From Thermoplasmata archaeon (GTDB lineage: Archaea; Thermoplasmatota; Thermoplasmata; Lutacidiplasmatales; UBA184): DNA of 64,000 nt. The notes beneath the pieces were generated by a model. That model was not told the origin of the DNA and ran no database searches. It worked only from the letters and a program-made list of their open reading frames with translations. The translations under genes were made by a program, and so were the position numbers. The stretch lies in the NCBI GenBank assembly GCA_027314165.1, contig DAHVCH010000002.1, positions 103,716-167,715 of the forward strand. Reading direction: 5' to 3'. This document shows, in pieces, positions 1 to 64,000 of this stretch (position 1 is the first letter of the stretch; every line of letters begins with the position of its first letter).

Positions 1-1
1 C

Positions 2-472
2 GCGAAGCTCGGACCGACCTGGTTGCCGGTGGTCGCGAACCCGTCGGTGCCGAACCTCTTCGCGATCGCGACCTCGGGACCGGCAGGGGACGTCCTCTTC
101 GTCGTGAACTGCGACCAGAACCGCTCGGTGGGCCTGGACCTTGCAGGGTCCGGATTCCCGCTCGCCTCGGCCGGTTCGGCCTGGTCCTGGGGATCCTCGA
201 GCACGACCCCGACCGGTTCCTCATGGTCTCAGGGTGGACCGACCAGCTGGACCCTGGCGCCCGAGGGGCTGCTCCTGCTGGTGTCCTCCTCCCCCTTCCA
301 GCTCACCGCCGCGCCCACCCTCGCCGGGGCCCCCGCGGGCGTAGCCTCTGCCTCGCTGCAGCCCCCCCCGCCCTCGGGTCTTTCCTGGACCTCCGAGGGG
401 CTCGCGTTCTGGCAGCTCTCGGAGCCCCAGGTCCTCCTCTCTCGAGGAGGGCGACTAGCAGCGTTTATATAG
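2..472 (+). CDS. hypothetical protein, C-terminal fragment (gene starts upstream of the window)
   Basis: Frame is open from base 2 to TAG at 470-472. The Ser/Thr/Gly/Trp-rich, beta-strand-like tail (VVNCDQNRSVGLDL, TLAPEGLLLLV) resembles C-terminal sandwich domains of secreted hydrolases. No catalytic motif is visible. Confidence 0.35.
   Translation, partial: AKLGPTWLPVVANPSVPNLFAIATSGPAGDVLFVVNCDQNRSVGLDLAGSGFPLASAGSAWSWGSSSTTPTGSSWSQGGPTSWTLAPEGLLLLVSSSPFQLTAAPTLAGAPAGVASASLQPPPPSGLSWTSEGLAFWQLSEPQVLLSRGGRLAAFI
464..471 (+). promoter_or_regulatory. TATA-box-like element (TTTATATA) upstream of the thermosome gene
   Basis: AT island in otherwise GC-rich DNA, about 55 nt upstream of ATG 525. 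This is a typical archaeal BRE/TATA position if the 5' UTR is about 30 nt. Confidence 0.45.
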
Positions 473-493
473 AAGCGCTCCCTCACCCGACAT

Positions 494-509
494 GGCACGT
501 TAGCGTGCC
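494..509 (+). promoter_or_regulatory. perfect inverted repeat GGCACG-TTAG-CGTGCC at the predicted thermosome transcription start
   Basis: 6+6 bp palindrome read directly, 23 nt downstream of the TATA-like element and 16 nt upstream of the ATG. Candidate operator or 5' UTR hairpin. Confidence 0.3.
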
Positions 510-524
510 GTATCGGAGAAGAAC

Positions 525-2186
525 ATGATGTCCGGACAGACGCCGATCCTGGTGCTGAGGGAAGGAACGAAGCGAGAGAAGGGACGCGGAGCGCTCTCCA
601 ACAACATCTCCGCGGCGAAGGCGATCGCGGACTCCGTCCGCTCGACGCTGGGTCCGCGCGGGCTCGACAAGATGCTGGTGGACTCCATGGGCGACGTCGT
701 CGTCACGAACGACGGGGTCACTATCCTGAAGGAGATGGACGTCGAGCACCCGGCCGCGAAGATGCTGGTCGAGGTCGCCAAGACCCAGGACCAGGAGTGC
801 GGCGACGGTACGACCACCGCGGTCATCCTCGCCGGAGAGCTTCTGAAGCGCGCCGAATCCCTCATCGAACAGAACATTCACCCGACCGTGATCTCCCAGG
901 GGTACCGGATGGCCAGTCAGAAGGCCCTCGAGGTCCTGGACTCGATCAGCGAGAAGGTCGACATCAAGGACATCGCGACGCTCCAGAAGATCGCGAAGAC
1001 CGCGATGGCCTCCAAGACCGTCTCGTTCAACCGGGACTCCCTCGCGGACCTCTCCGTGAAGGCGGTGACCCTGGTCGCCGAGAAGACCGACCGCGGCTAC
1101 TACGTCGACCTGGACAACATCCAGATCATCAAGAAGCAGGGCGGCTCGATGTCCGACACCCAGCTCATCGAGGGCGTCATCGTGGACAAGGAGAAGGTCC
1201 ACAGCGGCATGCCTTCGACGGTCGCCTCCCCCAAGATCGCGCTGCTCGACGCCGCGCTCGAGATCAAGAAGACCGAGATCGACGCGAAGATCGAGATCAA
1301 CGACCCCTCGCAGCTGAACGCCTTCCTCCAGGAGGAGGAAAGCATGCTGCGCAAGATGGTCGAGACCGTGAAGCGCTCCGGTGCGACGGCCGTCTTCTGC
1401 CAGAAGGGGATCGACGACCTCGCCCAGCACTTCCTCGCCAAGGAGGGCATCTACGCGGTGCGCCGCGTCAAGAAGTCCGACATGGAGAAGCTCGCGAAGG
1501 CCACCGGCGGGAACATCGTCTCGAAGGTGAGCGAGCTCACCAAGGACGACCTCGGGACCGCAGGCAAGGTCGAGGAGCGGAAGATCGGTGACGACCAGAT
1601 GACCTTCGTCACTGGCGCGACCAAGGCGAAGGCCGTCTCCATCCTGATGCGGGGCGGCACCGAGCACGTCGTGGACGAGATCGAGCGCTCCATGGAGGAC
1701 GCGCTCAACGTCGTCGCCGTCGCCATCGAGGACGGGAAGATCGTCACCGGCGGCGGTTCCTCGGCCGAGGAGCTCGCCATGAGGCTCCGCGACGAGGCCG
1801 CGAAGATCGGGGGACGCGAGCAGATGGCGTTCGAGACCTTCGCCGAGGCGCTGGAGACGGTGCCCCGGACCCTCGCCGAGAACGCCGGGCTCGACCCCAT
1901 CGACATCCTGATCGAGCTCCGCAAGAGCCACAAGGCGGGGAAGCGCAATGCGGGCGTCAACGTCATGAGCGGCAAGGTCGACGACATGACCACCCAGAAC
2001 GTCATCGAACCGATCCGGGTCGGCCGCCAGGCCATCCAGTCGGCGACGGACGCGGCGGTCATGATCCTGCGGATCGACGACGTCATCGCCTCCAAGTCCG
2101 GCCCCGCGCCCGGCGGCGCCCCCCCTGGTGGGATGGGCGGCATGGGCGGCATGGGTGGAATGGGCGGCGACTTCGGCGAGGACTGA
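525..2186 (+). CDS. ths: thermosome subunit (group II chaperonin, CCT/TCP-1 family)
   Basis: Full-length 553-aa ORF with group II chaperonin hallmarks ([38 protein letters not shown]) and a C-terminal [14 protein letters not shown] tail. ATG at 525, TGA at 2184-2186. Confidence 0.97.
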
Positions 2187-2204
2187 ACCGCGGTCCCATC
2201 CGAG

Positions 2205-2262
2205 CCTGGGGGGCCTTCTGCCCCCCAGGCCGGAACCCTTTCCCGAACCCCTTCCCTTTTCT
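2205..2262 (+). terminator. terminator-like element: perfect 10-bp GC hairpin followed by pyrimidine/T tracts
   Basis: CCTGGGGGGC-CTTCT-GCCCCCCAGG at 2205-2229, then CCCTTTCCC...CCCTTTTCTCCC (TTTT at 2257-2260). It lies 19 nt after the thermosome stop. Confidence 0.4.
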
Positions 2263-2360
2263 CCCAGCCACGGCGCTCGATCTCGGGGTGCGGCAGGCGC
2301 CTGCGGGATATCGCGGACCCGGGGGAACCCTTCGGGTGCGCCGTTCGGTCGAGGACCGCG

Positions 2361-2933
2361 TCAGTCTCTCAGCCCGCGTACGAGCCCATCGAGGGCCTTC
2401 CCGCGGTGGGAGAGCCGGTCCTTCTCCTCGGGGGTCATCTCGGCGAAGGTCCGGTGCTCCCCCGAGGGGACGAAGATCGGGTCGAACCCGAACCCGCCAG
2501 CCCCTCGTGGAGCCGAGGAGATCTTCCCCAGCACCTCTCCCAGGATCAGCCTCGGTCGCCCCCCCGCGCCCTCGCGGAGGCCCATGACGGCCCGGAAGGT
2601 GGCCGAGCGGTCCCCTCTCGGGACGAGCCGGGCCACCGCCGCGGGGCCGAGCGTGCGCAGCACGTACGCGGAATAGACCCCCGGGAAGCCGTTCAACGCG
2701 TGGATGAACAGGCCCGCGTCCTCGACCAAGCAAAGACCCGGAGCGCGGGGGACCTGGTCGAGCTTCGCCCGCGCCACGGTCTCCAGGTCGTCGGCCTGGG
2801 GTTCCACGAGGGTCCGGCGACCCTGGACGACGTTCCATCCCAGGGGGGCGAGCCGGAGGCGCACCTCAGCAACCTTGCCCCGGTTCCCGGTGAAGAAGGT
2901 GAGCGTCCTTCGCCCGCGGGAGGGCGACGGCAT
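2361..2933 (-). CDS. rdgB: non-canonical purine NTP pyrophosphatase (RdgB/HAM1/ITPase family)
   Basis: Motifs FFTGNRGKVAE, EDAGLFI.ALNG.PGVYSA, GFGFDPIF, SHRGKAL. I trimmed the ORF-track 250-aa frame to the internal ATG at 2933 (cat at 2931-2933). Confidence 0.9.
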   Translation of the reverse strand: MPSPSRGRRTLTFFTGNRGKVAEVRLRLAPLGWNVVQGRRTLVEPQADDLETVARAKLDQVPRAPGLCLVEDAGLFIHALNGFPGVYSAYVLRTLGPAAVARLVPRGDRSATFRAVMGLREGAGGRPRLILGEVLGKISSAPRGAGGFGFDPIFVPSGEHRTFAEMTPEEKDRLSHRGKALDGLVRGLRD

Positions 2934-2938
2934 GCCCT

Positions 2939-3472
2939 TCACCAGCTGTAGGAGTCGTACCCGACGATCTCGGAGAGGGTCTTGCGGGGATTGTGACCGC
3001 CGTTGCTCGGGCCGGTAGCGTCCGCATAACCCAGGGGAAGGACCCCCACGACGCGAACCCCTTCCGGAAGCTCGAGCTGTTCGCGGAGCTTGTCCTCTCG
3101 GAACTCGGTGCACCAGCAGCTCCCGAGCCCTTCTGCGGTGGCCGCGAGGAGCATGTTCTGGATGGACGCGGCCACGTCCAGAGGGTAGGTCAACATGTAT
3201 CCGCCGAGAAGGGAAGCGGAGGCCTCCTCCACCCCGAGAGCGACCAGAACGACCGGGGCCTTCGTCAGGAAGTGGCCCTTGGTCACCGCCTGCGAAAGAC
3301 GGCGCTTGCTTTCCTCGTCACGAATGACGATGAACCGCCAGGGCTGCTGGTTGTCCGCCGAGGACGCGAACCGGGCGGCGTTCAGGATCCGCTGGAGGGT
3401 GTCTTCCTGGATCGGGCGGGGCTGGTACGCCAGGCAGGGCTTCCATGCCTTGATCGCTTCGTGAACGTCCAT
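2939..3472 (-). CDS. nitroreductase family protein
   Basis: The C-terminal 177 aa of ORF 2939..4129 match the nitroreductase fold (RFASSADNQQPWRFIVI, LLAATAEGLGSCW, PLGY). ATG at 3472. The upstream 219 aa of the ORF are Arg/Gly/Pro junk. The stop lies 5 nt from the rdgB start, so an operon is likely. Confidence 0.85.
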   Translation of the reverse strand: MDVHEAIKAWKPCLAYQPRPIQEDTLQRILNAARFASSADNQQPWRFIVIRDEESKRRLSQAVTKGHFLTKAPVVLVALGVEEASASLLGGYMLTYPLDVAASIQNMLLAATAEGLGSCWCTEFREDKLREQLELPEGVRVVGVLPLGYADATGPSNGGHNPRKTLSEIVGYDSYSW

Positions 3473-3700
3473 GACGACAGCGAAGGGGGATTTGGCCGAT
3501 CGCTCCCTCTTAGAGGGACACGCGGGAGGGCGAAGACACCATTCGAAGGTCCCCAGTCGCGTTGGCATAAAAGGTCGCTGTCCGATGCGCACCGGCCCTC
3601 GTCTGCCCCGTGGGACGGCTACGGGCTTCTGCGTGTCTTCCCGGTGGGCAAAAGTCGCTCTCAAAGGCCGGTTCTTATCCCTCGTGCGACCTCCCGGGGC

Positions 3701-4273
3701 ATGGTCGACCGCTCCGCGAAGTCGCCCGGACCGAGGCGAGCCGGTGGGGAAGGGCCCCCCCTCCCCCCCGGAATACGGAGGGTCGTCGAAGCGACCCATC
3801 GAGGGGCTACCGAGCGAGCCTCCCGTATCGTGGAAGAGGACGAGCCCCGTGACCCTGAGGTGGTCTCCCCCGACCACAAGATCCCGGAGGTCACCTCCGA
3901 GGAGCTCGAGGGGTGCGACTGGCTTCCCGCTCTGACGTGGCACCACCCCGAGGGCGGAGCGTTCCCGGGGGAGTACGGGGTCATCGCCCAGCCCTTCACG
4001 GCCGGTCCGACCCAAACAGGCTACCAGGACCATGAGGGACGACCCCTCACCTACCTCGTGCTCTTCGTCATGGGGGCGGTCGCCCCCGGGGCCGCGCTGC
4101 CTCCCGAGACCCTTCAGGCCGCGTTCCACGACACGATGATGCGGGCCACTCGCCTCGCGAAGGGCCTCAGCGAGGAGATGAACAACGCGACCATCCGTCT
4201 GCTCCTCGTGAGGATGCCGGAGTGGATGGCGCGAAAGCTCGTCCCCGGGATGCGCGGGGTCCGGCCGGTGTGA
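3701..4273 (+). CDS. hypothetical protein (start uncertain; alternative GTG at 3830)
   Basis: The 3' part of ORF 2993..4273 has coding-like codon usage and a non-degenerate sequence (PLTYLVLFVMGA...RLAKGLSEEMNNATIRLLLVRMPEWMARKL). No family recognised. Confidence 0.35.
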   Translation: MVDRSAKSPGPRRAGGEGPPLPPGIRRVVEATHRGATERASRIVEEDEPRDPEVVSPDHKIPEVTSEELEGCDWLPALTWHHPEGGAFPGEYGVIAQPFTAGPTQTGYQDHEGRPLTYLVLFVMGAVAPGAALPPETLQAAFHDTMMRATRLAKGLSEEMNNATIRLLLVRMPEWMARKLVPGMRGVRPV

Positions 4274-4471
4274 CCGGGCCGCTCCGCGGCCCTAGTGTTC
4301 ACGCGGGTGGACCCGCGGGTCGCGGTGAGGACCACTCCCCCGGAGGGGGGCGAAGCACGCGTTGACAGACGGACCCTTCTGCACCTCCTAGATTCGCTCC
4401 CTGGCTCAGCCATCCTTCGAACCGACCTTTGTCGACAGGATTATCTGCTCCTCGACCCGCCTCGCGGTGGA

Positions 4472-5335
4472 ATGTCCGGGGCTGAAGACTCCCATTTCTC
4501 AATGCCCTTCAGCATGGACGACGTCACGAGCAAGATCGCCTACGCCTATGCGAAGCAGCAGGTCTTCGTCGTCCTAGGGCTCTTCAGCGTGGTCGCGGGC
4601 GCGCTTCTGGTGGTCCTGGAGTGGCCGACGCAGGCGGGCGATTCCTACCTCGGGCTCATCGATGACGTCGTTCTGCTCCTGGGCGGACTGGGGATCCTCT
4701 CGACGGTTGCGGTCGAGAAGGACCTCAAGCGCGTCAACCGGCACGCGATGGCCGTGCTCGCAGTGGTCGGCCTGGTCCAGGTCGTGGTGCTGGCGTTGAG
4801 CTTCTCTGGGATCCTGAAGATCGAGGATGCGGGCGACCTCAGCGATGACCTCGGGGTGGCAGCCGTGATCATTCTCGCGCTGGTGGCCTACCCCTTCCCG
4901 ACGCGAAGAGGGAGCGGACTCTATTCTCCCGACAAGGTGCGCATCCTCTCGAACGCCCGGACGCTCGCCTTCGCCGCGCTCGCGGGTGCGGTGGCCGCCC
5001 TGGGGGCACTCCCATCCTCCTCCGAACGCGCGGCGGCCTCCGGGCTGTTCATGTCGCCGTTCTCGGACGAGATCGGTCTTCTCGTCGTGGGAGCCCTGGG
5101 TGTCGTCCTCTTCCTAACTCTGGAGAACGGCCCCAAGCTCGTCCGCTGGTTGAGCGCAGTGGTCGGGGTGGAACTGGTCGTGGCCATCGGCGGGGCCGCG
5201 GACGAGGTCCGGAGCGTGGAGGCCCTCGGGGACGACATCCCCAAGGTCCTCGTTGCGCTCTTCGCACTGATCATCGTGTTCCTGGTGAGCCAACGCCTGA
5301 ACAAGGGGAAGACCATCATCGACCGGCGGGCCTGA
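4472..5335 (+). CDS. polytopic membrane protein, hypothetical
   Basis: About 8 hydrophobic helices (VFVVLGLFSVVAGALLVVL, AVLAVVGLVQVVVLAL and others). Internal ATG at 4472 chosen over the Arg-rich upstream extension. Confidence 0.5.
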   Translation: MSGAEDSHFSMPFSMDDVTSKIAYAYAKQQVFVVLGLFSVVAGALLVVLEWPTQAGDSYLGLIDDVVLLLGGLGILSTVAVEKDLKRVNRHAMAVLAVVGLVQVVVLALSFSGILKIEDAGDLSDDLGVAAVIILALVAYPFPTRRGSGLYSPDKVRILSNARTLAFAALAGAVAALGALPSSSERAAASGLFMSPFSDEIGLLVVGALGVVLFLTLENGPKLVRWLSAVVGVELVVAIGGAADEVRSVEALGDDIPKVLVALFALIIVFLVSQRLNKGKTIIDRRA

Positions 5336-5481
5336 GCCCTGCGTGCTCCCGCTCACGTCGGGGGGCCAACTCGAGACCACTCTCGGTGGTTCGCCCAGTG
5401 AGGGCCCGAACTCGGGCGCACCCGAGTCCAGTCCCGCGACGGGTTGGAGCAGTTCCAGGGTCGTGGGAAGTCGTGCGCAGG

Positions 5482-6396
5482 TCAGGGGGGGACCTGGAGC
5501 GCCTTCACGATCCCCGGAAGGCCGTCGCGGAAACTCGGGAACCGTGGACGCCATCCGAGGCCGCGGAGCGCGGCATTTGACGCGCGGCGGTTCGCGGCGT
5601 TCAGCTCGGCAAGCTCGGCTCCCCACTCCTGACGGGCCTTGGCCATGGGAATGCCCTGTGGGGGCGGCGCATGCAAGAGCTCCGAGAGAACGGTCGCGAA
5701 CTCCTTGACGGTCACGGGCTCATCGTCCACGACGAGGTACGTCGAAGCGGGAGGTGCGTCCTTCGCCAGGCGGAGCAAGGCGGTGCCGGCGTCCTCCCAA
5801 TGGATGGGGGACATGAAGTTCGAACCGTCGTCCAGGAATCGGAAGGTCCCTTCCCGGAGCTCCTGGGCCCATCCTGCGAGCCAAGAGCCCGGGCCGTAGA
5901 CCATCCCGGGTCGAGCAACGACCAGCTCCCGGATCTGCCCCTCGAGGACGGCCCGCCGCCCCAGTTCCTCCGTTGCGTAGTTCACCGCAGAGAGGTGAAC
6001 CGGTCGGGGCTCGCTTTCCTCGGTGATGGACCCGGGGGTCGACCCGTGGACCCAGTACCCCGACCCGATGAGAAGCCTCGGAACTCCGGCCCGCTCCGAC
6101 GCCTCGACCAGACGAAGGCCACCTTCGACCCTGACCCGTCGCATCTCCTCGATCGGACCGGAGCCGTTCTGGGCCAGGTGCACGACCGTCTCGCATCCGC
6201 GGAGCCCCTCGAGGTAGGTCTCCGGACGTAGGATGTCGCCCACCAACGCCTCGGCCCCCGCCGCCTCGACCTCGTGAGCCTTCGAGGAACTCCGAACGAG
6301 CGCGAGGACCGGCGTGCCATCTTTCTTGGCGGCGTTGAGCAGGCTCATCCCGAGGAAGCCGGACGCGCCCGCCACGAAAAGTCGAGGATGACCCAT
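5482..6396 (-). CDS. NAD(P)-dependent epimerase/dehydratase family oxidoreductase (extended SDR)
   Basis: N-terminal Rossmann motif FVAGASGFLG and SDR-like body. ATG at 6396 (cat at 6394-6396). The upstream 131 aa of ORF 5482..6792 were rejected as junk. Confidence 0.85.
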   Translation of the reverse strand: MGHPRLFVAGASGFLGMSLLNAAKKDGTPVLALVRSSSKAHEVEAAGAEALVGDILRPETYLEGLRGCETVVHLAQNGSGPIEEMRRVRVEGGLRLVEASERAGVPRLLIGSGYWVHGSTPGSITEESEPRPVHLSAVNYATEELGRRAVLEGQIRELVVARPGMVYGPGSWLAGWAQELREGTFRFLDDGSNFMSPIHWEDAGTALLRLAKDAPPASTYLVVDDEPVTVKEFATVLSELLHAPPPQGIPMAKARQEWGAELAELNAANRRASNAALRGLGWRPRFPSFRDGLPGIVKALQVPP

Positions 6397-6601
6397 GCTC
6401 GACCCCCCGACCTCGGGCCCGAACAGCCACGAAGGTCGATAATCCTTGAGACCCAGATCGCTTCGTCTTTGGGCCACGTGGTGCCCGTTATCGAGCCCCA
6501 AGTGGGTGCCCCTCCCGAGCGACCGATCCTCACCGCCTGTCCGCCCCGCTCTGGCGTTTCTGCCGCGCCGGGCACTACCGTCATCTCGACCGAGCCTGGG
6601 C

Positions 6602-6892
6602 TCAAGCCTTGAACTCAAGCTTTCCGAGGTTGTGGCCCGTGGCGCGGCGGGGAGCGTCGTCGACTTGCGCAGCCGGGGACACCCCCGGGAGGTTGCCGCG
6701 CGCCGGCGGCCAGAATCCATCGCTCCGACCGGGTTCGCCGGCCGTTGCTGCGTGACCTGGATACGCTGCCTCGGGGTCCCGTTCGATGCCAACCACTCGA
6801 CCTTCGGGGCCCATCCTCCTGCTCAAGGGTCCGAGGATGCCCATGCCCCCGCAACCCAAATCCAAAGTGAACACGTCAGGCTGGAGGAACAC
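6602..6892 (-). pseudogene. remnant of a class I SAM-dependent methyltransferase (motif I region only)
   Basis: The 96-aa ORF contains VFTLDLGCGGMGILG...GRVVGIERD (SAM-binding motif I plus the acidic post-I residue). It lacks the usual N-terminal region and everything after motif II. No continuation is seen in other frames. Confidence 0.3.
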
Positions 6893-7054
6893 CAGGGAAG
6901 ACGTGGTGCGGCGTAGGGTGGTCTATTCCGCGCAGGTTCTGCCGAAGGCGGGAGCGCGCGGCGAGAGACGGAGTAGCCCCGACCGGATCGCGGCCCAGGG
7001 AAGGCTGGAATACGACCTGGAGGCGCCCCGGTCCTCTCCTCCAGCCGATGAACC

Positions 7055-7399
7055 CTAGGCCAACTCGAGGACTAGCCGGGTCCCCTTGTCCGGAGCGACC
7101 AGGACCTCCTGGCCGCTCTTCATCTTCAGATACCGGGCGAGGGGGGAGGGGATTCGCACCACGAGAGAATTCCCCGAGCGGGCGACCTTCACCTTTGAGG
7201 CAAGCCCCCATAGGCCCAACTCCTTCGCGCGAGACTCGAGGGCATCCATGCTCTTGGAAGAGAGGAAGGACTCCCCGCACGCGTCGCAAGTCTCTGCGTC
7301 GAACGACCCTAGATCCACCCCGAACAACCCCTCGTTGACGCGTCCGGCGTGGAGGGTTCCCTTCCCACACACCGGGCATCGCTCCTTCGCTGCTACCAT
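7055..7399 (-). CDS. antitoxin: YgiT/MqsA-type zinc ribbon fused to an AbrB/SpoVT-like domain
   Basis: CPVCGKG...CDACGES zinc ribbon at the N-terminus. The C-terminus SGNSLVVRIPSPLARYLKMKSGQEVLV is a typical AbrB/MazE swapped-hairpin motif. It overlaps the upstream toxin gene by 7 nt. Confidence 0.75.
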   Translation of the reverse strand: MVAAKERCPVCGKGTLHAGRVNEGLFGVDLGSFDAETCDACGESFLSSKSMDALESRAKELGLWGLASKVKVARSGNSLVVRIPSPLARYLKMKSGQEVLVAPDKGTRLVLELA

Positions 7400-7599
7400 C
7401 GGGGTTTCACGGTGATGACGAACACGCGCTCTCCTCGTACGACATAGGCCACCTCAAAATACCGATAGCTTGCGACCACTCGCCCCTCCTGACGGGACTT
7501 CGCCCCCGATCGGATCGCCGCCTCCACCTCTCGCCGCGAGATCCCCCGGAGCACCATTCGTTGACGGGCATGTCTGCTGTAGACGACCTCGGGGGTCAT
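7393..7599 (-). CDS. DUF4258-family toxin (putative RNase toxin)
   Basis: 68 aa. YSRHARQRMVLRGISRREVEAAI matches the DUF4258 signature (HA..Rm..RgI....V). Translationally coupled to the downstream antitoxin. Confidence 0.75.
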   Translation of the reverse strand: MTPEVVYSRHARQRMVLRGISRREVEAAIRSGAKSRQEGRVVASYRYFEVAYVVRGERVFVITVKPRW

Positions 7600-7795
7600 C
7601 CGTTACACGTACTATCCGTATTACCTTAAGGGTTTCGACCAGCTGCACGGACCGCCATCTCCCGACGGTTTCTGCGATGAGAAAACTCGACATGGGTCTT
7701 GTGTTGGACCAGCTTGGCAAAGCGGGCCAAGTGCGAAGGGACTGCCGGGCGAGAGGCTCGATCGGGGTTGGGCCGTCGATGTGGCGCCTATCGTC

Positions 7796-8902
<1,107 letters not shown>

Positions 8903-9028
8903 CTACGGCGTGACCCGCCATGGATCCTCCGTTCGGGTCTCGTCGCGTCATGGATGGGGGAACCTCAGAACCCCAACCGGTGGGATGCGGCCTTGACAGG
9001 AAAGGGTGTATTCCTGCTTGTACAAAGA

Positions 9029-9101
9029 TAGCCCCGACCGGATTCGAACCGGTGTCACAGGCTCCAAAGGCCCGTATGCTTGGCCACTACACCACGGGGC
9101 T
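9029..9101 (-). tRNA. tRNA-Gln (anticodon UUG)
   Basis: Cloverleaf folded by hand on the minus strand. Acceptor AGCCCCG/CGGGGCT, D stem GTGT/GCAT, anticodon stem CGGGC/GCCTG with loop CTTTGGA, T arm ACCGG-TTCGAAT-CCGGT, discriminator A. 73 nt, no CCA encoded. Confidence 0.9.
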
Positions 9102-9221
9102 GCGGAAGTTCCGCAGGCGGGAACGGTTTTGGAACTATCGCCTCCTCCCCCCGGGGCGCCACCCCCCCTTCGGGAGCTGTGGGAAGAGCTTCTATTACCC
9201 TCCCCGTGAAATCCCCGAATC

Positions 9222-10271
9222 GTGAAGGTCCTCCTCCTCGGCAGCGGCGTGCTCCCCGTTCCGCCCCCGGGCTGGGGGGCGGTCGAACGGGCGATCGACG
9301 GGCTCGCCCGGGGCCTCCAGAGCTTGGATGTCGAGGTCCAGGTCGTTCAGAGGATCGGCAGCGGCCGACCCATCGACGAGTACCGGTTCGCCCTCGCCCT
9401 CCCGAAGATGCTGCGGCAGGAGCGGGGCGACATCGTGCATGCGTCCACGCCGGTGGTCGCGAACCGTCTCATCCTCGCCCACGTACCGTACGTCTACACC
9501 TCCCATTCCCGGCACTGGAACGGGGTCCGCGGACCAAGCCAGTCCTGGGGGTTCTATCTGGAGAAGAGGGCGTGCGCACGGGCCGAAAGGACGTTCGCGC
9601 TGACGCCAAAGGTCGCGGAGCTGATGGGTCGCGTGCACCCCACGACCCGAAGGGACAGGATCCGGGTCATCCCGAACGGGGTGGACCCCGCCTTCTTCCA
9701 CGCCGAGTGGAGCGTTCGGTTCGGGCATCAGGTCCTGGGCGTGGGAGCCGTCCACCCGCGCAAGCGCTGGCACCTGGCGGCACGCGCGGTCCGGGAGATC
9801 CCCGGAGCGACGCTCACGATCGTCGGGCCCGTCCAGGACCGGGCCTACGCCGACCTAGTGGTCCGCCTGGGGGGAGGGTCCGAGCGGGTGGTCATCGCCG
9901 GCGAGGTCACCGAGGCTGAGCTTCAGCGACGCTACGCCGCAAGCGACCTCCTCCTGCATCCCAGCGGGTCGGAGCTCCTGAGCATCACCGTTCTGGAGGC
10001 CATGGCCAGCTCCCTCCCAGTGGTGGGCACGACGGTGCTCGAGGAGGAGGTGCCGGCAGGGACCGCGGGGGTCCTCGTCGACGAGCGCCTTCCCATCGAC
10101 CAGAAGGTCGCTCAGTTCCGTGAGGCGGTCTCGGCGCTTCTCTCCGACGAGGGCCGGAGGAGGGCCATGGGCCAAGAGGGGCGACGCGTCATCGAGGAGC
10201 GGCACGCGTGGCCGAAGGTGGCCGAAGCTACGCTCGCGGTCTACCGCGAGCTGCTCACTCCCCCGCGTTGA
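9222..10271 (+). CDS. glycosyltransferase family 4 (GT-B fold)
   Basis: N-terminal GWGAVERAI and C-terminal HPSGSELLSITVLEAMASSLPVV (the E-x7-E region). GTG start at 9222. Confidence 0.85.
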   Translation: MKVLLLGSGVLPVPPPGWGAVERAIDGLARGLQSLDVEVQVVQRIGSGRPIDEYRFALALPKMLRQERGDIVHASTPVVANRLILAHVPYVYTSHSRHWNGVRGPSQSWGFYLEKRACARAERTFALTPKVAELMGRVHPTTRRDRIRVIPNGVDPAFFHAEWSVRFGHQVLGVGAVHPRKRWHLAARAVREIPGATLTIVGPVQDRAYADLVVRLGGGSERVVIAGEVTEAELQRRYAASDLLLHPSGSELLSITVLEAMASSLPVVGTTVLEEEVPAGTAGVLVDERLPIDQKVAQFREAVSALLSDEGRRRAMGQEGRRVIEERHAWPKVAEATLAVYRELLTPPR

Positions 10272-11061
10272 GCGGGGTCTCGTCCTCGACACGGATCCCA
10301 TCGGCCCCGATCGTCAGGGTGTGCTCTTCCGTGTCGTGCGGGGTCCCACGCATCCGCAGGATCTGGATAGTCCGCTTCATCATCGGACCGGACCACTCCT
10401 TTCGGAGCAGCACCTCTCCACGGCAGATGACCTGCTCGGGGGTCAGCTCGTGCGACGGGGGAGGGAGCGCGGTGATGAGCGTCGTCACCTCCTTCTCGGC
10501 CAGGAAGCGGAGCAAGGACTGGATCTCCGTCCGGTCCGTCTGCTGCTCCCCCGTGGCCCTCAGCGCAAAGTGGCGGACGGAGGTCATGGAGTCGATCACG
10601 AGACGGCGTACCGGAAGGGTCTCGAGCTGGCGCCGAAGCCGGAGGTAGATCGACTGCATGGTGATGTCCTCCGTCTGCGCGGTGGCGCGGCGCTGGTCCC
10701 CGAGCTCCTGCATCGAGCGGATCTCCTGCAGGCTCTTGATCTCCTGGACGCTCCCCAGCCGGCGGTAGGCGAGCTGGCCCGGGTTCGCGTCCAGGGTGTG
10801 GATCTTCGAGAGGTCCCACCCGAACGCCCGGACGTTCTCCATGATCTCGTGCGGAGGTTCGTCCACGGCCACGAGCAGCACGGGCTCGCCGTGCCGGATG
10901 CCCTCCATCAGGAACTGAAGGCCCATGAGCGTCCGACCGCTCCCGTTGGGGCCCGTGATGAGGTAGGGTCGGCCCGGGGGGTATCCTCCCTTGAGCATCC
11001 GATCGAGCCCGGGGATGCCCGTCGTGGCCCGACCATCCTGCCGTCCACGTCCTACGACCAT
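10255..11061 (-). CDS. KaiC/RecA-like ATPase domain protein with a non-canonical Walker A
   Basis: GIPGLDRMLKGGYPPGRPYLITGPNGSGRTLMGLQF and Walker B RRLVIDSMTS. The Walker A lysine is replaced by arginine (GSGRT). ATG at 11061. Confidence 0.85.
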   Translation of the reverse strand: MVVGRGRQDGRATTGIPGLDRMLKGGYPPGRPYLITGPNGSGRTLMGLQFLMEGIRHGEPVLLVAVDEPPHEIMENVRAFGWDLSKIHTLDANPGQLAYRRLGSVQEIKSLQEIRSMQELGDQRRATAQTEDITMQSIYLRLRRQLETLPVRRLVIDSMTSVRHFALRATGEQQTDRTEIQSLLRFLAEKEVTTLITALPPPSHELTPEQVICRGEVLLRKEWSGPMMKRTIQILRMRGTPHDTEEHTLTIGADGIRVEDETPLNAGE

Positions 11062-11085
11062 GTTCGATCTCCTTCCTCCCCCGCG

Positions 11086-14000
11086 CTAGTTCCCATCGCC
11101 TTCGCCCGCGGGAGAGGAGCTCTCCTCCGCGCCCGGTTCCGCGGGGTCCTCCGGGGCCTCTCCATCGTCCGCGGGGGGAGCGGGGGATTCCTCTCCCGTC
11201 GTCGGTTCGCCGGAGGATGAGGGCTCCGTCGCCGAGTCTGCGGGTGAGGACTTCGCAGAAGAGGGATCGTCGCCCGCCGTCCCCTCAGCGGCCTGTCCCT
11301 TTCTCCGTCGGCGACCTCCACCGGAGGCTCCCGCGCCCTTCTTCCGCCGTCCGCCGCGCTTCTTGGGAGCCTCCTCTTCCGCCGGGGCCCCCGCTTCGGC
11401 GGAGGAGGAGGAAGGAGAGGTGTCGAGGGGGGGTTCGCTCCCGGCCTCAGGGGCTGAAGGAGTCACCGATGCCGCGGCGGTCCCCTCCGGGGTCTGGGGG
11501 GACACCGCATCCGGCTTCGGCGTCGGAGCGGGGGCTGGCTCCGCTCGGCTCCCCTCGCTAGGGGACGGTGGCCTCGCAGGCTCGGGGGTCGACGGGGGAC
11601 CGGGCTGGGTCCGCTCAGCCCGTGCTTCCTCCGCGGGACGGGAGATCGGCCGCTCCGAGCTTGCGGCAGGGGCCACAGGCGCGGGTGGAGTGGTGTCAGC
11701 GGGCTCCGGCCCGCTCGAGGACGCGGGCGCGGAGGGCGGCGTGGGACTCTTCTCCGGGGGCGTCGCGGTGGGTGCCACGGGCGGTGGAAGGACATCGGGG
11801 GTCGCTGGGGGCCTGGCGGGTGCCTCAGAGGCTTCAGTGGATGGTGGCGCAGGAGGCGCGGGCGCCGGGTGCTCGGCCGCCTCCACCTGCGCGGGGGACG
11901 GGTGCGGCGCAGCGGTGGAAGGCGTAGCGACCGGGGCGCCTTGTGGACGCGTCGCCTCGCGGATGCCGGCGTAGGGCGCGGGGCGAGGGGGCGCTCCCGG
12001 AGGGGGTGATCCGATCCGGCCCTGCCCCACCGGCGCACCGATGCGGTTCGGGGCCGTCGGCGCGCTTGGCCCGAGATTTACGGGGGGCGATCCGGACGGG
12101 GGCATCCTCGACACGGACGGGGCTGTCCAGGAGCCCGGAAGCGCCCGGCCGCCCGTGGGGGTCGACGCGGAATACTCGGCGCCGGAGGGGCGCGGCGTGA
12201 GCGTTGCGCCCTGCGACGGCGGGGGCGCTGCTGGAGGGGGAGATGGGCCGGGACCTGGAGCTGGGTTGGAAGGAGGCGCTGCGGCCGGCGTCGGGCCCTT
12301 GGGGGTCGGAGCCAGGGTCGCAGAGGTGGTCCCTGCCGAGGAGGCGGCCGCTGCGCTCGTGGGCGCGGTGGACTGGGCCGTAGGGGAGGGCGCGGGGGAG
12401 GATGGTTGAGCCCTCGGGGTGGCCGACGTGGTAGGAGGGGTCGGAACCTTGGGCACTGGCGGCAACGGCGTCCACGAGGACGGCCTGGCCGGGGGCGCCG
12501 CGGGGGCTTGCCCCGAGGCGGGCGGCCTCGCAATCGGAACCCCTGACGTCTGGCCCAGAACGGGCGGTGGTGTCCCCGTTCTCGGAGGAGGGGACGCGGC
12601 GGTTGGCGATCCCGTCGGCGGGGAGCCCGGTCGCTGAGGCAGGGCGGCGGGCCCGACATTGGTCCGAGGGGGGTTCGGTGAGGTTGACGGTGGGGTCGAG
12701 TACCCGCCCGAGGGAGGGGGCAGATTGCCGCCCGGCCGGGTAGGAGGGGCCGTCGGGGGAGGGTGTGGTGCGGGGACCGCCCCTCCTCCCGGGGAGGCGG
12801 GCGCGAGAGCTGGTCCGGGAGCGGTCCGAGGAGGAGCGGTGGGCGAGCTCGGAGGTATCACCGGGGGGGGAAGGGGTCTCAGCACCGTCGGAGCGGCAGG
12901 AGGCCGCGGGGGCGGTGTCGCGGTCGGTGGAGGGGGAGGCGGCCGGGAAACGGCCACATTCCCCGGGGGCGGAGCCGGATTGGGGGGTGATGTTGGAGAC
13001 GGTCTCGAGGTCGACTCCGAAGAGATGGGCGCCGCAGTGACCGGCGCGCGGGGCCCCTCGGGAGCCGGAGCCGCGGGTGCCGGTGGGTGGAAGACTGGTG
13101 CGAGAGGAGGTTCGGATGAACGCTGCGCGACGGGAGCCGTGGCCGCGGTCGGCGCGGAGGGAGCGGTCCCCGGAGAGGAGGGCCCGACGTCGCCCGAAGG
13201 AGCTCCCCCAGCTCGCTCGCTCTCCGAGGTCGCTGCGGCTCCGGGAGCGCCAGCCATCGCTTGGATTCCCGGAAGATCAGCCGCGCCCGCAACGGCCGCC
13301 GCCCGTTGGAGCAGCGCGGCAGGGAGGTTCGCCGTGATCGAGGCGCTCTCCTTCTTGCCAAGCACGCCGACGAGCCGAGAGAGCAGCGGGAGGAGCGAGG
13401 CCGCGGACTCCCGCGTGGGCTGGGAGAGCTGCGGAGCTTGTGCCGTCGGCCGAGGCGCGGGGCTCGGCGGGGTGCTGGCGACCGCGGGCGCTGCTGCGGT
13501 GGCGGAGGCGATGGAGCCCACCGGCGCCCGTCCCAGCTGGCTCTCGACGTCGCGCTTCAAGGCGAGAGATGGCCAGCTCGGCGCCCCTCCCTTCGCCGCG
13601 AACTCCTGCGACACCTGGTAGCCCAGCACCAGGTGGTTCACCATCTGCCGGGCCTCGAGCAGCAGCCGCAGCGACTCGCGGGTCTGCATCCGGGACAGCG
13701 CCGCGTGCGCCTGCTGGACCAGCTCACGCACCATGTCCACGTCGACCCCGACGTCCAGGAGGTCCTGGACATCCTCCTGGATGGTCAGGATGGCGCGTCG
13801 GGCCTCGATCATGAGCTCCGTCTCGGAGGGCTGCTCGACCTCCTCGGGCTCCTCGGAGGGGACCGGGACGACGGTGTGGGTGTCCCGAGAAATGGCGACG
13901 GACGTGTCGACGTCCATCCCGTGGGCGGAAAGCCGGAAGGGGTGGAGCCGCGGGTCGTGGGGGCTCCCCCGGATCTTCTCGATCCCCACGGCCCGGACGA

Positions 14001-14673
14001 CGCGCCCGGAGATGTCCCACCGGAAGAGGTGCACCTCCCCCCGGGCCAGCAGCCGTTCCGCGGTGGGCCGGTCGGAGTCCGCGGTCTCCACCGTGAGCAG
14101 CGAGGTGATCTTGAGGTCGGAGAGGAACCGGAGGAACGCTTGCGCGCCCTGGGCCTCGTCGAACCCTTTCATGCAGAAGTACTGGAGCGCCGTCATGGAA
14201 TCGATGACGATCCGGCTGTAGAGCCGGCGGACCGTCTCCATCTTGAGCGTCTGCATGAGGGCGCTGAAGGTGATCTCGACGCTCGTGAACTCGCCCGTCT
14301 TGCGGATCTCCTTCGGCACGTCGCCCAGGCGCATCGCCGAGCGGACCGCCGCGATGTCCTTGAACGGGGTCTTCTCGTAGCGCATGATGTCGGGGATGGC
14401 GTCGAAGATCCACACCTTGTCCAGCCCGTCCCCGAGCCCCGCGAAGTCCTGCCGAAGCTCGTTCGGGGGCTCCTCGAGCGTGACGTACAGCACGTCCTCG
14501 CCCTGCCGGACCCCCCGGAGCAGGAACTCCAGGGCCATCGTCGTCTTCCCCGCCCCCGGCGGGCCGACGATGAGGTAGGGCCGCCCGGGGAGGAGCCCCC
14601 CGTGCAGCATACGGTCGAGCCCGTCCACTCCCGTCGGTATCTTGATGTGGGGTCCGAGGAAAGCCCGCTGCAT
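11086..14673 (-). CDS. KaiC/RecA-like ATPase with a very long Pro/Ala/Ser/Thr-rich low-complexity C-terminal region
   Basis: The N-terminus GVDGLDRMLHGGLLPGRPYLIVGPPGAGKTTMALEF with Walker B RIVIDSMTAL forms a KaiC-like domain, followed by a helical segment. Roughly 800 aa of P/A/S/T-rich sequence then end in a basic patch (KKRGGRRKKG...GGGRRRRKG) and an acidic tail. Internal ATG at 14673 preferred over the ORF-track start at 14763. Confidence 0.8.
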   Translation of the reverse strand: MQRAFLGPHIKIPTGVDGLDRMLHGGLLPGRPYLIVGPPGAGKTTMALEFLLRGVRQGEDVLYVTLEEPPNELRQDFAGLGDGLDKVWIFDAIPDIMRYEKTPFKDIAAVRSAMRLGDVPKEIRKTGEFTSVEITFSALMQTLKMETVRRLYSRIVIDSMTALQYFCMKGFDEAQGAQAFLRFLSDLKITSLLTVETADSDRPTAERLLARGEVHLFRWDISGRVVRAVGIEKIRGSPHDPRLHPFRLSAHGMDVDTSVAISRDTHTVVPVPSEEPEEVEQPSETELMIEARRAILTIQEDVQDLLDVGVDVDMVRELVQQAHAALSRMQTRESLRLLLEARQMVNHLVLGYQVSQEFAAKGGAPSWPSLALKRDVESQLGRAPVGSIASATAAAPAVASTPPSPAPRPTAQAPQLSQPTRESAASLLPLLSRLVGVLGKKESASITANLPAALLQRAAAVAGAADLPGIQAMAGAPGAAATSESERAGGAPSGDVGPSSPGTAPSAPTAATAPVAQRSSEPPLAPVFHPPAPAAPAPEGPRAPVTAAPISSESTSRPSPTSPPNPAPPPGNVAVSRPPPPPPTATPPPRPPAAPTVLRPLPPPVIPPSSPTAPPRTAPGPALAPASPGGGAVPAPHPPPTAPPTRPGGNLPPPSGGYSTPPSTSPNPPRTNVGPAALPQRPGSPPTGSPTAASPPPRTGTPPPVLGQTSGVPIARPPASGQAPAAPPARPSSWTPLPPVPKVPTPPTTSATPRAQPSSPAPSPTAQSTAPTSAAAASSAGTTSATLAPTPKGPTPAAAPPSNPAPGPGPSPPPAAPPPSQGATLTPRPSGAEYSASTPTGGRALPGSWTAPSVSRMPPSGSPPVNLGPSAPTAPNRIGAPVGQGRIGSPPPGAPPRPAPYAGIREATRPQGAPVATPSTAAPHPSPAQVEAAEHPAPAPPAPPSTEASEAPARPPATPDVLPPPVAPTATPPEKSPTPPSAPASSSGPEPADTTPPAPVAPAASSERPISRPAEEARAERTQPGPPSTPEPARPPSPSEGSRAEPAPAPTPKPDAVSPQTPEGTAAASVTPSAPEAGSEPPLDTSPSSSSAEAGAPAEEEAPKKRGGRRKKGAGASGGGRRRRKGQAAEGTAGDDPSSAKSSPADSATEPSSSGEPTTGEESPAPPADDGEAPEDPAEPGAEESSSPAGEGDGN

Positions 14674-14908
14674 CCGACTCCGACCCTGCTCCGCTACGGG
14701 TGACCCCTGTCGGTCCAATGGGTCGGGCAGAACGCCACACCACTGGCCCGCACGCTCGCCCACCGTAGGCAGGCACAGTAGGGCTTGTAAGCCTACCGCC
14801 TAGCTTCTCTCGATAAGGACCACGGTGGCCTCGACCGCGGGGCCCCCGGAACCGGGTTCGTCCTCAGGCATATCTAGCAGGTGCCGCTCGGCCCCTCTCG
14901 TGGCAGAA

Positions 14909-15946
14909 ATGAACGCGCCTTCCGTGCCTGGCGAGAAGCGGATGTGGGAGCTCGCCGCGGGCTTTCCCCGCCAGCTCGAGGACGGGCTGAAGAGCGTCCC
15001 GCGGCACGACCTTCCCGTCCGTAGCGGGGTCCCCGTCGCGGTCTGCGGAATGGGCGGGAGCGGCATCGCCGGCGAGCTCCTCTCCGGCCTTGCGGGCAGG
15101 AGCGGGGAGTGTCCGATCATCCCGGTCCGGGACTTCGCCCTCCCCGCCTGGGTCCGGCCTCCCGTCCCCGCGGTCTTCCTCTCCTACTCCGGCGGCACCG
15201 CCGAGACCCTCTCGGCCTACGACGAGGCCGGGAGACGCGGGGTCACCCGGGCCGTCGTCGCCTCAGGGGGGCCCTTGATGGAGCGGGCCCGAGCAGACCG
15301 GGTCCTCCATGTGCAGGTCCCTCCGGGTCTACCTCCCAGGGCGAGCCTGGGCTACCTGATGGGCGCCCTGGTCGGCCTCCTCCGCGAGGCCATCCCCGGC
15401 ACCGACCGGGAGCTCCCCCGGGTCGCCGAGTCGCTCAGGGCTCGCACCGACGAGTTCACGGGGGATGGAGGACGGGCCTCCGTCCTCGCCGACGCCTGGG
15501 GCGGGAAGCGCGACCTCTGGGTCTACGCGCCCGAGCCTTTGGTCGCGGTGGCGCGACGCTGGAAGACGCAGGCGGAGGAGAACGCCAAGCGGCTGGGGCA
15601 CTTCGACTCGGTGCCCGAGCTCCTGCACAACGCGATCGTGGCCTGGGACGTGCTCGGGAAGGCGGAGGCCGAAGGGCGCTTCGTCGCGATCCTCCGGGGT
15701 CGGAGCGAGGGCGAGGCGATGCACCGTCGGATCGATTACCTCAGCGAGGCGCTTCGCGCGCAGGGCGCCCGCGTGGAGATCGTGTCCCCCGAGGTGCGCG
15801 GGGCCCTCGGCGAGCTCCTCGAGCTGGTCTGGCTCGGCGACTACGTGTCGCTGTGGTCCGCGAGGCGCCGGGGCGTCGACCCGTTGCCCGTACGGGGGAT
15901 CGACCGGATGAAGCAGTCGATGCCGACCGCCGCGCCGTCTGCCTGA
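14909..15946 (+). CDS. bifunctional phosphoglucose/phosphomannose isomerase (archaeal PGI/PMI, SIS domain)
   Basis: CGMGGSGIAGELL, FLSYSGGTAET, PPRASLGY and the C-terminal ELLHNAIV region. ATG at 14909 places the GMGGSG motif about 46 aa from the start, as in characterised homologues. Confidence 0.85.
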   Translation: MNAPSVPGEKRMWELAAGFPRQLEDGLKSVPRHDLPVRSGVPVAVCGMGGSGIAGELLSGLAGRSGECPIIPVRDFALPAWVRPPVPAVFLSYSGGTAETLSAYDEAGRRGVTRAVVASGGPLMERARADRVLHVQVPPGLPPRASLGYLMGALVGLLREAIPGTDRELPRVAESLRARTDEFTGDGGRASVLADAWGGKRDLWVYAPEPLVAVARRWKTQAEENAKRLGHFDSVPELLHNAIVAWDVLGKAEAEGRFVAILRGRSEGEAMHRRIDYLSEALRAQGARVEIVSPEVRGALGELLELVWLGDYVSLWSARRRGVDPLPVRGIDRMKQSMPTAAPSA

Positions 15947-16544
15947 TCCTCCCCCTCCTCCGCCTCCTCCCTCCGCGGCTTCGCCCCGGCCGCGTGACCG
16001 GTCGCGCCGGGGACTCTCGGGCGAGTTCGTCGTACCGCTCCCGCACCGCTCCGAGGAACTCCGAACGGACCTGCTCGAGCGAGAGGCCGGTCGTGGAGAT
16101 CACCTTCTCCCCGCGCATCGGTCGGGTGCCCCAGTTGCGGTGCAGCTCGCGGACCCGCTCCGGCGGGAGGTCCGTCTTTCTCCGGACAGCTTCCTCGGTC
16201 CCCACCTCGAGCCGGACCTTCAAGACGTGGCGGTCCGCGGCATGGGGCCCAGCCCGCCGGAGGACCTCCTCGACTTGCGCGGGATCTCGCAGGCCCGCGT
16301 CCAGCAGGACGTGATCGGAGACGGAGAGGACTCGGGCCAACGCGCGACCCACTGCGACGAGGACCCAGGCGAACTCCTCCTTTTCGGAGAGGCCGGGCTC
16401 ATCCACGTCGGCCTGAACGTCGTCGGTGGAAAGCACCGCGAAGCCCCACGGCGCCCGACCCTCCACGGACCGGGCCAAGGCGGTCTTGCCCGCGCCGGAG
16501 GGCCCTCGGAGGACCACCAAGAACGCTGGAGGGTCGGGCCGCAC
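15741..16544 (-). CDS. P-loop NTPase / AAA_33-like kinase with an Arg-rich C-terminal extension
   Basis: Walker A LRGPSGAGKT and a compact kinase-like body of about 175 aa. The frame then stays open for about 90 more Arg-rich residues, running 206 nt antisense into the PGI/PMI gene. GTG start at 16544. Confidence 0.6.
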   Translation of the reverse strand: MRPDPPAFLVVLRGPSGAGKTALARSVEGRAPWGFAVLSTDDVQADVDEPGLSEKEEFAWVLVAVGRALARVLSVSDHVLLDAGLRDPAQVEEVLRRAGPHAADRHVLKVRLEVGTEEAVRRKTDLPPERVRELHRNWGTRPMRGEKVISTTGLSLEQVRSEFLGAVRERYDELARESPARPVTRPGRSRGGRRRRRGRIRQTARRSASTASSGRSPVRATGRRPGASRTTATRSRRARPARGARRGPRAPRGTRSPRGRPAREAPR

Positions 16545-16596
16545 GGCGGGGCCGAAAGGCCTTATGGGAAAGAACCTCGCCTTCGGGGCAGGAGAA

Positions 16597-16679
16597 GCTG
16601 AGGTAGCCTAGCCCGGCAAGGCGCCGGTCTCGAAAACCGGTGGGTCTCACCCTCGGGAGTTCAAATCTCCCCCTCAGCG
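16597..16679 (+). tRNA. tRNA-Ser (anticodon CGA)
   Basis: Acceptor GCTGAGG/CCTCAGC, 3-bp D stem GCC/GGC, anticodon stem CCGGT/ACCGG with loop CTCGAAA. Long variable arm GGGT-CTC-ACCC, T arm GGGAG-TTCAAAT-CTCCC, discriminator G. 83 nt. Confidence 0.9.
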
Positions 16680-16693
16680 CTCGGCAACCGCCG

Positions 16694-16707
16694 CCCCCCC
16701 CCCCCCC
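16694..16707. repeat. C14 homopolymer tract
   Basis: 14 consecutive C residues counted directly, 15 nt downstream of tRNA-Ser and 126 nt upstream of the next gene. Confidence 0.95.
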
Positions 16708-16832
16708 GCCCACACGCCCGGCCTCCCTGACGCCGGTCCGCCTCGTCCGAGCCGGTCCCCCCTGCCACCCCACGCCGCCCCGACCAGTCCCCGACCTCCT
16801 GACGCACGGACGAGACCGCACGGAACGAACGC

Positions 16833-17060
16833 ATGGGCGAGGAACTCACGATCCGGGTCGTCTTCTCCTCGGGAAGGCCAGGCCGAGAGCCCGAGACCCT
16901 CCGCGTCCCGGAGGGCACGTCGCTGCGCGAGGTCCTCCGGAAGCTCGCTCTCCCTGTGGAGGGGTGCGCGCTCTTCTGGGGGGGCGAGTCGGTCCCTTCC
17001 GACCTCCGTCTCGACCGGTCGGGCGAGCTCGAAGTGGTCAGCACGTTCTCCGGTGGCTGA
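16833..17060 (+). CDS. ubiquitin-like beta-grasp protein (MoaD/ThiS/SAMP family) with C-terminal Gly-Gly
   Basis: 75 aa ending in ...VVSTFSGG-stop. The size and V.F....G.....L.VPEGTSLREVL pattern are typical of MoaD/ThiS/SAMP proteins. Confidence 0.65.
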   Translation: MGEELTIRVVFSSGRPGREPETLRVPEGTSLREVLRKLALPVEGCALFWGGESVPSDLRLDRSGELEVVSTFSGG

Positions 17061-17159
17061 GCGCGCTGGCGGGGAGGGACGCTTCCGCGTTCAGAGCGCT
17101 CCTCGCATGCCCAAGTACTCCTGTGGTCCTACCTAGGAAGAACTCAAGGGGCGGTCGGG

Positions 17160-18839
17160 GTGCCTAGTACGAGCGTGGAGGGGAGAGGCATCGTAGAGAT
17201 CTGCCCGATCTGCGACAGTGAGATTGACTCGGGACAGGCCAAGTGCGCCTCCTGCGGCTTCCCCACGGCTCTCCTGCCGGAGGCTCGAAAGGCCATCCAG
17301 GAGGAGGCTCCCGCGGGCGGGCCCCAGGGTCCGGCACCGACGGGCCCCGAGGGAACGGTCGATCCTCTCAACGCCGGGACCTCGCGAGGCGGTCGCGAGG
17401 AGGTTCGGGAGCCCGCCGCGGTGGTGCTCCCTCTGGGGCCAAGCGGGCCCACCGCCCCTCCCATCTCTGCGGCCGGGCTCGACATGGAGAAGACCGCGGT
17501 CGCGCTGCAGTCCTCGCTCCGGGTGGCCCAGCTTCTCGGCATGGAGACGACCGACGTGGCCTCCGCGCTCACGAACGCGGCGATGGCCGCCGCCCGCGGG
17601 GCCATGGGCGAGAGCCTGAAGGTCCTCCAGGGCGCCTACGACAAGATGGAACCGGAGATCACCGCCCGCTTCGAGGCGCTCTCGACGCAGCTCGAGGAGC
17701 AGGAGGGACGCCTGCGCGAGGAGGGCATCGCCGCGGACGTCGCGCGGGAGGTCTCCCGCTCCCGGAAGGTCTTCGAGGAGGGCGCGAGGATCGAAGGGGT
17801 CGACCTGCTGCTGCGATCCCAGCGGTCGCTGAACGAGCTGGAGTCCGCCTGGAAGCAGGTGAAGGAGACGCTGCTCCGTGTCGACAGCCTGCGGGAGACG
17901 GGCCAGAAGCTCGGCATGGACCTCTCGAAGGCCGACGAGCGTCTGGGCCAGGTCCGGGAGACCTTGGCCGAGTCGAACCTCTCGGCCGCCACGCTCCAGG
18001 AGGCGGGGACCCAGGCCTCCGCCGCGTTGGTGCTCCTGCACGAACAGGTCCGCAACCAGGTCGCGCTGCTCGGTCAGCAGGCGATCCGGAGCCTGAAGGC
18101 CCATCCCCCGCCCTCCGGACAGCGGGAGAAGGCGGAGTCGCGCCTCAAGGCGATCCTGGGCCATGCCCGGGCCGGCCGCCTGAAGGAGGCCAGCGAAGAG
18201 ATGATCCAGTTCCGCTCGCTCTTCCTCACGCCGGAGGCGGCGGCCGCACGCCCAGCCCCTCCCCCCGCGGAGGCGAGGGTGCCTCCCGAGCCCGCCGCGG
18301 CGGTCGCGCCTGCGGCCGAGTTCGTCAAGGCCGACGAAACGGCCACGTCCGCTGGGAGCGTTCCGCCCGCCCCGGTCCCGGTTCCCGAAGCCCCCTCCGA
18401 ACCCGCTCCCGCCGAACCTTCTCCACCCTCCGCGCCGGAGCCCGCGACGCGGGATGCGCCGCCTGCCGAGACCGCGCCCGTGCAGGAGACCGCGCCACCC
18501 GCGGAGGAACCCCAGTCCGCTCCGACCCCCCCCGCGCCCGCTCGGGGCTCGAGACGCCGTTCCGTCCCCGCGGAAGCCCCCAAGCCCGCCCCGGAGGCCG
18601 CGCCAGAGGAGGCGACGTCCACCGGTGGCCCCTCCACCCCCGCGCCCCGGAACCTCACGGAGATCATCACCGAGGCCCGCGACCTGGGGCTGAAGGTCCG
18701 CGATCGCCAGAAGAAGCGGAAGCCCATCGGCAACGCGGCCACGCTGCTCAAGGAGATCACGGTCCTCGTCAAGACCGGAAAGGCCGCCGAAGCCGAGCTG
18801 AAGCTCAAGGAGATCCGCGCGGAGCTTGGCGAGGACTAG
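17160..18839 (+). CDS. zinc-ribbon / coiled-coil protein with a Pro/Ala/Glu-rich linker, hypothetical
   Basis: N-terminal CPICDS...CASCG zinc ribbon, about 300 aa of heptad-like E/L/R/Q-rich sequence, a PAPE-rich segment, then a Lys-rich helical C-terminus. Overlapping frames are Arg/Gly junk. GTG start. Confidence 0.6.
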   Translation: MPSTSVEGRGIVEICPICDSEIDSGQAKCASCGFPTALLPEARKAIQEEAPAGGPQGPAPTGPEGTVDPLNAGTSRGGREEVREPAAVVLPLGPSGPTAPPISAAGLDMEKTAVALQSSLRVAQLLGMETTDVASALTNAAMAAARGAMGESLKVLQGAYDKMEPEITARFEALSTQLEEQEGRLREEGIAADVAREVSRSRKVFEEGARIEGVDLLLRSQRSLNELESAWKQVKETLLRVDSLRETGQKLGMDLSKADERLGQVRETLAESNLSAATLQEAGTQASAALVLLHEQVRNQVALLGQQAIRSLKAHPPPSGQREKAESRLKAILGHARAGRLKEASEEMIQFRSLFLTPEAAAARPAPPPAEARVPPEPAAAVAPAAEFVKADETATSAGSVPPAPVPVPEAPSEPAPAEPSPPSAPEPATRDAPPAETAPVQETAPPAEEPQSAPTPPAPARGSRRRSVPAEAPKPAPEAAPEEATSTGGPSTPAPRNLTEIITEARDLGLKVRDRQKKRKPIGNAATLLKEITVLVKTGKAAEAELKLKEIRAELGED

Positions 18840-18953
18840 GCTCCGAGGGAAGGACCTATCTCAAACATAGGGGCGGGAAGCGGGTGACACCCCGCCCTCC
18901 CCCCTCTTCACCTCGACCGGAACCCTGGATGGTCCGGTCCGGGTCGCATAAGC

Positions 18954-18959
18954 TTTATA
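18954..18959 (+). promoter_or_regulatory. TATA box (TTTATA) for the gar1-tfb unit
   Basis: AAGCTTTATAG in an AT-richer patch. It is centred about 29 nt upstream of the first possible gar1 start (TTG 18986), consistent with a leaderless or near-leaderless transcript. Confidence 0.45.
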
Positions 18960-18985
18960 GACCGTACATAGGTTGCTATTAACCC

Positions 18986-19282
18986 TTGTCGGTCCCGTCC
19001 AGGTCCGTTCGAGCGGTCGGACCGACGGAACCCCGCGAGGTGGGGCGTGTATCTTCCATCTCCGCGCGAGGAACACTGACGGTCCGGGCCCAGGGTGTGG
19101 TCCCGGAGGGCACCATCCTGGCCGAACCCCACGGCCGCTTCCGGGGACGCGTCGTCCGCGTCTTCGGTCCTGTGTCCCATCCCTACCTGTCCGTCGCTCC
19201 GCGACGACCGTTGTCTGCACCTGAGGCCCTGGCCTTGGTCGGCTGCTCCCTCTGGACGGAGGTTCGACGGCGTGACGGCTGA
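18986..19282 (+). CDS. gar1: H/ACA RNP complex protein Gar1
   Basis: [14 protein letters not shown]...[17 protein letters not shown] matches the Gar1 core (G.V.dvFGPv..PY). It has the conserved archaeal position immediately upstream of tfb. The start is uncertain (TTG 18986, or an internal GTG before GRVSSIS). Confidence 0.75.
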
Positions 19283-20246
19283 AGGGAGGGCCCCGTTGGT
19301 CCCTGGCGGGAGCGCTCCAACTGGCGAGGGCGTGACCCCGGCGCCGGTGCGCTGCTCCAGCTGCGGGTCCAACCACCTCACGAAGGACTACGACCGCGGC
19401 GAGCTCGTCTGCGACGAGTGCGGCCTCGTGCTCGAGGAGAGCATGATCGACCAGGGGCCCGACTGGCGCGCCTTTGACGCGGAGCAGGGGGAGAAGCGGG
19501 CCCGCGCAGGCGCCCCCACCACGCTCACGATCCACGACAAGGGTCTCTCCACCGAGATCGGCTGGAAGAACAAGGACCCCTACGGCAAGTCCATCCCGAC
19601 CCGGAACCGGGCCCAGCTCTACCGGCTGCGGAAGTGGCAGCGGCGCATCCGCGTCTCCAACGCCACCGAACGCAACCTGGCCTTCGCGCTCGCCGAGTTG
19701 GACCGTATCGCGAGCGCCATGGCGCTGCCCAGGAACGTGCGCGAGACGGCGGCCATGATCTACCGCAAGGCGGTCAATCACAACCTGATCCGGGGCCGGT
19801 CCATCGAGGGCGTCGTCGCCGCCTCCCTCTACGGGAGCTGCCGGCAGTGCAACGTCCCCCGGACCCTGGACGAGATCGCGGCGAAGAGCCACATCGGCCG
19901 CAAGGAGATCGGGCGGACCTACCGGTTCATGACCCGGGAGCTGCGGCTCCGTCTCCTGCCCACGCGCCCCCAGGACTACGTCCAGCGCTTCTGCTCCGAG
20001 CTCAAGTTGAAGGGCGAGGTGCAGACCCGCTCCAACGAGATCCTGAAGGAAGCGACCGAGCGGGAGCTCACGAGCGGGCGGGGCCCGACCGGGGTGGCCG
20101 CGGCCGCGATCTACATCGCCTCCCTCCAGTGCGGCGAGCGCCGGACCCAGCGCGAGGTGGCCGAGGTCGCGGGAGTGACGGAGGTCACGATCCGCAACCG
20201 CTACAAGGAGCTCACCGACAAGCTGGGGCTCAAGGTCACCCTCTGA
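19272..20246 (+). CDS. tfb: transcription initiation factor IIB (TFB)
   Basis: Zn ribbon CSSCGS...CDECGLV, B-reader/linker GPDWRAF, and two cyclin repeats (ERNLAFA...IRGRS; ...[15 protein letters not shown]). GTG 19272 overlaps the gar1 stop. GTG 19332 is an alternative start. Confidence 0.95.
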
Positions 20247-20333
20247 CCTCTCGGCCACGGACGCCGGCGACGCCGAAAGGCTAAACGTAGGGACTGCCGT
20301 CGCCCCCTCCTCTCCTCTCCTCGGAGAAGGGGG

Positions 20334-21800
20334 GTGCTCCGGTTGGTCGAAGAACTGCTCATCGAAGCGATCGACGCTGCCCAGGTCCCTGGTGTCCGGT
20401 TCGCGGACGTGAGGTACGTCGGACCCCGACGTTACCAGAGGTTCGCGGTGAAGAACGGGACGGCCGAGTCCCTGACCGACATTTTCGAGGCGGGGATCGG
20501 GGTACGGGTGCTGCGCGAGCGCGGCTGGGGCTTCGCGGCGACGAGCGAGGCCACCCTCGCCTCCGTCCGCACCGCGGCCAAGACCGCCGAGCGCCTGGCC
20601 CGCGCCTCCGAGCGCACGTCGAAGGAGCGGGTCCCGTTCGTGGAGGAGGCCGAGCTTCCCCGCAACGGCTCCTACTCCACGCCGATGAAGGAGGACCCCT
20701 TCCAGATCGGGACGGAGCAGAAGATCGAGCTGCTGAAGGACGCCGAGTCCCGGCTCCACACCGACCCCTCGGTCAAGAGCGGGAAGTCCTCGATCACCCT
20801 GTGGCAGGAGGAGAAGTGGTACCGCTCGACGGAGGGCGCTTCCTATCGCGCCTCCATCACCCACGTGGGCGGGGGTCTCGAGGCCACCGCCGTCGGGGAG
20901 GGCGAGGTCCAGCGCCGCTCCTACCCGAACAGCTTTGGCGGCGACTTCGCCCAGGCGGGTTTCGAGTTCATCCGGGGCATGGACCTCCCCGGTCACGCCG
21001 AGGAGTGCGGGAAGACCGCCGACGCGCTCCTGACCGCCCCTGCCTGCCCGCAGGGGGAGCTCGACCTGGTCCTTGCGAGCGACCAGTTGGGGTTGCAGGT
21101 GCACGAGTCCGTCGGTCACGCGACGGAGTTGGACCGGGTCCTGGCCTTCGAGGCGGGGTTCGCCGGCACCTCCTTCGTCAGGGCCCAGGACGTCGGGCGG
21201 CTGCGCTACGGCTCCTCGGCGATGACCATCGAAGCCGACGCGACCTGCGAGGGAGGCCTTGGCAGCTTCCCCTGGGACGACGAGGGCGTCCCCGGACGCC
21301 GCTACCCCCTCGTGAAGGAGGGGCTGCTCCAGGGATTCCTTTCCTCGCGGGAGACGGCCGGACGTGTCGGACTCCCCCGCAGCGGAGGGACGGCCCGCGC
21401 CGACGGCTGGTCCCGGACGCCACTCATCCGGATGACCAACGTGAACCTGGCCCCCGGCGACCTCTCCCGAGAGGAGCTCCTGCGGGGCGTGAAGGAAGGG
21501 GTCTACATGGAGACCAACCGCTCGTGGTCCATCGACGACAAGCGGCTGAACTTCCAGTTCGGGTGCGAGGTGGGTCGGAAGGTCCACCACGGGGAGCTGG
21601 GCGAGCTCGTGAGGAACCCCATCTACTCGGGCATGACCCCGGTCTTCTGGAACTCGCTCGCGGCCGTGTCCGACCGGAACTCCTGGCATCTCTGGGGGCT
21701 CCCGAACTGCGGCAAGGGCCAGCCTGGACAGGTGGGGCACGTGAGCCACGGCGCTCCCGTCGGCCATTTCACGAAGGTCCGGATCGGAGGAACGGCATGA
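20334..21800 (+). CDS. tldD: TldD-family metalloprotease
   Basis: TldD/PmbA fold with an intact HExxxH-type motif (VHESVGHATELD) and a C-terminal GxC..GQPG region. GTG start. Confidence 0.9.
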   Translation: MLRLVEELLIEAIDAAQVPGVRFADVRYVGPRRYQRFAVKNGTAESLTDIFEAGIGVRVLRERGWGFAATSEATLASVRTAAKTAERLARASERTSKERVPFVEEAELPRNGSYSTPMKEDPFQIGTEQKIELLKDAESRLHTDPSVKSGKSSITLWQEEKWYRSTEGASYRASITHVGGGLEATAVGEGEVQRRSYPNSFGGDFAQAGFEFIRGMDLPGHAEECGKTADALLTAPACPQGELDLVLASDQLGLQVHESVGHATELDRVLAFEAGFAGTSFVRAQDVGRLRYGSSAMTIEADATCEGGLGSFPWDDEGVPGRRYPLVKEGLLQGFLSSRETAGRVGLPRSGGTARADGWSRTPLIRMTNVNLAPGDLSREELLRGVKEGVYMETNRSWSIDDKRLNFQFGCEVGRKVHHGELGELVRNPIYSGMTPVFWNSLAAVSDRNSWHLWGLPNCGKGQPGQVGHVSHGAPVGHFTKVRIGGTA

Positions 21801-23281
21801 GTCCCCCTGCCTCCCGTCCGCGGCCCACGAAGGCGCGCGCTCCGGCCCCCCGGAAGGCTCCCGCGCATCCTTCTCGAGCGTCCGACCGTGCCGGTCCCGA
21901 CCCCCCCAGCCGCCCGGAGGTGAAGGAGGGCCTCGAGATCCTCGACCGGATGCTCCGGTTCGTCCACGGCGACGCGGACGCCCGGTTCTACGAGGATCGC
22001 TGGACGACGCTGCGCTGCGCGAACTCCCGCCTCTACCAGCCGCACTGGGAGTCGACGAGGGCCGTGTCGCTCCGCGTGGCCGCGGAGGGCGGCAAGCTGG
22101 GGGTGGCCATGACGACCGACCTCTCGCCGGAAGGGCTCCGCGCGGTGGTGGAGCAGGCGACGTCGCTCGCCCGCGTGGCCCCACCGGCGCCGGGGTTCCA
22201 CGGGTTCGCGAAGGACCCGGGAGGTCCCACGCCCGAGATCCCGTTCTCCACCAAGGTCCTGGCCCACGACCTGGAGAAGCTCGGCGACAGGATCGCCGCC
22301 GCGTTCTCGATCGTCGAGGAGAACCTCGGCCCCGCGCGGATCTCCGGGGTCTACAACCAGGGCTACAGCCTGCTGGCGGTCGCGAACACCAACGGTCTGC
22401 GCCGGGGCCACCGAAGGAGCGCGGCCCAGGCCTCCATCTTGACCGAACTCCCGGAGAAGGACCCTCCGGTCTCGGGCTGGGCGGAGGGGTCCCACTGGGA
22501 CCCGTCCCGCGTCGACCTCACTTCGCTCGCGAAGGAGGCGGTCGAAGCGACCCCCCGGACCGCGCCGAAGGCGGTCGGCCCGGGAAAGTACCGGGTCCTG
22601 CTGATGGGCCCCGCGGTCTCCGAGCTCACCGGTCACCTTTCCTGGCTTGGGCTCGGCGCGAGCTCGGTGGAGGAGGGATGGAGCTTCCTCACGACCGGCA
22701 CCGGACAGAAGCTCGTCTCGCCCACCTTCGAGCTCTCGGACGACCCGTTCTGCTCCGAAGGGCTTCCCTCCTCGATCGACTTCGAGGGACTTCCGCACCA
22801 GGTCCGACCGGTGTTCCAGGACGGGCGGGCCCACGGACCCGCCCACGACACCCTGACCGCGGCCCGGGCCGGCACCACCTCGACCAAGAACGCGATGCCT
22901 CCGGAAGCCCCGTTCGGGGAGATGGGCCCGCTCCCGCTGCACCTCACGATGAAGCCGGGAGACCTGGACCGCAACGGGCTCGTCAAGGAGCTGAAGGAGG
23001 GGGTCGTCGTGACCCGGTTCTGGTACGTGCGCGCGGTGCACCCTGGGAAGACCATCATCACCGGGATGACCCGGGACGGGACGTACTGGGTCGAGAACGG
23101 GGAGATCAAGCACCCGATCCGCAACCTGCGGTTCACGGAGAGCATCCTCTCCACGCTCGCGGGCGTCGAGGCGGTGGGGGAGCAGCGCCGATGCTACAGC
23201 GACGAGCGCGGGTACATCGCGCCCGTCCTCGCCCCGATCGTGAGCAAGGCGTTCACCTTCACGAGCGCCACCACGTTCTGA
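21797..23281 (+). CDS. pmbA: PmbA/TldE-family protein (TldD partner)
   Basis: ATG at 21797 overlaps the tldD stop (ATGA). TldD/PmbA-family C-terminal motifs are present (VTRFWYV, GMTRDGT, IKHPIRNLRF) and there is no HExxxH. The ORF-track 826-aa frame was trimmed. Confidence 0.85.
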   Translation: MSPPASRPRPTKARAPAPRKAPAHPSRASDRAGPDPPSRPEVKEGLEILDRMLRFVHGDADARFYEDRWTTLRCANSRLYQPHWESTRAVSLRVAAEGGKLGVAMTTDLSPEGLRAVVEQATSLARVAPPAPGFHGFAKDPGGPTPEIPFSTKVLAHDLEKLGDRIAAAFSIVEENLGPARISGVYNQGYSLLAVANTNGLRRGHRRSAAQASILTELPEKDPPVSGWAEGSHWDPSRVDLTSLAKEAVEATPRTAPKAVGPGKYRVLLMGPAVSELTGHLSWLGLGASSVEEGWSFLTTGTGQKLVSPTFELSDDPFCSEGLPSSIDFEGLPHQVRPVFQDGRAHGPAHDTLTAARAGTTSTKNAMPPEAPFGEMGPLPLHLTMKPGDLDRNGLVKELKEGVVVTRFWYVRAVHPGKTIITGMTRDGTYWVENGEIKHPIRNLRFTESILSTLAGVEAVGEQRRCYSDERGYIAPVLAPIVSKAFTFTSATTF

Positions 23282-23307
23282 GGACGAGCTTGCCCTCCGG
23301 GAGACCT

Positions 23308-23991
23308 GTGACCGCGAGCTCTCCCTCCCCTCCCGCATCGTCCCCCGCTCTCTCCCCGGCCGCTCGGGGGGCCCCCCCGACACGACCTCTGCGGCTCGCG
23401 GTCCTCGTCTCCGGGGCCGGGACCACGATGGCCGCCGTGGCGGAGGCGGTCCGTCGGAAGGAGCTGAACGCCGAGATCGTCCTCGTCGCCTCCGACCGCA
23501 GGACGGCCCACGCGCTCGAGACGGCACAGGGGCTGGGACTTCGTACGCTCGCCTTCTCCGTGAAGGAGGGCCCCCCTGGCGCCTGGCAGGGGCCGCTCAT
23601 CGAAGAGATGGTCCGCGCCGGGACCGACCTGGTGGTACTCGCCGGGTTCCTTCGGGTCCTGGGTCCCCCCTTCTTCGAACGCTTCAAGGGACGGATCGTG
23701 AACACCCACCCGTCGCTCCTCCCCAAGCACTCCGGCCCGGGGATGTACGGGCTCCGGGTCCACGAAGCGGTCCTCGCGGCCCACGAGCCGACGACCGGCG
23801 CCTCCGTCCATGTGGTCACCCCCGAGGTCGACCGCGGCCCCGTCCTGGCCCGCGCCGAACTTCAGGTCGAACCTGGCGAGTCTGCCCAACAGCTCTCCGA
23901 CCGGCAGAAGCCCGTGGAGCATCGCATCCTCGTGGAGGTCCTGCGGCGCTTCGCCAAGGGAGAACTTCCGCTCCCGTATCCCACCGGGTAG
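23308..23991 (+). CDS. purN: phosphoribosylglycinamide formyltransferase
   Basis: LAVLVSGAGTTMAA, LVVLAGFLRVL, VNTHPSLLPKHSGPGMYG, VHVVTPEVDRGP. Start is GTG 23308 or TTG 23290. Confidence 0.85.
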   Translation: MTASSPSPPASSPALSPAARGAPPTRPLRLAVLVSGAGTTMAAVAEAVRRKELNAEIVLVASDRRTAHALETAQGLGLRTLAFSVKEGPPGAWQGPLIEEMVRAGTDLVVLAGFLRVLGPPFFERFKGRIVNTHPSLLPKHSGPGMYGLRVHEAVLAAHEPTTGASVHVVTPEVDRGPVLARAELQVEPGESAQQLSDRQKPVEHRILVEVLRRFAKGELPLPYPTG

Positions 23992-24036
23992 CGAAGCCTC
24001 GGTCCTCCCGCTCCGCCCCGTGCGGGACCCGTGCGC

Positions 24037-24852
24037 CTACGCCGCGGGAGCGAGGCGCGCGATCGTCGCGAGGCCCATGCCGGCGAGGAAGCGGAGCGTG
24101 GTCCTCCGGGTCACCCAGAGGAACCTCACGTACACCCCCCAGGTCCATCCCTGGGCGTAGCGTCTCCGGGACTGCCGGAAGAACCCCGGCCCCTTCTTCC
24201 AAGGTTCCCGGACCGCGACGTATCCGCGGCTCGCCGTCCTCAGGTCGTCCCCGATCCGGTCCACGAGACAGCGCCGCACCTTCCCCTCCAGGAGCGCCTG
24301 ACGCACGGCGACCACGTCGTCCGCGACGTTGACGTCCGGGTAGCCCGGAGTGCGCAGGTAGAAGGCCCGGTCCCAGACGAAGAGCTTCGTTCCGTCGGGG
24401 TCGGGGTCCCGCTCCCCCACCACGAGCACCATCCCGGTGCCGGGGTGCGCCTGGAGCGCCGCGACCCCGGTCCGGATCGCTTCGGGACGATAGCGGACGT
24501 CCGCGTCCACCTGAGTGATGACGACGGGGGCCCCGGTCTCGAGGATCCCCCGGTGCCGCCCCCTGCCCATGCTGCAGGGCTCGACGACCAGCCGGAGGGA
24601 CGAGCGCCCGGACATCCCTCGAAGGTAGTCCGTCGTGCCATCGGTGGAGACGGCATCGACGACGACCAGCTCCCCGTCCTGGCCCAGGGCGGGGAGCACC
24701 GATGGGATCGCCTCCTCGATCCATGGGCGACCGTTCTTGACCGTCATCACCACGGCGAAGGCGGCGGCCTTCTGAGCGGAACCCCCGGAGGACGCGGCTG
24801 GGGTCGCCGCGGAGGGTGACGTGGAGGGTGGGGATGCGGGAACGGAGCTCAC
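24037..24852 (-). CDS. glycosyltransferase family 2
   Basis: VVMTVKNGRPWIEEAI, VVVDAVSTDGT, and a QVDADV (DxD-like) motif. GTG start. Confidence 0.8.
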   Translation of the reverse strand: MSSVPASPPSTSPSAATPAASSGGSAQKAAAFAVVMTVKNGRPWIEEAIPSVLPALGQDGELVVVDAVSTDGTTDYLRGMSGRSSLRLVVEPCSMGRGRHRGILETGAPVVITQVDADVRYRPEAIRTGVAALQAHPGTGMVLVVGERDPDPDGTKLFVWDRAFYLRTPGYPDVNVADDVVAVRQALLEGKVRRCLVDRIGDDLRTASRGYVAVREPWKKGPGFFRQSRRRYAQGWTWGVYVRFLWVTRRTTLRFLAGMGLATIARLAPAA

Positions 24853-25003
24853 GGGGACCTACCTCGGAGAGGGAGAGGTGTAGGTAAGCGCTACGTTGGC
24901 GCGGGTCGGCCGGCCCCGAGGTCGACCGGGGCGGTGTCGGAGCCCTCTCCGGGAGCGACTGGAGCGTGGGGTTTTATCAGCCCGCTCCCGGGTCCGCTCT
25001 CCG

Positions 25004-25336
25004 ATGACGTGGGAACCCCTGACCTACTCGTTCGACACGTGCACGTCCTGTGGAAAGGCCTCCGATGAGCTTCTCGTGCTCCGACGAGGAGAGATCGCGG
25101 ACGAATGGCTGTGCGATGGGTGCGCAGGGCGTTTCCGGTCCGGCATGGGACACCTGGGACCCAACCAGGTCGTCGCCTCCTCCCCTCTCCGCGTCTCGGA
25201 CGACCCCATCTGCCCGTACCACCAGGGCCCCGAGGCCAACATGTGCAAGCTCCACAAGTGGGGCAACCGGGGCTTCCTCGCCGGCCTCGCCCGACAGGGC
25301 TCCGGTCGGAATGTTGCCCGGTTCCCCGGGATCTGA
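25004..25336 (+). CDS. small Cys-rich (zinc-ribbon-like) hypothetical protein
   Basis: CTSCG...CDGCAG plus CPYH...C..H. ATG at 25004, internal to ORF 24896..25336. Divergent from the GT2 gene. Confidence 0.4.
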   Translation: MTWEPLTYSFDTCTSCGKASDELLVLRRGEIADEWLCDGCAGRFRSGMGHLGPNQVVASSPLRVSDDPICPYHQGPEANMCKLHKWGNRGFLAGLARQGSGRNVARFPGI

Positions 25337-25381
25337 GACCTCGGGGAGACGAGGCCCCCCTGGACGGGGACCCGGCAAGGC

Positions 25382-25840
25382 TCAGAGAAGATCGCCGATC
25401 GGCGTCATCTTGGCAGGGAGCGCCAACCGGAGCGTGTGACGGGTGGTCTTCGGGGGCAGCAGCTTGGAGGCGCGCGCGTGGGCGAGGACCTCCTCCTTCG
25501 TGACCTTGCCCGGGTAGGGGGAGTCCGGCCACCGCTCCAGGTCGACGGCATCGCTCAGGTAGTCGATGACCCAGGCGGGGATGCGGCGCGCCCCCAGGCG
25601 GCTCAGCGCCGCAAGGCGGTGGTGGCCGTTGAGGACCACGTAGCCCTCCCTTGCCACGAGGATCGGCTCGCGTAGACCGCCCTCCCGCTTCAGGTCCGAG
25701 AGGACCTCGTCGAGCACCTCCGGGACGATCTCCTCGTGGGGGTGGAGCCTCTCCAGCGGGACGAGCTCGAAGACCGCCCCGTCCGGGAGGGAGGAGCGGA
25801 CCTGCCGCGAGCGGGGTGAGGTCGTTGGCGGCGCGTTCAC
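25382..25840 (-). CDS. ParB/Sulfiredoxin-fold (ParB N-terminal domain-like) protein
   Basis: LERLHPHEEI...EPILVAREGYVVLNGHHRLAAL is the ParB/Srx core pattern. The GTG start overlaps the stop of the upstream FAD-subunit gene by 4 nt (GTGA). Confidence 0.7.
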   Translation of the reverse strand: MNAPPTTSPRSRQVRSSLPDGAVFELVPLERLHPHEEIVPEVLDEVLSDLKREGGLREPILVAREGYVVLNGHHRLAALSRLGARRIPAWVIDYLSDAVDLERWPDSPYPGKVTKEEVLAHARASKLLPPKTTRHTLRLALPAKMTPIGDLL

Positions 25841-26820
25841 GATCCGCTCCGGAGGGCGCCGATCGCACGGCGCACGAACACTCCTGTCATCTTCCGGCGG
25901 TAATCGGGGGCGAGGAACGTGTTGTGCACCGGCCTCACGGCCTTGACGAGGTCCTCGGAAAGGGCCTTCACGCGCTCCTCGGTCAGGGGCTCGCCGACGA
26001 GCGGCGCGGTCTGGGCCTTCATGAGCCGAGGATAGGTCTCGAGCCCTCCCAGCGCGATCTCGAGCCGCGCGACCTTGCCGCCCTTCTCCTCGAGCGCGAC
26101 GGCCACTCCCAGCTCGGGGAAGTCGAAGGAAGGGCGCACCCGAAGCTTGCTGTACTTGGCCTTCAGGTGCTCGGCCCCCGGCGGGATCTGGACCCCCACC
26201 AGGAGCTCTCCGGGGCCGAGCTTGGTCCGACGGACCCCGTCCCCCTTAGGGTCGTAGAGGTCCGCGACGGCGACCCGGCGCCGGCCGCCAGGCCCGGCGA
26301 TCTCGGCGTGGGCGTCCAGGACCATCAGCGCGGGGGCGAGGTCGCCCGAGAAGGTCGCGTAGCAGCGCGTCTTCTGCGGGACGACGTGGCATTGGTCCCC
26401 GTCAGCCTTCAGGCAGAATCCGAGCGCCTGGCGCCAGGGATAGGACTGGTTGAAGAAGAAGCACCGCGTCTCGACGAGCAGGTTGCCTCCGACGGTCCCG
26501 CTCGCGCGCACCAGCGGCGTCGCGATCTCCTCCGCGGCCTCCGCGATCCCCGGGTAACGCCGAATGAGCGTCGAGGAGCCCTCCAGGTTGCGCAGCCGGA
26601 CGGTCGCCCCCAGCCAGCCGGCCTCCGGGCGGAAGGATCGAAGCTCCGCGACGTGGTCGAGGGAGATGAGGTGGGGACGTACGTTCAGGTGCATCTTGTA
26701 GTTCGGGATGAGGTCCGTCCCTCCCGCCAGGAAATCGAACTTCCCCGCATGGCGCTGGGCGAGCGCGAGGGCCTCCTCGACCGACGTGGGCTGGTGGAGG
26801 TCGAAGGCGTCGAGATGCAT
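25837..26820 (-). CDS. molybdenum hydroxylase FAD-binding (medium, CoxM/XdhB-like) subunit
   Basis: FDLHQPTSVEEAL, LAGGTDLIPN, and ASGTVGGNL FAD-binding motifs. ATG at 26820, internal to ORF 25837..27090. Confidence 0.9.
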   Translation of the reverse strand: MHLDAFDLHQPTSVEEALALAQRHAGKFDFLAGGTDLIPNYKMHLNVRPHLISLDHVAELRSFRPEAGWLGATVRLRNLEGSSTLIRRYPGIAEAAEEIATPLVRASGTVGGNLLVETRCFFFNQSYPWRQALGFCLKADGDQCHVVPQKTRCYATFSGDLAPALMVLDAHAEIAGPGGRRRVAVADLYDPKGDGVRRTKLGPGELLVGVQIPPGAEHLKAKYSKLRVRPSFDFPELGVAVALEEKGGKVARLEIALGGLETYPRLMKAQTAPLVGEPLTEERVKALSEDLVKAVRPVHNTFLAPDYRRKMTGVFVRRAIGALRSGS

Positions 26821-26848
26821 GCTTCTCTCCTCGGTGGGGGGGTCTTCC

Positions 26849-29302
26849 CTACCGCCCTCCGTGAGTGGGGGTCCGTTCGGAGGGCCGCGTCGGCGCCGGA
26901 GGCCTGACGGCGCCCCCTTTCTTCCTCTGCTCCTCGAGGGCCCGCAGGACCTTGTCCGGGGTGATGGGGAGGTCCATGAGGCGCACGCCGATCGCGTCGT
27001 AGATCGCGTTCCCCACCGCGGGGAGCGCGGCCACGAGGGGGCCCTCTCCGGCCTCCTTCGCCCCGAAGGGGCCTTCCGGGTCGTCCTCACCGACCAGGAG
27101 GCATTCGACCTTGGGCATCTGCATCGGAGTGAGGATCTTGTAATCGAGGAGCGACGGGTTCATGAGGCGCGCCCCCCGGTAGGAGAGCCCCTCGGAGAGG
27201 AGCTGGCCGAGGCCCATGTGGATCGAGCCCTCGATCTGGCCCTCCACGGCGAGCGGGTTGAGCGGTCGGCCGCAATCGAAGGCCGCCCAGACGTTCTCCA
27301 CGTGGACGAAGCCGGTCTCGAGGTCCACGTCGACCTGGGCGACGTAGGCGGAGAAGGAGTACGCCGGGGCCGTCCCGGCCTTCGCCCCCTTGAACGTCCC
27401 CCCCAGGGGCTTCGTCGAGTAGGCGCCGGAGGCCACCAGGGCCCCCTTCGTCTCCATCGCCTTGTGCAGCGCCTCGTGGAAGGGCACTCCCTGCGAGGGT
27501 CGTCCCTTGACGTGGATCCGCTCTTCGGAGGCTTCGAGGCGGTCCGGGGGGACCTCGAGCAGCTCGCTCGCGGCCTGGAGGAGCGGGACCTTCAGGTTCT
27601 CCGCGGCCGCCTTCGCCGCATTCCCCATCATGAACGTGACCCGGGACGAGTAGCTCCCGAGGTCGACCGGGGCCGTGTCGGAGTCCACGGGGGCGACGCG
27701 GCACCGGTCCATCCGGATCCCGAGGACCTCGGCGACCACCTGCGCGAGCACCGTCTTCGAGCCCTGGCCGATGTCGGCGGCCCCGCAGTGGATCGTGACC
27801 CCCGCGTCCATGTCGGCCTTGAGGTGGACCGTGCACTGGGGGAAGACCGGGGTGAAATGGATGGGGGAGTTCGATCCGGAGATGTAGAACCCGCAGGCGA
27901 CCCCGATACCCCGTCCGTAGGGGAGCTTTCGGAACTTCTCCTCCCACCCCGACCGGTCCCGGGCCGCGAGGATGCACTGGCGTACGGAGTTGGAGGTGAT
28001 GCGGAACTCGTTGATCGTCTTGAAGTTCGGCGGGAGGAAGTTCTGGAGTCGGAGCTCGATCGGGTCGAAGCCCATCCGCGCGGCGATCTCGTCGACGACG
28101 GACTCCACCGTGTAGCGCATGTTCGTCCCGCCGTGCGCGCGCATGGCGCCGGAGGGCGGATGGTTCGTGTACGCCCGCGCCCCGTGGTAGCGGAAGTTGT
28201 CGAAGCGGTAGGGGCCCATCGCCAGGACCCCGTTGTAGTAGGTCGTGACGACCCCGAAGGAGCTCCACGCCCCCCCGTCGAGGAGCGCGTCGATGTCCAT
28301 GGCGAGGAACTTCCCGTCCCCGTCGACCCCGACCGTGACGTCGTTCTGCGTCGGGTGGCGCCCGTGGTTGAGGTAGAAGACGTCCTCCCGGTCGAAGAGG
28401 ACCTTCACGGGCCTTCCGGTCTCGATGGCGAGCGCGGCGCAGGCGATCTCGTGGGGGAACGGGTCGCTCTTCCCTCCGAAGCCCCCTCCGACCTCGGGCT
28501 TGACCACCCGGATCCGGTGCATCGGCATGCCGAGCACCTCCGAGAGCGAGCGGTGGAGGTAGTGGGGGACCTGTGTCGCGGACCAAACGGTGAGCCGGCC
28601 GTCGGGGGTGTGCTCGGCGATGGTGCAGTGAGGCTCGGTGAAGCCGTGGGTCACTCCCAGGTACTTCCCCGAGAGCTTCACCTTCTGGGAGGCGCCCTCG
28701 AGCGCCTTCGGCACGTCGCCGAAGTGCTGGAAGACCTCCTTCTGGAGGTTCGTGTCGCGGAGCGCCCGGTCGTGGATCTTGACCGGGACCGGCTCCCGGG
28801 AGACCTTCGGGTCGTCGTAGACCGGCAGAGGCTCGTACTCGACGCGGATCAGCTCGAACGCGCGTTCGCACGTCTCCTCGTCCACCGCCGCCACCGCGGC
28901 CACGTGCTCCCCCAGGAACCGGACCCTGCCGACGGCCAGCGCGGTCTCGTCGTGGGTCATCGGGAGGACCCCGAAGGGCGTGGGGTACCGGTCGCCGGTG
29001 AGCACCGCGGCGACGCCGGGGAGCCGGCGCGCCTCCTCGACGTCGATGGAACGGATCCGGGCGTGGGGATGGACCGACTTCAGCAGCCGGCCGACGAGCA
29101 TGCCGGGGCGCTTGATGTCGTCCGTGTACTCCGCGCGCCCCGTGACCTTGAGCGCGGCATCGATGAGCGGCGTCCGCTTGCCGATGAGGTGGTACCCGGA
29201 GCTCGCGCGCGTCGCCTCGGCCTCCTTGACGAGGTCGGTCTCGGCCGAGGAAGGCCTCGGCGTCCCCGCGCTCCCGCTCTTCCGGCTGGAAGTCCCGGCC
29301 AT
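26849..29302 (-). CDS. molybdenum hydroxylase large (molybdopterin-binding, CoxL/XdhA-like) subunit
   Basis: KVTGRAEYTDD, VGGGFGGK, and GQG..T aldehyde oxidase/xanthine dehydrogenase family motifs. ATG at 29302, 3 nt after the small-subunit stop. The form I CODH active-site loop was not seen. Confidence 0.92.
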   Translation of the reverse strand: MAGTSSRKSGSAGTPRPSSAETDLVKEAEATRASSGYHLIGKRTPLIDAALKVTGRAEYTDDIKRPGMLVGRLLKSVHPHARIRSIDVEEARRLPGVAAVLTGDRYPTPFGVLPMTHDETALAVGRVRFLGEHVAAVAAVDEETCERAFELIRVEYEPLPVYDDPKVSREPVPVKIHDRALRDTNLQKEVFQHFGDVPKALEGASQKVKLSGKYLGVTHGFTEPHCTIAEHTPDGRLTVWSATQVPHYLHRSLSEVLGMPMHRIRVVKPEVGGGFGGKSDPFPHEIACAALAIETGRPVKVLFDREDVFYLNHGRHPTQNDVTVGVDGDGKFLAMDIDALLDGGAWSSFGVVTTYYNGVLAMGPYRFDNFRYHGARAYTNHPPSGAMRAHGGTNMRYTVESVVDEIAARMGFDPIELRLQNFLPPNFKTINEFRITSNSVRQCILAARDRSGWEEKFRKLPYGRGIGVACGFYISGSNSPIHFTPVFPQCTVHLKADMDAGVTIHCGAADIGQGSKTVLAQVVAEVLGIRMDRCRVAPVDSDTAPVDLGSYSSRVTFMMGNAAKAAAENLKVPLLQAASELLEVPPDRLEASEERIHVKGRPSQGVPFHEALHKAMETKGALVASGAYSTKPLGGTFKGAKAGTAPAYSFSAYVAQVDVDLETGFVHVENVWAAFDCGRPLNPLAVEGQIEGSIHMGLGQLLSEGLSYRGARLMNPSLLDYKILTPMQMPKVECLLVGEDDPEGPFGAKEAGEGPLVAALPAVGNAIYDAIGVRLMDLPITPDKVLRALEEQRKKGGAVRPPAPTRPSERTPTHGGR

Positions 29303-29304
29303 CG

Positions 29305-29793
29305 TCACCGCTCCTGGGCGGGGGCGAGCGTACGGGCCGCCGCCTCCACCGCATCGAGGATCTTCACGTAGCCGGTGCAACGGCAGAGGTTCCCCGAGAG
29401 GGCCCTCGAGATCTCGTCCCTGGTCGCTCCCGGGTGGTCGCGTAGGAAGGCGACCGCGGTCACGATGAACCCCGGCGTGCAGAAGCCGCACTGGGTCGCC
29501 CCAAGGTCGATGAAGGCCCTCTGGACCGGGTGAAGAGCGCCCGCGGGGGAGATCCCCTCCACGGTGGTCAACTGGTGGCCCTCGGCGAGCTTCGCCAGCA
29601 TGAGGCAGGAGAGCCTCGGCTCCCCGTCGACCAGCACCGTGCAGCAGCCGCAGGTTCCCAGGTCGCACCCGCGCTTCGTCCCCGTGAGGTTCAGCTCCTC
29701 GCGCAGCACATCCAGCAGGATGCGCTGGGGAGGCAGATGGAGCTCGTGCTCCTCCCCGTTCACCCTAAGCCGGACCGGGACTTTCTTCGGCAT
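29305..29793 (-). CDS. molybdenum hydroxylase small [2Fe-2S] (CoxS/XdhC-small-like) subunit
   Basis: Two [2Fe-2S] clusters: CDLGTCGCCTV...C and QCGFCTPG...CRCTGY. Confidence 0.95.
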   Translation of the reverse strand: MPKKVPVRLRVNGEEHELHLPPQRILLDVLREELNLTGTKRGCDLGTCGCCTVLVDGEPRLSCLMLAKLAEGHQLTTVEGISPAGALHPVQRAFIDLGATQCGFCTPGFIVTAVAFLRDHPGATRDEISRALSGNLCRCTGYVKILDAVEAAARTLAPAQER

Positions 29794-30622
29794 GGGCCTG
29801 GGCGGCCTCCTCCGCCTTGGATCGGACCGTCCCTCCCTCTCGGGGGGGATGGAGGTCCTGGATGATCTCGCCTACGAGGCTCACGGCGATCTCCTCCGGG
29901 CTCTGGGCGCCCATCGGGACCCCCACCGGGGAGCGAAGTCGGACAAGGGTCTCCTCGGGGAGCCCTCGGGCCCGGAGCCCCTTGAAGGTCAGCTCCCGCT
30001 TCGTGCGGCTCGCGATGAGCCCCACACGGCCCTCGAAGTCCGGCAGCAAATGGAACGCAGCCTCCTCGTCCTTCTGAGCGTCGTATCCGAGAAGATAAGC
30101 GTGGCTGAAGTGGTCCCCGGAGGCCCGGAGGGTGGGCAGGAGCTCCGACGGGGCGACCGTCCATCGGTGGCGGGCCCGGGGGAACCGCTCGGCGGTGGTG
30201 AACTCGGGTCGATCGTCGGAGATCGAGTAGTCGTAGTCCAGGAGGTCCATCTGCTTCGCGAAGGCCAGCGCCACGTGCCCTCCTCCCCAGATCAGAACGT
30301 TAGGGCGTGGCGGAACGTACTGGAGCGACACGTCCACGCTTCCTCCGCACCGGCTCGAGAGCCCGCCGGGCTTCCACGCCATCAGGTCGAAGCGATGGAG
30401 GCCCCCTTCCTTCTGGCGGAGCGCGCCCCGGGCTAAGAACCTCACCTTCTCCTCGAGCCCCGCGCCGCCCACGGTGCCCACGACGCTGCCGTCCTCATGG
30501 ACGAGCATCGTCGTGCCTTTCTTCCCCGGCACCGAGCCGTGCGCGTCGACGATCGTCGCGAGCACGACCGGCCGGTGCGCCTCGGTCAGGGCCAACGCCT
30601 CCTTGAGCACCTTCCGGTCCAT
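29765..30622 (-). CDS. XdhC/CoxI-family Mo-cofactor insertion accessory protein
   Basis: LATIVDAHGSVPGKKGTTMLV..GTVGGAGLE N-domain plus a Rossmann-like VLIWGGGHVALAFA C-domain. It overlaps the small-subunit start by 29 nt. Confidence 0.85.
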   Translation of the reverse strand: MDRKVLKEALALTEAHRPVVLATIVDAHGSVPGKKGTTMLVHEDGSVVGTVGGAGLEEKVRFLARGALRQKEGGLHRFDLMAWKPGGLSSRCGGSVDVSLQYVPPRPNVLIWGGGHVALAFAKQMDLLDYDYSISDDRPEFTTAERFPRARHRWTVAPSELLPTLRASGDHFSHAYLLGYDAQKDEEAAFHLLPDFEGRVGLIASRTKRELTFKGLRARGLPEETLVRLRSPVGVPMGAQSPEEIAVSLVGEIIQDLHPPREGGTVRSKAEEAAQAHAEESPGPA

Positions 30623-30624
30623 GG

Positions 30625-31290
30625 TCAGCTCTCCCGGGCTGGAGGGAGGGAGGTCCCCGGGGGCCCGAGTCGCTGGATCCGACCCAACGCCGACGCGAGC
30701 GCTTCCGGGGTGTCGATGTTCTCCAGGACCCCGGGGTCCTCGACGGGAACTTCGAGCACGTGCCCGGGGTGGGACCGAAGATAGCGGAAAAGGGGTTCGT
30801 CGTCCCGATAGCCGAGGACCTCCTCGCGCGCGGTGTCGCTCAAGAGCACAGGATGCCCGCGGCGCCCCTCGAAGGTCGGCAGGGCCCAGTGGGCCGGGTC
30901 AGGGGTCCGGGTCTTGGAGAGGCGGGAAGCGGCCGCGCGGAGGAGAGTGTCGAGGGTAGAGGGGAGCACGAAGGGATGGTCGACGGGCCACAGGAGGGTG
31001 CCCCCCAGACCCGCTCCCGCCTCCGCTAGACCGCGCTTGAAGGAGCCGGTGCGTCCCTGGGCCCATCCGGCGTGGACGCAGGAACGTGCCCCGGGCAGGT
31101 CACGAAGCTCCTCCTGAAGCGCCGGGGCGTGGGCCCCGAGCACCACGATCACGGGGGAGAACGAGGCGGAGATGGCGGTCCCGACGATCCTGCGAAGGAC
31201 CGTTCCCCCGCCGGGGACGGCGAGGAGCGCCTTCGGGACCGGGCCCGACCGGACCGAGGCCCCGGCGGCCAGCACGACGCAGGCGGGCAC
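30625..31290 (-). CDS. MobA/MocA-like nucleotidyltransferase (molybdenum cofactor cytidylyl/guanylyltransferase family)
   Basis: VVLAAGASVRSG..PKALL and WPVDHP motifs. GTG start. The stop is 2 nt from the xdhC-like start. Confidence 0.8.
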   Translation of the reverse strand: MPACVVLAAGASVRSGPVPKALLAVPGGGTVLRRIVGTAISASFSPVIVVLGAHAPALQEELRDLPGARSCVHAGWAQGRTGSFKRGLAEAGAGLGGTLLWPVDHPFVLPSTLDTLLRAAASRLSKTRTPDPAHWALPTFEGRRGHPVLLSDTAREEVLGYRDDEPLFRYLRSHPGHVLEVPVEDPGVLENIDTPEALASALGRIQRLGPPGTSLPPARES

Positions 31291-31469
31291 GTCCGGGGCA
31301 AGGTCGCGTGATGTGAAGAACCCTCGCGGACGCTCCTTCCCGGAGCCCTCGGTCGCCCTAAGCGTGCGGTCGGAACGTCGGGCAGCCCCCGAACCCGTCT
31401 TCCCCAGGCTTCAAAGACCTGTTCGATTTCCGTAAAGAGGGGCCCAGGGTCGGGTTCCACCCTGAGTGC

Positions 31470-32792
31470 ATGGCGGTAGGGCAACGTGGTCAGGTCCAGC
31501 GATCTCCGGGGGGGATTCCTCCCCCCGCCCCCGGGGTGCCGCCCCCGCCGCCCACCCCGCCTATAGGCGGGCGTCCGGGCTATCCCACCAAGAAGAAGGA
31601 GCGCCTAGGCGCGGGGTTCCTTCGCCGGAAGAGGCCCGTTCCCGTTCCGGGCCGGGAGATGCCCTCCCCGTCCGAGGTGGTCCAAGCTCTCACCCACTTC
31701 CCCCACACCGCCGCCCCTCCCCTGCGGGGAGCGATCCCGCTCGATGTCCGGTTCCACCCGATGACGTTCCCTCACCCTTCGCGCCCTCCCTGGAGGTCTT
31801 GCGGACGGTACGCGATCGTCTTCCAGCTCCTCTTCGGCCACAACAACCCGACGCCGATGATCCTCCGGCTCTACCACACCCAGTGGCTGCCGTCGGCCGA
31901 CGCTCGCTACGCCGCGATCACGCGGTGGGTCTGGCAGGCGCCCTCGACGCTCAAGGGGGTGTTCGTCGGGACCTGGTACTACCACCAGGGCGCGCACATC
32001 ATGTTCACGGGAGCGAACGGCCAGAAGCGGGCCGAGTGGTTCCCCGCGCTGGTCATGGAGCGGGCCACGGGGACCTCGCTCGACGAGCACCTCCGAGTGC
32101 TGGACTCCCTCGAACCCGCCGAGCGGGACTGGCGCTACCGCAGGCTGACGAACAACGTGCTGACCTTGGCCGACCGACTGCAGGACGCGGGGGTGTCGCA
32201 CGGTGACGTGAGCTTCGACAACCTCTTCATCGACAGCCAGGACGACATCCATCTCGTCGACTACGACAGCCTGTACATCCGCGGGGTCGACCTGCCGCCC
32301 TCCCCCATCGTCGGGCAGCCGGAGTTCCAGCACCCGGACGTCATCAGCGGGAAGGCCAAGTGGCCGAAGAAGTCGGACCGCGGGGCCGTGGCCGACTCCT
32401 TCGCGTTCCTCGTGCTCACGCTGCTTCTCACCCTGAACCGCGTCGACCCGCAGTTCTGGCGGATGGTGGGGAGGACCAAGCCGGCCTTCTCCGGACGTGA
32501 CTTCGAGCGGGCCTCCCTCTACAACCGGAAGAGCGAGCTGGTCCGGCTGCTCGGCCACCCTCACGCCGGGGTGCGGCGGCTCGCCCAGATCCTGATCAAG
32601 GGGTGCGACGACCACCTGGCCACCTGCGTGCCGCTCCGCCAGCTCCTGCTTCCCGACCTGCGCGCAGCCATCGACCGAGGGGCGCCGCCCCGGGTGGATG
32701 TCCCGCATCGGGGTCAGTTCGCCGCCTACGGCGGAGCGTATCCCCCGCCAGGCCCCCCTCCACCGGGCGCCGCCTACCATCCGCCCGGATGA
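31470..32792 (+). CDS. atypical protein kinase-like protein with Pro-rich termini
   Basis: Catalytic-loop-like HGDVSFDNLFI followed by LVDYDSLY (at the DFG position) and a helical C-lobe. No obvious Gly-rich loop. Both termini are Pro-rich (PPPAPGVPPPPPTPP; YPPPGPPPPGAAYHPPG). ATG 31470 is preceded by a weak TATA-like element (TTTCCGTAAAGA). ATG 31659 is an alternative start. Confidence 0.6.
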   Translation: MAVGQRGQVQRSPGGIPPPAPGVPPPPPTPPIGGRPGYPTKKKERLGAGFLRRKRPVPVPGREMPSPSEVVQALTHFPHTAAPPLRGAIPLDVRFHPMTFPHPSRPPWRSCGRYAIVFQLLFGHNNPTPMILRLYHTQWLPSADARYAAITRWVWQAPSTLKGVFVGTWYYHQGAHIMFTGANGQKRAEWFPALVMERATGTSLDEHLRVLDSLEPAERDWRYRRLTNNVLTLADRLQDAGVSHGDVSFDNLFIDSQDDIHLVDYDSLYIRGVDLPPSPIVGQPEFQHPDVISGKAKWPKKSDRGAVADSFAFLVLTLLLTLNRVDPQFWRMVGRTKPAFSGRDFERASLYNRKSELVRLLGHPHAGVRRLAQILIKGCDDHLATCVPLRQLLLPDLRAAIDRGAPPRVDVPHRGQFAAYGGAYPPPGPPPPGAAYHPPG

Positions 32793-32857
32793 ACCTCCGG
32801 GCCCCCCTGCGCTCCCCACGAGCAGCCCGCGTCGTGTGTGAAGGAGGACCTAAGCGA

Positions 32858-32877
32858 GCATGCGGGCTCCCGCATGC
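32858..32877. terminator. perfect inverted repeat GCATGCGGG-CT-CCCGCATGC between convergent genes
   Basis: 9-bp arms read directly, 66 nt downstream of the kinase-like gene stop. Confidence 0.3.
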
Positions 32878-32952
32878 CCCCGGCCCCTCTCAGGTGAGCC
32901 CGTTGGGTCTCGAGGCGCGGCATCCCCCCTCGCACGGCGCCGGGACGGGGGA

Positions 32953-32976
32953 GGGCGGGGCGTTCTCGCCCCGCCC
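32953..32976. terminator. perfect 10-bp GC hairpin GGGCGGGGCG-TTCT-CGCCCCGCCC
   Basis: Read directly. It lies 18 nt downstream (minus-strand sense) of the vWA gene stop at 32994. Confidence 0.3.
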
Positions 32977-32993
32977 GGAGCTCCGTGTCGGTC

Positions 32994-33848
32994 TTACGCC
33001 ATGGGTGGGGCCACCATGGGCCCCGTCCGGGTTCCGACCTGCAGGATCTTGATGAGTTCCTTGCCGCCGATGTTGTATCCGTAGCACTTGGGCAGCCCCG
33101 GGGAGACCGGAAGCCCGACCCGCTGGGCCTCGGCGGCCATCGAGGGGGGCAAGTGGCTCGCGCACCGGAAGAGCAGCTGCGCCTCGGGCGTCTGCGGGGC
33201 CTCCTGCTCGTTGCAGAAGATCGCCGGAGGGAACGTGTCGGAGTCCCCGATGTGCAGGCTGAAGATGAGCACCATCGACCCGTTCGCGTTCGTGACGCGC
33301 TTGAGCCGCGTGCAGATGTCGACGAGAGACTGCCAGTTCTCCTGGGTCCTGGGCTCGGGGATCCCGTCGGTGATGTTCAGGATGATCGGGGGGTAGCTGT
33401 TCGGGTTCGTCGCCACCCACTCCTTCACCGGCTCCTCCAGCAACGCGAAGGCCTGCGTCATCGGCGTGCGGCCCTCGGCGACCGGTCGGATGACCTGGAG
33501 CCGGCCGTCCGCCCAGCCGTTGTTCTGGTCGGTCCACTCCGCCATTCGGTCGAGCGGGAGGATGAGGGGGTCCTGCTGGCTGCCGACGATCGGAGCGACG
33601 AGGTCTCCCTGGAAACCGTAGGAGATGATCTGGCTGTGGAAGTAGGGAACGACCTTGTTGTTCTTCGTGCAACGGAGGAGCAGGTCGTCCAGGATGCCGT
33701 TGATCTGGTCGGCGAGGAAATCGCACTTGCGGACCCCAGGCATGCCCCGGATCTCCGCCTTCATGGAACCGCTCTGGTCGATCAGGAAGATGATGCACCC
33801 TGGCTGGTTGTGCGTTACGCTGACTTCTTCGGTGTAGGGCTCGACCAC
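32994..33848 (-). CDS. von Willebrand factor A (vWA) domain protein, TerY-like
   Basis: MIDAS motif IIFLIDQSGSM, a downstream Thr (GRTPMTQA), and ILNITDG. No signal peptide or TM segment, so it is predicted cytoplasmic. GTG start, TAA stop. Confidence 0.85.
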   Translation of the reverse strand: MVEPYTEEVSVTHNQPGCIIFLIDQSGSMKAEIRGMPGVRKCDFLADQINGILDDLLLRCTKNNKVVPYFHSQIISYGFQGDLVAPIVGSQQDPLILPLDRMAEWTDQNNGWADGRLQVIRPVAEGRTPMTQAFALLEEPVKEWVATNPNSYPPIILNITDGIPEPRTQENWQSLVDICTRLKRVTNANGSMVLIFSLHIGDSDTFPPAIFCNEQEAPQTPEAQLLFRCASHLPPSMAAEAQRVGLPVSPGLPKCYGYNIGGKELIKILQVGTRTGPMVAPPMA

Positions 33849-33881
33849 GTGTATCCCTCACGCGTGCGAACCACTCGCACG

Positions 33882-33887
33882 TATAAA
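33882..33887 (-). promoter_or_regulatory. TATA box (TTTATA on the minus strand) for the vWA gene
   Basis: Plus strand reads GTATAAATGG. It is centred about 36 nt upstream of the vWA GTG at 33848, in the only AT-rich patch of the divergent intergenic region. Confidence 0.35.
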
Positions 33888-34102
33888 TGGCTCGGTTAAG
33901 GGAATGGGCTCCAGAGAGCTCACCTCAAGGCCCGAGAAGGAACGCGGGTTGCGCACCGCCCCGGAGGCTCCGGGGAGCGCCGGGCAGGGAACAGTGCGTT
34001 CGACCACCGGCTTCTTGTACACCTTCTCATCCTCCACCAGCGCAGGGGACCCGGCGACGCCCGGGACCGTGGAGGCCTCGTTCCCGGACGGAACCGACCC
34101 GC

Positions 34103-34990
34103 ATGCCGAGCAAGTCCTCTCCACTCTTCACCTTCTTCGAGAGCATGGTCATCTCGAAGGGCCCGCTCTCGGACTGCGACGACCGGGTCTCGCACTCCCC
34201 GCTCGACAAGTACGTACGGGTCGCTTCCTCTGACGAGCACCGCGTGCTCGAGGCTGGGACCTTCCGACGCAAGCAGGAGACGGTCCGCATCGCGGTCTCC
34301 GACGGAGCCACGGAGTCCTCCTGGTCGGGGATGTGGGCCCAGATCCTGACGGACGCCTTCGTCGAGGGCACGCTGCCCTGCTCGTCCCCCGATGCGTTCC
34401 TGGCCGCACTGCCGGACCTCGCCAAGCGGTGGAAGAAGGACACCGAGCCGCTGCTGGACACGTCGAACCAGAGGGCCGTGCGCAAGCGCGACCAAGGGGC
34501 GTTCGCGACCTTCCTGGGCATCGAGGCGAATCCCGCGGAGGGGACCTGGCGCGCGATCACGGTCGGAGACTCCTGCCTGCTCCGCAACTCGGGCGACAGC
34601 AAGCCCCGTCTGGTCTCCTGGCCGGTGGAAAGGGCCTCGGACTTCGACACGACCCCTCCCCTCGTCACGACCCAGGAGGGGACGACGCCCCAGCCCCTCG
34701 TCCAGGAGGGTTCGCTCGAGAACGGGACCCACCTCTGGGGCGCCACGGACGCCCTGGCCAAGTTCCTCATCCAGTGGCCCGGAGTGCTGCTCGACCGCGA
34801 ACGGTTCAGCGAGGTCGCCGACGGGCTGTTCGAGATGCTCGGCCCGCTCCAGGGCGGGGGCGTGCTGAAGATGGACGACCTGACGTTGGTCTCGCTGGAG
34901 TTCGACAAGGACGAGACGGTGTTCAAGCGCCGGTACGCCCTCCACCACCTCTTCCGAGCGGGCCGGATGCTCTCGAAGCTCTCGCGCTGA
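34103..34990 (+). CDS. PP2C-family (PP2C_2-like) serine/threonine phosphatase
   Basis: IAVSDGATES, ATFLGI, ITVGDSCLL, LWGATDALAKF, and MDDLTLVSL correspond to the metal-binding Asp motifs of bacterial PP2C_2 phosphatases. ATG at 34103 (alternative 34145). The upstream part of ORF 33887.. is Arg/Pro junk. Confidence 0.75.
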   Translation: MPSKSSPLFTFFESMVISKGPLSDCDDRVSHSPLDKYVRVASSDEHRVLEAGTFRRKQETVRIAVSDGATESSWSGMWAQILTDAFVEGTLPCSSPDAFLAALPDLAKRWKKDTEPLLDTSNQRAVRKRDQGAFATFLGIEANPAEGTWRAITVGDSCLLRNSGDSKPRLVSWPVERASDFDTTPPLVTTQEGTTPQPLVQEGSLENGTHLWGATDALAKFLIQWPGVLLDRERFSEVADGLFEMLGPLQGGGVLKMDDLTLVSLEFDKDETVFKRRYALHHLFRAGRMLSKLSR

Positions 34991-35109
34991 GCGGCAGAGG
35001 TCTTGCCACCGGAACGGTGGTCGTGCCCGGCTCCACCCGGGGCGCCTTGGGACGTGGACGCGACGCGAAGGCATATCTGAGCCCGAAGGCCGTTCGGTGT
35101 CCATCGACC

Positions 35110-37320
35110 GTGGGGCCCCGACCTAGTCCTGGAAACGCCTTCCCCAAGAGCCTCGCCGCGCCACAGGCGCTCCTTGCGGCGATCCTCCTCGCGGCCCTTG
35201 CGCTTCTCTCCCCCCTCGGGACCTTCGTGGCTCTCGCCCCGTACGCGCCAGAGCCCTCGGCATCCCCCGCGCCATCTCCCTCGCCCCCCTCGCCCCCCTC
35301 GCCCTTGCTCCCGTCCTCTCACGATGGGGGCACGCCGGAGCACGTCGCGGGGGCCCTCCCCCCGGCGGGTCTCTCCCCCTCGGTCCACGCCAATCCGCCC
35401 CGACCGACCCTCTCCGAAGCCCGGGCGGGGATCGGCCCTTCCCCACACCTGGCCCTGACGGGTCCCACGGCCTCTCCCGCGAGCGTGGACCAGGGCCAGT
35501 GGGTCAACTTCTCGACCACCCTCACGGGCGGGATTCCGCCCTACAACTACACCTGGTATGGGCTGCCCTCTCCTTGCAACAGCAGCTGGACCCCGGTCGT
35601 CGACTGCTTGTCGACGGTCGCCTCCACGTTCTCCATCTACGTGAACGCCTCCGACAGCTTCGCGGTCAATGCCACCAGCGGGACCCTCGCGTTCCCGGTG
35701 CTGCCGGATCCGGCGGTCTCCGTGACCGCGAACCGGACGTCGCTGACCCTGGGAGGTTCGGTGCAGTTCCTGGCCACCGCCAGCGGAGGCGCCGGGACCT
35801 ACCCGACCTACGCCTGGACGGAGAGCTCCACCCAGCTCGGCTGCGCCAGTTCGAGCGGGCCGACCCTGGTCTGCACACCTCTCTCGTTGGGTTCGGGCTG
35901 GACCGCGTCGGTGGCCGTGACCGACTCCAACGGCTGGACCACTCCCGCGCAGACCTCGCCTCCCGTCAGCGTCCAGGGCGTGCTGAAGGCCCCGGCGCCG
36001 GTCGCGAACCGGAGCAGCGTGGACGTGGGACAAGCGGTGCTCTTCACCGAGACCGCCTCGGGAGGCTCTCCTCCCTACACGTACTCCTGGTCCGGGCTGC
36101 CCAGCGGCTGCCTCGCGTCGAACTCCCCCTCGATCTCCTGCACGGTCCTGGGTGCGGGCACCCAAGCGGTGCAGGTCACGGTGACCGACTCGGGGTCCTC
36201 CTCCGCGTCCAGCCCGGTCCTCCCGTTCAGCTCCTACACCGACCCCGTCGTGGGGTCTCCCGTCGCATCGCCCCCCTCCGTTGACGCGGGCATGTCCTCG
36301 AACCTGTCGGTGTCGGTGACCGGAGGGATCGGGCCGTTCTCGTACGCCTGGGAGGGTCTCCCCTCGGGCTGCCCGGCCGCCCCTCTTGTCGTGACCTGCG
36401 TCTTCCCGACCGCGGGGACCTACCCGGTCCGGATGTCGGTGATCGACGGCGACCAGTTCTCGTCGCTCGGGCCGGTGCTCGACGTCCTCGCGGCGGCGGA
36501 CCCCACGGTCAACGCGACCGGCACGAGGGCGAGCGTGGACCTCGGACAGAGCGTCACGCTCCTCGCCGTGGTGAGGGGCGGCGTGGGGAACTTCACGTTC
36601 AACTGGTCGTCGGTCCCCTGCGCTCTCGGCGGACCGAGCCCTAACGGGCTCCCACCTTCCATCACCTGCATCCCGGTCGTGACCGGGGAGTTCAACGTGA
36701 CCGCCCTGGCCACGGACCGCGTGGGATGGACGAGCTCCTCGCTGCCCTTCCGTCTCCACGTCTGGCCGCGCCCCTGGATCGAGAACTTCAACGCGAGCGC
36801 GACGAGCCTCCAGGTCGGAGGGACGAGCACGTTCTCGGTCAGGGCCCACGGTGGGGGAGGGACCCTGCACTACGCGTACGCGGGTCTGCCGAAGGGCTGC
36901 ACCGGGGTCGACGCCCCGACGCTCACCTGCACCTTCGACCGGGCCGGGAACTACACGGTCCGCGTGGTGGTCTCGGACCCCACGGGAGCCAACGCCACCG
37001 CCTCGCTCTCCGTCCACGCCAGCGGGACCCTGCCGCCCGCGGCGCCCGCCTCCTCGGTCACGCCGGTGGGGGTGGTCGCCGCGGTCCTGCTGCTCGGAGG
37101 GCTTCTGGTCCTCGCCCTGCTGGGTTTGATGTACGTGCTCTTCCGGGGGTCCCGGGCCTCCACCCGCCCCCCTCAGACCGGCTTCACCGGTCTTCCGTAC
37201 CGGGCCCGTCCCTCGGGACCGGAGCCCGCGCCGCGGGAGCCGCGACCGCCCGCGAGCCGCGGTCCGGCGGTCGGCGCGCCGTCCTCGGACCCGGGAAACC
37301 CATCAGCCGGGATTAAATAG
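35110..37320 (+). CDS. cell-surface glycoprotein with about 7 PKD/Ig-like repeats, N-terminal signal peptide and C-terminal TM anchor
   Basis: Signal-like LLAAILLAALALLSPLG, then repeats each carrying GG.PPY.Y.W.GLP.GC (for example GGIPPYNYTWYGLPSPC, GGSPPYTYSWSGLPSGC, GGIGPFSYAWEGLPSGC). There are more than 15 N-x-S/T sequons and a C-terminal VGVVAAVLLLGGLLVLALLGLMYVLF followed by a basic/Pro tail. GTG 35110 chosen as start. Confidence 0.8.
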   Translation: MGPRPSPGNAFPKSLAAPQALLAAILLAALALLSPLGTFVALAPYAPEPSASPAPSPSPPSPPSPLLPSSHDGGTPEHVAGALPPAGLSPSVHANPPRPTLSEARAGIGPSPHLALTGPTASPASVDQGQWVNFSTTLTGGIPPYNYTWYGLPSPCNSSWTPVVDCLSTVASTFSIYVNASDSFAVNATSGTLAFPVLPDPAVSVTANRTSLTLGGSVQFLATASGGAGTYPTYAWTESSTQLGCASSSGPTLVCTPLSLGSGWTASVAVTDSNGWTTPAQTSPPVSVQGVLKAPAPVANRSSVDVGQAVLFTETASGGSPPYTYSWSGLPSGCLASNSPSISCTVLGAGTQAVQVTVTDSGSSSASSPVLPFSSYTDPVVGSPVASPPSVDAGMSSNLSVSVTGGIGPFSYAWEGLPSGCPAAPLVVTCVFPTAGTYPVRMSVIDGDQFSSLGPVLDVLAAADPTVNATGTRASVDLGQSVTLLAVVRGGVGNFTFNWSSVPCALGGPSPNGLPPSITCIPVVTGEFNVTALATDRVGWTSSSLPFRLHVWPRPWIENFNASATSLQVGGTSTFSVRAHGGGGTLHYAYAGLPKGCTGVDAPTLTCTFDRAGNYTVRVVVSDPTGANATASLSVHASGTLPPAAPASSVTPVGVVAAVLLLGGLLVLALLGLMYVLFRGSRASTRPPQTGFTGLPYRARPSGPEPAPREPRPPASRGPAVGAPSSDPGNPSAGIK

Positions 37321-37358
37321 TGAACCCCGTTGAATCGGCTCCCGCTCGAGAACCGCGC

Positions 37359-37814
37359 ATGACCCATCCTAAGGAAGTCCCCGCAAGCCACCTCCTGCCG
37401 AGGCTGGCCGCCGAGCTCAGGAACAACGCCTCGATCAAGCCCCCCGTCTGGGCGGCGTACGCGCGCACCGGTGTCCACACCGAGCGTGCCCCCGTGCAGG
37501 CCGACTGGTGGTACCTTCGGACCGCTTCGGTCCTCCGCAAGCTCCACACGGTTGGCCCATCCGGTGTCAGCAACCTGGCGGCCACCTATGGTGGTCGGCG
37601 GGACCGGGGCAGCGCGCCCTACCACGCGCGCAAGGGCAGCCGCTCGGTCGCCCGCGAGATCCTCCAGCAGCTCGAGAAGGCGGGGCTCGTCCAGCAGGTC
37701 CGGCTACGGGGACGCTCCCTGTCGCCTCAGGGCCAGAAGCTCCTCTCCAAGGTCTCCGGCGAGGCCTTCAAGGCCCTCGCCGAGAAGGACCCGTCGCTCA
37801 AGAAATACCTCTGA
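37359..37814 (+). CDS. rps19e: 30S ribosomal protein S19e
   Basis: KPPVWAAYARTG..ERAP....WWY.R.ASVLRK.....GV..L...YGG signature. ATG at 37359. Confidence 0.95.
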   Translation: MTHPKEVPASHLLPRLAAELRNNASIKPPVWAAYARTGVHTERAPVQADWWYLRTASVLRKLHTVGPSGVSNLAATYGGRRDRGSAPYHARKGSRSVAREILQQLEKAGLVQQVRLRGRSLSPQGQKLLSKVSGEAFKALAEKDPSLKKYL

Positions 37815-37919
37815 CGCCTCTCCAGGCATCACCCCGGTCGGTCGAGCGAGCGGATGGAGCGTGGCTTGGCACAGCGGAAGCAGCTCGGACGACCGGACGG
37901 AACAGGAGGGAGAAAGCGC

Positions 37920-38282
37920 ATGGCCCAGGGCGGTGAGGATACGGAGCTCGAGGAGCTGCGCCGGCGGCGCATCGCGTCGCTCCAATCCCAGCTCTCCGCC
38001 GGTCAGGTCGACCCGAACTTCCTCGCGGCGCAGCAGGCCGAGATGGAACGCCGTTCGTCCGAGCAGCGGGATGCACTTCGGAAGATCCTGACCCCGGAGG
38101 CCCGGGAGCGCCTCGGCAGGATCCGACTGGCGAAGCCCGACGTGGCCCAGTCCGTCGAACAGCAGATCCTCTCCCTCGCGGCGTCCGGGCGGCTCCGCCG
38201 TCAGATCGATGACGAGACGCTGCGTCAGATCTTGGAGCGGCTCATGCCCGAGAAGCGGGAGATCAAGATCACCCGCCGATGA
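37920..38282 (+). CDS. DNA-binding protein, PDCD5/TFAR19 family
   Basis: ILTPEARERLGRIRLAKPDVAQSVEQQIL core. It has the conserved archaeal position between rps19e and rpl39e. ATG at 37920 is preceded by AGGAGGG. Confidence 0.85.
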   Translation: MAQGGEDTELEELRRRRIASLQSQLSAGQVDPNFLAAQQAEMERRSSEQRDALRKILTPEARERLGRIRLAKPDVAQSVEQQILSLAASGRLRRQIDDETLRQILERLMPEKREIKITRR

Positions 38283-38330
38283 GCTAACGATTTAAACCGG
38301 TCGAGGGAGGGTAGGGAGCGTTCAAGGACC

Positions 38331-38489
38331 ATGGCGAGCCGTCACAAGCCCTTCGCACGGAAGCTTCGGCTCCTCCGTGCGGTCAAACAGAACCGTCGAG
38401 TCCCCGCCTGGGTCATGCAGAGGACCTCCCGCCGATTCACGAAGCACCCGAAGCGTCGCAGCTGGCGCCGGGGCCACATGCAGCTCTAG
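38331..38489 (+). CDS. rpl39e: 50S ribosomal protein L39e
   Basis: Not on the ORF track (52 aa). I translated it by hand as [52 protein letters not shown]-stop, a typical L39e. A TTTAAA element lies about 38 nt upstream. Confidence 0.9.
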
Positions 38490-38513
38490 GGGCGGAGGCG
38501 AGGTCGGTCGGAC

Positions 38514-38810
38514 ATGGCGAAGGAAGAGAAGACCCGTATCGAGGAGCTCGAGCGAGAGTTCATCGTGCCGCTCCGTGCGAGCCAGCACGCCCCGCCGCGC
38601 CGGGAGCGCGCGAGCCACTCCATCCTGACGATCAAGCGCTTCATGGTCCGCCACATGAAGGGCGAGATGAAGGACATCTGGATCGACCCTCGTCTCAACG
38701 AGTTCCTCTGGGAGCGTTCCATCGCGCACGTCCCCTCGAAGGTGCGCGTGAAGGCGATCCGGTTCGAGGACGGCCTCGTTGAGGTCGACCTGGCCGAGGA
38801 CGAGAGCTAG
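38514..38810 (+). CDS. rpl31e: 50S ribosomal protein L31e
   Basis: REFIVPLR...RRERA...I..F..RHMK......ID..LNE.LW.R L31e pattern. Confidence 0.95.
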   Translation: MAKEEKTRIEELEREFIVPLRASQHAPPRRERASHSILTIKRFMVRHMKGEMKDIWIDPRLNEFLWERSIAHVPSKVRVKAIRFEDGLVEVDLAEDES

Positions 38811-38843
38811 GGAGGACCCACCTCCCCGGGGGCAGGGCTCAGT

Positions 38844-39509
38844 TTGCCGGTCGGCAAGGCCTCATACTCTGGCAGCCCCTATCTCGGGGTCTACCTCCGC
38901 GTGGGAGAGAAGCTCGCGGTCGCGCCTCCCTCGTGCCCGGGCGAGCTCGTCCGGGCCAGCGAGCACACGCTCGGAGTGAAGGTCATTCGGAGCCGCGTCG
39001 GGGACACCGAGCTCGTCGGCTCGCTTCTCGCGCTCAACGACCGCGGGGCGGTGCTTTCCGAGGAGCTGACGCCGCTCGAGCGCAGCCACCTCGAAGAACA
39101 CCTGAACGTCACCATCCTGAGGAGCCGGCTGAACGCCCTGGGGAACAACATTCTCGCCAACAACAAGGGCGCCGTCTGCCACCCGGATTTCACCCCGGAC
39201 CAGCGGCGCCGCCTCTCCGAGGCCCTCGGGGTCCCGGTCGTCCCCTCGACCGTCGCGGGGCTGGGGACGGTGGCCATGGCCGCCGTGACCACGGACCGCG
39301 GCACCGTCGTCCACCCCCGGGCCACCCCAAAGGAGGTCGAGGTCCTCGAGCAGGCGCTCGGGGTCCCGGCCCACCGTTCCACGGCGAACTTCGGGGTGCC
39401 CCTGGTCGGAGCGTGCATCGTCGCGAACTCTCGCGGGGTCCTGGTCGGAGACCCGACCACGCCCGTGGAGGTCGTCCACATCCAGGAAGGGCTGCGCATC
39501 TTCGACTGA
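38844..39509 (+). CDS. eif6: translation initiation factor 6 (aIF6)
   Basis: Five-fold pseudo-repeat with GSPYLGVY, VGSLLALNDRGAV, LGNNILANNKGAV, VAMAAVTTDRGTV, and VGACIVANSRGVL. TTG start. Confidence 0.95.
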   Translation: MPVGKASYSGSPYLGVYLRVGEKLAVAPPSCPGELVRASEHTLGVKVIRSRVGDTELVGSLLALNDRGAVLSEELTPLERSHLEEHLNVTILRSRLNALGNNILANNKGAVCHPDFTPDQRRRLSEALGVPVVPSTVAGLGTVAMAAVTTDRGTVVHPRATPKEVEVLEQALGVPAHRSTANFGVPLVGACIVANSRGVLVGDPTTPVEVVHIQEGLRIFD

Positions 39510-39792
39510 ACGGGCGAGGCTCCCCGACCGCCAAGCGCGGGAGTGGGCTCGATCCCAACGCTCTCAGATCGTGCTCTCGAGCGCACCGCCTTGGGAGGGG
39601 GGGCGAGGAGGGGGTGTGTCGCTCGGGGACCGGGGTCGCCGGCCCCTCGTCGCCCTTTCCGGGGTTCGTGGAGGCCCTTCAGGGCCCTTTCGCGGCCCGA
39701 AGGCTACGGCGCCCCCTGAAGCTGGACCACCGAACTGCGCAGCGTGCCATCGGGAAATCTTCGACCGCTCCCGGCCGCCCGACAGGGCGGGC

Positions 39793-40026
39793 CTAGGCGA
39801 CCACGCGCTTCTGGCGCTTGTAGTACCGCGTCACGTACCCGGCGATGCGGTTGGCGAGCTTCTTGAACTTCACCCGGTCCACACCCGTGGGCCCCTTCTC
39901 GACAAGGTCCGTGAGCTCCAGGACCTTCGTGTGGTTGTGCTTGTAGTCCGCCGTGAACGCGTCGGGGTGGAGCTTCACCAGCTCGATGGCGACGCGCTTG
40001 ATGTACGTTTGGCGGATGTTTCCCAT
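39793..40026 (-). CDS. rps17e: 30S ribosomal protein S17e
   Basis: MGNIRQTYIKRVAIEL......F..D...NK S17e N-terminus. 77 aa. Confidence 0.95.
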   Translation of the reverse strand: MGNIRQTYIKRVAIELVKLHPDAFTADYKHNHTKVLELTDLVEKGPTGVDRVKFKKLANRIAGYVTRYYKRQKRVVA

Positions 40027-40102
40027 GCGCGGCCGCCCACTTTCGACCCGTTCATAACGGTTTCCGTCTCGGCGAGGGCGAGGGAGCGCCGCTCCGGGGC
40101 CC

Positions 40103-41416
40103 TCAACCGAGCCCGACGGACTTGGCCGAGTGGTCGTCGCTCCCCGCGCTCACCGGACCGGTGCCGAGCGCGTGGCGGACCCGGTGGATCGCCTCCGCGC
40201 TCGTGAGGACGAAGGCCGTGCTCCCCGCGCGGATCACGAAATCGTCGTGGGGGTTGCTGAGCATCTTGCCCTCCTGCATCACGAGCAGGACGGGGGCGAG
40301 CGCGTTCAGGCGGGCGAAGGTGATGTCGTGGCCCTTCGGCACCTCGAACTCGGCCAGGTAGCGCCCCGGGACCTTCGAGGAGAGGATGACGCCGGCGACC
40401 TCCCTCGAGACCGCGGAGAGCCCCAGGAGGTCCCCGAGGATGTTGGCGGTAGGGACGACGACGTCGGCCCCCGCCATCTTGGCCGAGGGAACGAGGTCGC
40501 TGTCGTGGACCACGGTGATGATGCGCAGTTCCGGATGGACCTTGTTCGCGTAGAGGATCGCGATGAGGTTGTCCGGGTCCTCTCCGAAGGTGCAGATCAT
40601 CGTCGAGGCCCTACGGACCCCGACCTCCTCGAGCGCCTTGTGGAACTCGGCGACCGTGCTCGCGAAGGCGGGGACCCCCTGATTGCGCAGCCGGGCCAGG
40701 TCCTGGTCGTGGCGGACGATCACGACGTACGGGACGTCCATGTCCTGGAGCTTCTGGCCGACGTACTGGCCCAGGTAGGAGTAGCCCATGACGATGACAT
40801 GGTCCTTCATCTTCTCCACCTCCCTCCGCAGGACCTCTTCGGTCCACAGCTCTCGGTTCACCATCTGCGACATGACCGTCTGCACGATGCTCGCGGCAGC
40901 CCCCACGCTGACCAGGAAGATGATGATGAAGGCGACCTTCACGTTGTCCGGCAGAAGGACCAGGTTCGGGGGAGCGTAGATCCCGATCGTGGTGATGGTC
41001 GAAACCGAGGCCAGGAGGGCCCCCACGAAGTCCATCGTGGGGTTCTGCAGCTGGACCCGCTCGGCATAGAACAGCGCGGCGGAGGAGAAGAACATCGCCA
41101 GCAGCACGACGAGCTGCACCCAGAGATGGCGCAGGACCGCTCCCGGCGCGTAGAGGAGGATGTCGGTCTTCCGGTAGACCTTTCGCCCGGCTTTCTTCCT
41201 GACCTCTTCCTGCGGAGTCAGCGAAGCTCCGGAGAGCGCCTCGGGGGAGTTCGCGCGCGCGGCCGCGGCGGCGACCCCCAGCTCGGTGATCCTTGCTGCG
41301 GCACGGCTCGAGCGCCGTAGGCCACGACCGCGAGGTGGGTGCGGGTCGATCACGATAGCCCTCGAAATCCCCCCTCCTAAGAGCGTTGCCCCGGGGAGGG
41401 TCCGGGACCCGCCCAC
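40103..41416 (-). CDS. 2-TM pore-loop cation channel with RCK (TrkA-N/TrkA-C) domains, MthK-like, non-canonical selectivity filter
   Basis: TM1, pore helix and filter (LLASVSTITTIGIYAPP), TM2, then a Rossmann motif HVIVMGYSYLGQYV and a TrkA-C-like C-terminus. The start is uncertain (GTG 41416 is 25 nt after the upstream stop). Confidence 0.8.
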   Translation of the reverse strand: MGGSRTLPGATLLGGGISRAIVIDPHPPRGRGLRRSSRAAARITELGVAAAAARANSPEALSGASLTPQEEVRKKAGRKVYRKTDILLYAPGAVLRHLWVQLVVLLAMFFSSAALFYAERVQLQNPTMDFVGALLASVSTITTIGIYAPPNLVLLPDNVKVAFIIIFLVSVGAAASIVQTVMSQMVNRELWTEEVLRREVEKMKDHVIVMGYSYLGQYVGQKLQDMDVPYVVIVRHDQDLARLRNQGVPAFASTVAEFHKALEEVGVRRASTMICTFGEDPDNLIAILYANKVHPELRIITVVHDSDLVPSAKMAGADVVVPTANILGDLLGLSAVSREVAGVILSSKVPGRYLAEFEVPKGHDITFARLNALAPVLLVMQEGKMLSNPHDDFVIRAGSTAFVLTSAEAIHRVRHALGTGPVSAGSDDHSAKSVGLG

Positions 41417-41441
41417 GCCCGGGACCTCCCCCCTGAGGGGA

Positions 41442-42137
41442 TCAGCCGCTGAGGAGCGAGTACCAGGTCAGGGGGCCCACGAGCGCCAGGAAGATCGCGA
41501 GAAGGACCGCAATGACCCCGAGCTCCACCCAGGCGCGGGGGTCCCGGATCCGCTTGTCGTGCCGGCCGAGCGCAAGGAGGAAGAGCCCCCCCGCGAAGAC
41601 GACCAAGAGGCCCTCGACGACGGGGGAGAGCGTCCAGCGCGAGAACACGACGGGGGCCAGGAGCGGGAGGCTCCCTCCGTCCACCGCGAGGTGGGTGAGG
41701 ACCGCGCCGCCGACGCCGAAGGCCATCCAGCCTCCTTTCCAGGCAAGGGCGACCACGACGGCCAGAGCCACGAAGAGAAGGGTGTGGGAGGGCCGGTAGA
41801 CCGCGGCCGGGACGACCAGCCCGAAGACGTGGTCGACGTCCAGGCCAAGCGAGAGGGCAGGGGCCAGCAGGTAGAGGCGCCGGTCGCGTGCGGGAATGGC
41901 CACGAGCAGGCCGGTGGCGAGGTGCCACACCGCGTCGATCGCGTCGGCTTGGCCCGGATGGGACGCGGCGTGGGACTGGACGTGGACCGCCCCGGCGAGG
42001 AGGTTCACCAGCGCTGCCCACCCCAGGTCGAGCAGGAGGAAGACCGCCACGAAGGGGAGCAAGGGACGGCCGAGCCGCCAGACCTCCCGTGCGAAGCGGG
42101 TGGGGAAGCTCTCTCGGTCCACGGGCGCGGCGGTCAT
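41442..42137 (-). CDS. polytopic membrane protein, possibly a membrane-bound metal-dependent hydrolase (YdjM/DUF457-like)
   Basis: About 6 hydrophobic helices with conserved-looking His/Asp positions (LGLDVDHVFG, THLAVDGG). ATG at 42137 preferred over TTG at 42170. Confidence 0.5.
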   Translation of the reverse strand: MTAAPVDRESFPTRFAREVWRLGRPLLPFVAVFLLLDLGWAALVNLLAGAVHVQSHAASHPGQADAIDAVWHLATGLLVAIPARDRRLYLLAPALSLGLDVDHVFGLVVPAAVYRPSHTLLFVALAVVVALAWKGGWMAFGVGGAVLTHLAVDGGSLPLLAPVVFSRWTLSPVVEGLLVVFAGGLFLLALGRHDKRIRDPRAWVELGVIAVLLAIFLALVGPLTWYSLLSG

Positions 42138-42272
42138 TCGTTCCGACCGACAGCGCGAACCGGCGCTCAAGGCGCTTTCCGGTTCCCCCGCGACAGGGGT
42201 CGGACGAGGGCGAGAGCCCGGCCGCCATGCCCAGGGGACAGCGCGGTCCCCCGCCCGCGTATCCTAGGGGGG

Positions 42273-45212
42273 CTAACGGATGCGCTCGAGCGAGAAGCTC
42301 CCGAGCTGGATCGACCTCTGCGTGAAGCGGTAGTCGACCCACTGCCGGGACTGGACGTCACCGAGCCCCAGGATCTGCAACTGGGTCTTGCCCCGCTCGG
42401 TCTGGAACTGGACCGCGCCGTCCATCTGCGAGACGATTCCCTGGACCTGCTGCTCGCTGTGCATCCCGCGGTCGACGCTGTAGGCGCCGAGGCTCCCCTT
42501 CGGGCGCAGGATCCCCAGGACGTTCTGGACGAAGGCCGCCGCACCCTTCTCGTCGGTCTGCGTGATGCAGGCGGAGAGCGTCAGGAAGGCCACACGGAAG
42601 CCGGTCTTGGCCTTCTCCATGTCCGCGGCGTGCCGGGAGATCGCCTGCAGGATCCCGACCATGTCGGCCGGGCCCTTGACCGTGCTCCCGCGCGCGGCCC
42701 TCGAGTCCGTCCCGGCGACCCCGGCCGGGTTGGAGGCGTCGACCCATACGAGCCGGCCCGCGCCCTCGTACTCCATCAGCGACGGGACGAGCACGCCCAG
42801 CTCCTTGGCGGTCTCCGAAGGCGATCGGCTCGTGGTGACGATGATGGCCCCCTCGCCCTTCCTCAGCCCTTCGGCCAGGAAGGCGTAGATCGCCACTTCC
42901 TTGCCCACGAAGGACGGGCCCACGAAGCCCACCTGGGCGCGTTCGGGGAAGCCCCCGAGCAGCAGGTCGTCCAGACGTGGCGTGCCCGTCGACACCTTCC
43001 CCGGCCGCGTCACCGAAGGCGTGGGGCCGATCGAGAGCATGCCCCCGGCCTCCTCGGCAGGGGCGGCCGCGGCGCCCTGGCGCTCGCGCTCGTACTGCTG
43101 GGCGCGGAGCTTCTGCTCGCGGTCTCCCAGCTGGCGCTCACGGAGCTCCAGCGCCTTCTCACGGTCCCGTAGCGCCTGGGAGATCGCCGTGTCCGCCTCG
43201 GCGCGGGACGGTGCGAGCCGCGCGGTGGTCTCCTCCAGACGGGCGCTGCGGACCCGGAGGTCCGCGAGCTGGGCCTCCACGGCGCGCTTCTGGGCGGAGG
43301 CCTCCTGCGTCATCCGTTCGGACTCCTCCCGGCGCTGCTGGACCTCCCGCTCGCGCTCCTGGAGCTTCTGCTCACGCAGGGTCGCGCTTGTCTCGCGGTC
43401 CTTCAGCTGGTTCAGCATGAGGCTCGATTGGCTCTCGACGAGCGTGCTCTTCTTCGTCGCGTCGAAGTACTTCCGGATCTCCTCTTCGTGACGCTTCGTC
43501 GCGCCCTTGAGGAGGTCGAGCTCGACCTCGTACTGCTTCTCCTTGGCCGAGAGCGCCGCCTCGCGGTTGGCGACCCCCTTCTCACGCTCGAGGATCGTGG
43601 AGGCCACCTGCTGGAGCTCGAGTCGGCGGCGTTCGACGGCCTGCTCCTTCTGGCCGGCCGCGTTGACGCGGTCGGAGACCTCGGCGCGTTGCGCCTCGAT
43701 CGCGGCCTCCCTCCGGGAGATCTCGGCGTCCTTCGCCTGGACGCGCGAACGGGCGTCGGGCGGCAGGACCAAGGAGGACTCCTTCGAGCGGACCTCGGCC
43801 TCCTTCGCGGTGGCCGCCGCGAAGCGCACCTCGGCCTCGTGCAAACGTCCCTGCGCGGTCTGGTCCACGATGCGGGCCTGGGCCTCCTGCCGGGCGACCT
43901 CCGCCTGGCGGTTCTGGACCTCGAGCTCCTTCTGGCGGACCCCCTGCTCCCGGTCGAGCAGGTTCTTTTCGCGGTCGCCGAGCCGCTGGAACCCGGTCTG
44001 CATCTCGTGCTCCCGGGCGGCGATCTGAGCGTTCCTTTCCTTGAGCGAGGCCTCGGAAGCGGTCACCTCGGCGGCCCGGGGGAGCAGCGCCTGCTCGCGG
44101 GCCCCCACCTCGTCGCCCTTCCCCCGCAGGTGCTTGTCCAGGGTCTCGAGCTCCTGGCGGCGGTCCTCGAGGAACCGGGCCCGCTCGACGAGCGTCCCTT
44201 CCTGGGCCTCGACGTCCGCCTCGCGTCGGGAGAGCGCTTCCTCCCGGAACATCGCCGCCTCGTTGCGGGTGGAGAGCTCCTGGGAGAGGGCGAAGAGCTT
44301 CTCGTGGCTGCCGGCGACGACCTCGCGCTCCTGGGCACGGGTGGCGCTCGCCATCAGGTGGAGCTGCGCGCCGCTCGCCGTGTAGAGGAACGCGGCGAAG
44401 CTGAAGGTGATCGAGAGCGCCAGGTTGAAGGCGCCCCCTCGAGACCCGAGCGCCCCCACGTTGTTGATGGGGGCCAGGGAGAAGGAGAGGGGGATGGCCA
44501 GGACCGGCGGCAGGATGGCCATGCCGACGCTGAAGATCTTCCGGTAGGGCCAGCCGCGCCAGGTGGTCCCCAGGGAGACCATCCCCAGGCTGAGGGCGAT
44601 CAGCACGAGGATGTAGATCACTCCCGAGAGGGAGACCAGCAGGTCGGGCTTCTTCCCGGTGAAATGGAAGGCGTAGATCACGGTCAGGGCGATCGAGAGG
44701 CCGAGCGCGGCCACGGTGACCGCGAAGTGGTCCTCGAACGGCCAGAACCCGTAGGTGTCGTACTTCTCGATGAACACCGCCGCAGAGAGGAAGAGCGAAG
44801 CGGCCAGAGGGAGCGCGAGGGGCAGCTGGTTGGTGATGACGGAGTCCAGGAAGGCCCCGACCTGACCCACCGTCGAGAGGGCGGAGGACCCGACGAAGAG
44901 GGCGATCGCGGAGTCCACGATGAGCAGGAGGCCGACAATGAATCCGAAGGCGAGGGCCTGGCGTCCCAGGCGGAGCTGGAAGAGGGCCTCGGCCCGGGCC
45001 CGCCCCATGTCCACCACCGTGGGAACGGTCGAGCGGCCGCGCCGCCCGCTCCTCGGCGGGGCGGTCTCGCGGGGCGCTGCCCCCGAGCCGTCGGCGGGGG
45101 AGCCGTCCGTCCCGGCGCCGGAGGCGGAGTCTGCCGAGGACCCCCAGGAGCCCTCCACGGGCCCGGACGGGGCCGCGGGAAGCCTTCGTGAGGTGGTCTT
45201 CCGCTTCGCCAT
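42273..45212 (-). CDS. multidomain protein: polytopic membrane domain + long coiled coil + C-terminal KaiC/RecA-like ATPase domain
   Basis: Residues about 75-330 contain 8-9 TM helices. Residues about 340-720 are heptad-rich E/R/A/L/Q sequence. The C-terminus GTPRLDDLLLGGFPERAQVGFVGPSFVGKEVAIYAFLAEG...WVDASNP is a KaiC-like domain with Walker A GxxxxGKE. ATG at 45212. Confidence 0.8.
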   Translation of the reverse strand: MAKRKTTSRRLPAAPSGPVEGSWGSSADSASGAGTDGSPADGSGAAPRETAPPRSGRRGRSTVPTVVDMGRARAEALFQLRLGRQALAFGFIVGLLLIVDSAIALFVGSSALSTVGQVGAFLDSVITNQLPLALPLAASLFLSAAVFIEKYDTYGFWPFEDHFAVTVAALGLSIALTVIYAFHFTGKKPDLLVSLSGVIYILVLIALSLGMVSLGTTWRGWPYRKIFSVGMAILPPVLAIPLSFSLAPINNVGALGSRGGAFNLALSITFSFAAFLYTASGAQLHLMASATRAQEREVVAGSHEKLFALSQELSTRNEAAMFREEALSRREADVEAQEGTLVERARFLEDRRQELETLDKHLRGKGDEVGAREQALLPRAAEVTASEASLKERNAQIAAREHEMQTGFQRLGDREKNLLDREQGVRQKELEVQNRQAEVARQEAQARIVDQTAQGRLHEAEVRFAAATAKEAEVRSKESSLVLPPDARSRVQAKDAEISRREAAIEAQRAEVSDRVNAAGQKEQAVERRRLELQQVASTILEREKGVANREAALSAKEKQYEVELDLLKGATKRHEEEIRKYFDATKKSTLVESQSSLMLNQLKDRETSATLREQKLQEREREVQQRREESERMTQEASAQKRAVEAQLADLRVRSARLEETTARLAPSRAEADTAISQALRDREKALELRERQLGDREQKLRAQQYERERQGAAAAPAEEAGGMLSIGPTPSVTRPGKVSTGTPRLDDLLLGGFPERAQVGFVGPSFVGKEVAIYAFLAEGLRKGEGAIIVTTSRSPSETAKELGVLVPSLMEYEGAGRLVWVDASNPAGVAGTDSRAARGSTVKGPADMVGILQAISRHAADMEKAKTGFRVAFLTLSACITQTDEKGAAAFVQNVLGILRPKGSLGAYSVDRGMHSEQQVQGIVSQMDGAVQFQTERGKTQLQILGLGDVQSRQWVDYRFTQRSIQLGSFSLERIR

Positions 45213-45514
45213 TCGTCTCTTGGGACCTATCCGCCCAGGTGGACCGTAAGATGACGCTACTTAAGGGAGTGAGGATGCAAGCGTTCCCAGGGCGCGCAGC
45301 GCGACACCCGAAGGTTCTCGAGAGATCGCGACCACAGGCTGCCGCGCACCGCGCGCATGGCGCGGCCTCGCGACATCCTTGAGCTAGAATGGTCTCGGGA
45401 GTATTTGGAGCCCTCGACCTCACACGGGTCGAACGCGACCCGGGCTCGGACGCGGTCGACGGGGCCCGCGTGCCGGTGCCCTCTCCTCCCTCCCGTGGTC
45501 GGGGGGGCCCCGGT

Positions 45515-46807
45515 TCAGGGGCCCTTCAGGGGTCTGCCACAGGCGACACAGGAGGCGAACGACATCGGGTTCGGCCTGCGACAGTTCGGGCAGAGGACGA
45601 GCCCGGGCGGAAGGCCGTTGGACGGCCCCGGTGCCCCTCCCGAGGGGGGGGTCCCCGCACCGCTCCCTGCGCGGGCGGTCGCCGCGGCGTGGGCGGCCAT
45701 GGCGGCCTTCATCCTGGCCTCGAACATCGCACGGGCCTCCGGAGGCATCCTCGCGAGCGCCTCGGGAGGGATCCCCGGGGGCATCCCGGGCGGCATGCCT
45801 CCCACGGCGCCGGGAGCCGACCCTTGGGGGCCGGCCGCGAACGACGGTGGCATCCCTCCGTATCCCCTCGCGTCGAAGGCGATGGACCGCACGCCGAGGC
45901 CCGCCTCCGCGAGCCAGGAACGCAGGAGGGTCTCGAGCTTGCCGTGGTCCCCTAGGGTGGGAGCGTCCAACCCCTGGAGCTTCGTCTGAACGACGCTGCT
46001 GAGCAGCTGCTGGGGCTGGGGAGCGGAGCTCTCCAGGACCTTCACCGCGGGGGTCGCGGCGAGCTTCGAGGGCTCCGCGATCCAGAACCGGACCGTGGCG
46101 GAGAACATCGGCGGAGGGACGGGGGGAGGACGCGCGGAGTGCTGGACCTTGCCCTCGAGGTCGCCCAGGTAGCAGAACAGCGGCGTCGCCGCGAGGCTGT
46201 ACCGCGCGGTGCCCGGAGCCGGGCGGCGCGAGGCCGCGGCCGCCTTCGGAGCGGTCGTCGCGGAGAGGACATGCTCTCCCGCCGGGAAGACTTCCAGCGG
46301 CTGGCCGTTGCTGTCGACAAGGATGGCGGCCGCCCCTTGGGGCACTTGGAGCCGTGACCCCGCCGCCAGGGCCGTCACGGGCAGACGCGCGACCCACTTC
46401 GAAGGGTCGAGCGCGGGGCCCGCAAGGACCGGGTTGACCGCGAGGAAGACCTCCCCAGGGTCGCGATACGTTCCCTCCGGCAGGTGGGTCTCCAGCCAGC
46501 GCGGGTCATCCAGAGTGGCGTCGCTGTCCGAGAGGATATCCTCCATCCTCTCCTTCCACGCGCCGAGGAGCTGGGCCCGGGTCGCCGGGTACCTCTCGAA
46601 CCCCGGGCTCTCGGACCCCTGCCCGCCGAGGAAGTCCGAGACCCAGTCGGGCGCGCCGACGACCCCCATCCCCCACCACCAGTCGAGGCAGGGGTGTCCG
46701 CACGTCGGACACTGCGCGGGGCCCTGGAGCGAGCAGGCGCAGCCCGACCCCTTCGCCGAGCAGACCGGGTGGCGGCATTCGGGATCGGAGGCGCAGTGTT
46801 CGCACAT
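45515..46807 (-). CDS. Cys-rich protein with C-terminal zinc ribbon, possibly an SPFH/band-7-like core (COG4260-like architecture)
   Basis: The first 40 aa hold 11 Cys (CEHC..C....C.....CAC......CPTC..PC). The central region has RLQVPQGAAAILVDSNGQPLEVFPAGEHVL. A GMPPGMPPGIPP repeat follows, and the C-terminus carries CPNC...CVACG. Confidence 0.6.
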   Translation of the reverse strand: MCEHCASDPECRHPVCSAKGSGCACSLQGPAQCPTCGHPCLDWWWGMGVVGAPDWVSDFLGGQGSESPGFERYPATRAQLLGAWKERMEDILSDSDATLDDPRWLETHLPEGTYRDPGEVFLAVNPVLAGPALDPSKWVARLPVTALAAGSRLQVPQGAAAILVDSNGQPLEVFPAGEHVLSATTAPKAAAASRRPAPGTARYSLAATPLFCYLGDLEGKVQHSARPPPVPPPMFSATVRFWIAEPSKLAATPAVKVLESSAPQPQQLLSSVVQTKLQGLDAPTLGDHGKLETLLRSWLAEAGLGVRSIAFDARGYGGMPPSFAAGPQGSAPGAVGGMPPGMPPGIPPEALARMPPEARAMFEARMKAAMAAHAAATARAGSGAGTPPSGGAPGPSNGLPPGLVLCPNCRRPNPMSFASCVACGRPLKGP

Positions 46808-46958
46808 GAGCGAGGGTGCTCCTTTCGCGGCCCGGGACGGGTCGCAGCGGCCGGGGGAAGTTGTTCAGCGGTTAATCGTTCGCTGGAGGCCCCGGCGCTC
46901 GGTCTGCGCCGGGCCCCGCCCGAGACGGGAGCGGGGGCGACACGCCGCGCTGGGCGGC

Positions 46959-49900
46959 TCACTCGGAGTACCGGATCGCTTCCGCCGGAGGGATCCGCGA
47001 CGCGCGGAAGGAGGGCATCCCGGTCGCGACCAGCGTCAGCGCGTAGCTCGTCCCAAGGACGAAGGCGAGGTTCGCCCAAGGGATCGAGAACGCGAAGAAC
47101 CCTCCCACCGCCTCGTTCAGGTTGTAGGCCAGGACGAGCCCCATCACCGCTCCGATCCCGATGCCCATGAGGGCCAGGAAGGAGTACTCCGTGAGGAACA
47201 CGGCCAGCACCTGCGAGCGCCGGAACCCCACCGCCCGGATGACCCCGATCTGCGTCCTCCGCTCCACCACCGCACGAAGGGCCAGGATCCCCAGCGACGT
47301 GATCCCGACGATGAGCCCCAGGGCCACGAAGACCTCGAGGAGGTCGATGAACGCGTTGGTGAACTGCAGCGTGGTCGACAGGATCTGCGCGAAATCGAAG
47401 ACCTCAAGGTTGTCGGCGAAGAAGTGGGTCTGGAAGGTCTGGATCACCGTCCGCGAGTCGACCCCCGGAGCTCCCGTCAGAAGGAAAAGCTGCTGGGTGG
47501 AGAAATGGAAGGTGCCGGTCAGCAGCGCAGGGCTCACCAGCACGGCCTGGAGGACCTGCTCGGAGAGGACCCCGATGACCTCCACGGTGGACGTTCCTCC
47601 GAAGAGCCCCTCGATCGTGACCCGGTCACCGGGCCGGACCCCCGCGTGACCGGAGCCTCCTTGGATGGCCGCGGCGAGCGCGTTCGTCTGGAAGCTCCCG
47701 TCCACGACGGCGACGCTGGTGTTGGTCTCGAGCGCCTGCCAGATCTGCGAGGGCGACCAACCGGGCAGGGTGGCGGAGAAACTGAACTGGTTCGTCGAGT
47801 AGAAGTCCTGCCAGGCCGGGGTCCCGTCCTGCGGGGTGGGGGCGGCGGCGAGCCCGTAGCCGAAGCAGGCCCGGGAGGAGGAGCACGATTGGGACGGGAG
47901 CGGATTGACCATGCCCATCCCCGAGTAGAACGAGACAAGCGTCGAGACCTCCCCTCGCAGTGTCGAGTTGTTCTGGACCTGGGAGGCGAGGTCGGTGATC
48001 GGCGTGGGGGAGACGCCGTAGAACTGGTACCCCCCCGACTCGGTATGGATGGAGTTCGACACCCCGGAGGAGATCCCGTTCCCTATGGCGGCAATGGCCG
48101 TGATCGTGAAGAGGACCATGGCGAAGATGCTGATGGTCATGGCCGAACGGAACCGTCGTTGGGACGGGTAGGAGAACGCGAGACGGACGACCGGGAGGTT
48201 CCTCGAACCGCTCCGGGAGAGCCTCGTGAGCGCCTGGACGATGAGGTCGGAGTTGAACACGTAGAGGATGACCGCGGCGAGGATCAGGAAGACCCCCATC
48301 TGGAAGAACACGAAGATCGTCCCCGAGTGCGTGCCCGGGAACAGTTCGTTCCGAAGCTGGAGGTCGCCCCAGAACACCAGGAGGCCGAGCGCGGAGGCGG
48401 AGAACGTCCAGCGCAGCGGCACCCGGTAGGCGGCGATGAGCCCGACCGCGAGGATGAGGAGGCTCGCTCCCAGGAATCCCACGTCGATGTCCGTCCCCGA
48501 CTTGTGTCCCACCTCGTACAGGGCCGCGCCCAGGAGGAGCAGCAGGACCCCGGAGCCGAGCAGGGCACGGCGGGAGCGCTCCTTGTGGATCAACTCCGGC
48601 TGGCTGCGGATCGCGCGGACGATGTTCATCCGGCTGACGTAGGCCGAGGTCACGCTCACGGTGACGAGCGTGAGCAGGAAACCGGCGGAGTAGGCGAGGG
48701 CGAGGCTCCTGGGGGTGAAGGTGAAGGAGTCGACGATGGCGGAGGCGGCGACCCCGCCGCCGCTCCCGAACAGGCTCGCGAAGAGCTGGATGATGCCCCA
48801 TCCGACCAGGACCCCTAGGAACGTCCCGAGGAGGGCGGAACCCGCGGAGTAGGCGAGTCCCTCGAAGTAGTAGGCCCGGATGAGCTGGCCTCGACGCATC
48901 CCGACGGCCCGCGCCACCCCCATCTCGCCGCGCCGCTCCTCCGCGAGCATCGCGAAGATGCCCACGATCAGGACGCAGCCCGCCCCGATCGAGAAGAGCC
49001 CCAGGACGAGGAAGAGCTGGGTCAAGGACTGGGCGTTGGCCTCTGCCGTAAGGAGGTCGGAGAGGAGAACGGAATGGACCTCGAGGCCTCTCGGCGGAGT
49101 TCCCCCGGCCCTCTGGTCCGCGAGGACGGAGGCGCTCTTCGAGCTGTTGAGCGGCCCCCAGACCTGGTTCGTATGGGCGGTCCCTCCCACGAGCCCTCCC
49201 GTGTTCGTCACGGCGATGTAGTTGATCGGCTGGGTGGCGTAGGCGGAGCAAATCCCTCCGCACAGCGCCTGAGCGTCCGAGAGCGAGAGGAAGACGTCGC
49301 CCATGCCGGAGTCCTGGAACCCGCCGCGCGTGTCGGACTTGACCAGGGAGAGCACCGAGAAGTTGACCGGGACCTGCGCCGCTCCGCTCAGGGAGACCTT
49401 GTCGCCCACCTGCGCGGAGAGCTCGGTCGCCGCCGCCGCGTTGAGCAGGATCTTCCCTGGAGAGGGACCGCTCACGGGGGCGCCGGTCGTGGAGGTGAAG
49501 CTCCCGAGGTTCGAGCTCGCCCAGGCGTCGACCCCGATGAGCGTGAGGCCAGGCTGCGCGACGTTCTGGGTCCGGTCGTAGGCCGACCCCGTCGTGATGA
49601 GCATCGGGGTGAGCCCCTGGACGTTAGGGACGCGCGCGGCCGTCGTGTTCATGGACGAGAAGATGGCCATGTCGAACGTGCTGTAGCTGACCGAGGTCCC
49701 CCCGACCCCTCCCTGCGGGGCGGGGGCGTAGACCGCCTCGTCCACGGCCCCGTCCGCGATGTAGGTGAAGTGGACCGAGAGGTTGTCCACCGTGTCGCCG
49801 ATCACCAGGCTCGAGGAGATGATCGCGCTGCCGATCAGCAGCCCGAAGAGGAGCACCAGCGTCCGGGTCCTCGCGCGGGTGACGTTCCGAAGGCCGATCT

Positions 49901-50219
49901 TCGCGATGACCCGGTCCTTGAGCCCCAGGGCGAGGGAGAAGAGCGCGACGGCGATGACCATCAGGACGAGGAGCCCCACCAGGGGGTCGCCCACCCCGAG
50001 CGCGGTGAGCCCCGCGCTCGCCTGGGAAAGGCCCTGGGGCGTCCCCAGCCACAAGGAGGTCCCGATGAGAAGGAGGCCGAGCGTGACGCCGGTCAACAGG
50101 ACCTGGTTCGACAGGCGCTGTCGCCGGAGCTTCTCCGAGGCGGAGGAGCCCGGCAGGTCGGTCAGAGGAGCCGGTCGAGAGGCCGGCCCCTTCGATCTAC
50201 TCCCCGATGATCCGGCCAT
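46959..50219 (-). CDS. ABC transporter permease, duplicated FtsX/MacB-type (about 10 TM with large extracytoplasmic domains)
   Basis: Two FtsX-domain signatures ([22 protein letters not shown]; [21 protein letters not shown]), each after a large Ser/Thr/Gly-rich loop. ATG at 50219. Confidence 0.9.
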
Positions 50220-50880
50220 CCCGCATCCTCATCGTCCGGTCGCAGCCCGCGGCGACGGCCGGGTCGTGCGTGACCACGACGAAGGTCTGATGGTGCTCCC
50301 GGTTCAGGTCCCGCAAGAGCTCCATCACGGCGTGACTGTTCTCCTCGTCGAGGTTGCCGGTGGGCTCGTCGGCCCACACGATCGCCGGACGGTTCGCGAG
50401 CGCGCGCGCGAGCGTGACCCGCTGCTGCTCCCCACCGGAGAGCGCGCTGGGCCGATGGAGCTCCCGGCCTTTGAGCCCGAGCTCTTTCAGCCAGAGCACC
50501 GCCCGTTGCCGCGCCTCCTTGGGCGGGACGCCGGCCACGAGCAGGGGGAGCTCGACGTTCTCCTGCGCGGTCAGGACCGGCAGCAGGTTGTAGGCCTGGA
50601 AGACGAACCCCATCCGGAGCGCCCGGTACTCGCTGCGGGCGTTGTCGGAGAGGTTCTTGAGGTCCCGACCTTCGATCCGGATGGTCCCCCGGCTGATGTC
50701 GTCCAGGCCGGAGAAGCAGTTGAGGAACGTGGTCTTCCCGCAGCCGGACGGGCCCATGACCGCGACCATCTCGCCCTTCCGGATGTTGACATCGATCCCC
50801 TTGAGCGCGGGGACCTCGCCGGCCTCGGAGGCGTAGATCTTCCAGACCTTCTGGCCCTCGACAACGACGGGAGCGGGCAT
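50197..50880 (-). CDS. ABC transporter ATP-binding protein (MacB/LolD-like)
   Basis: Walker [11 protein letters not shown]-loop, signature LSGGEQQRV, Walker [14 protein letters not shown]-loop VTHD. ATG at 50880. It overlaps the permease start by 23 nt. Confidence 0.95.
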
Positions 50881-50966
50881 TCGAGCGAGCGAGCAGGGTG
50901 GGTGGGGCGGATAAGCTTGGCCGGCGCGCGTCGTGGGCCGGCCCCCGACCGCTCGGGGAGCGACGC

Positions 50967-52082
50967 TCACCTCCCCGGGAGCTCTCGCTTGCGAGGCGGG
51001 CGTCGACCGTCCCTTCCGTGCTCGAGGCCCAGGCTGATGACCGTCAGCCCGTCGACCGTGGGGGCGCTCACCGACCGGCCGCGGTCGCGGACCCGGGGGT
51101 CGGCTCGAGCCCGCGGACCGAACCGGCCGAGGTCGGTGACCGGGAGCCGATGCCTCTCGAGAGCATGCACGACGGCGGCGACCTGTTTGGAGTGGACGGC
51201 GAGCAGGAGGGAGCCTTGGCCCATGGAGGTCAGGGGGTCCGCGCCGAACCGGGTACAGAGCTCCCCCACCTCGGGCTCCACCGGCACCTGAGAGAGATCG
51301 ACCTCGAGGTCCAGACGGGAGGCGCTGGACATCTCGACCAGCGCCCCGACGATGCCTCCCTCGGCCACGTCGTGCATCGCCGAGACCCCGCGGGGGCCCA
51401 GGCCGGCCACGCGGGCCGCGGTGAGCGCCTCCGGGGAGCTCGAGAGCTCCTCGAGCCGGCGGCGCAGGCTTCGGGTCGTGTAGATCCCGAGCAGCTCCTC
51501 GGTCTCGTGAGGGTGGAGGTGGGCCACGGTGACCGCCGTCTCGAGAGCGGCGGTACGGGTGAGGAGCACCCTGGACCCCGGGCAGGCGTCGGCGCTCGTG
51601 ACGAACGCTCCCGGCTTCGCCACCGCGAAGAGCGTCGCGCCCCCGACCATGGGGAAGCTCACGCCGGGGTAACGCCCGGTGTGCCCCGCGACCACCGCGG
51701 TCCCGAACTTGCGGCACTCGTCATGGAGCGCCCGCAGGACGGTCTCCATGTCGCGTTCGGACATCTCCACCGGGAGGTTCCAATCGACACTGAGGTACTG
51801 GGGCGCGACCCCGGTCGTGGTCAGGTCGTTCGAGAGCACGTGGAAGGCGTACCGGGCCGCCCCCTCCCACCCGAAGGAGGGGATGAGACAGAGGGGGTCG
51901 GTCGTCAGGAGCAACGAGCGCTGCCGAGATAGCCGGATCACCCCGACGTCGACCCCGTGCCGGGGGCCCACCTTCACTTCCCGTCGCGGGGCCCCGAGCG
52001 AACGGGCGATGCTCTGGAGGAAGAACCGGTGGGACACCTTTCCGGAGGCCCTTGCGGAGGCCTTCGGGCTCGTGGAGGACAA
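50967..52082 (-). CDS. AIR synthase-related protein (PurM/HypE/ThiL superfamily)
   Basis: GVDVGVI...[27 protein letters not shown], and [13 protein letters not shown] follow the N- and C-domain patterns of the PurM-like fold. Start is TTG 52082 or GTG 52037. Confidence 0.75.
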
Positions 52083-52104
52083 GGCCGGAGGAAGGAGGCG
52101 ACCT

Positions 52105-52491
52105 TTAGATCCGTTCGGCGAGCCTGGACGAGGACCGGGCGGCTCCAAGGAAGTCCGGCTCGGAGACGGGGCTCTTGAGCGCGAAGTCGTTCCAGCGTCC
52201 CTTCCCGATGTAGGCGCGGATCTCTTCCGCCTTGACGACGACCCCGACACGGCCTTGGAAGCCCTGAGCCCGCCGCTCGTGGACCCACACGCCAGATTGC
52301 GCGAGGTCCTGGGGCCTCACGAGCACCAGCGTGCAGCCCGGCTGCGCCGCCAGGTGAGGCAACGCGTCCGTGAGCTGAGGAACGGAAGCCAGGACCCCAA
52401 CGTTGTTCCGGGCCAGGTAGAGCTTCAACAGTTCGCGCTCCCCGTCAGGTCCTCCCACGAGCAGCAATGGGGGCGTGTCCGCAGCGGTCAT
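52105..52491 (-). CDS. hypothetical protein, CheY-like receiver-fold candidate lacking the acidic pocket
   Basis: 128 aa. The beta-alpha pattern PLLLVGGPDGERELLKLYL...CTLVLVRPQDL...VGVVVKAEE resembles a receiver domain, but DD is replaced by GG and the phospho-acceptor Asp by Arg. The ATG overlaps the upstream ATPase stop (ATGA). Confidence 0.45.
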   Translation of the reverse strand: MTAADTPPLLLVGGPDGERELLKLYLARNNVGVLASVPQLTDALPHLAAQPGCTLVLVRPQDLAQSGVWVHERRAQGFQGRVGVVVKAEEIRAYIGKGRWNDFALKSPVSEPDFLGAARSSSRLAERI

Positions 52492-53606
52492 GGTCCTCCA
52501 GACTCCCCCGACGCGAACCCCCTCTTGAAGCCATTGGGAGGGAGGTCCTGAGGGAGTTCGACGGTCCGCTCGAAGCGGAGGTGGACCTTCGTTCCGACCG
52601 CAGGGGTCCCTGCCCCGGCGCCTCCGCGCGGAAGCAGGAGCTCGAGCAACGGCGACTCCTCTCTTCCCGCACCCAGGGGTCCGGCGGGTGTCGAGAGTCG
52701 GACGAACATCCGGATCTGAGAGCCGGTCTCGCCCCGGGACTCCACGACCCCCTCCAGGGCGCCCGAGGCACCGGGGTCGCACAGCCGCACCTCCTCCGGG
52801 AGGACCGCGACGGTGCCGTGGTGTGAGGCGGGTTTCGGAAGGACGTTGTAGCCGAGGAACCACGCAACGAACGGGTCGCTCGGTCGGTCGAAGACCTCCT
52901 CCGCGGGTCCCTCCTGGACCCAACGGCCCTCTCGAAGAAGGGCCATCCGCTGCGCGAGGAAGAACCCCTCGTCGAAGTCGTGGGTGACGTAGATCGCCGG
53001 GGTCCCGGCGGCCCGGAGGTAACCCTTGATCTCGCCGCGCAGCTCGCGAGCGTGCCGCGGGTCGGCCGAGGAGAGCGGTTCGTCAAGGAGCAGCAGGGAA
53101 GGCCGAGGCGCGAGAGCACGGGCGAGCGCGACGCGCTGCCGTTCCCCGCCCGAGATCTCCGAAGGGAGCCGTTCGGCGAGGAAGGAGAGGTGGAAGTCGC
53201 GCAGGAGCTCCTCTCCCCGCTTCTCGGCCTCCTGTCGCGACCACCGCTGGACGACGAGCCCGTAGGTGAGGTTGTCCCAGACCGTCTTCCCGGGGAAGAG
53301 CGCCAGGTCCTGGAAGACCATCCCCACGCTCCGACGGTGGGGCGGAAGGTCGGTGATGTCCCTCCCCGCGAGCCGGATGCGGCCGCGCTCGACGGGCTCC
53401 AATCCCGCGAGCAGTCGCAGGAGGGTGGACTTTCCCGAGCCGTTCGGGCCCAGCACGACGAGCGTCTCCCCCTTCCCCACGCTGAGGTCGATCGGTCCCA
53501 GACGGAACTCGGGGTAGCGGGCGACCAGTCCCCGAACCTCGAGATACCCGGGGGCGTCTCGCTCCCGCTCCCCGTCCCCCTCCCTCTCACCCTCGCCCAT
53601 GTCCAC
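52488..53606 (-). CDS. ABC transporter ATP-binding protein (PotA/FbpC/ThiQ-type importer ATPase with C-terminal regulatory domain)
   Basis: Walker A GPNGSGKST, signature ISGGERQRVALARAL, Walker B LLLDEPLSSAD, H-loop YVTHD. The start is GTG 53606 or ATG 53600. Confidence 0.92.
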   Translation of the reverse strand: MDMGEGEREGDGERERDAPGYLEVRGLVARYPEFRLGPIDLSVGKGETLVVLGPNGSGKSTLLRLLAGLEPVERGRIRLAGRDITDLPPHRRSVGMVFQDLALFPGKTVWDNLTYGLVVQRWSRQEAEKRGEELLRDFHLSFLAERLPSEISGGERQRVALARALAPRPSLLLLDEPLSSADPRHARELRGEIKGYLRAAGTPAIYVTHDFDEGFFLAQRMALLREGRWVQEGPAEEVFDRPSDPFVAWFLGYNVLPKPASHHGTVAVLPEEVRLCDPGASGALEGVVESRGETGSQIRMFVRLSTPAGPLGAGREESPLLELLLPRGGAGAGTPAVGTKVHLRFERTVELPQDLPPNGFKRGFASGESGGP

Positions 53607-55386
53607 GACGGCCCACCCCCAGGATGATGTAGAACGCGGCCAGGCTGATCACGACCAGGAGGGCTCCGATGGCCGCGGCCGCCCCGGGAGCCGTCGCGGA
53701 GAAGTGGTTGAGACCCAGGACGTACATCTCGACCACGAGCGTCGTGTAGGCCGGGGTATAGAGGAAGTTCGTCGCAGTGAACTCTCCCAGGGACAGTGCG
53801 AAGGCGAACAGCGCGCCGGCGATCAAGGCCTCCTTCGCCATGGGCACGTCCGCGTCCAGGAAGGCACGGAAGCGGCGAGCTCCCAGCGTCTGCGCGGCCT
53901 CTCGGGGATATCGAGAATGGGAGCGGAGCGCGAGCGAGATCGTCTCGAGGACGAACGGGAGCGCGAGCCCGGCCTGGGCCCCCACGATAAGGACCCAGAG
54001 GAACGCCGGGACGTACAGCGTCCCGTAGTAGAACAGCCAGAGGGCGAGCGCCAGGATGACGGGAGAGACGAGCATCGGGACGAAGCTCATGAGGTCGACC
54101 AGGGACCCCACGTGCGGGTGCCGTAGCCTCGCGTAGCCCGCCGCGAGGGCCACGAGCAGCAGCAGCAGCGTCACCACCACCGCGAAGAACACCGTGTTGA
54201 GGATCGCCCCCACGGTGGAGGTCCCTCCGAGGGCTTGCGTGGTCCGGGGAGAGAACAGGAGGAGCCAGTTCCCGGTGCCCAGGCGGGCGGAGGTGAGCGT
54301 CGTTCCGCTCGAGACAACGAAGGAACCCACGAGCACCGAGGCGATCATCACCGCGACGAACCCCACCAGCGCGGCGCTCGCGGCGAGGAAGGGGAGCGCG
54401 CGCCAGGAACGCGCTCCGAGCCGGACCGTTCGCACCGGGCGCGGCGTCCCCCCGAAGAGCCGCGCATGGCGGGCGAGGAGGACGTAGAGTAGGCTCGGTC
54501 CGAGCAGGAAGAGCACCGTCCACAGGGAGACGGCGACGGCGAGGTCGGGGCTGACGACCGTCGACCGGAGCTGGAAGAGCGAGTAGATCCAGTCCTCGAT
54601 GGTCCAGTTCGAGTACTGTCCCAGGATGAGCGGGGGTGCGAAGCTCAGGAAGCTGAACAGGAACGTGAGCAGGGCCCCCGTCGCCCCGCCCACGAGGGCG
54701 TGCTTTCCCCACGCGTCGCGGAACGCGCGCCAGGGCCCCCCCCCGAGCGTCGCCACGGCCTCCTCGATCGCGGGCGAGCTCTGACCGATCCCCGCCACGG
54801 TGAAGAGCGCGACCATCGGGGTGTTGTAGAACACGTTCACGGTGAGGATCCCGGGGAGACCGGAGCCGAGCGCGCCGAGCACCGGCCAGAGGGAGGAGAG
54901 GAAGCCGGTGCACGCGCCCTGAGCGGGGCAGGTGAAGAGTTCCTGCACGCCCAGCACCACGACGAGGACGGGCAGCAGGAAGGGGACCAGGAGGAACGCC
55001 AGCAGGAGATCGCGTCCGGGGAACCGGTTCCGCGCCAGGAAGACCCCCACGGGGACTCCCCATAGCGAGGCGAGCCCCGCGCTGAGCACCCCCTGCTCCA
55101 GAGAGTTCCCGAGCGCCTCCCGGGTGGCGCGCCCGAGGACGTTGTTCGAGCGCAGGAGGAAGATCACTCCCCGGACGCCGTGCCCGAACGTCCAGGCCTG
55201 CGAGAAGACGTCCAGAAGGGGGAGGAGGGAGAAGAGCAGGACGAACGCGACGGCGGGCAGGAGCCATGGGAGGTCCTCCAGCCAGGTCCGCCACCGGCGG
55301 AACGTCCCGCGCGAGGGCATCCGGCCACCGAACCCGGCCTCCGGCCCTCCCGGCGAGGGGCTGGCGGGGGGCTTGGAGGACGCCAT
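53587..55386 (-). CDS. ABC importer permease, duplicated BPD-type (ThiP/FbpB-like, about 12 TM)
   Basis: Two tandem 6-TM modules, each with an EAA-like loop (EEAVATLGGGPWRAF; EAAQTLGARRFRAF). ATG at 55386 is 23 nt after the binding-protein stop (alternative ATG at 55320). Confidence 0.88.
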   Translation of the reverse strand: MASSKPPASPSPGGPEAGFGGRMPSRGTFRRWRTWLEDLPWLLPAVAFVLLFSLLPLLDVFSQAWTFGHGVRGVIFLLRSNNVLGRATREALGNSLEQGVLSAGLASLWGVPVGVFLARNRFPGRDLLLAFLLVPFLLPVLVVVLGVQELFTCPAQGACTGFLSSLWPVLGALGSGLPGILTVNVFYNTPMVALFTVAGIGQSSPAIEEAVATLGGGPWRAFRDAWGKHALVGGATGALLTFLFSFLSFAPPLILGQYSNWTIEDWIYSLFQLRSTVVSPDLAVAVSLWTVLFLLGPSLLYVLLARHARLFGGTPRPVRTVRLGARSWRALPFLAASAALVGFVAVMIASVLVGSFVVSSGTTLTSARLGTGNWLLLFSPRTTQALGGTSTVGAILNTVFFAVVVTLLLLLVALAAGYARLRHPHVGSLVDLMSFVPMLVSPVILALALWLFYYGTLYVPAFLWVLIVGAQAGLALPFVLETISLALRSHSRYPREAAQTLGARRFRAFLDADVPMAKEALIAGALFAFALSLGEFTATNFLYTPAYTTLVVEMYVLGLNHFSATAPGAAAAIGALLVVISLAAFYIILGVGRRGHGRG

Positions 55387-55409
55387 CGCGACCGGGCTCC
55401 CTGCTCCGC

Positions 55410-56651
55410 TCAGAACACGATCGCCTCGAGCTGGAGGACCCAGGAGGTCATCTCCGAGGAGCTCTGCGAGGGGGTCGTGAACTGGTTCACCGCCGAGATC
55501 GAGGAGAGCGGTAGGGTCCAGTTGTACACGCCCGGCATCGTGACGGTGTTGTTCGCCGGTTCCATCCACTCGTTCGTCGGGACCTCCCGCTGGACCGTGC
55601 CCCCCAAGGTCCAGTCGATGAAGTCCTGGGCGAGGGTCAGGTTGTGGACCCCGCCCTTGACGATGCCCGTCCCGTAGACGGTCATCCAGCTCCAGTTCTT
55701 CCCCCCGTGCTGCGCGACGCTGGTGTTCATCCATCCGCCGGCCCCGAAGTAGGCCTCCGCCGCGGGATCGCTGATGTAGCTCAGGCACGTCGGGGCCACC
55801 CCCGAGGTGAACTCGGTCCAGCAGGTGGACCAGTCCGGCAGGGGGTGGATGTCCGGGGCCACCGAGGTCCAGAACGTCGTCCAGTTCTGGTGGAGCACGT
55901 TGGTGTAGTACTCGACCTCCCAGGCCAGGAACTCCTCACCCGTGATGTCCCCCTGGACGGGGTCGGGATAGTAGAGGTCCTTCGCGAGGCTCGGGTTCGC
56001 CTGGAGCGTCTGGAAGAAATCGCCCTGGCTGAACGGGTGCCCCAGGGACGTGTCGGTCGAGATGTTGTAGTCCAGACCCAGGTAGCCGTATTCGTACGGC
56101 GTCACGCTGTGGTCCGGCGCGATGGTGGAGACCACCGCGGGGTCCACGTGGGCGAGCTGCGGCGAAGTGTAGGGGACCAGAAGTCCCGCCTGGTCGGCCT
56201 CCGGGGCCTCGAGCTCGTCCAGCCCCATCACCACGTCCGGGAGCGTCCCCGGTTTCGCGTTGATGAGCGCCTGGGCCAGGTTGCCCGACACGCTCACGAC
56301 GGTGACGGTGCTCCCGGTCAGGTTCCCGAACTGCTGGAAGACCGCTCCTCTGGCCGCCCCGGGAGAAGATCCCCCACCGAAGATCCCGTCGTAGGCCCAG
56401 ACCACGAGCGAATGGCACTGCGACGTGCAACCGTTCCCCGACGAGGAGCCCTTCGACGCGGCAAGGATGTGGTAGGCGGCAAAGCCGGCGACCGCAGCTA
56501 GAAGCACCACGGCCACGACCACCCACACCGAGACCGACCGACGGACCCGGTGGACCCGCTCCGGCGAGGGCGATAGCCCCCCGGGGGTCGAGGACGGAAC
56601 GTTCGTCGCTTCGGTCTCGCTCTCGATCGTATTCCCGGGCCGCGTGGTCAT
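55410..56651 (-). CDS. ABC importer substrate-binding protein (thiamine/iron TbpA/AfuA-like), membrane-anchored
   Basis: N-terminal TM anchor (VWVVVAVVLLAAVAGFAAY), a Ser/Gly linker, then a periplasmic-binding-protein-like body rich in Trp/Tyr with several N-x-S/T sequons. It is the first gene after the TPP riboswitch. Confidence 0.8.
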   Translation of the reverse strand: MTTRPGNTIESETEATNVPSSTPGGLSPSPERVHRVRRSVSVWVVVAVVLLAAVAGFAAYHILAASKGSSSGNGCTSQCHSLVVWAYDGIFGGGSSPGAARGAVFQQFGNLTGSTVTVVSVSGNLAQALINAKPGTLPDVVMGLDELEAPEADQAGLLVPYTSPQLAHVDPAVVSTIAPDHSVTPYEYGYLGLDYNISTDTSLGHPFSQGDFFQTLQANPSLAKDLYYPDPVQGDITGEEFLAWEVEYYTNVLHQNWTTFWTSVAPDIHPLPDWSTCWTEFTSGVAPTCLSYISDPAAEAYFGAGGWMNTSVAQHGGKNWSWMTVYGTGIVKGGVHNLTLAQDFIDWTLGGTVQREVPTNEWMEPANNTVTMPGVYNWTLPLSSISAVNQFTTPSQSSSEMTSWVLQLEAIVF

Positions 56652-56684
56652 GTCCCGCCTTCTGCGGGGGAACCCTCTACGCTG

Positions 56685-56790
56685 GCCATCGTCTTCCCTG
56701 CGCCGGCATTACCCGGATCAGGTTCGAGGGGTCGACAGACGAGGTCTGTCCTCTCAGCCGCATGATGGCTCCCCCAGCTGGGGGGCTCGA
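56685..56790 (-). promoter_or_regulatory. TPP (THI-box) riboswitch aptamer
   Basis: The minus-strand RNA reads GGGGGAGCCAUCAUGCGGCUGAGAGGACAGACCUCGUCUGUCGACCCCUCGAACCUGAUCCGGGUAAUGCCGGCGCAGGGAAG. It contains the invariant CUGAGA (plus 56752-56757) and ACCUGAUC.GG.UAAUGCC.GCG.AGGGA (plus 56695-56723) blocks in the canonical order and spacing, 35-125 nt upstream of AUG 56651. Confidence 0.9.
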
Positions 56791-56996
56791 ACGGCGGGGG
56801 ACTAATAGGGTTGCCCGAGGGCCCCCCCCGGCGGGGCTCCCTCGGTCCGGCCTCCGTCCTCGGGGGGAGGCGTTCCGTCCCTGACCCTCAGAACGGAAAC
56901 GGGCCCTGCCGGGCGGCGGTCCCTCCCTCGGATCCGGCCACCGGCGTCCTCGACGCGCGGCGGACCGATCTCGGTCCTCCCGAGGGGCCCCGCGCT

Positions 56997-58982
56997 TCAG
57001 TGAGGCTTGAGCCCGGCTTCCTTCTGGAGCGCGCGGATCCGGTCGCGGATCCTGCCCGCCTTCTCGAACTCCAGGCGGTCGGCGGCGAGACGCATCTCCT
57101 CCTCGAGGTTCGCGAGCAGCATCGGGAGCCGCTCCTTCCACTTCTTGCCGAGGCCGCTCGTGGAGAGCTCGCCGCTCTGCGCGCCCTCTTCCTGCTCGAG
57201 GAGGCTGTGGACCTCCTTCACGATGGTCGCGGGGACGATCCCGTGGGCATGGTTGTAGGCCACCTGCTTCTCGCGCCGTCTCGCGGTCTCCTGCATCGCA
57301 CGGGCCATGGACCCCGTGATCCGGTCGGCGTACAGGATGACCTTCCCGTCCAGGTTGCGCGAGGCTCGTCCGGAGGTCTGGATGAGCGAGGTCTCCGAAC
57401 GGAGGTATCCCTCCTTGTCGGCGTCCAGGATGGCGACCAGGCTGACCTCGGGGAGGTCCAAGCCCTCCCGCAGCAGGTTGATCCCCACGAGGATGTCGAA
57501 GCGGCCGAGCCGGAGGTCGCGCAGGATCTCCACCCGCTTGAGCGTCTCCACGTCGCTGTGGAGGTAGCGGACCTTCAGGTGGAGACCGGCGAGGTAGTTC
57601 GCGAGCTCCTCCGCCGTCGACTTGGTGAGGGTCGTGACCAGGCAGCGCTGGCCCTTCTCCACCCGCGCGCGGAGCTCCTGCACGAGGTCCGTCATGTGCC
57701 CCTGGATCGGGCGCACCTCGATCGGGGGGTCGACCAGCCCCGTGGGCCGGATGATCTGCTCGGCCACCTGGTCGCCGGAGAGCTTGAGCTCGAGCGGTCC
57801 CGGCGTCGCCGAGACGAAGATCATCTGGTGCGTGCGCTGGAGGAACTCCGGCCACTTGAGCGGGCGGTTGTCCCGGCAGGAAGGGAGGCGCCAACCGAAC
57901 TCGACCAGGTTGTCCTTGCGGCTCCTGTCGCCCTCGTACATCCCCCGGATCTGCGGGAGCGTCACGTGCGACTCGTCGACGAAGACGAGCGCGTCCTTCG
58001 GGAAGAAGTCGAGGAGCGTGTAGGGCGCCTCTCCCGGCTGCCGCCGCGTCAGGTGGCGGGAGTAGTTCTCGATCCCGTTGCAGTAGCCGACCTCCCGGAT
58101 CATCTCCAGGTCGTACTCGGTCCGGCTCTTCAGCCGCTGGGCCTCCAGGAGCTTCCCCGAAGCGTGGAGCTCACGGTACCGCACGTCCAGCTCCTTCTCC
58201 ACCTCTGCGAGCGCGTCCTGGAGGGATTCCTGGGGCGTGAGGAAGTGCGTTGCCGGGAAGACCTGCAACTGCTCCACAGGGGCCCGGTCCTCCCCCGTCA
58301 CCGGATCGAACCCGAGGATCTCCTCGAGCAGGTCCCCCTCGAACACGAGGCGGTGGCCGGCCTCCGCCGCGCCCATGAGGTCGATGGTCGAGCCGCGCAC
58401 CCGGAAGCGCCCGCGCTTGAGCTCCGTGTCGTTGCGCTGGTAGCGCATGGAGACGAGCTTCTGCAGGAGGTCCCGGCGGGACCAGGATTCGCCCTTGCGA
58501 AGCGTCAGCACCTGGGCGCGGTAGTCTTCCGGAGAGCCGAGGCCGTAGATGCAGCTCACGGAGGCCACGATGATGACGTCCCGGCGGGTGAGCAGCGCCT
58601 GCGTCGCCCGGTGGCGCAGCCGGTCGATCTCCTCGTTGATCGACGCGTCCTTCTCGACGAACAGGTCGATCTGGGGAACGTAGGCCTCCGGCTGGTAGTA
58701 GTCGTAGTAGCTGACGAAGTACTCGACCGCGTTGTGAGGGAACACGTCGCGGAACTCGCTGACCAACTGGGCCGCGAGGGTCTTGTTGGGGGAGATGACC
58801 AGGGTCGGTCGCTGCAGCGCCTCGACCACGTGGGCCATGGTGAAGGTCTTGCCCGAACCCGTGACCCCGAGGAGGGTCTGATAGCGCGTGCCGTCCTTGA
58901 CACCCTTGACCAGCTGCCGGATGGCCTGAGGCTGGTCTCCCCGAGGCTCGAGCGGGGACTCGAGCCGGAACTTCCCCGGCAT
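56997..58982 (-). CDS. uvrB: excinuclease ABC subunit B
   Basis: GDQPQAI, GVTGSGKTFTMA, YVSYYDYYQPEAY, DESH, and the C-terminal UVR motif (LEFEKAGRIRDRI). ATG at 58982, internal to ORF 56997..59624. Confidence 0.95.
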   Translation of the reverse strand: MPGKFRLESPLEPRGDQPQAIRQLVKGVKDGTRYQTLLGVTGSGKTFTMAHVVEALQRPTLVISPNKTLAAQLVSEFRDVFPHNAVEYFVSYYDYYQPEAYVPQIDLFVEKDASINEEIDRLRHRATQALLTRRDVIIVASVSCIYGLGSPEDYRAQVLTLRKGESWSRRDLLQKLVSMRYQRNDTELKRGRFRVRGSTIDLMGAAEAGHRLVFEGDLLEEILGFDPVTGEDRAPVEQLQVFPATHFLTPQESLQDALAEVEKELDVRYRELHASGKLLEAQRLKSRTEYDLEMIREVGYCNGIENYSRHLTRRQPGEAPYTLLDFFPKDALVFVDESHVTLPQIRGMYEGDRSRKDNLVEFGWRLPSCRDNRPLKWPEFLQRTHQMIFVSATPGPLELKLSGDQVAEQIIRPTGLVDPPIEVRPIQGHMTDLVQELRARVEKGQRCLVTTLTKSTAEELANYLAGLHLKVRYLHSDVETLKRVEILRDLRLGRFDILVGINLLREGLDLPEVSLVAILDADKEGYLRSETSLIQTSGRASRNLDGKVILYADRITGSMARAMQETARRREKQVAYNHAHGIVPATIVKEVHSLLEQEEGAQSGELSTSGLGKKWKERLPMLLANLEEEMRLAADRLEFEKAGRIRDRIRALQKEAGLKPH

Positions 58983-59047
58983 GGGCTGGTGGACCAGTTC
59001 CGTGCTGGGCGCCTTCGCTCCGACGGTCGCGGCGGGGGTGGAGGACG

Positions 59048-59887
59048 TCACGTGCCGCCGCTCCCCGCAGGTCCCGGGCCGACCGGCCCGGGGGCCTCGG
59101 GTCCGTCCCACGTCCGCGTTCCCGCGGGGCGGTAGCCCTGCGGGTCGATGGAAACGTTGGAGAACCCCAGGGCGAGGAGTTCCTGGCCGATCTGCACACG
59201 GAGAAAGGGGTCGCCGAACCGGGGGACCTCCTCCGGCCCGACCTCGATGCGCGCCTTTCCCTGCGAGGTGCGGACGCGGACCTGGCGGAACCCGTGGGCG
59301 CGCAGCAGCCCCTCGGCGGCGTCGATGCGCCGCAGGAGCTCCGGGGAGATCGCCTCCCCGTGGGCGATCCGAGAGGCGAGGCAGCTGTTCGAAGGGGCGT
59401 CGTGGTTCGGGAGCCCCCACGCCCGGGCCATCTCCCGGACGTCCGACTTCCCGGCCCCGGCCTCCAGGAGGGGGTGGCGAACTCCGAGCTCGCCCATGGC
59501 CCGCATTCCCGGCCGGTCGTCGCCCAGGTCGTCCGCGTGGATGCCGTCGACGACCGTCGCAAAGCCCTGCCGTTCGGCGATCTCCTTCAGGCGTCCGCCT
59601 TCCTGCGAGCGGCAGAAGTAGCAACGGTCGAGGGGGTTCGCCGTGTACCGGGGGTCCGCCGTCGGATCCAGGGGTTCGAGGAGGTGGCGTATCCCGATCG
59701 CGCGCGCTGCACGCTCGGCCATCTCGACCTCCTCCTTCGGCACGGCCGGCCCGACGAGGGTGACCGCGAGCGACCTCTCCCCCAGCGCGCGATGGGCGGC
59801 GGCGGCCACGACGGCCGAGTCCACCCCCCCAGAGAAGGCGACCAACACGGACCCCATCTCCCGGAGCTTCCGCTCGAGGGTCACCAT
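59048..59887 (-). CDS. PP-loop ATP pyrophosphatase (LarE / TIGR00268-like sulfur transferase family)
   Basis: SGGVDS PP-loop (LVAFSGGVDSAVV), CYFCR, and the C-terminal ..SCLASR.. motif. ATG at 59887. Confidence 0.8.
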   Translation of the reverse strand: MVTLERKLREMGSVLVAFSGGVDSAVVAAAAHRALGERSLAVTLVGPAVPKEEVEMAERAARAIGIRHLLEPLDPTADPRYTANPLDRCYFCRSQEGGRLKEIAERQGFATVVDGIHADDLGDDRPGMRAMGELGVRHPLLEAGAGKSDVREMARAWGLPNHDAPSNSCLASRIAHGEAISPELLRRIDAAEGLLRAHGFRQVRVRTSQGKARIEVGPEEVPRFGDPFLRVQIGQELLALGFSNVSIDPQGYRPAGTRTWDGPEAPGPVGPGPAGSGGT

Positions 59888-60145
59888 GCGTTCTTCGAGC
59901 GCTCCGGCCCCGGGCACGCCCCTGCCAGGAACTGAGGGGGCAAGAGGTTTCCCAGGAGTTCGTGAAACCGACCCCTCAGGGACCGCCCGACCATTCTTTC
60001 CGAGCCACACCCTCGCGAGGGCCGCCGCTGCCCCCACCGTCGGCCGCGGGGGCCGCGGGGGCCGGGCCCCCCCGTGGTCGCGGCCCGGACGCCCTCTGGG
60101 TCGGCCTTATTCGCTTTGAGGTCCAGAGGTCCCACCTCGCTGAAC

Positions 60146-62992
60146 ATGCGCCCTCCGACCCCCGACGTCCCTCTCGGACTACCTGAGATCCTCCACGCGC
60201 GTGTGCGCGCCGTCGCGGAGGCCCGGGGGATCCGCGAACCCACCGAGATCCAGACGGCGGCCTGGCCGGTCCTCGCGGCCGGGGAAGAGGCGCTCCTGGT
60301 CGCGCCCACAGGGACGGGCAAGACCGAGGCGGCCCTCCTGCCGTTGCTGGGAGAGCTCCTGGACGACATCCGGCCTCCGATCGGCATCCTCTACATCACC
60401 CCCCTCCGGGCGCTCAATCGTGACCTGGACGGCCGTCTGGTCGGCTGGATGGAGTCCCTGGGCATGCGCGCCGCGGTCCGGCACGGGGACACGCCGACGC
60501 GAGAGCGGGCGCGGCAGTCCGCGTCCCCTCCGGACCTCCTGGTGACCACCCCCGAGACGCTGCAGCTCCTGCTCGTCGGCACGCAGCTCCGCAAGGGGTT
60601 GCTCAACCTGAGGGCCGTGATCGTGGACGAGATCCACGAGCTCGCCTCGAACGACCGGGGGGCCCAGCTCGCGGTCTCCCTCGACCGGCTGGACGCTTTC
60701 GCGGGCCACCACGTCCGGAGGATCGGCCTCTCGGCCACCATCGGGAACCCCCTGGAGATCGCCACCTACCTTTCCCCGCGCACCGCGGTCAAGGTCGTCA
60801 ACGCTCCCGCGGTGAAGGAGTTCAAGGTGAGCGTCCGACCGCCGGCGAGCGTCGAGGCGGTCTCCGCGCTGCCCGCGAAGCTGCGGAGCGACCTGAAGGC
60901 GGACGAGGGCCTGCTCGCCGCGCTCCTGGCCGTCGTCGAGGAGCTGAAGGCCCACCGCTCCACGCTCATCTTCGTCAACACGCGCCCCACGGCGGAGTCC
61001 CTCGCGGCCCGCCTGAGGCTCCTCGCCCCGGACCTCCCGGTCGCGGTCCATCACGGCTCGCTCTCGCGCGAGGTCCGGGAGGAGACCGAGGAGCGGTTCC
61101 GCTCCGGTGAGCTGAGGGCGCTCGTGGCCACGAGCTCGCTGGAGCTCGGGATCGATATCGGGGCCGCCGACCACGTGGTCCAGTTCGGCTCGCCCCACCA
61201 GGCTTCGCGCCTGCTGCAGCGGATCGGCCGGTCCGGGCACCGTCGGGGAGCGGTCTCCTCCGGAACCGTGATCGCGCTCGACGACGAGGACCTCGAGGAG
61301 TCCCTGGTGCTCGGGCGCCGGGTGCTCACTCGGGAGGTGGAGCCGGTGGCGATCCGCCCCCGCAACCGCCTCGCGCTCGCCCAGCAGCTGATCGCTTGCC
61401 TGAGGGCGGAGAAGGACGTGCCGGCGGACGCGACGCTCTCGACGCTTCTCGCCTCCGTCCCCACACGCGACCTCTCCATGGGGGAGGTGCGCGAGCTCGC
61501 CGAGTACCTCGAGGGGCTGGGCTCGATCCGGCGCGAGGGGGCAAGGTTCCGTCCCGGACGGGGGACGCTCCAGCGGTTCTACGCGTCGCTCTCGCTCATC
61601 CCCGAGGAGAAGACCTACCCCCTGCGGGACATGGGCTCGCGGAAGGTCATGGGCACCCTTGACGAGCGGTTCGTCGTGACCCAGGTGCTGGCGAACCCGG
61701 AGTTCACCTTCCTCCTCCACGGCACCACGTGGAGGGTCGTCGAGTTCCGGGAGGACGAACTGCTCGTCGAGGCCGTCCAGGAGATCGGGGCCGAGCCACG
61801 GTGGGCGGGGGAGGACATCCCCGTCCCCTTCGATGTCGCCCAGGAGATCGGGCGGCTGCGTCGAGCGGGGGAGCCTACGGCCTACCCGGGGTCGCCGGAG
61901 GCCCTGGAGCGGCTGCGGCGTCGGCTCCTCCAGGTCCGCGCGCTCCCGGAGTTCCCCACCGACCGGCGGGTCACGGTGGAGGTGCACGGCCGCATGATGG
62001 TGGTCGGGGCCTGCTTCGGCACCCGGGTCAACGCGACCCTCGCCACGATCATCGCCGGGCTCGCCACCTCGAAGTTCGGGGTCCGCTCCGACGTGCTGCT
62101 CATCGAGCCCACGTGGTTCGTCGTGGGGCTCCCCTCCCTCCCCGCCCCGACGGAGGTGTCCTCGCTGCTGGACATCGACCCCGACACGGTCCCGGGCCTC
62201 CTGGAGCGGATGGTGCCCTCCGGAATGGAGTACCGATGGAGCTTCACCACTGTCGCGAGGAAGTTCGGCCTCCTGCCGCTCGGCGCTGACGCCCGCCAGC
62301 TCCGGACGCTCGAGCCTCTGCTCGAGGCGAGCCGGACCACGCCTCTGGGGGAGGAGGCGCTGGAGAAGACCCTCCACGATCGCTACGACGTGGACCGGAC
62401 GCGCGAGGTCCTACGGCGGCTTCGCACGGGCGAGCTCACGTTCGTCCTCGTCCCGCCGCTTCCCGGCTCGCTCGGCAGCCGCGTCCTGGAGCGACTCCGC
62501 TGGCAGCAGATGGGGGACGTACCACCCCCCACCCTGCTCCGTGCCGTTCGTGAACGGCTCCGCAAGGAGCCGCTCCTGCTCGTGTGCGTGCGTTGCGGCT
62601 TCGAGCGGACCGTGACGGCGGACAGCTGGAGGACCGCCGGAGGCTCGGCCTGCCGGATCTGCAAGGGGTCGCTTTCCGCGGTCGTCTCCCCCCGACGCGA
62701 GGAGGAGCTGCGGATCCTGCGGCGGTACCTGAAGTCCCGCCGACGACGGAACGCCTCCTCCGGGCGTCTGGTGAGCGCGCAGGAACGCAAGCTCATGCAG
62801 GCGGCGTACACCACCGCGGACCTCCTCGCGACGCACGGGGAGATCGCCCTCATCGCCCTCGCTGCCCGGGGGGTGGGCCCGGACACCGCCCGGAGGATCC
62901 TCGCTGGACATCACCGGAGCGAGGACGAGCTGCTGGGGGAGCTCCTGAAGGCGGAGCGCAGGTACGCCCAGACCCGGGCCTTCTGGGACTGA
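60146..62992 (+). CDS. Lhr-like ATP-dependent DEAD/DEAH-box helicase (superfamily 2)
   Basis: Motif I APTGTGKT, II VDEIHE, III SAT, VI QRIGRSGHR, then a long Lhr-type C-terminal extension with CxxC...CxxC near the end. ATG at 60146. Confidence 0.9.
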   Translation: MRPPTPDVPLGLPEILHARVRAVAEARGIREPTEIQTAAWPVLAAGEEALLVAPTGTGKTEAALLPLLGELLDDIRPPIGILYITPLRALNRDLDGRLVGWMESLGMRAAVRHGDTPTRERARQSASPPDLLVTTPETLQLLLVGTQLRKGLLNLRAVIVDEIHELASNDRGAQLAVSLDRLDAFAGHHVRRIGLSATIGNPLEIATYLSPRTAVKVVNAPAVKEFKVSVRPPASVEAVSALPAKLRSDLKADEGLLAALLAVVEELKAHRSTLIFVNTRPTAESLAARLRLLAPDLPVAVHHGSLSREVREETEERFRSGELRALVATSSLELGIDIGAADHVVQFGSPHQASRLLQRIGRSGHRRGAVSSGTVIALDDEDLEESLVLGRRVLTREVEPVAIRPRNRLALAQQLIACLRAEKDVPADATLSTLLASVPTRDLSMGEVRELAEYLEGLGSIRREGARFRPGRGTLQRFYASLSLIPEEKTYPLRDMGSRKVMGTLDERFVVTQVLANPEFTFLLHGTTWRVVEFREDELLVEAVQEIGAEPRWAGEDIPVPFDVAQEIGRLRRAGEPTAYPGSPEALERLRRRLLQVRALPEFPTDRRVTVEVHGRMMVVGACFGTRVNATLATIIAGLATSKFGVRSDVLLIEPTWFVVGLPSLPAPTEVSSLLDIDPDTVPGLLERMVPSGMEYRWSFTTVARKFGLLPLGADARQLRTLEPLLEASRTTPLGEEALEKTLHDRYDVDRTREVLRRLRTGELTFVLVPPLPGSLGSRVLERLRWQQMGDVPPPTLLRAVRERLRKEPLLLVCVRCGFERTVTADSWRTAGGSACRICKGSLSAVVSPRREEELRILRRYLKSRRRRNASSGRLVSAQERKLMQAAYTTADLLATHGEIALIALAARGVGPDTARRILAGHHRSEDELLGELLKAERRYAQTRAFWD

Positions 62993-63099
62993 GGAGCGAC
63001 GAACGTCCGAGGTCCCTTCCTGACCCACTTCACCCCGGCGCCGGAGCGGGTAGGACCCCTTCCCGGTCCGCGCGCTCGAGGACCCTGCTCCTATGGCCC

Positions 63100-63543
63100 G
63101 TGCCCGCGCTCTTCGTGGTGCTCGACCTCCTCCTGATCCGCTTCTTCCACGCCGCAGCGTGGTCTCCTCTCATCGGGTACGGCCTGCTGGGGCTGCTGCT
63201 CTCCCCCGCCGCACCCCACCTTCTCGGCCGGGTCCGGCTGCACCTCCTAGGCACACTGGAGTTCCCGATTCTCTGGCTCACGATGATGCTGCTCTTGGTC
63301 GGCGGGGTCACCGCCGCGCTCTACGCGCTCTTCCCGTTCACGAACGGAGGGTTGTCCCACCTGCTCCTCTCGCTCCTCGTCTACGCCCCGGCCGCCCGGT
63401 ACCTCTCCCTGGGGTTCCTGGCGACAGACCGGCTCGCCTCGGACGGTCTGCTCTCCCTGGCCCGGTCCCATCCGACCCCCGGGATCGTCGTCGGCCATCG
63501 GCAGGTCCGCGAGGAGTCGACCGGCAAAGTGACCGAGGCCTGA
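63100..63543 (+). CDS. small membrane protein, hypothetical
   Basis: About 4 hydrophobic helices. GTG at 63100 is the only in-frame start after the helicase stop. Confidence 0.4.
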   Translation: MPALFVVLDLLLIRFFHAAAWSPLIGYGLLGLLLSPAAPHLLGRVRLHLLGTLEFPILWLTMMLLLVGGVTAALYALFPFTNGGLSHLLLSLLVYAPAARYLSLGFLATDRLASDGLLSLARSHPTPGIVVGHRQVREESTGKVTEA

Positions 63544-63568
63544 GGACCCCCCCGAGGAGGGCGGCGGG

Positions 63569-64000
63569 TCAGGCCCCGGTCGCGCGACCCGCAGGTGCCC
63601 CGGTCGCCCCGTGCGCCCCTCCGGCGGGGGGCGGGGGTCGTCGCTCCGCCCGGCGGATGCACCGCTCCACTTCCGGCCAGGGGGCGTCGGTCCGCCATCC
63701 GGACGGTTCCATGGTGGTCCGCGCGGCCTTACATCCGGCCTCCTTGAGCTCGGCCAGGATGCTCTCCAGCGGGGGCTGGCTCGTGAGGTGCAGGAGGCGC
63801 CCCACCTCCCCGCTCTCGTAGTAGAAGAGCGCGTCCACCTTCGACTCTTCTCGGAGGCGCTCGAGCCAAGAGGCAAGCTCGAGGGGGCGGGCGGGTTCCC
63901 TCGGGGGTCGCAGCCCGTCCACAAAGGTCGCGTCGTGGAGCGGCCCCGTCCAGAGGGGGCCCCCCTTGACGCCGTGGAGCAGCGGCGGTCCGAGGTAGCC
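63569..64000 (-). CDS. trm1: tRNA (guanine26-N2)-dimethyltransferase Trm1, C-terminal part (gene continues beyond the window end)
   Basis: The frame is open from the window edge. GPLWTGPLHDATFV and the terminal KAARTTMEPSGWRTDAPWPEV resemble the Trm1 GPLW.G.L.D..F and R(T)HF.P.GIKTDAP motifs. The call rests on recalled motifs only. Confidence 0.55.
   Translation of the reverse strand, partial: GYLGPPLLHGVKGGPLWTGPLHDATFVDGLRPPREPARPLELASWLERLREESKVDALFYYESGEVGRLLHLTSQPPLESILAELKEAGCKAARTTMEPSGWRTDAPWPEVERCIRRAERRPPPPAGGAHGATGAPAGRATGA

Follow-up and report, generated by a model that had tools for sequence, protein, structure and literature searches.

Introduction

In Escherichia coli the thiBPQ operon (tbpA-thiP-thiQ) carries a TPP riboswitch in the leader of its binding-protein gene, and thiM is controlled by a translational TPP OFF switch that sequesters the Shine-Dalgarno sequence by alternative pairing. 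Archaeal translation initiation differs from the bacterial model by which riboswitch platforms are usually read. Among archaea, instances of the TPP riboswitch family RF00059 stand before transporter genes in Thermoplasma, Ferroplasma and acid-mine 'plasma' archaea (bioRxiv 10.1101/538918), and as of 2021 the Thermococcus kodakarensis fluoride riboswitch, presumed to be translational, was stated to be the sole natural archaeal riboswitch studied experimentally (PMC8241225). A riboswitch that works through a short upstream open reading frame (uORF) has been described for the B12-dependent ppe2 gene of Mycobacterium tuberculosis: the uORF, uPPE2, overlaps the main gene as AUGA, and expression of the main gene needs translation of the uORF, by termination-reinitiation (Kipkorir et al. 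2024, PMC11260477). Termination-reinitiation has been demonstrated in archaea (PMC6728339).

Here we analyze a leader on the minus strand of a 64 kb stretch of DNA (the window) together with its relatives, about 140 distinct leaders from a genome set and a metagenome set; the host lineage is high-GC soil/peat Thermoplasmata. With the Thermoplasma and Ferroplasma cases the window leader shares the aptamer class, the phylum and the position before a putative thiamine-related transporter (bioRxiv 10.1101/538918), but its gene belongs to a binding-protein-dependent ABC importer whereas theirs encode multi-transmembrane hypothetical proteins, and, unlike them, it comes from a high-GC soil/peat lineage and has a P1 of 2-3 bp at its predicted 5' end. 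The T. kodakarensis fluoride riboswitch has a different ligand class and a different aptamer. We know of no uORF described for it. The ppe2 layout, a riboswitch followed by a short ORF that ends on the main start codon in an AUGA overlap, recurs here with another ligand class and in another domain of life; our system differs in that the uORF starts directly against the aptamer (5 nt after AGGGA) while the main start lies behind a conserved hairpin. The reading towards which we lean, with modest confidence, is that an OFF riboswitch for TPP, placed at the very 5' end of the mRNA, would gate a ThiBPQ-like importer through this coupled uORF.

Results

A TPP riboswitch before a ThiBPQ-like importer operon

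An Rfam search of the window returned a single riboswitch match, RF00059 at 56785-56678 on the minus strand, which at 69.4 bits exceeds the gathering score of 54.3 (E = 1.4e-11) and covers model positions 1-105, i.e., the full model. By this score the leader element is confirmed as a genuine member of the TPP riboswitch class, as the original prediction had proposed from the letters of the sequence. The aptamer core can be read directly on the minus strand as GCUGAGA (56758-56752), ACCCC (56732-56728) and GAACCUGAUCCGGGUAAUGCCGGCGCAGGGAAG (56725-56693), and all other features named in that prediction were likewise located where it had placed them. All 79 Thermoplasmata genomes and all 78 metagenome contigs that could be tested carry the aptamer immediately 5' of the orthologous binding-protein gene, always as one copy per locus and on the same strand as the gene. 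The proposed archaeal host is borne out by the 80 related genome loci, all of which are in Thermoplasmata or Thermoplasmatota MAGs. When 19 further orthologous leaders were tested, 16 passed the RF00059 gathering score and 3 fell under it, because P1 is reduced to 2-3 bp. Such P1-poor aptamers, near or under the Rfam threshold, are probably under-annotated in MAGs.

The first gene of the operon (55410..56651, minus strand) encodes a membrane-anchored substrate-binding protein, probably of the thiamine-binding TbpA/ThiB type, 413 aa, whose start codon is consistent with the alignment of its homologues and whose N-terminal tail is long. Its score against TIGR01254 (thiamine ABC substrate-binding protein) is 86.3 bits where the cutoff is 93.4, and against the thiB equivalog it is 32 where 317 would be required. 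The best relative in the PDB is E. coli TbpA (2QRY, E = 5.5e-7), matched over nearly the full length, and NCBI and JGI both annotate homologues as thiamine ABC transporter substrate-binding protein. The second gene (53587..55386, minus strand) encodes a fused permease of 599 aa with ThiP-like architecture, i.e., two BPD_transp_1 domains (Pfam PF00528), which ThiP models match over the full length, far under the equivalog cutoffs. It is followed by an ABC ATPase with a TOBE_2 domain (52488..53600, minus strand; Pfam ABC_tran 3.8e-36). The two genes overlap, the ATPase ATG preceding the end of the permease stop codon by 14 nt. Downstream on the same strand, the permease gene is present at 70/70 eligible loci and the ATPase gene at 63/63.

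Family matches and conserved gene order thus indicate that the operon is ThiBPQ-like, with a TbpA-like binding protein, a fused double permease and an ATPase, and they agree with the earlier expectation of a thiamine-type importer downstream of the riboswitch. The relationship to E. coli thiBPQ is distant, all equivalog cutoffs being missed by the window proteins: what is shared is the TbpA-related binding protein (2QRY), the ThiP-like fused double permease and the ATPase, whereas the window has a membrane-anchored binding protein with a long N-terminal tail, an archaeal promoter and a conserved uORF. An AIR-synthase-like gene further downstream was considered as ThiL and a member of the operon, but this is not supported, as it is found downstream in only 2/59 eligible loci and its family scores are far under the cutoffs.

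The aptamer and its reduced P1

RF00059 and an alignment of 77 leaders place the aptamer core at 56691..56778 of the minus strand. P2 is formed by 56775-56772 with 56731-56728, P3 by 56769-56765 with 56761-56757, P4 by 56722-56719 with 56700-56697 and P5 by 56716-56713 with 56706-56703; the junction J3/2, CUGAGA, is at 56757-56752 and loop L5 at 56712-56707. No variation is seen in the ligand-contact motifs (CUGAGA, AACCUG, GCG and AGGGA) across the 77 aligned orthologous leaders, which come from species-level genomes. P2 is invariant and 100% paired, P3 is 93.8% paired and P4/P5 are 89.6% paired, with one compensatory pair in P5. The original prediction had singled out a hairpin between the conserved motifs, GACAGAC-CUC-GUCUGUC (56750-56734), as unusual. 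It is instead the ordinary optional P3a stem (56750-56744 with 56740-56734), already present in the Rfam consensus; it is 99.8% paired and shows compensatory changes at 4/6 pairs. The pattern as a whole points to strong purifying selection on the aptamer and its ligand-contact nucleotides.

The exception is P1, which comprises at most 2-3 bp (56778-56776 with 56694-56691, minus strand). Two of the five pairs in the Rfam alignment are marked as non-canonical, at most two contiguous pairs can form within the window, and across the family just two pairs hold up well, in 68/77 and 64/77 leaders, with the outer ones near chance. The earlier remark that a classical P1 is not obvious was accurate, and the transcript is predicted to begin at the very edge of the aptamer. 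We also considered an extended P1 and rejected it. Its outer pairs are at chance in the one register tested, inspection of the alignment speaks against the other (Rfam) register, and sequence upstream of -4 is not conserved. A P1 of 2-3 bp is unusual among TPP aptamers, and TPP binding by this leader is a prediction.

The short P1, together with the several orthologues that score at or under the Rfam threshold, would fit a different reading, in which the element acts on transcription or RNA stability, or is a decaying aptamer that lost binding along with P1. We consider this very improbable. Ligand-contact motifs that are invariant in 77 species-level genomes and stems that covary exclude decay of the aptamer. 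Archaeal transcription termination uses an oligo-U tract, and the window leader has none; moreover, the features of the expression platform all concern start codons.

Promoter and transcript start

For the promoter, 79 orthologous upstream regions were aligned without gaps, taking the initial G of GGGGG as anchor. Two blocks stand out from otherwise unconserved surroundings of 70% GC, one rich in A (-37..-35) and one rich in T and A (-32..-28). In the window the promoter occupies 56803..56812 of the minus strand: a BRE-like AAC (56812-56810) and a TATA-like TATTA (56807-56803) that coincide exactly with the conserved blocks. The element CTATTAG (56808-56802), suspected earlier to be TATA-like, is accordingly real by virtue of its conserved, fixed distance, which places the expected transcript start at the edge of the aptamer. 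Applying the canonical geometry of archaeal promoters, we predict the start at 56778, the G of a conserved Y-G-C-W located 3 nt 5' of P2. Of the 79 upstream regions, 74 have a G at -3 and 62 a pyrimidine just before it; the TATA centre is 26-27 nt 5' of the predicted start, and a T at -14 is conserved. The arrangement is that of an archaeal promoter, with an A-rich BRE, a T/A-rich TATA about 26-27 nt before a purine start, and Y-G at -4/-3.

Sequence upstream of -4 is probably not transcribed. This bears on the perfect palindrome CCCCCAGCUGGGGG (56784-56771, minus strand), which had been put forward as a competitor of P2. Positions -12 to -5 carry no conservation signal and lie 5' of the predicted transcript start, and we no longer regard the palindrome as a competitor.

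A conserved uORF between aptamer and importer

Directly behind the 3' strand of P1, with its AUG 5 nt past AGGGA, the window leader carries a uORF of 13 codons and a stop (56648..56689, minus strand), AUG GCC AGC GUA GAG GGU UCC CCC GCA GAA GGC GGG ACA UGA, whose UGA overlaps the importer AUG as AUGA (56651-56648). The original prediction did not include this frame, which we regard as the most informative feature of the expression platform. In the genome set (n = 80) the start codon is ATG in 70, GTG in 8 and ACG in 2, and over both sets ATG, GTG or TTG is found in 155/158 leaders, invariably 5 nt after AGGGA. The length varies from 12 to 21 codons across the family, and the peptide sequence shows no conservation across relatives. 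The AGGG that could serve as a Shine-Dalgarno-like element for the uORF is weak, and since these nucleotides belong to the aptamer they would be conserved in any case.

Conservation of the stop is more specific. The first in-frame stop in the genome set is at +1 relative to the main start in 56 leaders, at +5 in 9 and at +11 in 8, with one each at +7, +8, +14 and +19, two at -5 and a single outlier. In the metagenome set the pattern is present in 78/78 leaders, with the stop at +1 in 68. The stop thus falls between -5 and +19 nt of the main start in 157/158 leaders, compared with 9% expected by chance when positions are drawn at random from these loci and 15% when the sequence is shuffled, and AUGA or GUGA is formed in 124/158. 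The spacers in the AUGA class are 38, 41 or 44 nt long, so that indels come in threes and the frame is preserved. The base at +4 of the main ORF follows the frame class (A in 56/60 leaders with one frame, G in 18/19 with the other), and in the class without AUGA the out-of-frame stops are retained at +5 or +11 while the N-terminal codons of the protein vary. The ppe2-type layout, with a uORF next to the riboswitch and its stop at the main start, is therefore found in 157/158 relatives.

Stops conserved in two frames could also mean that the short frames are insulators or decoys, whose stops limit spurious translation born in the aptamer, while the importer is initiated directly; the hairpin before the importer might then bring UAGAGGG/UGAGG near the AUG as a split ribosome-binding site. 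A purine-rich element does precede the hairpin (UAGAGGG in the window, YURRGG in relatives), and a uORF inside the aptamer of M. tuberculosis metE is repressive (PMC11260477). Yet if TPP blocked a repressive uORF it would induce the importer, a physiologically odd outcome, and the importer start codon abuts a strong helix. Furthermore, the exact AUGA overlap, together with stops just past the main start in the other frame class, is a signature of coupling rather than insulation. We judge the insulator reading to be quite unlikely.

A second short frame (56677..56709, minus strand) runs from an AUG in loop L5 (56709-56707) to a UAG (56679-56677) 10 nt past the start of the uORF. The L5 triplet reads ATG in 122 of 137 distinct leaders, ATA in 14 and ATT in 1, and the frame stops +1..+16 after the uORF start in 132/137 (TAG 60, TGA 55, TAA 17). 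A K-turn (box C/D-like) reading of GAUG...CUGA was tried and rejected, because the second element is UAG, UGA or UAA and never UGG, i.e., it follows the set of stop codons and not a G.A requirement. The L5 frame is conserved, and it lies outside what the uORF model accounts for.

The start-adjoining hairpin and alternative pairings

RNAalifold, applied to the full leader alignment and to an ungapped alignment of the platform, recovered the aptamer and nothing else. It misses the hairpin next to the importer start because the register of that hairpin shifts between sequences, and the hairpin was hence analyzed sequence by sequence. A covariance model of the 32-nt hairpin was dropped, being too short for a reliable search of GC-rich loci. 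In the window the hairpin is CCCGC-AGAAG-GCGGG (56654..56668, minus strand), 2 nt before the importer ATG at 56651; in L001, a leader whose hairpin sequence is identical, it has -9.6 kcal/mol. The uORF reads across this hairpin on its way to the importer start. A hairpin of at least 6 bp is present in 119/122 distinct orthologous segments, ending 0-3 nt before the start in 117, and it is built from 73 distinct stems. The mean minimum free energy (MFE) is -12.5 kcal/mol, whereas random 30-mers drawn from these loci average -7.6 kcal/mol; the mean z against shuffles is -1.33. The hairpin noted earlier as abutting the AUG is consequently both conserved and covarying. Its 3' arm is G-rich and Shine-Dalgarno-like in most relatives (GCGGAGGG), with the G-run 0-2 nt from the AUG. 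Constrained folding gives a mean unpaired probability for positions -8..-1 of 0.34 when free and 0.23 when the aptamer is enforced, and the hairpin looks largely constitutive in these models, mostly closed with or without the enforced aptamer.

The original prediction also held that GCCAUC in P3 (56769-56764) can pair with GAUGGC just after the aptamer (56690-56685, minus strand). The complementarity is there, but GAUG is kept as a start codon. Comparing duplex energies with 200 dinucleotide shuffles in each of 76 leaders, we find that the 5' half of the aptamer (the 5' strands of P2 and P3, including GCCAUC) is no more complementary to the platform than shuffled sequence, with mean z of -0.18 and -0.40 and p <= 0.05 in only 12-14% of leaders. 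Some clades do have strong complementarity (z = -3.6 and -3.8 in L020, -2.2 in L061), and alternative pairing with the aptamer 5' strand is clade-specific in that sense. As a general feature, a family-wide anti-aptamer or anti-sequestor pairing is rejected by these means.

These measurements also bear on a classical thiM-like translational switch in which the uORF has no role: with TPP, P2/P3 would form and the C-rich strand would pair the G-rich strand adjoining the start, and without TPP GGGGGAGCC would pair GGGUUCCCCC and free the start region. In the window the unconstrained MFE structure has exactly this pairing, in which GGGGGAGCC from the 5' strand of P2/P3 binds GGGUUCCCCC on the hairpin's 5' side, and is 3.5 kcal/mol better than the aptamer-enforced fold. 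The clades with strong, specific complementarity (L020, L061) and the drop in unpaired probability at -8..-1 on enforcing the aptamer fit as well. So does L033, a relative without the uORF that instead has 8 bp of perfect complementarity to the 5' strand of P2/P3, and which suggests that this leader family can also use a classical switch.

Nevertheless, the family-wide complementarity is shuffle-like, and even the window's alternative fold does not clearly open the start region: positions -8..-1 are unpaired with probability 0.41 in the alternative and 0.33 in the aptamer fold, and the AUG with 0.62 and 0.76 respectively. A G-run 0-2 nt from the AUG is too close for normal Shine-Dalgarno spacing, and the uORF start codon, the frame-preserving indels and the placement of the stop are all left unaccounted for. 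The window family resembles thiM in having a helix that buries a G-rich element beside the start codon, with OFF action on translation being our proposal, and it differs in that a family-wide anti-sequestor pairing is unsupported and the hairpin looks largely constitutive. Conserved, mutually exclusive pairing of the aptamer and the start mask, as in thiM, was not found in the 76 leaders, though the masking hairpin itself is present. A thiM-like mechanism is in our view unlikely as the main mode of control.

Discussion

The coupled-uORF model would work as follows. The ribosome-binding region of the uORF would coincide with the 3' half of the aptamer, consisting of the purine-rich P4 3' strand AAGGGAA, 6 nt upstream, and then the P1 3' strand immediately ahead of the AUG. 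When TPP is bound, the closed three-way junction would hide those nucleotides and leave the uORF untranslated, in which case the importer start would stay behind the hairpin, with its Shine-Dalgarno-like G-run held in the 3' arm. At low TPP, ribosomes would load at the uORF AUG, open the hairpin during elongation, terminate at AUGA and then reinitiate at the start of the binding-protein gene. Extra complementarity, in the window between GGGGGAGCC and GGGUUCCCCC, may add a classical anti-sequestor contribution there and in some other clades.

In constrained folding the accessibility of the uORF start region is unchanged by the aptamer (0.52 with and 0.51 without it enforced), so the proposed occlusion rests on tertiary compaction and steric arguments. 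A counterpoint to the uORF model is that P4/P5 may fold without the ligand. We counted in its favour that the permease/ATPase junction of the same operon likewise uses overlapping start and stop codons.

More broadly, we tentatively suggest, at somewhat less than even chances, that in a large soil/peat clade of Thermoplasmata (about 140 distinct leaders) a nearly P1-less aptamer at the 5' end lends its 3' half as the ribosome-binding site of a leader ORF, and that the transporter gene, permanently masked by a hairpin, is translated by termination-reinitiation only; the L5 frame may feed in. Should the model hold, no earlier natural riboswitch of an archaeon would have had an expression platform whose mechanism is defined, and no earlier TPP riboswitch would have been shown to work through a coupled uORF. 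The leader is compact, at about 130 nt, and offers three separately mutable elements, the aptamer-adjacent AUG, the AUGA overlap and the masking hairpin, while the roughly 140 natural variants provide built-in controls. For the organisms themselves, the riboswitch supports the assignment of thiamine or a thiamine precursor to a widespread family of archaeal ABC importers.

Aptamer and importer operon

A scan of the 64 kb window with all Rfam families returned a single riboswitch match, to RF00059 at 56785-56678 (-), which covers the complete model and scores 69.4 bits (gathering score 54.3, E = 1.4e-11). The only other Rfam matches in the window are tRNA-Gln(UUG) at 9029-9101 (-) and tRNA-Ser(CGA) at 16597-16680 (+). 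In the Rfam alignment P2, P3, the optional P3a, P4 and P5 are all formed, and two of the five P1 pairs are flagged as non-canonical. Because the full model is matched above its gathering score with its helices formed, the aptamer is real and far beyond chance, as the original prediction of a TPP riboswitch had it, and all of the motifs listed there occur, at the coordinates given, in the minus-strand leader of the gene with ATG 56651. What had been taken for an extra hairpin, between UGAGA and ACCCC, is the ordinary variable P3a stem.

The same aptamer precedes the orthologous genes. A profile built from 33 leaders was run on 80 genome loci (those returned by the scan, one genome per species) and 80 metagenome loci, and located exactly one aptamer, immediately upstream of the gene and on its strand, in 79 of the former and 78 of the latter; the remaining one and two loci have no upstream DNA. 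Sixteen metagenome leaders are identical to leaders of the genome set. Rfam RF00059 itself accepts 16 of 19 further testable leaders (54.6-67.7 bits), the other three falling below threshold. In A2, our alignment of 77 orthologous leaders, the motifs that contact the ligand (CUGAGA, AACCUG, GCG and AGGGA) do not vary, and neither does P2, with 100% paired cells. Pairing is kept in 93.8% of cells in P3 (both-side changes at one pair), 99.8% in P3a (both-side changes at four of six pairs, in 14, 34, 14 and 5 sequences) and 89.6% in P4/P5 (full compensation at one pair, where 15 sequences have C-G for G-C). On this alignment the structure as a whole beats all 500 shuffles and all slid registers. 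Despite invariant ligand-contact motifs, some orthologous aptamers (L055, L071 and L054; also L063, L066 and L028, which score low) fail to exceed the gathering threshold of the Rfam TPP model, probably owing to the missing P1. Since orthologues score this low, the aptamer family of these importer leaders is likely to be under-annotated in archaeal MAGs.

The leader opens an operon encoding a solute-binding protein of 413 aa with a thiamine-type family match (56651-55410 (-)) and, identified by domain matches, a permease of 599 aa with two BPD_transp_1 domains (55386-53587 (-)) and an ABC ATPase with a TOBE domain (53600-52488 (-)). Among curated families the binding protein matches TIGR01254, the thiamine ABC substrate-binding subfamily, best, narrowly missing the cutoff of 93.4 bits with 86.3; among solved structures it is closest to E. 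coli TbpA (2QRY), in a nearly full-length match at E = 5.5e-7. Its homologues come from Thermoplasmata and are labelled thiamine ABC transporter substrate-binding protein by NCBI and JGI. All 80 genome loci belong to Thermoplasmata or Thermoplasmatota MAGs, including Candidatus Lutacidiplasma silvani, and the closest to the window, L001, is 96% identical. The permease gene follows on the same strand in 70 of 70 eligible loci and the ATPase gene in 63 of 63. Given these family matches, the restriction of the loci to Thermoplasmata and the kept gene order, the host is an uncultured archaeon (∼70% GC) and the operon, judged by sequence, is ThiBPQ-like.

Several neighbouring features deserve mention. 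The ATPase gene begins before the permease gene is over, its ATG being 14 nt ahead of where the permease stop codon ends (53587-53600 (-), ATGGGCGAGGGTGA), an overlap that probably reflects translational coupling within the operon too. An AIR-synthase-related protein (AIRS + AIRS_C; 50967-52250 (-)) is encoded 238 nt past the ATPase gene; all its matches to HypE, SelD and ThiL are far below cutoffs, and it may or may not be a thiamine-phosphate kinase. Its gene is downstream only in the window and L001, and locus L004 has a homologue directly preceding the riboswitch. A second, MacB-like ABC system (ABC_tran ATPase and long FtsX-type permease) lies downstream at 46959-51717 (-), and uvrB is immediately upstream of the riboswitch promoter (56997-59624 (-)).

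Promoter and transcript start

In an ungapped alignment of 79 upstream regions, registered at the first G of GGGGG, conservation was confined to an A-rich block at -37 to -35, a T/A-rich block at -32 to -28, a T at -14 and Y-G-C-W at -4 to -1, within GC-rich sequence that is otherwise without conservation. The two blocks correspond to AAC at 56812-56810 and TATTA at 56807-56803 in the window, and confirm the TATA-like element suspected earlier. In archaea the TATA centre canonically lies 26-27 nt upstream of a purine start, and by this spacing the conserved TATA block places the predicted transcript start on the conserved G at -3, window position 56778. The T at -14 is conserved in 51 of 79 regions, 11 nt before the predicted start, and is reminiscent of the -10/-11 promoter element known from some archaea; in the window TT stands one or two positions upstream of this site (56789-56791).

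Such a start at the aptamer edge is consistent with how little of P1 is kept. Only two P1 pairs are well preserved in A2 (G-C in 68/77, C-G in 64/77), the next pair outward is found in 45/77 and the rest are at chance; in the window at most two contiguous pairs are possible, in agreement with the earlier remark that a classical P1 is not obvious. The palindrome CCCCCAGCUGGGGG, proposed to compete with P2, has a C-run that is not conserved and lies upstream of the predicted start, and we regard it as incidental.

A leader ORF between aptamer and importer

Exactly 5 nt past the AGGGA of the aptamer, directly after the P1 3' strand, the leaders carry a start codon: ATG in 70, GTG in 8 and ACG in 2 of 80 genome loci, and ATG in 72, GTG in 4, TTG in 1 and ACG in 1 of 78 metagenome loci. 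It opens an ORF of 12-21 codons which finishes at the importer's start; the window's copy, at 56689-56648 (-), reads AUG GCC AGC GUA GAG GGU UCC CCC GCA GAA GGC GGG ACA UGA. Relative to the importer's start, the stop lies at +1 (AUGA/GUGA) in 56, at +5 in 9 and at +11 in 8 of the 80 genome loci, with +7, +8, +14 and +19 once each, -5 twice and one outlier. The 78 metagenome loci give 68, 5 and 3 for the same three positions, with +7 and +14 once each and no outlier. By comparison, a stop falls within the corresponding codon range for 9% of randomly chosen positions of these loci (median open run 74 codons) and for 15% of shuffled spacers.

The AUGA class has spacers of 38, 41 or 44 nt, so that its indels keep the frame. 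Leaders with a 40-nt spacer retain a stop that is out of frame, at +5 or +11, within the first codons of the binding-protein gene (AUGGCUGA, AUGACUGA, AUGGGUAA, AUGGAUAG), and the encoded amino acids differ among these examples. The two frame classes differ in the base that follows the main AUG, with A in 56/60 leaders of one and G in 18/19 of the other. There is also a resemblance between the leader ORF's opening codons and the P3 3' strand plus J3/2 of the aptamer (A2 columns 111-122 versus 28-42; window 56686-56671 versus 56765-56749), as CGGCACCUGAGG versus CCGGCUGAGAGG in most relatives and GCGUAGAGGG versus GCUGAGAGG in the window, which could be an internal mimic or an old duplication. 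Significant complementarity between these codons and the P3 5' strand was looked for and not found.

A second frame begins in loop L5, where 137 distinct leaders have AUG (122), AUA (14) or AUU (1). Its stop falls 1-16 nt past the leader-ORF start in 132 of the 137, as UAG (60), UGA (55) or UAA (17) and never UGG; in the window it runs from AUG 56709-56707 to UAG 56679-56677 (-), 10 nt past that start. The frame could provide insulation against spurious starts, belong to a relay of overlapping small frames, or do something else. A translated ORF within the aptamer is known from the metE switch of M. tuberculosis (PMC11260477).

The hairpin before the importer's start

The CCCGC-AGAAG-GCGGG hairpin that the original prediction placed against the AUG (56668-56654 (-)) proves to be a conserved feature: a GC-rich hairpin ends 0-3 nt before the importer's start in 117 of 122 distinct segments and has at least 6 bp in 119, with 73 different stem sequences and GCGGAGGG as the 3' arm in most relatives. 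Its mean energy is -12.5 kcal/mol compared with -7.6 for random 30-mers from the same loci (mean z = -1.33 against dinucleotide shuffles). With the aptamer enforced, the mean probability that the 8 nt preceding the main start are unpaired drops only to 0.23, from 0.34 (to 0.33, from 0.41, in the window), and because this change is slight the modelled hairpin looks largely constitutive.

Alternative pairings between aptamer strands and flanks had also been proposed, and would allow a thiM-like design in which a sequestor masks the start region until an aptamer strand pairs with it. They do appear in the window, whose unconstrained minimum-energy fold pairs GGGGGAGCC with GGGUUCCCCC and is 3.5 kcal/mol better than the aptamer-enforced fold. 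Across 76 distinct leaders, duplexes of the aptamer 5' part (5' end, P2 and P3 5' strands) with the region after P1 or with the 5' side of the hairpin were no better than dinucleotide shuffles (mean z = -0.18 and -0.40; p ≤ 0.05 in only 12-14% of leaders). Exceptions are clear in the L020 clade and at L061 and marginal in the window's own clade (z ∼ -1.2 to -2). With family-wide pairing at shuffle level and a largely constitutive hairpin, the anti-sequestor looks, in these models, like a clade-specific addition and not the common mechanism of the family. Locus L033 (5835-5991) has the only leader without the upstream ORF, with ACG for AUG and an early stop. Just before its hairpin it carries CCAGCUCC, a perfect 8-bp complement of GGAGCUGG in the P2/P3 5' strand. 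This looks like a switch to the classical anti-sequestor design, and the two designs may be interchangeable.

Proposed mechanism

The conserved anatomy is in keeping with a leader ORF that the riboswitch gates and that is tied to the importer gene by termination-reinitiation, the most likely mechanism. Aptamer, aptamer conservation, ORF geometry and hairpin are seen directly; we infer that the leader ORF is translated, that its translation is TPP-sensitive and that it is coupled to the importer's. The leader ORF's ribosome-binding region would be the 3' half of the aptamer, namely the purine-rich P4 3' strand AAGGGAA at 6-nt spacing and the P1 3' strand adjoining the AUG. By closing the junction, TPP binding would keep the small subunit off this region, and the importer's start would remain behind the hairpin as long as the leader ORF goes untranslated. 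When TPP is scarce, the leader ORF would be translated, melting the hairpin, and termination at AUGA would be followed by reinitiation. The gated-leader-ORF model has weak points: in secondary-structure modelling the upstream start is equally accessible with and without the enforced aptamer (0.52 vs 0.51), and the Shine-Dalgarno-like element of the leader ORF is weak and conserved anyway as aptamer sequence. For the predicted ligand binding, a P1 of 2-3 bp is unusual.

Precedents exist for such a gated leader ORF with termination-reinitiation. The ppe2 B12 riboswitch of M. tuberculosis controls a uORF, and an AUGA overlap leads to PPE2 translation by termination-reinitiation (PMC11260477), a case to which the present platform is analogous; in the archaeon Haloferax volcanii strict coupling has been demonstrated at overlapping gene pairs (PMC6728339). 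TPP riboswitches before transporter genes have already been described in Thermoplasma and Ferroplasma, and are expressed in acid-mine Thermoplasmatales (bioRxiv 10.1101/538918), so the aptamer falls in a known class, here before a different, ThiBPQ-like transporter. As of 2021 just one natural archaeal riboswitch, for fluoride, was stated to have been determined experimentally (PMC8241225). With its predicted 5'-terminal, nearly P1-less aptamer, aptamer-adjacent start codon, AUGA-coupled leader ORF and constitutive-looking masking hairpin, the platform looks new both for TPP riboswitches and for archaea, and its interest lies mainly in making an archaeal riboswitch mechanism directly testable.
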